37,858 nt of DNA from Octopus sinensis. Its lineage: Eukaryota. Every line of letters starts with the position of its first letter. Position 1 is the first letter of the stretch. A program made the translations under genes and the position numbers. The notes beneath the pieces were generated by a model. The model saw only the letters and a list, made by a program, of their open reading frames with translations. It was not told where the DNA came from and made no database searches. The DNA is taken from positions 1 to 37,858 of the forward strand of contig NW_021836839.1 in NCBI RefSeq assembly GCF_006345805.1, given 5' to 3'. Positions 1 to 37,858 of this stretch are shown piece by piece.

Positions 1-424
1 GTTCGCGAGAATGAATAAATGTATTCAATTACATAATTAAATATAGTTTTTTAGCAGGAGATACGTTATGGCAGTCATTGCTTTTTTTCTTCTTCTTATC
101 TGTTTATTCTTTGTATATCCTTTCATTATTCTCTCTCTCAATATCCTGCCACTCCTTCATTTACGCGAATTTCTCATATGTGTTTATCGATTTTAAGCTG
201 AATGGTGTTGTACTATTACACGCTCAAAGTCTTAATTCAGTTCATTTGGTGTGACCTAAATTTTTCATAGTTGTTTGAAAAACTATGAGAGAGAAAGAGA
301 GAGGCCCACGTATGTCATTTAAACCCATTGAAATCTCTGTCTCTTGTGAGTAATAAAAGCATTTCACCGTTTATTGTTAAATGTGTGTTGTCTGTTTTAA
401 TGGCCAACGCCAATGTAGTAACAT

Positions 425-458
<34 letters not shown>

Positions 459-629
459 ATTATAATATATATTTATAGTATATATGTATATTGGCAGGGC
501 TGGCTGCTAGGTAGCCGGCCAGAATGCTAGAAGAAGACCATCAACGATCAAACTACGGGATGTTTTGAATGCTGGACTACTGGTTTTAAATTGATATTAA
601 ATTAATATTAATTTCCTCTCCAATTTTAA

Positions 630-660
<31 letters not shown>

Positions 661-877
661 ATTCTATATATATTATATATATATATGGGTGTGTGTGTGT
701 GGTGTTGTGTGTGCCTGTGTGTGTGTAAATATAAATATATATATTATATATATTATATATATATATATACACGGGCTCATATATTTATATGTATATACAT
801 ATAAATATAAATAATATATATATATGACGGCTTCTTATGGTATTGTGTACACACACATACGCACAACACACATATAC

Positions 878-1277
878 ACTCTTTTACTCTTTACTTGTTT
901 CAGTCATTTGACTGCGGCCATGCTGGCGCCGCCTTTAGTCGAGCAAATCGACCCGGGACTTATTCTTTGTAAGCCCAGTACTTATTCTATCGGTCTCTTT
1001 TGCCGAACCGCTAAGTGACGGGGACGTAAACACACCAGCATCTGTTGTCAAGCAATGCTAGGGGGACAAACACAGACACACAAACACATACGCACACATA
1101 TATATAAATACATATATACGACAGGCTTCTTTCAGTTTCTGTCTACCAAATCCACTCACAAGGCATTGGTCGGCCCGGGGCTATAGCAGTAGACAGTTGC
1201 CAAAGATGCCACGCAGTGGGACTGAACCCGGGACCAAGTGGTTGGTTAGCAGGCTACTTACCAAACAGCCACTTCTA
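878..1277 (-). mobile_element. tRNA-derived SINE (octopus-type), reverse orientation
   Basis: Reverse strand has a tRNA-like head (tggctgtttggtaag ... ggttcagtccc), an internal CA/TA tract and a 3' tail cagtcaaatgactgaaacaagtaaagagtaaaagag. Same family as 8879-8977 and 10856-11243. Confidence 0.85.
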
Positions 1278-1554
1278 TAAATATATATATATATAATATA
1301 TATATAATATATATATATATATCCGCGGGCTCATATATTTATATGTATATACATATTTATAATATATATATTATATATATATATATATATAAGTATACAT
1401 ATAAAATATATATCGTATCTTTACATTTGTCTTGCTCGCTTACGTTCTGGTGTTTGGTAATTTTTCTTGAGAACATTCTTTCTTAGTGGTAAGACCATAG
1501 GGATCTACTTCTAGCATAATGGATGTCGCTTACAGGTCATCCCTCTAATATGTT

Positions 1555-1594
<40 letters not shown>

Positions 1595-2182
1595 ATCCTC
1601 TTCCATGTCAGGCATCATCTCATTTCTTCCTGAATGAGAGAAGGGGCCACGGAAAGATAAAGTTGGAGAAAAGGAGCATCAACCCAGAACTGGATCTTGA
1701 AACCCTGAAACGAAGGAAGAAGATGTTGATGGGATTTGAACTGAGAAATCAGAGAGTTGGAAGGATTAGCACAAGTAACTTATCGAACATTCTAAGGCTC
1801 TGCATATCCCCCCACACACACGTCTTTGTCTGTCTGTTTGTCGCTATTAACTTGCTATACATTAATCTTTCATAATATTTTCTGTCGTTAATTAGTTTGA
1901 AATTATGTCATAAATTCCCATTAATTTGGGGTTTGTATTTTGTTGACAAAGTTAGTGTGAATTAGGTCAAAAGGCTTCATGTTGTTATTGCTGTCGGTGG
2001 CGCCGGTGCACACTGTTTCAATTTCTATGTGCCGCTATGTGTGACTGTGCATGCGTGTATATAATACTTTAGGAGTGTGTGTGCGCATGTGCTTGTGGGA
2101 GATGTACGACTGTCTTTGTGCGTACTGTATATATACATATAAAACCATATATACATGTCCATACATATATGGATATATATAG

Positions 2183-2225
<43 letters not shown>

Positions 2226-2324
2226 TTAATTCAGCTTTGTGGTCCTTAAGGGTAATAAAGGTTAGGGTATATATATATATATATATTATAAATATTATAT
2301 ATATATATATATATATTACAATTC

Positions 2325-2445
2325 ACTCTCAAGGCTTTGGTTTGGTCCGGGCTTAGTAGAAGACTCTACCCAAGGTGCCACGCAGTGGGACTGAACCCAG
2401 AACCATGTGGTTGGTAAGCAGGCTACTTACCATACGGCCACTACG
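2325..2445 (-). mobile_element. SINE 5' fragment, same family as 878-1277
   Basis: ccaaggtgccacgcagtgggactgaacccagaaccatgtggttggtaagcaggctacttacc matches the head of the other copies. Confidence 0.75.
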
Positions 2446-2674
2446 TATGTACATATGAGCTATATGTATATATGTTTAGTCTATTGTATACCTGTGTATG
2501 TATCAATTTGCTTGTGTGTATGGATGTATATATATGTATATGTGCGTGTATCTATGTGCACGTATGTATAAATGTATATATGTATTTAATGTAAACGTAT
2601 GTATCCTAGTGGTCTCTCAGCATTTCGTTGATCGCAGATAACATGTGGCGATCATTCGGTACTATAACATAACT

Positions 2675-2745
2675 GTCACTTGGGTTTATTTACATTTCTG
2701 AAGAAAAAGGATACCCTTCCCCCACCCCTAACCCTAACCCCACAT
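2675..2745. repeat. Fragment of the telomere-repeat-containing MITE arm
   Basis: tgggtttatttacatttctgaagaaaaaggatacccttcccccacccctaaccctaacccc matches 9083-9150. Confidence 0.7.
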
Positions 2746-3754
2746 ATATAAAAAAATAAAAATTTTACGGAATGTGACGGTCTTCTTCAAATGTAAACAA
2801 TTCACGTGATATAAATGGGACTCATATCGAAAGAATGCCACATGTTGTCAGTAGTCTTTTTCCTCAACCCTTGTTGGGTTGTTCTTTCATGCTTTGCTTT
2901 ACGTATGTAAATGTGAAGTTCTGCTGAAACTTCGATGCAAGCTGTGATTTTAGAATCTGAGTTTCCTCACATTTTTGTTTGTGAAATTAAGTGGTTGCCA
3001 CATGTCCATGTAATGCTGGCAGTTTGTTACTGTTATTGTTGTTGTCTGGTCTTCTTTCTTGCCTTTCACAGTTTCCTCATGGAAAAAGCTTGCTGTGTTG
3101 TTAACACAAGTATTATCATTTGTGCATTTTGGCTGAGTGATTTTCTTTTAAAGGGTGAAACATTTCTTTTCAACAACGTAACTTGCTGGCATGATTGTGT
3201 TTTTTCTGTCAAACTTGAGAATGTTAAGCATTTCTTATTCCAATATTTTAATTTAGTCTCTTGTGTAGCCTATCGAAAGATCTTCTCTGGCCTGTCTATA
3301 GAATTGGTGTAAGTCTTGGGTCAGGTCGAAAGTCCTCTCCTTTGCCTCCTCTCGTTGACTCAAATAAGCCCTGGAGATGTGCTGTTATTTCTAGCAGGTT
3401 AAAATGTTTGGGAATGCTGTTGATGACACAACAATGAAAGTGTGTTAATGTGTTACTATTGCTTAATTCTGTTAGGAAGGGAGCAGGGGAAAACTGAAAT
3501 TAAAGAAAAATCAGAATCGTAATTTAATCTTGCTGCAGAAAATATAAGAATTTGAGAAAGAATTTCTTGGAAAATTACTTTGATTTGAGGATGATATGTC
3601 TCTAAAAATAAGGAATGGACACATTTGTTATCCTCAGTGGCAGAAGGGAAGATGAAAATAGTTAAATAAATAGATTGCTTATTATTAGTATTGTAGTAAT
3701 TATTAGTATTGTAGATTGCTTATTATTCGGATATTAGTATTGTAGTATCTACGA

Positions 3755-4550
3755 GGTGGCGATCTGTCAGAGGGTTAGAACGTCAGACTAAACGCTTAGC
3801 GGCACTTTGTCCGTCTATACGTTCTGAGTTCAAATTCCGCCGAGGGGTCAATAAATTAAGTACCAGTTTGAACTGGTGTCGATGTAATCGACTTCATCCG
3901 TTTGTCTGTCCTTGTTTGTCCCCTCTGTGTATAGCCTCTTGTGGGTAGTAAAGAAATAGGTATTCGTCTGCTGCTACTTTCTGAGTTTAAACTCCACCGA
4001 GGTCAACTTTGCCTTTCATCCTTCCGGGGTTGATAAATTAAGTACCTGTTGCGTACTGAAGTCGATCTAATCGATTGGCCCCACTCCCCCAAAATTTCGG
4101 GACTTGCACCTAGACTAGAAAAGATTATCAGTAGTGTAGTGATTGAATTCAAATAATGCCGAAGTCAACTTAGTCTTTGATTCTTTCAGGGTCAATAAAG
4201 TAGGTACCAGTGTGTACTGGGGCGGAGGTAATCGTCTTACCCCCCCCACGAACTTCTGGCCCTGTGCAAAAGATTGAAACATTATAATGATAATTCTGTA
4301 ATAATATTATCACTCAAAGGCGGCGAGCTGGCAGAATCGTTAGCACGCCAGGCCAAACACTTAGCGGTATGTCGTCTGACGTTACGTTCTGAGTTCAAAT
4401 ACCGCCGATGTCACCTTTGCCTTTCATCCTTTCGGGGTCGATAAATTAAGTACCAGTTACGCACTGGGGTCGATGTAATCGACTTAATACCTTGACCTGT
4501 CTTTGTTTGTCCCCTCTATGTTTAGCCCTTTGTAGGCAGTAAAGAAATAA
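3755..4550 (+). mobile_element. Cluster of about 4 full or partial tRNA-derived SINEs of a second family
   Basis: Repeated ggcgagctggcagaatcgttagc (A-box-like), gagttcaaattccgccgaggtc (B-box-like) and gataaattaagtaccag...gtcgatgtaatcgac blocks near 3755, 3965, 4170 and 4318. Confidence 0.8.
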
Positions 4551-4569
4551 TTTCTTGAGGATTGAGTAG

Positions 4570-5405
4570 AAATAATGAAGATAGGAACTAATCTAAGACT
4601 TCTTGCAAAAGGTCATTCTGATGAAAAAGAGTTTGTTAATCACCATTTTGATGCAGGAAATGGTGATACTTCTGTCGAACAAAGTCTAGGTGCATCCAAA
4701 ATCAACCTGCTTTACAACTTTGGCCTGTGATGTTGTCTTGCAAATAATTATGTGATGTTGTCTTGCAAATAATTTCACAGCCCCATGTGGCTTGCAAACA
4801 GACCCATTATTACTCCAACAAATGAAATATCACAGTTTGCAAATGAATTCATTATTGACCAGGATCCTTGGCGAAGTAAAGATATGCAGAAGCTCAGATA
4901 CAGTTGATATTGAAGCTCTGTACCTAATCAAATTCATCAACAAACTCCTACCATCACGATTTCCATGGACATATTCTCACACAAAAGACAAGAGGCTGCA
5001 TTAGGTTATTGAAGAATTTAGATGCTAAACAAGACCATTGCAATGACACAGGCTACGTTATCATCTGCTTCCAAGATCTTATTATTGCTGCTGGGGTTGC
5101 TTGTGGTTCTTTTGCAGGATCAATCTCAGGGATTCCAAATGGGTCTCAAGGAATGGAGTTCCCATTCATAGTTACCATACAAACAATTTCCTGTGGAACC
5201 ACTCTTTCCCTTGACATGCAACAAGGCACAGAGACAGGCATTTAAACAAATTGGAATATATCTTCCAACACAATTCTTCTCTCGTGGTCAGCTGTAAGTT
5301 TCACTTTCTAGAGTTTGGATGAAGCCTAATGTAAAACTATTGGCTGAGAGAAATAGAAACTGTATATTTACTGACAATTCTGTCCACAAGGAGGTTCTAC
5401 TTGAA
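4570..5405 (+). pseudogene. Helitron Rep/PIF1-helicase C-terminal relic, frameshifted with stops
   Basis: Translated pieces NLDAKQDHCNDTGYVI, KQFPVEPLFPLTCNKAQRQAFKQIGIYLPTQFFSRGQL*VSLSRV and DNSVHKEVL follow the PIF1/Helitron pattern NL..gLCNGTR / QFP...FAmTINKSQGQt..vGiYL..vFsHGQLYVAlSRV / NiVykEVL. Confidence 0.85.
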
Positions 5406-5809
5406 AACAAAATATGCATTTTAAGTATGTTTCACTAAATGGAATTACACTCTTCATTTTTGGGAACATCCCACAGGATATTTAAACTGTTTATATAACA
5501 ATGGACGTATTTAGGGACATGCCGGGGCTTACAACAACAACGCCAACAACAATGAAATTTCAATCTTTATTTCCAAAGTTAATCTCCAACAAAAGGGAGC
5601 TAAACAAATAAAGGGATCTCCATGTGGTAAATATATCTGCTAGAATTAGTAGCCGGATCCTACTCTATTCATCCACTTATCATCTTATTAAAGAATGACA
5701 CATTAGACAGGAGGAAACATGATGGTCCTGGATGGAAGGCATTTAATCATATGCCTGTGTGTGGTGAAGGTAAACTTGGGGTTAAACAACAGCAATATTT
5801 ACAAGAAAT

Positions 5810-6015
5810 TCAACTGAAGTCTGATAATAAACATTCAAGCGCCGAGAAACATTCGGTTTCTAAAAGTGCTTCTTTTAATGTTTGAGGTGTACGTTTCGCT
5901 GGATCGCAACCTCGAAACCATTTGAGAAGCATCTGAAAGCCTTGTTCCATAACGCTGTACGAATGGTCAATCTTGATGATTTCCAGGTCATCTTGTGTAA
6001 TTTCTAATTCCCTTC
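5810..6015 (-). CDS. Terminal coding exon encoding the C-terminal part of a death domain
   Basis: Acceptor cattatttcttgttgcatcttttgcag, then a 206-nt phase-1 exon reading (G)RELEITQDDLEIIKIDHSYSVMEQGFQMLLKWFRGCDPAKRTPQTLKEALLETECFSALECLLSDFS*. This fits the death-domain pattern LgreL...i..i......e....mL..W.......t...L..AL. Absent from the ORF track because it does not start with a start codon. Confidence 0.8.
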
Positions 6016-6399
6016 CTGCAAAAGATGCAACAAGAAATAATGAAAAAGCATTATTAACGATAATATAAAACCTGTGAACTGTAAATTATAGATTTGACAA
6101 AGAAATTACGTGAATAGACGAATAAGAAATACTGAAGAAACACGGAAATTAGAAGACATTGTTATCTGTTTCTAAAGATTTTGAGAAAAATAACAAACAA
6201 GTTGAAATAAAAGCTGGAATTGGAGAAAACATTTTAAAATCGAATAAAATTGAAAGTAACACATGAGAAATCTTCTGGTAAACAACTGGCAGGAGAAGTG
6301 TTGTGTGGGCAGCAGTATACGAAAAGCTCAAGAATCAACAAAGACAACCAATAGTTACACCATTTCATTATCCATTCAAATGCTTTGCCTTCTCTTCAT

Positions 6400-7930
6400 A
6401 GGAAGGTTATAGGGGTAGAGTCCTCAGGCACCTCCTTCATACGATCCTATCTAAAGTAACCTTGATTAGACATTCTGAGAGGATTTCCAAGCACAACCGA
6501 TTGAAACAATGGGTTTTATGCAAAATTTTTTCTTGGTTTAACCCTAGGTCTCTTGTCAGTTGTCTCAGCTCGATGAATCCCTTTTGATTCTTTTCTGGGA
6601 CATTTTAATCACATGCCGGTAGTATTGAAGCAGCTGTGACCTCTCAATGCAGAGAAGCAGTCGTTTGGCCTGGAGACACACCCAAATCCGAAGCTGGATG
6701 CGTTACTCCAGAGACTTCAAAGAAACTCAATTTCAGTCGTTTTGATAACATCCCATATTCAAAGAGTGAAATAGTCATCTGTGATGTGGTCCCTCCTATC
6801 ATTAGTAAATAATTAAAGATTATCAAAATTCAGAAATATCTCGAAAGTGGGGAATGACTTCAACGGCACAAAGTAAAAATATAACACTGTTAGGTACATA
6901 TTACATATTATAGAAGATACCAGCTCAAAAGTTAGTTTTGGAATACTGATTCCTAAAAAGGAATTACTTCACTGGCTGAAGGCCACAATTTCAAAAGATA
7001 CTTATACAGGAGAGGCCCAAGAGTAAACAAAGCAATGAGAAAAGTTTTAGTTTGTAAGCAATAACAGAACATCTACACCGTACACCTACAACACTTGGGT
7101 CCTGAAAGAATCCCTGCATCCTCAAACATCTACATCATCTGGAAAGTTATCACAATTTATATGCAGGGGAGAGAAAAGGGGTTAATAGGAATTCTATATG
7201 GTATCTAAACAACACAATAGGTGCAGTGGTATCACAGGCAAGTTTACAGGGAGGTCGGGTTAGGGTGGGGGAAGACTTTTTAAGTAGCAGATACACGGGA
7301 TTAGTTGTAGTAAGAACAAGTATGAAAGACCTATAGTTTCTCTAACCTAGGAGACATAATTAGAAGTGGGTGGGTGGAGGTCTATTCTCAAAGTGCAGTG
7401 CTTAGAGGAAAAATGAGATGGAAAATGTACAGGGAACTGTTATGTCTACTGACAACTAAGGGATTCTGTCTCCAAACGAAGGAGAGATTGCATGATGTGT
7501 ATTTGTAAAGTGCAATGATGCATTTAATGTAGAGGATGCATGAAAACTGGTAAGAAATGAGGTGAGCATATTTCACTAGAAATGTAATGTTAATGTGTTG
7601 AAAACCTGGGGTTAGGGAAAACTGGGTCTCAGAAGAATCTGTGATAGTGCACAATATAGTATAGATTTAGAAGGGATATGGTAAAAGAAATTTGGATAAA
7701 GAAGTGCCTGGAATTCAAGTGGAAGAAAACAAGCGATTAAACCTGACAAACAACCACAACGACTGTGGGAGAAGTCGTCTGACACATACAAACTTGGAGA
7801 AATGAACGTAATATGCTGATATATTGGACTGGTGTAATGGATTGATTTTTACCCCAGTATTTGACTGGTACATTTTGTATGACTGCCAGAGAGATAACAA
7901 ATTGGCAATGTCACAGATGATGTCCTCTCT
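6400..7930 (-). mobile_element. Possible very degenerate L1/Tx1-like LINE ORF2 relic
   Basis: Weak minus-strand peptide echoes only (YQSNTGVKINP, SFVWRQNPLVVSR, an ~88-codon open stretch ending near 6440). No clean RT motif seen. Confidence 0.25.
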
Positions 7931-8520
7931 TAATTTAGATAAATCGTTTCTATCAGCTGACTAAAGGGATTACGTTACGACCTCTTGAATCTGGGGACTA
8001 GATTTGAACCTTTCACCTCTGATTATATACACACACACATATACACACACACACATATACACACACACACATATACACACACACATATATAATTTTTGCC
8101 GCTTTTTATAGAGATAAAGAGGGTTTATAAGGCTGCAAAAAGGAAGTGCTCAAGTGTAATTGAGACAGAGAGAGATAAAGAAACATCGATCAGAGAAGAA
8201 ACATGAAATTCGAGTCAACAACTTTATACATAACACCGTCTCTTATCAAACATTTGATCATATCTAAATACTACCCTGGCCTTTAAACATATAAAAAGAA
8301 TACATATATAAAAAAATACAGTAGGTAAAAAATACATGCAAATAAAAATACAGATATACAGAATGGCTTATCAAGAAGGTTTGTATAATTGATTAAGAAT
8401 TCTAAAGTGTGTCGTGCGACTAAAAACCTAAATAAAATATCAATTGACTAAAAAGATTTTTTTATTCCCCTCAAACACAAAAAAAGAAGAAAGTCAAAAT
8501 AGTTCATTTCATAAAACCAT

Positions 8521-8715
8521 GGGGTACTACTTGAGAACAGTGGTCCGGTGCGCGCACTCGCATTAGCTAGTCATGACTAGTCGATCTTTTCTTGTGTTTT
8601 TGAGTTTTATTTACTTTGCTTTAAAAAAAATATATTTGTGTCCGTGCTAGCTAGTCGTGACTAGTCGATTCTACAACGACTTCCTAGCAAAGTAAATAAA
8701 ACACAAAATAAATAA
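8521..8715. mobile_element. Partial copy of GC-rich MITE family A
   Basis: ggggtactacttgagaacagtggtccggtgcgcgcactcgc and gctagctagtcgtgactagtcgattctacaacgacttcctagcaaag match 13496-13581 and 15205-15312. Shows the empty site of the insertion at 13582. Confidence 0.75.
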
Positions 8716-8721
8716 TTTTTT

Positions 8722-9245
8722 GGATCTTTTCGGTTTGAACGGCAGTTTTTTGTAGCGGTGTCATATGAAATTGTCACCCATAATTATGACCCTAGTATCA
8801 ATCTATTGCATTTCAATCTGTTTTAGGGTTAAGGGTGGGTGGAAGGATAACTTTTTTGTTCAGAAATGTAAATAAATAGGCGCAGGAGTGGCTGTGTGGT
8901 AAGTAGCTTGCTTACCAACCACATGGTTCCGGGTTCAGTCCCACTGCGTGGCACCTTGGGCAAGTGTCTTCTACTATTGAGAAAATTCTATATGTTGTAA
9001 GATATTTCGACTTTAATTTCGAGCATTTCAGCAATTTTAACATTCCGTGCTGTATGAATATGTCCCTCGTTTAAGAAACAGATTGGGTTTATTTACATTT
9101 GTGAAGAAAAAAAGATACCCTTCTCCTTCCTCCAACCCTAACCCTAACCATATCTCTAAACCTAACCCTAAAATAGATTGAAATGCAATAGATCGATACT
9201 AGGGTCATAATCATGAGTGACAATTTCATTTGACACCGCTATCAA
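8722..9245. mobile_element. Fold-back MITE with (CCCTAA)-like repeats, centre interrupted by a SINE head
   Basis: Inverted arms tagcggtgtcatatgaaattgtcacccataattatgaccctagtatc... (from 8753) and ...gatactagggtcataatcatgagtgacaatttcatttgacaccgcta (to 9241). Confidence 0.85.
8879..8977 (+). mobile_element. 3'-truncated tRNA-derived SINE head inside the MITE
   Basis: aggcgcaggagtggctgtgtggtaag...ggttcagtcccactgcgtggcaccttgggcaagtgtcttctactat is the reverse complement of the head of 10856-11243. Confidence 0.85.
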
Positions 9246-9267
9246 AAAATCCCATTTTCCGTGGCGA

Positions 9268-9830
9268 GGGAGATAGATAGATAGAGAGAGGGGGAGATAG
9301 ATAGAGAGAGAGGGAGATAGATAGATAGAGAGAGGGGGAGATGGATAGAGAGAGAGGGAGATATATAGCTAAAGAGAGAGGAGATAGCTAGCTAGAGAGA
9401 GAGGGAGATAAAAGATAGAGAGAGAGAGGGAGATAGATAGCTAGAGAGAGAGAGAGGAGATAGATAGATGGAGAGAGAGGAGATAAATAGATAGAGAGAG
9501 AGAGAGAGGAGATAAATAGATAGAGAGAGAGAGAGGGAGATAGATAGCTAGAGAGACAGGAGATAGATAGATAGATAGAGAGAGAGAGGAGATAAATAGA
9601 TAGAGAGAGATAGGGAGATAGATAGATAGAGAGGGAGATAGATAGAGAAAGAGAAAGACAGATAGAAAGATAACGAGGTAGACAGAGAGAGAGAGAGAGA
9701 GAGAAAGATAGAGAGAACGATAGAGAGAGAAATAGTATGTAAATAGAGAGAGAGAGAGACAGAGAGAGAGGCAGTTTTATGAATAGATAGAGACAGATAT
9801 AGATAGGTAGGCAGAGAGGCAGGCAGAGAG
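9268..9830. repeat. Compound (GA)n/(GATA)n microsatellite
   Basis: Direct inspection. Explains the LS-rich ORFs at 9388-9979. Confidence 0.95.
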
Positions 9831-10652
9831 ACATTTAAAAGCATGGATGTCAGTGTATATACAACTGAATCTACGTTCGTGATTTCATCAATTTGTCTGT
9901 TTATGTCTGGGTAACGAATCTCTATGTTGTATTGTAACATAACAATAATATATAAACATGCATCTATCCACCTATCCATACACAGATACGTAAACTCTAT
10001 CTTATGACAAGATATAAGACAAGAAAAATCTGTACCTTGCAGAAAGACAGAATATTTCCAGGTGTAGGACTCCCAAAAGCCATTTCATTCTGGCTCTGGG
10101 TCGCGCGGATGAATAAATTGTATTCAGTTCTTAAGAATATATTTAATGTTAAGCAGGAGGTCATTCAGGGCAGCCAATAAAGCGAGTCATTGTATTTTTT
10201 CTTTGTTGGTTGCCTTTCATTCTTATCTCTCAATATCCTGTCACTCCTTCACTCACGGGAATTTCTGAAATTACAGCTGTGACCTAGTTTTACCCTAATT
10301 GTCCAAAGAGCTATGTGTATATGTATGTGTGTGTAGAGAGACAGAGAGAGAGAGAGGGAGAGAGAGAGAGAGAGAGAGAGGAAGAGAGAAGGGGTGGGCA
10401 ACACCTACGCATGTTGATTGTATATTATTAACCCATTGAAATCGTTTTGGATTTCGTGAGCAATAAAAGCCGAACACATTTTGTTGTTAAAGGCGCGTTG
10501 CGGTTTTATTGGCCAACGTCTATGCATTGTAGCAACATGATCATACACACACACAGACACACAGACAACACAATTCACACACAGACATACTTATGTATTA
10601 TGTATATATAGATACGTGTGTGTGTGTGTGTGTGTGTGTATTATACGTGCAT

Positions 10653-10830
10653 GGCAGAAACGTTAGCAGTCTGGGCGAAATGCGTAGCCGTATTTCGTCT
10701 GTCGTTACGTTGTGAGTTCAAATTCCGCCGAGGTCGACTTTGCCTTTCAGCCTTTTGGGGTCGGTAAATAAAGTACCAGTTACGCACTGGTGTCTGTCCC
10801 CTCTATGTTTGGCCCTTTGTGGGCAATAAA
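10653..10830 (+). mobile_element. tRNA-derived SINE, second family, internally deleted
   Basis: tggcagaaacgttagca ... gagttcaaattccgccgaggtcgactttgcc ... gtaccagttacgcactgg. Confidence 0.8.
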
Positions 10831-10855
10831 GAAATATATATGTATATGTATATAC

Positions 10856-11408
<553 letters not shown>

Positions 11409-11510
11409 GTCTGTGGTGTGTGTGTGAGAGAGAGAGAGAGTGTATGGTTAATGAAATATATTCAATGAGAATACAATATACTGAATTTCAAATAATGCTC
11501 TTGGTAGGAA

Positions 11511-11600
11511 ATGTCTAAAGCATTAAAGATATTTAGACATAATATATTTATATATATATGGATATATATATATATATAATATATATATATATATATGTGT

Positions 11601-11660
<60 letters not shown>

Positions 11661-12186
11661 TGTGTATGTGTGTGTGTGTGTGTATATATATATTTAATAA
11701 TATAAGTGTAAATAATTGTTAATTTTAAAAAACCAACATTTATTCCCGGGTAGATTTCGGTATGTAAATATAACTATTATCGGTAGGACCTTTTTAAAAA
11801 AATTATACATATATAAAAGAGCAAGCAACATACCGAAAAAAATAGAAATAGCAGTCAAAGACCGTTTATTTCTATTTTATACAAATATAACTCCACATAT
11901 AACTCCATATACATGTATGTGGAGTTATATTTGTATAAAATAGAAATAAACGGTCTTTGACTGCTATTTTTAGTGGAGTTATATTTGTATTAGATAGAAA
12001 TAAACGGTCTTTGACTGCTATTTCTATTTTTTTCGGTATGTGGCTAAGCACCTGTTGCTTGCTCTTTTATATAAGTATATTTTTAAAAAGGTCCTACCGA
12101 TAATAGTTATATTTACATACCGAAATCTACCCGGGAATAAATGTTGGTTTTTTAAAATTAATTAATATTTACCCTTATATTATTAA

Positions 12187-12221
<35 letters not shown>

Positions 12222-12288
12222 TACACACACACACACGCACACATACATACACACACACATACACACACACGCATACACACACATACAT

Positions 12289-12329
<41 letters not shown>

Positions 12330-12391
12330 CATATATATATACATATATATAAAACTATATTATGTCTAAATATCTTTAATGCTTTAGACAT
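11511..12391. repeat. About 880-bp imperfect palindrome including mirrored microsatellites
   Basis: Ends atgtctaaagcattaaagatatttagacataata / tattatgtctaaatatctttaatgctttagacat. (TG)n is mirrored by (CA)n, and the unique arms are complementary around atacatgtat at 11909-11918. Confidence 0.9.
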
Positions 12392-12555
12392 ATATGTGGA
12401 GTTATATTTGTATAACATAGAACTAAAGTGGTTAGGGGATGTGCTCTGGCTTGGTGCAGGTGCTCTGGCTTTCCGCACCTGGCGTTTCTGTTCCGCTGAC
12501 TGAATCCGTCTCTCCTCAGCTGTCTTGGCTCCTGTGGTGGTTGCGCTGCGCCAGG

Positions 12556-12586
<31 letters not shown>

Positions 12587-12709
12587 ATTTTAATCCAAAC
12601 GGGAAACAAAAAAACAACAACAATGGAACAATTACGGAACAATTACAGTATTATTATTAATAGGCGCTCAGGAAATGGAAGCAGGGAGATATATATATAT
12701 ATATAGATA

Positions 12710-12763
<54 letters not shown>

Positions 12764-12799
12764 AAGGAGAGAGAGAGATAGAATAGCGAGCGAGAGATA

Positions 12800-12837
<38 letters not shown>

Positions 12838-13084
12838 GACATAGAATTATACACATATTATGTGGGAGATATATGTGTATGCGTGTGTGTATGTATTATA
12901 TGAGAGAATCCTTATAGAGTGTGAAGTCCTCAGAGAAAGAGGGAGAGAGAGAGAAGGAGAGAGAGAGGGGGGAGGAATTACATTGGGAAAGATGCTTTCT
13001 AAACAAAGAATGTAAATATTAGAAACTTTGAAATAAAAGAAAGTATTTAGATCAAAATAAATTTCGAGAGTTATCTCCACTTAC

Positions 13085-13091
13085 TTGCCAT
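13085..13091 (-). CDS. Candidate first coding mini-exon (ATG GCA A | gtaagt) of a minus-strand gene, possibly the death-domain gene
   Basis: Reverse strand ggagATGGCAA|gtaagtgg is a consensus donor in phase 1, the same phase as the death-domain exon. An ETS-like ccggaagt lies about 20 bp upstream. The link to 5810-6015 is inferred. Confidence 0.4.
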
Positions 13092-13190
13092 CTCCTATCC
13101 GACCTTTAATCTACTTCCGGCAACAGAAAATTTGAAATTAATTGGGACCCCGGGTACGTTGCTACCGTTCAAAACTAAACTGAGGTGAGG
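13092..13190. promoter_or_regulatory. Candidate bidirectional promoter
   Basis: acttccgg (ETS/GABP-like) at about 13113-13120. Minus-strand ATG and donor at 13091/13084, plus-strand donor ctgag|gtgagg at 13184/13185. Confidence 0.35.
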
Positions 13191-13495
13191 CATTTTAATT
13201 TCATTTGGGGCCATTTAACGCTTCAATGAACATCCTTTCATCTTAAACTCTGTCTGTGTGTCTATAAATTAATGATACGATATTAATTATCGTAAATGTG
13301 CGTGATCCAATTAGGAAATTAATGATTTTGTTTTTCGTTACGAAACTTACAAGGGCGTGGCCGCTTTGTTGGGGGACAGAGGTGGAGGTAACACAGAGTA
13401 GGGTCTCTGTTAAGTCAGCCTGAAATGGTAGGGTTTTGTGTATATGTTTTAACAAGGGTGGATTTCTCCGCTGTGGAAACTGGATACCATTTATT

Positions 13496-15312
13496 TAAGA
13501 AGAGTGGTCCTGGTGCGCGCACTCGCGTACTCGCGCATCCGCGCTAGCTAGTCGTGACTAGTCGATCCTACAACGACTACCGGTTAATATAGGGCGTAAC
13601 AAATATCAGAAAATCAAAAAAAAAATGTGTGTAATAGGTGTAAAACAACTTCCTATGAACGAATATGAAAAAAAAAATTCGCGCTCGCGAAAGGGGTGTG
13701 GGGGAGAGGCTTCGGAAATTTCCCATCTTCAGTCCACGGCCTTTGAACTAAGAAAAAATAGTGTAATTGGTGTAAAACTACTTGTTCTAAACGAGTATCA
13801 AGAACACACACTCACACATGAATCATAAACTCCGTATTTCGCAAAAAAAAAAAAAATAAAGAGAAGAAATTCTGGAAAAAGTGAAGAAATGTTGGATCTC
13901 ATTCCTTGGTTAAAGCTATTTTAAACATTAAATTTATGCTTTTCTTTGAATAGTTCAGATATATGCAATTCTTTCACTTATTAAGATGCATTTATCAGAA
14001 AAAAAGAGACAGAAAAAATTATTATTGTGTCAATCCTTCCCCTAATTATCCTTTATTAATTAGTTTTGGCGTGTATTTTTTCCCAAATTTATTTTTTCAC
14101 CTTTACAACACTGTTTAGTAAAGCAATTAATTATCTTTATAATTTGCATATTTGACTTATTAATCAAAATTCTCTAGATGTAATATATACTAAGTAATGC
14201 ATCCTTCATTTATGTGTTCCGTTCTGTATTATGCATGCGTGACTGTTTGTATGTAAGTGTGTTTAACTGTGCACATGAATGTGAATATTAAAGAACATAT
14301 TTATTTACTATGATTGTTATTTTCAGAACAAATAAATCTTTTGGCTGTTATGTTATTGATGTTATTATTATTGCTAGTTAAAGGGTGGTGACTTGGCTGA
14401 ATATTTTGAGTCTTGTAGTATGTAGTTGTGTTAGTCAATATTCTGAGTTCAAATCCAACTCATTTCTTTATCATCATTATCGATGGACCACTCAAAGAGG
14501 TATGTATACATTATCATTTTCGTAACATAATTTCTGTAGTATTTCAAGATGTTTCTGACACGTATTTTGATTCACATGGCGGAGATCCAACATTTCTTCA
14601 CTTTTTCCAGAATTTCTTCTCTTTATTTTTTTTTTTTGCGAAATATGATTTTATGATTCATGTGTGAGTGTGTGTTCTTGATACTCGTTTAGAACAAGTA
14701 GTTTTACACCAATTACACTATTTTTTCTTAGTTTAAAGGCCGTGGACTGAAGATGTGAAATTTCCGAAGCCTCTCCCCCACCCCCCTTTCGCGAGCGCGC
14801 ATTTTTTTCATGATAGTCGTTCAGAGCAAGTTGTTTTACACCTATTACGCTGTTTTTGTTTTTGTTTTTGTGCCCGGTTCAGACGCTTTCGGAAATTCCC
14901 GATATAAATATTCCGAGGCCTCTCCCCCACCCCTCTTTCGCGAGAGCGCATTTTTCTTTTGTCATATTCGTTTAGAGCAAGTTGTTTTACACATATTACA
15001 CTATTTTTTTTTTGTTTTGGTGCCCGGGTCAGCTCCTCAGACGCTTTCGGAACTTCCCGATGTGAATTTTCCGAGGCCTCTCCCCCACCCCCCTTTCGCG
15101 TGCGCGAATTTTTTTTTTCATATTCGTTCATAGGAAGTTGTTTTACACCTATTACACACATTTTTTTTTTGATTTTCTGATATTTGTTACGCCCTATATT
15201 AACCCGACTACCTAGCAAAGTAAATGAAACACAAAGTAAAGATCGACTAGCTAGCTCGGATGCGCTAGTACGCGATTGCGCGCACCGGGACCACTCTTCT
15301 TAGGTAGTACCC
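13496..15312. mobile_element. MITE family A, split by the 13582-15204 insertion
   Basis: About 58-bp inverted repeats taagaagagtggtcctggtgcgcgcactcgcgtactcgcgcatccgcgctagctagtc / gactagctagctcggatgcgctagtacgcgattgcgcgcaccgggaccactcttctta. Confidence 0.75.
13582..15204. mobile_element. Non-autonomous DNA transposon with long TIRs and 8-bp TSD (Merlin-, hAT- or MULE-like)
   Basis: Termini ggttaatatagggcgtaacaaatatcagaaaatc / gattttctgatatttgttacgccctatattaacc. TSD cgactacc at 13574-13581 and 15205-15212. Arms are 13582-13900 and 14582-15204, the right one with extra ~110-120-bp subunits. Confidence 0.9.
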
Positions 15313-15753
15313 TATAAATTAATGTGTGTCTATAAATTAAATATGTGTGTGTAAAAGTGATAAAGTCAAGTTTCATGTATTTAGTGTCTGTAACAGTAAC
15401 TCCCTCTCACTCCTTTTGCTGTTTTAGCTTTCTTTCTGACCTGTCCATAAATTATCTTTACAACTTCCACACTGCCGAACTTCAAATTGTAAACCCAGTG
15501 TTTATTTCAATGCCTCGCTTCCTCCATTTCCTCTCTCTCTTATTCTTCTCTTAGCCTATGTTATTAAGTCTGCTATGCGTATGTATGTGTATGTATAATA
15601 TATACTAGCAGTCCTCTGGCCTTTATCTCGGTGTGTAGTGTACACAAATGTATTCATAAAACATCTTTCGTAATGCTTATGTATTAAGATCTTAATTAAA
15701 GGTTACAAGTCGATACCCTTCACAAGAAATAGTTTTAAATTCCAACCTTAAGT

Positions 15754-15787
<34 letters not shown>

Positions 15788-16338
15788 TGTATCTAGGTTA
15801 GTTGAAATATGTTTCTGATATATTTCCACTGCTGAACGACAATGTGAAAAGGTATAAAAACAACATATGTGTCCAGTGCCGCCATCTCAACAACGAAAGT
15901 GCTAGAAACATGTAGATGTTGATGATAGTGATGACAACTATAATGGTAGTGACGGGGGTGGGAAGGATGTATTCAGTTTTATACTGAAAAATATAAAAAT
16001 ACTTGAAAACAATTGTTTAGAAAAACAAAACACTTCAGATGGCCAGAATTTGTCGATGGAATAGTTATCAGCATCCACCAGTTGGTCAAATTTGGAGTGT
16101 CAGCACTTAAGAGGGAAAAACAAAATGAGAACTTTAACATTCCACGAACTGCTGCAAAAGGATGCCATCTGCACTGAGTATTAGACACACACACACACAC
16201 ACACACACACATTATATGTTTGCCTGTAAACTCAAGTGGTTGTTAAGCAAAGGATGGGTGGACAAATTTTGTATCACAGAAAAACAATGCTATTTATTTA
16301 ACAAGAAACGAACCAATATTTTTGCACACACTAACGCA

Positions 16339-16402
<64 letters not shown>

Positions 16403-16424
16403 AATCTCTCTCTCTATATATATG

Positions 16425-16462
<38 letters not shown>

Positions 16463-16688
16463 CATACATATATATATATGCATTGTGAAATATCGATATA
16501 TAGAATGATATACTCACATGCATAAAACTATATATGCATTATGCATATACGGGATTGTCAAGCTGCTATTTCTGTTTGGTTAGTAATTAAAGAGATAATT
16601 ACAATGTTTGTGCTGAAACAGAATCCTGTATTTGCCATAATTAGTCATCATCGTAATTAAGGTGGCGGGCTGACAGAATACATACATA

Positions 16689-16770
16689 CAAGTGTCTTCT
16701 GCTACAGCCTCGGGCTGACTAATGCCTTGTGAGTGGATTTGGTAGACGGAAACTGAAAGAAGCCTGTCGT
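16689..16770 (+). mobile_element. SINE internal fragment
   Basis: aagtgtcttctgctacagcctcgggctgactaatgccttgtgagtggatttggtagacggaaactgaaagaagcctgtcgt matches the family of 10856-11243. Confidence 0.75.
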
Positions 16771-16772
16771 AT

Positions 16773-17338
16773 TTACAAAATATTCTCTCTCCCTCCTATT
16801 TAAATTATGTTTTACTCAATTCCCAAAGTTTCTAGATGTTCAGTAATTTTTGTTGCAGAAAATTCCCTACGAATTATCTTCAACCTTGTTGCTCCTTCGC
16901 TCTCTCTCTCTCCTCATGTTACCGCCTGATACCCACCCCCAATCCCTAACTCTTTATAAACCAGCGTACGATTTATTTCGTCCCTCTACTCGATCTACAT
17001 CTTGCTGACAAAAGAAAGATTTCAGAAAAATGACCAGCTAAGCGATCTTAACTTTCAACCTGTCATTCATATTCATATTGTTAAGCATTGGTTCGTAACC
17101 CTAATCCCGTTTCTCTATTATCTATTTCGCCATCTTGTAAACATGGCTTCCTGTCTGTCTTAAGATCATGCATTTTTCAATTCCTCCTTTGTTTTCAGGG
17201 TCATCCCGTTGTTATTCCATTCACCAGAATTCCTTACAAAATATTCTCTCTCCCTCTTATTTAAATTATGTTTTACTCAATTCCCAAAGTTTCTAAATGT
17301 TCAGTAATTTTTGTTGCAAAAAATTCCCTACGAATTAT
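16773..17338. repeat. Two 105-bp direct repeats (16773-16877, 17234-17338) flanking a 356-bp core
   Basis: ttacaaaatattctctctccctc...aattccctacgaattat occurs twice with about 3 substitutions. Confidence 0.9.
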
Positions 17339-17866
17339 ATAATCATGTAGTCACCTGATCGACTACACTGCCAGATGTTACACATCACTTGTCACAATGT
17401 GCTTTGCATCGTTTTACGTTTTGAATGATGCCACCCCACTGGTTAGGAAAGCAGGCGAACATTCGGAAGTCTTGGGAAAAGAAGGGCATTGCAAGAATCA
17501 AACCCACGATCTAGCTATTGTGAGGGTAACACCCGAATCACTATGCCATACAGCTACTCACACATGCACACAAGTATACACATACATAGACTTATATATG
17601 TACGTTTATGCATATAAAGTAATCATTTTACACCTTTTCTCCATACATGTATGAGTATATTATTGATCCATTCTTTCTGCATCTGGATCCCTTTCATGTT
17701 ATTAACCCTTACCTGTTGTTCAAGGGATCCCTTATTCCAATGGTTTGTCTATTAACAGGGAAAATGATAATCTAATCGTTCATAGCTGAGCAATTTTCAG
17801 TAACAGCAAATGGAAAACACACACACACTCAAGCAGGTGTGTGCATATATATATATATATATACAC

Positions 17867-17936
<70 letters not shown>

Positions 17937-18268
17937 GTACACACACACAAACACACAGACACTTCATTTTGGCAGTTTTTTTCTCTGGTCCTCAGATTTT
18001 GTCAGTGGTGTACGATGGGCTTCTCTCAGATTATCTCTAATCCACTCAGAAGCCTTGATCAGCCATGGGATTTACAAGAAGGTACTTGCCCAAGGTGTCA
18101 TACAGTGGGACAAAACTGGTGGTTGATGTTTGGAAGAGCATCCAGCTGTACAATCCCTTTCCTAAATAGACAATAGCCCAGGGTAGTTTTTTCTACCTGG
18201 CCGGCTCCTGTCATCAATCTTACTCATGAATGGATGAAAAGTGGACGTTAAGTGATGATGGCAATGAG

Positions 18269-18299
<31 letters not shown>

Positions 18300-18873
18300 A
18301 TGGAAATTTATTAAATAATTATGAAATATTCGTAAAGATATTTGGAAAAATCTATAAAGCCATCACTTGTTGATAGTGTCTGATTTGATCTCACCTACTT
18401 TGCTAGTGTTTCGACAAAGATCAATACAGGCAGTTTTATTGAACAAACTCAGTTTCATTGATTCTTTTACTATATTTCGTAAATTTACCTTTCTTTGGAG
18501 AATCAGTTTGTCTTTGATATAAAGTGCCCTCCACCGTAGCTGGGGTATGATCCACAGATTTATAGCTCAACATGTACGCTGCCTCTACGTAGCTGATCAA
18601 CAGACTGTACGTTCCAATATTGAGGGTTTAATAGTAACCAGTCAATCTGTAATCTAACCTAAAGACACAACTCAATGACTGTTGTTAGGTTTATTTGTGT
18701 CAAGAAGAACATTCAGCTATGAATAATACTTTAGATAAACTGAAGTTTACAATATCAATGTTATCTTTTGCAAGATTTTAGAACCATCAACTTCTGTTTA
18801 TTGTTGTTTACCTCATTTTATAAGTTTTTAAAAACTGTTTTACTCTTTTTTTGTCATCTTTTATTCAGAAGAC

Positions 18874-18951
18874 ATGGCCTTAATCTTTAATAAAATTAGA
18901 AATAATGATGTGGAAGGATTGAAAATCTTACTTGAGGAGGAGCCAGGCCAA
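18874..18951 (+). CDS. Ankyrin-repeat gene, first coding exon
   Basis: Acceptor ttttattcag|aagacATG at 18868. MALIFNKIRNNDVEGLKILLEEEPGQ, then donor |gtaagt in phase 0, in frame with exon 28961. Confidence 0.7.
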
Positions 18952-19116
18952 GTAAGTTGTTCTGTTTATTGCTTTCTCAAATTTGCCTATTTCTTTATTA
19001 TTTTATACACAATTTGAAAACTTCAAACTAACTGCTTATATTTCTCCATAATATTTCATTTCTTTCTTCATCTCTTTCCTCTAATTGCCATTAATGTTAT
19101 AATAAAATTCTTGACC

Positions 19117-19340
19117 AAGGCAGCGAGTTGGCAGAAGCGTTAGCACACCAGGTGAAATGTTTAGCAGTATTTCGTCTGTGTTTACGTTCTGAGATCAAAT
19201 TCCGCCGAGGTCGACTTTTCTTGTCATCCTTTCTAGGTCGAAATATTAAGTACTAGTTGCCTACTGCGGTCGGTCTAATCGACTGGCCCCCTCCCCCAAA
19301 ATGTCAGGCCTTGTGCCTTGAGTAGAAAAGAATATTATTC
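19117..19340 (+). mobile_element. tRNA-derived SINE, second family
   Basis: ggcagcgagttggcagaagcgttagcac ... gagatcaaattccgccgaggtcgac ... ccttgagtagaaaagaatattatt. Confidence 0.8.
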
Positions 19341-20057
19341 TTGACCAAATTTTAGCATGGCAAAGTAGATGGAATGTGAATGAGAGAGAAACCCATCATC
19401 ACACACTGCAAGGGAGTATTCTGACATGAAATTTTCAGATGAGATGCGAAACAGATGGAGTCCATAGATGGATGGTGACTTTTTAAAGAAGTCCTCTTGC
19501 CATACGTAGTCGAAGTTTTACTGATGTCAAGGGTTACACCATTTTATGCAGATTTTGTCAAACATTTGAAAACACTGGTGTGTCACACAGGTACCAAGCC
19601 CCTCTTGATCTGGCTTTATAAAATTGTACAGGTGTTCATTGAAAAATGAAAGATACCTAAAGGGACAAATATGATGGTTGTTTGTAACTTTTAACTTCAT
19701 AATTGAAACATTGGAAGTTATAATGACTGGATGGTAGTCACTCGATAAGATATTGTCTGCAGGAATATTGAGCAGGATTTCCCAGTGAGGTCAGTACTAC
19801 CCATGTGTGGGGGCACTGTGGGAAAATATTATATGAGGTTATGTATATATGAAACACAAAGAATGTGTACCCGAGTTTAACTGAAGCTATGTATCAACGG
19901 TTGGATCAGTAAAGAAAACTAAGTGGTGAAGCATCAAGTATTCACTTATTCTGGTGAAGGTTCTGTGGTAAGTAGTCACCCATGTCAAGACTAGGATCGA
20001 GAGGGAAATTAATCTGATCTGGTATTAATTGAAACGACATTGAGAAATCCTTGGTAA

Positions 20058-23000
20058 ATGAAAAGAAACAATGTACACCTCACCTCGATGCTCCTACTGA
20101 ACATCAGAGGGCTGCAAACACTCAGTAACAGGACAAAAATCCCGTTCCTGAGAGACTTTGTTGCATGCAATCAAGCCTTATGCATAGCACTTACGGAAAC
20201 GCACCTGAAACCGGACATAGCAGATGCGGAGTTACACATACCACAGTATGCTGTACTACGGACCGACAGAAAAGAAAGGAGTCATGGAGGTGTTGCTATG
20301 TACATCTGTGAGGACCTCACACCCCAGGTCCTCTTGTCATACTCAAACTCGGTGTGTGACACACTAATTGTACATATTAGGCAACTTGATGTAGTTGTGT
20401 GTGCTACATATCGCCCTCCAGATGCCCCAAGCCATGTGGGCAAGTTTGAAGACTGCCTTATAAAAATAGAAGAAGTTCTAACCACATTAGAACAACACAT
20501 AGTGTACTTCTTATGGGAGACTTCAATCTGCCCAATGTCAGATGGCCCGAGGGCCTTTCTCTCCCAGGAATGACAAGATGTGAACGAGGACAGGCGAGGT
20601 CCCTCCTGAACCTCATCAACACCCTGTACATGGAGCAGGTAATACTCCAACCAACCAGGGCAGGTAACACACTGGATCTCTGCTTCACAAATAATATGGA
20701 TCTCATCCATAATGTGAAAGTGACACCGACACTACTCTCGGCCCACAACATGATAGAGCTGACCATGTACGGGCCAAAAGAGAGCACGGACATGCAGCCT
20801 ACAAGAAACCCTCAGAATCTTTCCAGCTTGAACTACCATAAGGCAAACTGGAAACAAATTGAGAAAGAGATCCTCAAACAAAACTGGCCTGAATGTCTCT
20901 CCTCGCCAGACATCGACGTGAAACTTCAACAATTCATGTCTGTAATGCAAGCCATATGCTACAAATGTGTCCCAGAGAGAAAGGCCACTGTACACAAGAA
21001 CAAAATCCCCAGAGAGAGGAAAAATTCTAATGAGACGGCGTACAAAATTTTCAAATCGCCTAAACAAACATTGAAAGCAGTGAAAAGTGAAAAGTCCCTC
21101 CTGAAAATAAACTGTGGAAATCGAAAAATGTCTGCAACTCTCCATGAGAAGGAAAGAGCAGACAAAGAAGCCTGGGCTATAGACAACATAAAATCTAACC
21201 CCAGAGCTTTCTACAGGTATGCCAAAGAAACAGCTACGGTGCACTGTAGAATAGGGCCACTCCTCGAAAAGGATGGCACACTTACAGGAAAACCAATGAG
21301 GGTAAGTGAAATACTGAATGAGCAATTCAAGAGTGTTTTCACTCCACCCCTTGGGCATTTCCAAATCACCAATCCAACTGACTTCTTTACCACTGCAGAT
21401 ATAAAATCAGAGGCGGCGACAATAGATTACATCGATATAAAGGAAGACGATGTAATCAAGGCTATAGATGAAATGAAAACAGACTCAGCTACTGGCCCCG
21501 ATGGATTCCCGGCAATCCTCCTAAAAGCATGTAAGAGAGTCCTAGCAAGACCACTGCATTTCCTCTTTCAGAGCTTCCTTGCAGTTGGCAAACTTCCAAG
21601 AAAACTGAAGGAAGGTAAAATATGCCCCATTCATAAAGGAGGTAGCAGAGCGGAAGCCAAGAAACTATAGACCTATCTCTCTGACCTCACACTCAGCAAG
21701 GTCATGGAACGAATAGTCAGAAGGAAGCTGATCACCTTCCTTGAAGAGAATGACTTGCTGCCCGACACCCAACATGGTTTCCGACCAGGGAGAAGCTGTT
21801 TAACTCAGCTCCTACAACACTATGACTGGGTGCTGAAACGGCTGCTCAACCACTCAAATGTGGAAGTGATATATCTGGACTTTGCAAAGGCCTTTGATAA
21901 AGTCGATCATGGAATGATATGTCACAAACTGCGTAATCTCAACATAGTTGGAAAACTGGGAGAATGGCTTCATGACTTTCTGAAAGGTAGAAGTCAGGTG
22001 GTAGTAGCCATTGGGGCCACTTCCATTAACACGCAAATAGTGAGTGGTGCTCTGCAGGGCACTGTTCTGGGACCACTACTGTTCATAATGGCCCTCTCAG
22101 ACATGCCCTCAGCCACGCAGAGAGCCACGATCACAAGTTATGCAGATGATACAAAAGTTTCACAGGCAATACAGAACCCTGAGGACACTAAACACCTGCA
22201 ATGTGAGCTGGACAAAATATACAAGTGGGCTGAAAAGAATAGCATGCAGTTCAATGCTGAAAAGTTTCAAGCTTTATACTATCAGCATGCAAAACTGAAT
22301 GCAATACCCAATGAATACACTGGACCCGGAGGAATAGCAATCCCAGAGGCACAATCAGTGCATGACCTAGGTATTTACATGAGTGATGACGCGACCTTTC
22401 GTGTACATGTTGCTAAATTGGCAATGAAATGTAGACGACTGGCCGGATGGATCCTCAGAACCTTTAGAACAAGAAACCATGATGGTCCTCTGGAGGACAC
22501 TTGTCCTAAGCCACTTTGACTATTGCTCTCAGTTATGGTCACCATCCAGTGTCAAGTTGATCACAGAGCTCGAGGCGATCCAACGTAGCTACACGAAGAA
22601 GATAGCCTCTATGCAGAATGTAAGCTACTGGGAAAGACTCAAGCGATTAAAACTATATTCCCTGGAACATAGGTGGGAAAGATATGCCATAATATACATC
22701 TGGAAGATCCTGGAGGGACGTGTCCTAAACTTTGGCATCGAGAGTTACGCAAATGCCAGAACTGGGCGCCACTGCGTGGTGCCTAGGACTCCAAACTTGC
22801 CATCAAGATGTAGGACAAGATTCTGTGATAGCCTGGGCTTCCGAGGCCCACAGCTCTTCAATATCCTCCCGAAGAACCTGAGAGACCTGCATGGGGTGGA
22901 TGCAGATGTCTTTAAAATGAAACTGGATCTCTTCCTGTCAGGTGTCCCAGATGAACCAACTTCACGGCAGGAGGTGCAGATGAGGGCAGCTGCATCGAAC

Positions 23001-23135
23001 TCTCTCATGCACCAAATGGCAGTTGCTAAAAAGCTTTCGTGAAGTAAAACCAAGTAGCAACACCAAATGGCGGTGCCCCAGCATGGCCACAGCTCATAAG
23101 CTGAAACTAGAATCAATCAATCAATCAATCAATCA
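20058..23135 (+). mobile_element. Near-full-length LINE ORF2 (APE endonuclease + RT; CR1/L2/Jockey group) with frameshifts and a (TCAA)n tail
   Basis: APE motifs NIRGL, ALTETHL, YRPP, GDFNLP, LDLCF, S-a-HN. RT motifs TGPDGFP, QHGFRPGRSC, YLDFAKAFDKVDH, QGTVLGPLLF, YADDTK, DLGIY. C-terminal LVLSHFDYCSQLWSP and GPQLFNILP. Tail aatcaatcaatcaatcaatcaa. Confidence 0.95.
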
Positions 23136-23724
23136 ACATTTAAAAAGTTTGAGAATCACTGGTATAGGACCGTCATGGTTAGGAAGCAGTTGGTAGAATG
23201 ATTCTGTTAAATTTATAGAGATTCTGTTGGTAGGAGACCAGAAATCTTGGTTTCAAATTAGGAGTGAAGAGAGCTGACAGATGGTGAAATGCAGAAAGAA
23301 GCATCCTTTATTTTATTGATGACCATCATACCTGTAATTCAATGGTGGGTGAATGCCTGCCACTTTGTGATGGTAGGTGTTTTCTTCCAGATGATGTTGA
23401 TATTGTTGTCTAAACAGATGTAATACAGTTGTGTATGAACACCTCACACCTTTTAACATTTTGTATGGCTACAAAGTACTAACGAAGCACTTAATTTAAA
23501 ATGTAGCACTGCCTTATTGATGTTTTTATTCCCCCATCGTTTCCTTTCATTTGTATCCACTTTTTCACACTTTGAACATATTCAAATGAAGTTGGTGTCA
23601 TCCAGAAGTTCCCACAGATATCTAGTCTCAAATAATTACTTTGTATTAAATTCAGTGACAAACATAAAGTGGTTTTCTTTCTCTTCATTGAGCTTATGCA
23701 TGAATTGAACCATCTTCCTAAGTA

Positions 23725-25360
23725 TTTCCAGGAGCATGGTAATCAGGGAGGGCAGTAAGGTAACCAACAAAATCAGGCTCCAAGTGCAAGGAGCATTCCA
23801 TCAATAGAGGTAAATCCTAATAAATGCCTTGAAAAGATGTTTGACAAGTCGCTGTCAGAGGGAATCATTGTCACCAAAATTGTAAAGCTAGCAGAGGAGC
23901 GGCGGATGAGGATTGATAGATCAGGGCTTCCAGGAAAGTTCAGGGCATGGCTCTACCAACACAGACTGCTCCCAAGACTCATATGGTTGCTGACGCTGTA
24001 TGATGCTCCAATGACAAGTGTGGAAAGGGTGGAGAGAAAGATATCTAAATACCTCCGAAGATTGCTAGGAGTTTCCCAAGCTTCACTTCAGTAGGCCTGT
24101 CAATAAGATCTGGAAGGCTACAACTTCCCCTGTCGTATTTACTGGAGGAATTCAAAGTAGCAAAATGTAAAGTAATGGTGTAGAGGAACTCTAAGGACGA
24201 GCTTGGCAGACATGCAGGTATTACCACAAGGTGTGGGTAACTAGCACCGCTGTCGCTCAGGCTGAAGGCATGCTGGAGCTACGCGCCATAATTGGAGCTA
24301 CATGTTGGGGTCGCCAGGGACTTGGCTCTTCCTATTTCCAACAATAGAAGAAAGCAGACACCAAGGAGAGGCGGGTTATGACTCAGAAAGCAATGTGGAA
24401 CCAGGAGGAAGATAAAAGGAAATCTAGAGCTGTCGAGCTGGAATCTCTCGGTGCATGGACTAAATGGGATCTCCCTAAGAGGAAGCTCACATGGACTGAT
24501 CTGTGGAGGCTGGAACCTTTGCACATCTCCTTCCTGCATAGAGCGATGTATGACACACTCCCGATGCCAACAAACCTGCACAGATAAGGTTTGAGGGAAG
24601 ACCAGCTGTGTAGACTTTGTGGGAAAGGGACACTCTGGCACACATCCTGGAAGGGTGCAGAATAACACTTTCTCAAGGCAGATACAAATACTTGCTCACA
24701 CCCTGGAGAAGTAAAGGTGTAAGAAACATCATCACCAAGGGAAGATAACTGCCGCAATTGAGTTCATGAAAGAGGGAGAGAAACCAGTAAAGCCAGCAAA
24801 AGCAATACACAGCTTGCTGCAAGGGTCTCAACAATGGGATATGAAGGTAGACTTAGGGAAGAGATTGCAGTTTCCCCAGGATATCCATACAACCCTGAGG
24901 CCTGATGTGGTCCTGTGGTCTGAAAAGGCCCAGAAAATTATCATAATTGAACGAACAGTTACGTGGGGAGCCGGTTGTAACGAGGCCCATGAACAGAAGT
25001 GTGACAGATATAAGAGACTTCTGCAGGATTGCAGGGAGAAGCGATGGCAGGTATGGATATTCCGAGTGGAGGTTAGCTGTAGGGGATTCTTTGCCCAGTC
25101 GGCATGGAGGATTTCTACTGCAACTTGAATGAGAGGTAAGGAGGGAAGGGTGGCTGTACGCATGATGGGAGAGGCAACTGAAAGAGCCTTTTGGTGGCTT
25201 TGGTGTAAGAGAGAAGATTAACGCTGGAAGGCATGAGGAGTTGAGGAGCAGTGAATTGGCCATCTCTGTTAACCCATCAACAGTAGGGTGTTACGGTTCA
25301 GAGTCAAAACATCCGATGAACGAGGGATAACGTCTGACAACATTGGTTTCTCCTGGACAA
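23725..25360 (+). mobile_element. 5'-truncated, decayed HERO-like non-LTR retrotransposon (RT C-terminus + restriction-like endonuclease)
   Basis: GLPGKFRAWLYQHRLLPRLIWLLTLY, GAWTKWDLP.RKLTW.DLWRLEPLHISFL.RAMYDTLP.PTNL and TTLRPDVVLWSEKAQKIIIIE.TV.W (PD..D/E.K type). The HERO assignment is from recalled family motifs. Confidence 0.8.
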
Positions 25361-25539
25361 GGCTCCATTCACTTTGGGGAATAGATAAAACACATCCTTA
25401 CAGGTGCTATTAACTCGTATATATATATATGTATGTGTGTGTGTATGTGTATATACAGACAAGCAGATGTGTGTGTATTTTTTAGTGGAGGTTGTGTGTG
25501 TGTGTGTATGCATATGTATCTACGTTAGGGTCCCCAACT

Positions 25540-25712
25540 GCAAAATGATAACCGGTGTTGGTGTATTTGCATCCCTGTTACTTAGCCCTGAAGCAAAAGA
25601 GAGCTATAGGTTGCTGCTAATCAGACAGAAAAGGTACCACACATAAAGACAAAATCGAGGAGGAGCCCCAGCATGGTCACAGCCTCATGACTGAAACATG
25701 TAGAAGAGAGAA
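25540..25712 (+). mobile_element. Degenerate SINE 3' half
   Basis: accggtgttggtgtatttgcatccctgttacttagc ... ccccagcatggtcacagcctcatgactgaaaca resembles the SINE 3' end. Confidence 0.6.
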
Positions 25713-28700
25713 AGAAAAAGAAAGAGAAAAAAGAAGAGAGGAATAGAAAAATAGAAGAAAGAAAAGGAAAATTGAGAGAGAACTATAGAGAAGAAAAAAA
25801 GAGAAACGAAACAGAGAATGAGAGAGAAAAGATAAAGAGAATGAGATTGGAAAAAGAAAACGAGAGAGAAAAGAAAGAGAGGAAGAAAGAGAAAAATGAA
25901 AGAGTGAGAGAGAGGAACAAGGATAAAAAGAAAACGAGAGGGAAAAAAAGGAGAAAAAAGCGAGAGAGCAAGAAAAGAAAGAGAGAGAGATAAAGAAATT
26001 AGAGGAAGAAAGAGAGGAATGAAAGAGTGAGAGAGAGGAAGAAGGATAAAAAGAAAACGAGAGGGAGAAAGAAGGAGAAAAAAACGAGAGAGCGAAAATA
26101 GAAAGAGAGAGAGATAAAGAAATTAAAGGAAGAAAGAGAGGAATGAAAGAGTGAGAGAGAGGAAGAAGGATAAAAAGAAAACGAGAGGGAGAAAGAAGGA
26201 GAAAAAAACGAGAGAGTGGAAATAGAAAGAGAGAGAGATAAAGAAATTAGAGGAAGAAAGAGAGGAATGAAAGAGTGAGAGAGAGGAAGAAGGATAAAAA
26301 GAAAACGAGAGGGAGAAAGAAGGTGAAAAAAGCGAGAGAGCGAAAATAGAAAGAGAGAGAGATAAAGAAATTAGAGGAAGAAAGAGAGGAATGAAAGAGT
26401 GAGAGAGAGGAAGAAGGATAAAAAGAAAACGAGAGGGAGAAAGAAGGAGAAAAAAACGAGAGAGAGAGAAAAGAAAGAGAGAGAAAGAAACGAGAGGAAG
26501 AAAGAGTGAGAGAGAGGAAGAAGAATGAAGAGGAAACGAGAGGGAGAAAGAAGGAGAAAAAAGCGAGAGAGCGAGGAAAGAAAGAGAGAGAAAAAGAAAC
26601 GAGAGAAGAAAAGAGAAATGAAAGAGTGAGAGAGAGGACGAAGAATGAAAAGGAAACGAGAGGGAGAAAGGAGGAGAAAAAAGCGAGAGAGCGAGAAAAG
26701 AAAGAGAGAGAAAAAGAAACGAGAGGAAGAAAGAGAGAAATGAAAGTGTGAGAGAGAGGAAGAAGGATAAAAAGAAAACGAGTGGGAGGGAGAAGGAGAA
26801 AAAAGTGAGAGAGCGAGAAAAGAAAGAGAGAGAGAAAAAGAAATGAGAGGAAGAAAGAGGAAGAAGAATGAAAAGGAAACGAGAGGGAGGGAGAAGGAGA
26901 AAAAAGTGAGAGAGCGAGAAAAGAGAGAGAAAAAAAGAAAGAGAGAAATGAAAGAGTGAGAGAGAGGAAGAAGAATGAAGAGGAAACGAGAGGGAGAAAG
27001 ACGGAGAAAAAAGCGAGAAAAGAAAGAGAGAGAAAAAGAAATAAGAGGAAGAAAGAAAGAAATGAAAGAGTGAGAGAGAGGAAGAAGGATAAAAAGAAAA
27101 CAAGAGGGAGAAAGAAGGAGAAAAAAAGCGAGAGGGCGAGAAAAGAAAGAGAGAGAAAGAAACGAGAGGAAGAAAGAGAGAAATGAAAGAGTGAGAGAGA
27201 GGAAGAAGAATGAAGAGGAAACGAGAGGGAGAGAGAAAGAGAAAAATGCGAGAGAGCGAGAAAAGAAAGAGAGAGAGATAAAGAAATTAGAGGAAGAAAG
27301 AGAGGAATGAAAGAGTGAGAGAGAGGAACAAGGATAAAAAGAAACGAGAGGAAGAAAGAGAAGACGAAAGGGAGAGAGAAAAAGAAAGAGAAAAAGACAA
27401 TGAGGAAATGAGAGAAAGTGAGAACAGACAAAGAAAACGAGCGAAAGAGAGAAAAGAAAATGATAGAGAGAGAGAGAGAAAGGAAACATAGAGAGAAAGA
27501 AAGAAAAGGAAAAGAAAAAGAGAGATAGGGAGAAGGAAATCCAGAAAATAAAAAGAGAGAGAAAAGAAGCAGAGAGGGAGAGAGCGAGAATAGAAAAAGA
27601 GAAAGAGGGAGAGGAAGAGAGAAAGATGGAAGATAAGAGAAGAAAAAGGTACTGAGAGAAATAAAGAGAGAAAATGGGAGAGAGAGAGAGAGGAAGAAAG
27701 AGAAAAAACAAACACTGAAAGAGAGAGAAATGAGAAAGAGAGGGATAAAGAGAATGAGAGAAAAGAAAGAGGGAGAAAGAGAGAAAAGAAAGGGAGAAGG
27801 CAAGAGAGGAGAGAAAAGAAAAAAGTAAGTCCCTTAAAGGGAGAAAAGGGAAAGAGGGAAAGAAGAGAAAAAGGAAATGACAAAGAGACAGATAGAAATA
27901 GAGGGAGAGGGAGGAAGAGAGAAAAGGAAATTGAGAGAGAGAGAGGAAGAGAGAAGAGAAAAATTGCCAGAGAAAAGAGATAACAGAGAGAAAGAGGAAG
28001 AGAGGAAAGAAAGAGAGAGATAAAAGGAAGCGAGTAGGGGAGAGAGAAAGAGGGAAAAGAAAAGGAGAGAGATTAAGAAGAGAGAATAGAAAAAGAGAGA
28101 AAAGTAAAGCAGGAGAGAAAGGTAAAAGAGCGGGGGAGAAGGAGAGAAGAGAAAAGAGAGGGGGAGAAAGAAGGAGGGAAAAGGGGAAAAAGCAAGTGAG
28201 AGATAAGAATAGGAGAGGAAGAGAAAGAGAAAAGAGACAGAGAGGGAAAGAGGGGAATATAGGAGAGAAAAGAGAGTGGGAGATAGAGAGAGAGGAAGAA
28301 AGATAGAAAAGAGTGAGAGAGAGAGAACAAAGATTAAGACACATAGAGAGAGAAAGATAGAAAATAAATTGTGAGAGTGTGAGAGGAGAAGAAAGAGAGA
28401 AAATGAAAAAGAAAGGGCATCAAAGAAAGAGAAAAGTAAAAGAGAAAGAGGAAGAAAGATAGAAAAGGCAAAGAGAAGCAGAGAGAGAGAGATAAATGTA
28501 AAAGAGAAAGAGAGACGAAAAAGAAAAAGGTTGGGTGCAAGAGAGAAAGGAAGAAGTGAAAGAGATAGAGAGAGAAAGAAAGAGAGTAAAGTAATAGAGA
28601 GAGAGATAAAGAAAGAGAAATGGAAAAGATAGAAAGAGAAAAAAAGAGAGAAACAGAGAAAAGAATGAGAGAGGAAAAGTGAGAGGGAGAAGAAAAGGGA

Positions 28701-28917
28701 AAGAAATGAAAGAGAGAGAGAGAGAAATTGATAAATAGAGAAAGATAAGAGAAAAAAGAAAAAGAGAAAGAGGAAGGAAATAAGAGAGAGAAAGAGAGAG
28801 TAAAAGAGACACAAAGAGAGAAAGAGAAAGAAAGAGAGAAAAGAAAGAAAATGAAAGAGGAAAGAAAACGAGAAAGAGAGTGAGAGACAAAGAGAGAAAA
28901 GAGAGAGAGAGAGAAAA
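25713..28917. repeat. About 3.2-kb purine-rich (GA) tract with a 124-bp higher-order minisatellite
   Basis: Plus strand is mostly A/G. gaggaatgaaagagtgag recurs at 26014, 26138, 26262 and 26386. Confidence 0.95.
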
Positions 28918-28960
28918 TGGAATTTCTCTATTTCACATGTCCTCACTTTCTTCATTACAG

Positions 28961-29115
28961 ATTAACAAACCTATTGAATATGGAAAAACTCCTCTAATAT
29001 TTGCCTGTGAAGTGGGCATCGATAGAAGAATACTCGAAATTTTGCTAGAAGCAGGAGGAGAGGTGAGAACAAAAGACGAATGGGGTAATACAGCTTTACA
29101 TTATGCTGTGTCGAG
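28961..29115 (+). CDS. Ankyrin-repeat gene, second coding exon
   Basis: Acceptor ttcttcattacag. INKPIEYGKTPLIFACEVGIDRRILEILLEAGGEVRTKDEWGNTALHYAVS has ankyrin G.TPL and GNTALH motifs. Donor AG|gtaagt, phase 2. Confidence 0.9.
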
Positions 29116-29481
29116 GTAAGTTGAGAATCAATTAAAATCTGCAGATGTGTTTTTGTTTGTAAATTTGTTGCAATTGCAGACACAGGTTCAATATCCAAAC
29201 AGGCCAGAGTTGTGGGACAACAGCACAACAGCAGACTAGCAAACAACAAGAAGCTTCTGTTTAGTCATCGATCCAATTCATTAGTCATTATTCAATCATA
29301 ACAATCCCGAATATGATGATGATAACGATGACGGTATTGATGATGTCGATCATGATGATGGTGTTGTTGATGATGATGATGATGGAGGAGATGATGATGA
29401 TGATGATGATGTTTCGTCTGAAAGCCAAAACAATTAGGTGTTTAATGTAACTTAGTCAATGTTTCTATCTTTTACTCTCAG

Positions 29482-29635
29482 CCGTCGTCTTCAAGCCGTG
29501 GAACTCTTACTATCTCGGGGCAGCGAGATAAACGGAAAGAGGTATGATGGCAGGACTCCTCTCCATTTGGCTGCAAACTTATCTCCGGAATGGACAGATG
29601 GTGTGAAAGAATTAATGAAACACAGAGCTCTTGAG
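29482..29635 (+). CDS. Ankyrin-repeat gene, third coding exon (gene probably continues beyond the window)
   Basis: Acceptor ttttactctcag, phase 2 matched (AG|C = Ser). RRLQAVELLLSRGSEINGKRYDGRTPLHLAANLSPEWTDGVKELMKHRALE, then donor |gttagt. Confidence 0.9.
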
Positions 29636-29698
29636 GTTAGTGACTATATATATGTGTGTGTGCGTGTGTGTATGTGTGTCTGTGTACTTATATATATG

Positions 29699-29742
<44 letters not shown>

Positions 29743-29989
29743 ATATATACAAGTAAATGTATGGATGTATATATAATGTAAATTGTGGTGTGCATATGTT
29801 AGTGTTTCTCTTCATTCATATTATATTCCGAAATAATCCTAATCTTCTCCGAAAGGTTTTTCTCGATACTTTCCTAACAATTTATCCACTTCTTGAAAAA
29901 TTACGAGGAAACAAAAGATACTCTTGTGAAATTTTACTGAACTCTTCTCCCGACATTTGGGGCACACTTATATAGGTACGTATATAAAA

Positions 29990-33262
<3,273 letters not shown>

Positions 33263-34270
33263 TATATGCCCTTGGTAGCACAAACAACATCCCTCACTAG
33301 CTATGCTGATGACACAAAGGTAGCACAGGCAATCAAAAACCCAGCGATGCTGACCTTTTACAACAAGATCTGGATGCCATATACAAATGGGCTGAAGACA
33401 CAACATGCAATTAATGCTGGTAAATTTCAAGCCTTACAATATCAAGCTGTAAACACATATACATTACAACACAACTATACTGGTCCAGGAGGGATCGAAA
33501 TCCCAGTATCGAAATCAATACGGGACCTGGGGATAGACATGAGTGACGATGCATATCTTTTCTTCACACATCGCGAAGGTGGCGACAATGTGCAGACGAC
33601 TCACTGGCTGGATCCTGAGGACATCCGGACAAGAGACTGCGAGACCATGTGACACTATGGAGGACATTTGTCCTAAGCCGCCTGACTACTACTGCTCCAA
33701 CTGTGGTCACGCATAGTGTCAACTAACCACAGAGCTTGAGACAATCCAAAGACATTTCACCAAGAGGATTTCCACCATGAAAGAAAAGAACTATTGGGAG
33801 AGGCTTAGGAACTCAATTTGTACTCCTTGGAACGAAGACGAGAGAGATATGCAGTGATATACATATGAAAATCCTGGAGGGACTAGCACCAAATTTTGGA
33901 ATTGAGAGCTGTTCCAATCCCCGTACAGTCGTCACTGTGTGGTGCCAAAGGTCCCGTCTTCCACATCCAGAGCAGATACTGTAATAGCCTGGGGTTCAGG
34001 GGCCCTCAGTGTTCAACAAACTGCCAAGAAAACTAAGAGATCTACATGATGCGGATGTGGACATTTTCAAAAAACATCTAGACAAGCTGCTTTCCGGGAT
34101 CCCAGATGAACCCACTGCAAGGTACGAAGGTAACCTAAGGGCAGCAGCTACAAACTCTCTCTTAGATCAATGGCCAGCCACGGCAAACTGGACTTAGAGA
34201 GGGTAGCAACAAGGGCGGTGCCCAGCTGGCCTCAGCCGGATGGCTGAAACAAGTAAAAGAGTAAAAGAGT
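33263..34270 (+). mobile_element. 5'-truncated, decayed LINE related to 20058-23135, embedded in (TA)n
   Basis: SYADDTKVAQAIKNP, NAGKFQAL, YTGPGGIEIP, RDLGIDMSDD and FNKLPRKLRDLH..DVDIFK..LD are colinear with the RT C-terminus of the longer copy. Tail gctgaaacaagtaaaagagtaaaagag. Confidence 0.9.
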
Positions 34271-34374
34271 AATATATATACATATATATATATACATATA
34301 TATATATACATATATATATATACACATTATATTATATACATTATATATAACTATATATACATATATATATATAC

Positions 34375-34414
<40 letters not shown>

Positions 34415-34640
34415 ATAATTAATCATATAGGGAGGCAAAAAAATTTTGTAGAATTCTTTTGCCCCCAGCGGCCTAGTGGGAAAAAATTATAGTCATAACC
34501 CATTTTTAATTCAATATCACAATCAAGGAACGGCCATAATAGGCCATTCACCCACTAGAAATAACAGCCAAAAAGCTTCAACACCGCAAAATAACTAATT
34601 CTGTAAACCAGGAGAAAATTAAAGAAACATTTACCCTGAA

Positions 34641-34744
34641 ATTCCTTATACGATGCACCGTTTCGTCTACTGTTTAATGGTAAACAACCTGATTAAATAA
34701 ATCAAGCCAATCTACCATAGGCCCTTAGATTCATCAGTAAGAAT
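34641..34744 (-). ncRNA. Type I hammerhead ribozyme motif
   Basis: Reverse complement of the same unit. tcatcag at 34731-34737 and tacgatgcaccgtttcg upstream on the + strand. Confidence 0.72.
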
Positions 34745-35128
34745 AGCCAAATCGGAACAGATATTTTTCACGAGGCATTCCCGTCCATGCCTCGCCAATA
34801 TCGACCTAAAATTTTCAAATCGTCGCACTCGCGCAAAATTATCGGCAGCAAATAAATATAAGCCGCCGATTCCATTACGGAACTAACCAGAAAATTCATA
34901 ATTAATCAATATAGGGAGGCAAAAAAATTTTGTAGAATTCTTTTGCCCCCACGCTAGTGGGAAAAAAATTAAATAGTCATAAAAACCATTTTTAAGTTCA
35001 ATATCACAATCAAGGAACGGCCATAATAGGCCATTCACCCACTAGAAATAACAGCCAAAAAGCTTCAACAACCGCAAAATAACATTAATTCTGTAAACCG
35101 GAGAAAATTAAAAAAACATTTACCCTGA

Positions 35129-35234
35129 ATTCCTATACGATGCACCGTTTCGTCTAACTGTTTATGGTAAACCAACCTGATTAAATTAAATCAAGCCAAT
35201 CTACCATAGGCCCTTAGATTCATCAGTAAGGAAT
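35129..35234 (-). ncRNA. Type I hammerhead ribozyme motif
   Basis: tcatcag at 35220-35226, tacgatgcaccgtttcg intact, minor indels. Confidence 0.7.
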
Positions 35235-35630
35235 AGCCAAATCGGAACAGATATTTTTCACGAGGCATTCCCGTCCATGCCTCGCCAATATCTGACCTAA
35301 ATTTTCAAATCGTCGCACTCGCGCGCCAAATTTATCGGCAGCAATAAATATAAGCCGCCGATTCCATTACGGAACTAACCAGAAAATTCATAATTAATCA
35401 ATATAGGGAGGCAAAAAAATTTGTGTAGAATTCTTTTGCCCCCAGCGGCCTAGTGGGAAAAAAATTAAATAGTCATAAACCATTTTAAGTTCAATATCAC
35501 AATCAAGGACGGCCATAATAGGCCATTCACCCACTAGAAATAACAGCCAAAAAGCTTCAACAACAAAATAACAAAGCAAATAACATTAATTCTGTAAACC
35601 AGGAGAAAATAAAAAAACATTTACCCTGAA

Positions 35631-35739
35631 ATTCCTTATACGATGCACCGTTTCGTCTACTGTTTAATGGTAAACCAACCTGATTAAATTAAATCAAGCC
35701 ATCTATCTACCATAGGCCCTAGATTCATCAGTAAGGAAT
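35631..35739 (-). ncRNA. Type I hammerhead ribozyme motif
   Basis: tcatcag at 35725-35731, stem I and stem III intact. Confidence 0.72.
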
Positions 35740-36117
35740 AGCCAAATCGGAACAGATATTTTTCACGAGGCATTCCCGTCCATGCCTCGCCAATATCTGA
35801 CCTAAAATTTTCAAATCGTCGCACTCGCGCCAAATTATCGGCCAGCAAATAAAGACCCGCCGATTCCATTACGGAACTAACCAGAAAATTCATAATTAAT
35901 CAATAAGGGAGGCAAAAAATTTTGTAGAATTCTTTTGCCCCCAGCGGCCTAGTGGAAAAAAATTAAATAGTCATAAACCATTTTAAGTTCAATATCACAA
36001 TCAAGGAACGGCCATAATAGCCATTCACCCACTAGAAATAACAGCCAAAAAGCTTCAACCGCAAAATAACATTAATTCTGTAAACCAGGAGAAAATTAAA
36101 AAAACATTTACCCTGAA

Positions 36118-36220
36118 ATTCCTTATACGATGCACCGTTTCGTCTACTGTTAATGGTAAACCAACCTGATTAAATTAAATCAAGCCAATCTACCATAGGC
36201 CCTTAGATATCAGAAGGAAT
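36118..36220 (-). ncRNA. Hammerhead motif with disrupted core (mutation or read error)
   Basis: Stem III and GAAA present, but the core reads gatatcag instead of gattcatcag on the + strand. Confidence 0.45.
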
Positions 36221-36701
36221 AGCCAAATCGGAACAGATATTTTTCACGAGGCATTCCCGTCCATGCCTCGCCAATATCTGACCTAAAATTTTCAAATCGT
36301 CGCACTCGCGCCAAATTTATCGGCAGCAAATAAATATAAGCCGCCGATTCCATTACGGAACTAACTATTTTGCGGTTGAAGCTTTTTGGCTGTTATTTCT
36401 AGTGGGTGAATGGCCTATTATGGCCGTTCCTTGATTGTGATATTGAACTTAAAAATGGTTTATGACTATTTAATTTTTTTCCCACTAGGCCGCTGGGGGC
36501 AAAAGAATTCTACAAAATTTTTTTGCCTCCCTATATTGATTAATTATGAATTTTCTGGTTAGTTCCGTAATGGAATCGGCGGCTTATATTTATTGCTGCC
36601 GATAAATTTGGCGCGAGTGCGACGATTTGAAAATTTTAGGTCAGATATTGGCGAGGCATGGACGGGAATGCCTCGTGAAAAATATCTGTTTCGATTTGGC
36701 T

Positions 36702-36806
36702 ATTCCTTACTGATGAATCTAAGGGCCTATGGTAGATTGCTTGATTAATTTAATCAGGTTGGTTTACCATTAAACAGTAGACGAAACGGTGCATCGTATA
36801 AGGAAT
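36702..36806 (+). ncRNA. Type I hammerhead ribozyme motif
   Basis: Same fold. Core at 36710-36716, GAAA at 36783-36786, cleavage predicted after 36798. Confidence 0.78.
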
Positions 36807-37188
36807 TTCAGGGTAATGTTTTTTTAATTTTCTCCTGGTTTACAGATTAATTTATTGCGGTTGAAGCTTTTTGGCTGTTATTTCTAGGGGTGAATGGCCT
36901 ATTATGGCCGTTCCTTGATTGGTGATATTGACTTAAAAATGGTTTATGACTATTTAATTTTTTTCCCACCTAGGCCGCTGGGGGCAAAAGAATTCTACAA
37001 AATTTTTTTGCCTTCCTATATTGATTAATTATGAATTTTCTGGTTAGTTCCGTAATGGAATCGGCGGCTTATATTTATTTGCTGCCGATATAAATTTGCG
37101 CGAGTGAGACGATTTGAAAATTTTAGGTCAGATATTGGCGAGGCATGGACGGGAATGCCTCGTGAAAAATATCTGTTCCGATTTGGCT

Positions 37189-37295
37189 ATTCCTTACTGA
37201 TGAATCTAAGGGCCTATGGTAGATTGGCTTGATTTAATTTAATCAGGTTGGTTTACCATTAAACAGTAGACGAAACGGTGCATCGTATAAGGAAT
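37189..37295 (+). ncRNA. Type I hammerhead ribozyme motif (cleanest copy)
   Basis: Stem I attcctta/taaggaat (8 bp). Core CTGATGA at 37197-37203, 68-nt extended stem II, GAAA at 37272-37275, stem III acgg-tgca-tcgt, GUA triplet with cleavage predicted after 37287. The 10.1-11.1 pair is A.C instead of G-C. Confidence 0.8.
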
Positions 37296-37677
37296 TTCAG
37301 GGTAAATGTTTTTTTAATTTTCTCCTGGTTTACAGAATTAATGTTATTTTGCGGTTGAAGCTTTTTGGCTGTTATTTCTAGTGGGTGAATGGCCTATTAT
37401 GCCGTTCCTTGATGTGATATTGACTTAAAAATGGTTTATGACTATTTAATTTTTTTCCCACTAGGCCGCTGGGGGCAAAAGAATTCTACAAAATTTTTTT
37501 TTGCCTCCCTATATTGATTAATTATGAATTTTCTGTTAGTTCCGTAATGGAATCGGCGGCTTATATTTATTTGCTGCCGATAAATTGGCGCGAGTGCGAC
37601 GATTTGAAAATTTTAGGTCAGATATGGCGAGGCATGGACGGGAATGCCTCGTGAAAAATATCTGTTCCGATTTGGCT

Positions 37678-37780
37678 ATTCCTTACTGATGACTAAGGGC
37701 CTATGGTAATTGGCTTGATTTAATTTAATCAGGTTGGTTTACCATTAAACAGTAGACGAAACGGTGCATCGTATAAGGAT
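37678..37780 (+). ncRNA. Type I hammerhead ribozyme motif (small deletion at the stem II base)
   Basis: Core ctgatga at 37686-37692, gaaac at 37758-37762, gta at 37771-37773. Confidence 0.65.
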
Positions 37781-37858
37781 TTTCAGGGTAAATTTTTTTT
37801 AATTTTCTCCTGGTTTACAGAATTAATGTTATTTTGCGGTTGAAGCTTTTTGGCTGTT

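What the first reader, a model, noticed from the sequence alone, without database searches (positions are those of the whole stretch)
34414..37858. The ~487-bp 'satellite' is a tandem hammerhead-ribozyme array (retrozyme-like)
Seen: each monomer has, on one strand, attcctta-CTGATGA-[66-68 nt]-GAAAC-ggtgcatc-GTA-taaggaat. That is a complete type I hammerhead with an 8-bp stem I, the conserved core, a 4-bp stem III and a GUA cleavage triplet. There are seven copies in the window, six with an intact core. Established: tandem type I hammerheads define non-LTR retrozymes and ribozyme satellites in animals (newt satellite 2, Schistosoma SM-alpha, cricket pDo500, bivalve/coral/axolotl retrozymes), which yield monomer-length linear and circular RNAs, and hammerheads also occur in Penelope-like elements. 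Inference: this is a non-coding, self-cleaving retroelement whose transcript would be cut into ~487-nt monomers and could circularise. I do not know of a description of this family and cannot confirm novelty. Caveat: position 10.1-11.1 is A.C rather than G-C.
Basis: partly seen in the sequence, partly recalled or inferred. Interest (0 to 1): 0.95.

Follow-up and report, generated by a model that had tools for sequence, protein, structure and literature searches.

The report
Octopod hammerhead-ribozyme tandem repeat (retrozyme)
The ~487-bp repeat at the end of this probably octopod window carries a genuine-looking type I hammerhead ribozyme in each unit and fits the known class of animal "non-LTR retrozymes", so it is a new family member in an unreported host group and not a new kind of element.

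Summary
Window 34411-37858 is a ~487-bp tandem repeat with seven hammerhead (HH) motifs: six keep CUGAUGA...GAAAC and five pass a full type I descriptor. Rfam finds no hammerhead, even at E<=10. A covariance model built only from four published, experimentally cleaving retrozyme hammerheads, run with filters off, ranks six array sites as the six best hits in the whole window (15-24 bits; best background 11.6). The core halves match the mussel retrozyme ribozyme except for G10.1->A and a ~58-nt insertion in loop 2. A single domain is predicted to hide its core. Two real adjacent units fold, unconstrained, into a double hammerhead with a 12-bp shared stem III. The monomer is non-coding, 37% GC and strongly structured on the HH strand only (z = -5.9). 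The minus block's 3' end sits in a (TA)n tract. That, and the inverted arrangement, match published Penelope-like-element integration. LINE homologues point to an octopod. Catalysis, circular RNA and mobility are untested, and A.C at 10.1-11.1 should weaken cleavage. Verdict: new member of a known kind, moderate interest.

The parts
34411..36365 (-). Block A: 4.0 monomers of the ~487-bp repeat, hammerhead strand = minus strand. It runs from monomer position 249 (at 36365) round to position 242 (at 34411), i.e. four units less about 6 nt.
   Evidence: TRF; blastn of consensus against window; monomer alignment
36353..37858 (+). Block B: 3.1 monomers, hammerhead strand = plus strand. It starts at monomer position 43 and is cut off by the window end.
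   Evidence: TRF; blastn
36353..36366 (.). Head-to-head (5'-to-5') junction of the two blocks, with about 13 nt of overlap or microhomology. It is asymmetric (monomer position 249 meets position 43), so it is not a simple foldback palindrome.
   Evidence: sequence
36702..36806 (+). Hammerhead domain, fully intact; predicted cleavage after A36798.
   Evidence: custom model 24.4 bits
37189..37295 (+). Hammerhead domain, fully intact; predicted cleavage after A37287.
   Evidence: custom model 22.4 bits
37678..37781 (+). Hammerhead domain with a 2-nt deletion at 10.1-10.2 and one change in the stem I 3' strand; cleavage site after A37773.
   Evidence: custom model 15.4 bits; fails the strict descriptor
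35631..35739 (-). Hammerhead domain with intact core and stems; cleavage after the base at 35639.
   Evidence: custom model 21.5 bits
35128..35234 (-). Hammerhead domain with intact core; stem I reduced to 4 bp by a 1-nt deletion; cleavage after 35136.
   Evidence: custom model 15.6 bits
34641..34745 (-). Hammerhead domain with intact core; stem I reduced to 6 bp by a 1-nt deletion; cleavage after 34649.
   Evidence: custom model 17.4 bits
36118..36220 (-). Hammerhead domain with a broken core (CTGAT-ATC in place of CTGATGAATC); the GAAAC, stem III and GTA parts are intact (site after 36126).
   Evidence: not hit by the pattern, the descriptor or the custom model
34272..34417 (.). (TA)n microsatellite abutting the RNA-sense 3' end of block A; the presumed integration target.
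   Evidence: TRF; sequence; PLE microsatellite insertion bias (PMC8557442)

Best explanation
This is a tandem array of a non-coding, ~487-nt non-LTR retrozyme in a probably octopod genome. Each unit encodes a type I hammerhead. It has an 8-bp stem I and the canonical CUGAUGA / GAAA / A15.1-U16.1 / GUA core. Helix II is unusually long at 65-70 nt: 4 bp, an internal loop, then a 19-bp hairpin. The stem III strand ACGGUGCAUCGU is quasi-palindromic. Shown here: the array, the motif, its recognition by a model of known retrozyme hammerheads, and the predicted folds. Inferred: multimeric transcripts of the hammerhead strand fold so that two neighbouring ribozymes share a 12-bp stem III, forming a double hammerhead. 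Each then cuts after GUA and releases ~487-nt monomers with 5'-OH and 2',3'-cyclic phosphate ends. A host RtcB-type tRNA ligase circularises them. The lone monomer hides its core in an alternative helix (UGAUG:CAUCG), which protects the circle from re-cleavage. New copies are probably made by a reverse transcriptase of a Penelope-like element (PLE). Priming would be from nicks in (TA)n, running round the circle or along a multimer, with priming from both sides of the break giving the two opposed blocks. The A.C at 10.1-11.1 probably lowers the cleavage rate.
For: Tandem array and motif: (6 pattern hits against 0.08 expected; 5 descriptor hits against 0.01 per shuffled window). A model built only from four published in-vitro-active retrozyme hammerheads (sequences from PMC7229834 supplement) ranks six array sites as the top six hits in the whole window, 15.4-24.4 bits, full-length and in register; best background hit 11.6 bits. 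The ribozyme halves ACUGAUGA[A/G]UCU and GUAGACGAAACG match the mussel retrozyme hammerhead. Double hammerhead: co-folding gives -79.9 against 2 x -34.3 kcal/mol. Unconstrained MFE folds of real dimers 36695-37300 (+) and 35127-35745 (-) pair the two stem III strands about 489 nt apart, leave both cores unpaired and form stem I crosswise. Monomer: circular MFE -148.8 kcal/mol, z = -5.9, 62% paired; antisense only -104.7; GC 37%; no ORF above 69 aa. Class features and precedents: PMC7229834: low GC, self-paired circRNAs, dimeric hammerheads, a U.U mismatch at the base of helix II in an active axolotl retrozyme, RtcB circularisation. Monomer lengths of 51-972 bp and PLE origin: bioRxiv 10.64898/2026.07.22.740005. 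PLE insertion bias for microsatellites and inverted 5'-truncated copies: PMC8557442. Penelope families in Octopus vulgaris: PMC13282606. Octopod origin: LINE reverse transcriptase is 67% identical to an Octopus protein and 59% to an Argonauta hians protein.
Against: No Rfam hammerhead family matches, even at E<=10 on a 126-nt slice. The 10.1-11.1 pair, the most conserved after A15.1-U16.1, is A.C. PMC3088659 states that U.U is the most active mispair there, so A.C should be worse. The single-domain MFE is not the hammerhead fold (-34.3 against -31.3 kcal/mol). Only one locus is seen, so mobility is not shown. No relative was found in any searchable collection, so no covariation test was possible. 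Within the array the hammerhead is no better conserved than the rest. No PLE is present in the window. Two of seven ribozymes are damaged. The custom model's E-values are rough, and its spacer length was chosen to allow a long helix II.
Confidence: 0.68

Rival explanations
1. An ordinary satellite DNA descended from a retrozyme or a PLE terminal repeat, whose hammerhead is now a dead relic. The G10.1->A change disabled it, and the array has since grown only by DNA-level unequal crossing-over, without RNA processing or retrotransposition.
For: A.C at the most conserved stem II pair in every copy. No Rfam hit. The hammerhead domain is no better conserved than the rest of the monomer. Two copies carry further damage. 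Only one locus is seen.
Against: A natural retrozyme hammerhead with a mismatch at this position (U.U, axolotl Ax353) cleaves, especially as a dimer (PMC7229834). The quasi-palindromic stem III, the double-hammerhead MFE and the strand-specific structure (z = -5.9) are all intact. Block A is an almost exact integer number of units ending in a microsatellite, which suggests a cDNA insertion more than slippage.
Confidence: 0.24
2. A chance hammerhead-like motif in an unrelated satellite repeat.
For: A lenient descriptor does give rare false positives (2 of 200 shuffled windows), which scales to hundreds per multi-gigabase genome. No Rfam support.
Against: The real motif is much stricter than the descriptor: an 8-bp stem I, 23 bp in helix II and a palindromic stem III. 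It lies in a repeat of retrozyme size and composition. It scores 15-24 bits on a model of known retrozyme ribozymes, against at most 11.6 for background. It shares 12 of 13 non-core positions with the mussel ribozyme.
Confidence: 0.03
3. Not an independent element, but terminal pseudo-LTR sequence of an autonomous Penelope-like element whose coding part lies beyond the window end. Alternatively, the inverted two-block layout is a long-read assembly artefact.
For: PLE terminal repeats carry hammerheads and form tandem/inverted structures (PMC8557442; PMC4209133). The array runs off the window. The copies differ mainly by 1-nt indels, an error profile typical of noisy long reads.
Against: Seven consecutive ~487-bp units with no ORF is not the PLE layout, where repeats are separated by a reverse transcriptase/endonuclease ORF about 3 kb long. 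No GIY-YIG or PLE reverse transcriptase is seen in the window. The junction is asymmetric (position 249 meets position 43), unlike a foldback chimera.
Confidence: 0.05

Closest known systems
Metazoan non-LTR retrozymes (Cervera & de la Pena 2020, PMC7229834), in particular the Mytilus galloprovincialis Mg353 retrozyme
   Same: Tandem, non-coding, AT-rich repeats of a few hundred bp with one type I hammerhead per unit and a highly self-paired predicted RNA. The ribozyme halves ACUGAUGA-N-UCU and GUAGACGAAACG are identical to the mussel ribozyme apart from position 10.1.
   Different: The monomer is longer (487 against 350-390 bp) and shows no similarity outside the ribozyme. Helix II is 65-70 nt, against 4 bp plus a 5-nt loop. 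Position 10.1 is A, not G. Stem III is longer and quasi-palindromic. The host is a cephalopod, for which I found no retrozyme description.
Newt satellite 2 / axolotl retrozymes Rtz_331 and Rtz_353 (dimeric hammerheads)
   Same: A palindromic stem III region, so two neighbouring ribozymes in a multimeric transcript form the active double hammerhead. Rtz_353 also has a mismatch at the base of helix II (U.U) and a GUA cleavage triplet.
   Different: Stem III here can also form a 4-bp hairpin. The mismatch is A.C. Helix II is greatly extended. There is no sequence similarity outside the core.
Hammerheads in the pseudo-LTRs of Penelope-like elements (Cervera & de la Pena 2014, PMC4209133)
   Same: Type I topology, enlarged helix II, an irregular or unpaired base at the 5' end of helix II, a palindromic helix III and proposed dimeric action. 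The integration context (microsatellite target, inverted copies) matches PLE behaviour.
   Different: PLE hammerheads are minimal (helix I 4-5 bp, helix II 6-8 bp) and flank a reverse transcriptase/GIY-YIG ORF. Here helix I is 8 bp, helix II is much longer and there is no ORF.
Rfam Hammerhead_1 (RF00163) loci annotated in cephalopod genomes, e.g. 235 in Architeuthis dux (PMC6962438)
   Same: Type I hammerheads are already on record in cephalopod genomes.
   Different: This family is not detected by the Rfam models, so it would not be among such annotations. Those loci were not characterised as retrozymes.

Membership tests
Hammerhead ribozyme, type I | Conserved core C3-U4-G5-A6-N7-G8-A9, G12-A13-A14, A15.1-U16.1 and H17 (not G) | tested here: met
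   CUGAUGA...GAAA-C...G-U-A present in 6 of 7 units; the seventh has a broken CUGAUGA.
Hammerhead ribozyme, type I | Three helices around the core, with the ends in helix I and helices II and III closed | tested here: met
   Helix I 8 bp, helix II 4 bp + internal loop + 19 bp, helix III 4 bp. Five units pass the descriptor, against 0.01 hits per shuffled window.
Hammerhead ribozyme, type I | Watson-Crick 10.1-11.1 pair (normally G-C) at the base of helix II | tested here: not met
   A.C in the copies that keep this position. A U.U mismatch is tolerated in natural ribozymes (PMC3088659, PMC7229834), but I found no report of A.C.
Hammerhead ribozyme, type I | Match to curated Rfam covariance models (Hammerhead_1, HH9, HH10, etc.) | tested here: not met
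   No hammerhead family at gathering score or at E<=10, even on a 126-nt slice.
Hammerhead ribozyme, type I | Match to a covariance model of experimentally active type I retrozyme hammerheads that allows a long loop 2 | tested here: met
   Model R1, filters off: the top six hits in the window are six array sites, 15.4-24.4 bits, E 7e-5 to 0.019 (rough); best background hit 11.6 bits.
Hammerhead ribozyme, type I | Loop 1 - loop 2 tertiary contacts | tested here: inconclusive
   Helix II has an internal loop 5 positions from the core, where loop 2 normally sits, but no conserved contact nucleotides could be assigned. The mussel ribozymes also lack most of them.
Hammerhead ribozyme, type I | Site-specific Mg2+-dependent self-cleavage | not testable with these tools
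   Needs in vitro transcription of monomer and dimer constructs.
Non-LTR retrozyme | [quoted passage not shown] | tested here: met
   Period 485-487 bp, 7.1 units. This is within the 51-972 bp range of the 2026 survey and slightly above the 150-450 bp of PMC7229834.
Non-LTR retrozyme | Non-coding; no LTR, PBS or PPT; GC below 50% | tested here: met
   Longest ORF 69 aa, with frames inconsistent between copies. GC 37%. No flanking long repeats or other copies in the window. PBS and PPT were not specifically searched.
Non-LTR retrozyme | Monomer RNA predicted to be stable and highly self-paired | tested here: met
   Circular MFE -148.8 kcal/mol, z = -5.9, 62% paired; antisense -104.7.
Non-LTR retrozyme | Expressed as monomer-length linear and circular RNAs | not testable with these tools
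   No transcriptome search was available. The ORF-handle search of public assemblies found nothing.
Non-LTR retrozyme | Dispersed multi-locus copies, with target-site duplications where present | not testable with these tools
   Only one locus is visible. One end lies in (TA)n and the other is beyond the window. There is no eukaryotic genome DNA search; scans of metagenome, prokaryote and viral contigs were empty.
Non-LTR retrozyme | Co-occurrence with Penelope-like elements in the host genome | tested here: inconclusive
   No PLE in this window. The literature reports about 30 Penelope families in Octopus vulgaris, and the window is octopod by LINE homology.
Penelope-like element (autonomous) | ORF with a telomerase-like reverse transcriptase and a GIY-YIG endonuclease between hammerhead-bearing pseudo-LTRs | tested here: not met
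   No such ORF in or next to the array. The neighbouring reverse transcriptase belongs to an APE-type LINE.

The most novel reading that the evidence does not exclude
This is the founding example of a cephalopod retrozyme lineage whose hammerhead is a real structural variant. It would be an obligate dimer with a ~30-bp-equivalent helix II inserted into loop 2 and an A.C (possibly protonated A+.C wobble) in place of G10.1-C11.1, and it would still be active in vivo. Because Rfam models miss it, covariance-model annotation would be undercounting retrozymes and ribozyme-derived circular RNAs in animal genomes. The near-integer four-unit block ending in (TA)n, next to an inverted block, would be a footprint of rolling-circle reverse transcription with priming from both sides of the break.
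Probability: 0.3. Interest if true: 0.55.

Novelty: new member of a known kind. Interest (0 to 1): 0.36.

Why it matters
If active, this would extend ribozyme-made small circular RNAs to cephalopods, a group studied closely for its unusual RNA biology and repeat-rich genomes. It would also add a natural hammerhead that tolerates a non-canonical 10.1-11.1 pair and a very long helix II. In practical terms, curated Rfam models can miss bona fide-looking retrozyme ribozymes, while a simple descriptor or a model trained on retrozymes finds them. The locus also preserves an integration footprint: the 3' end lies in a microsatellite, the unit count is near-integer, and a partner block is inverted. 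That bears on the open question of how non-LTR retrozymes are mobilised. It does not reveal a new kind of element.

Tried and rejected
1. Rfam at gathering score on the whole window, at E<=10 on the array, and at E<=10 on a 126-nt slice gave no hammerhead. The only hits were chance-level matches to RalA, mir-5728 and ES056 hairpins.
2. Exact-match scans with two invariant monomer segments (21 and 26 nt) over metagenome, prokaryotic genome and viral contigs found nothing. These collections are not expected to hold cephalopod DNA.
3. I used the monomer's longest stop-free frame (68 aa) as a handle to find spurious ORFs called in other copies in public assemblies. No candidate was found.
4. Conservation of the hammerhead against the rest of the monomer among the seven copies showed no difference: substitutions 1.7% vs 1.2%, indels 2.4% in both. 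This is uninformative, because the copies are recent and the differences look like sequencing-type indels.
5. A tRNA/SINE-like origin is not supported: ARAGORN found no tRNA in the window.
6. Dependence on the adjacent LINE is not supported: the monomer shows no similarity to either LINE copy or its 3' end.
7. The first covariance-model alignment, with a spacer in only one sequence, was misaligned by MAFFT and discarded.
8. Similarity of the whole monomer to the published coral, mussel and axolotl retrozymes is limited to the ribozyme halves.
9. I looked for a PLE in the window. There are only APE-type LINE domains, a weak ankyrin-like ORF and a sub-threshold PD-(D/E)XK-like match.
Full report
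OBSERVATION

The last 3.4 kb of the window is a tandem repeat. Tandem Repeats Finder reports 34414-36365 (period 487, 4.0 copies) and 36366-37858 (period 485, 3.1 copies). blastn of the consensus monomer places the array at 34411-37858 and finds no other copy in the window. The pattern CTGATGA-N(55-80)-GAAAC occurs six times, only in the array, against 0.08 expected from shuffles. The invariant ACGAAACGGTGCATCGTA occurs seven times and marks the predicted cleavage sites: after 36798, 37287 and 37773 on the plus strand, and after 36126, 35639, 35136 and 34649 on the minus strand.

Each motif reads AUUCCUUA-CUGAUGA-[helix II]-GAAA-CGGUGCAUCG-UA-UAAGGAAU. That gives an 8-bp helix I and the full conserved core. 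Helix II is in register but opens with A10.1.C11.1. Helix III is A-U, C-G, G-C, G.U with loop UGCA, and the cleavage triplet is GUA.

- Four motifs lie on the minus strand and three on the plus strand.
- The core-to-GAAAC spacing is 65-70 nt.
- Only five copies pass a full descriptor and three are fully intact. One copy has a broken core (CTGAT-ATC), one has a 2-nt deletion at the base of helix II, and two have 1-nt indels in helix I.

A lenient hammerhead descriptor hit 2 of 200 shuffled windows, a mean of 0.01 hits per window, against 5 real hits.

IS IT A HAMMERHEAD?

Rfam is negative. No hammerhead family matches at gathering score on the whole window, at E<=10 on the array, or at E<=10 on a 126-nt slice.

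To test whether the long helix II explains this, I took four retrozyme hammerheads whose self-cleavage was shown in vitro: coral Amil224, mussel Mg353, and axolotl Ax353 and Ax330 (PMC7229834, supplementary Table 2). I gave each a 58-nt spacer in loop 2, designed so that every spacer column holds A, C, G and T once and so carries no information. I then built a covariance model with the hammerhead structure and searched the whole window on both strands with filters off.

The six best hits are six of the array's sites. They score 24.4, 22.4, 21.5, 17.4, 15.6 and 15.4 bits, with E from 7e-5 to 0.019 (rough calibration). All are full-length and in the correct register, and in the three alignments shown only the 10.1-11.1 pair is flagged as non-standard. 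The best hit outside the array scores 11.6 bits. The copy with the broken core is not found. A model that has never seen this sequence therefore recognises it as a retrozyme-type hammerhead. The Rfam miss is most simply explained by the 65-70-nt helix II, although I could not run the Rfam models with filters off.

blastn against the published retrozymes shows similarity only in the ribozyme. ACTGATGA[A/G]TCT and GTAGACGAAACG (12 of 12) match the mussel ribozyme, and the rest of the monomer is unrelated. Relative to that mollusc ribozyme, this one has a G-to-A change at 10.1 and about 58 nt inserted in loop 2.

HOW IT PROBABLY WORKS

A single 107-nt domain is very stable (-34.3 kcal/mol, z = -4.9). 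However, its minimum-energy fold pairs core UGAUG with CAUCG of the helix III strand. The hammerhead fold is 3 kcal/mol worse.

The helix III strand ACGGUGCAUCGU is a quasi-palindrome, with a homodimer energy of -17.5 kcal/mol. Two domains co-fold into a double hammerhead at -79.9, against -68.6 kcal/mol for two separate monomers.

Unconstrained folds of two real dimer-length stretches, 36695-37300 (+) and 35127-35745 (-), both give this result. The two helix III strands, about 489 nt apart, pair with each other over 12 bp. Both CUGAUGA and GAAA segments stay unpaired. Helix I forms crosswise between the two units. This is the topology established for double hammerheads, and it is the mode described for newt and axolotl retrozymes and proposed for PLE hammerheads (PMC7229834; PMC4209133).

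The whole monomer is non-coding: the longest ORF is 69 aa and frames differ between copies. It is 37% GC. On the hammerhead strand only, it is predicted to be very structured: circular MFE -148.8 kcal/mol, z = -5.9, 62% paired, against -104.7 for the antisense strand.

From these results and the published retrozyme pathway I infer the following, none of which is shown here:
- Multimeric transcripts cleave through double hammerheads.
- The ~487-nt monomers are circularised by an RtcB-type ligase.
- The monomeric circle resists re-cleavage because its lone ribozyme misfolds.

The A.C at 10.1-11.1 is the main argument against robust activity. That pair is the most conserved after A15.1-U16.1, and U.U is reported to be the most active mispair there (PMC3088659). 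The axolotl Ax353 ribozyme has U.U and still cleaves well as a dimer.

ARCHITECTURE AND CONTEXT

The minus-strand block runs from monomer position 249 (at 36365) round to position 242 (at 34411). That is four units less about 6 nt. Its RNA-sense 3' end joins the (TA)n tract at 34272-34417 through an AT-rich part of the monomer.

The plus-strand block starts at monomer position 43 and overlaps the other block by about 13 nt (36353-36365). The two blocks therefore meet 5'-to-5' at an asymmetric junction. A foldback sequencing chimera would be symmetric, so this is less likely to be that artefact.

PLEs are reported to prefer microsatellite targets and to form tandem/inverted structures, with an inverted 5'-truncated copy next to the element (PMC8557442). 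A 2026 preprint derives animal retrozymes from PLE terminal repeats. The layout here fits PLE-type integration primed from both sides of a break in (TA)n, possibly by rolling-circle copying. This is inference from one locus.

Just upstream, a 5'-truncated APE-type LINE (33268 to about 34262, +) is itself inserted in the same (TA)n region. It shares no sequence with the monomer. No PLE coding sequence is present in the window.

The closest named relatives of the LINE reverse transcriptase are from Octopus (67% identity) and Argonauta hians (59%). The next named relatives, at about 45%, are crustacean. The window is therefore very probably octopod.

COMPARISON WITH WHAT IS KNOWN, AND NOVELTY

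The class is well established. It was first seen as the newt satellite 2 hammerhead and was defined as non-LTR retrozymes in corals, mussels, axolotl and many invertebrate phyla (PMC7229834). It has since been surveyed with monomer lengths of 51-972 bp. The features I could test are met, apart from the canonical 10.1-11.1 pair and the Rfam match; the loop-loop contacts and co-occurrence with PLEs were inconclusive. Expression, catalysis, dispersal and target-site duplications could not be tested.

I found no description of retrozymes in cephalopods. The giant squid genome paper lists 235 Rfam Hammerhead_1 loci without characterising them. This family would not be among such hits.

It is best filed as a new member of a known kind. 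It has three unusual traits: a very long helix II, A.C at 10.1-11.1, and invisibility to Rfam.

LIMITS

No eukaryotic genome or transcriptome could be searched by DNA, and scans of the available collections were empty. So there is no independent copy, no covariation evidence and no expression evidence. Copies within the array differ mostly by 1-nt indels, and the ribozyme is no better conserved than the rest, which says nothing about selection. The custom model's E-values are approximate. All folds are thermodynamic predictions.

Noticed in passing
window 29993-33267: A 3.27-kb (TA)n tract (about 1670 copies, 82% matches). A 5'-truncated LINE begins directly at its 3' edge (33268), and (TA)n resumes after the LINE at 34272-34417. 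The LINE fragment and the ribozyme array are therefore both nested in one very large TA microsatellite.
   Followed up: partly
window 20058-23042 (+), tail to about 23136: A nearly full-length APE-type LINE (Exo_endo_phos_2 + RVT_1) split into four overlapping ORFs by frameshifts, followed by an (AATC)6.5 tail at 23111-23136. Its closest named relatives are Octopus and Argonauta 'jockey-like' reverse transcriptases.
   Followed up: partly
window 25705-28917: About 3.2 kb of purine-rich (AG/GAA) low-complexity DNA, organised in higher-order tandem units of about 120-124 bp (8.3 copies at 89% identity at 25851-26859). It gives long spurious ORFs on the minus strand.
   Followed up: no
window 14752-15176: A 158-bp tandem repeat (2.8 copies, 84% matches) of unknown nature. 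The best non-array hit of the custom hammerhead model (11.6 bits, E 0.21) lies at its edge (15171-15244), but I treat that as background.
   Followed up: no
window 24766-25128 (+): A 120-aa ORF with a sub-threshold match to a PD-(D/E)XK restriction-endonuclease domain (BsuBI_PstI_RE, E 0.0014). From memory it resembles the restriction-like endonuclease at the C-terminus of R2/R4-Dong-type LINEs, so it may be another retroelement remnant.
   Followed up: no
window 29459-29776 (+): A 105-aa ORF with a single ankyrin-repeat match (Ank, E 9e-6), just upstream of the big (TA)n tract. It could be an exon fragment or a pseudogene piece.
   Followed up: no
window 34411-37858 (all monomers): The copies differ more by 1-nt indels (2.4% of cells) than by substitutions (1.2-1.7%), largely in homopolymer runs. 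There is also one 12-16-nt duplication in the unit at 35136-35638. This looks like long-read sequencing noise, so the 'damaged' ribozymes may be intact in the real genome.
   Followed up: partly
window 34431-34466 and equivalent positions in each unit: Each monomer contains a perfect 15-bp hairpin (GGGGGCAAAAGAAUUCUACAAAAUUUUUUUGCCUCC). It produced weak chance-level Rfam hits (mir-5728, RalA). It is part of the rod-like body of the predicted RNA.
   Followed up: no
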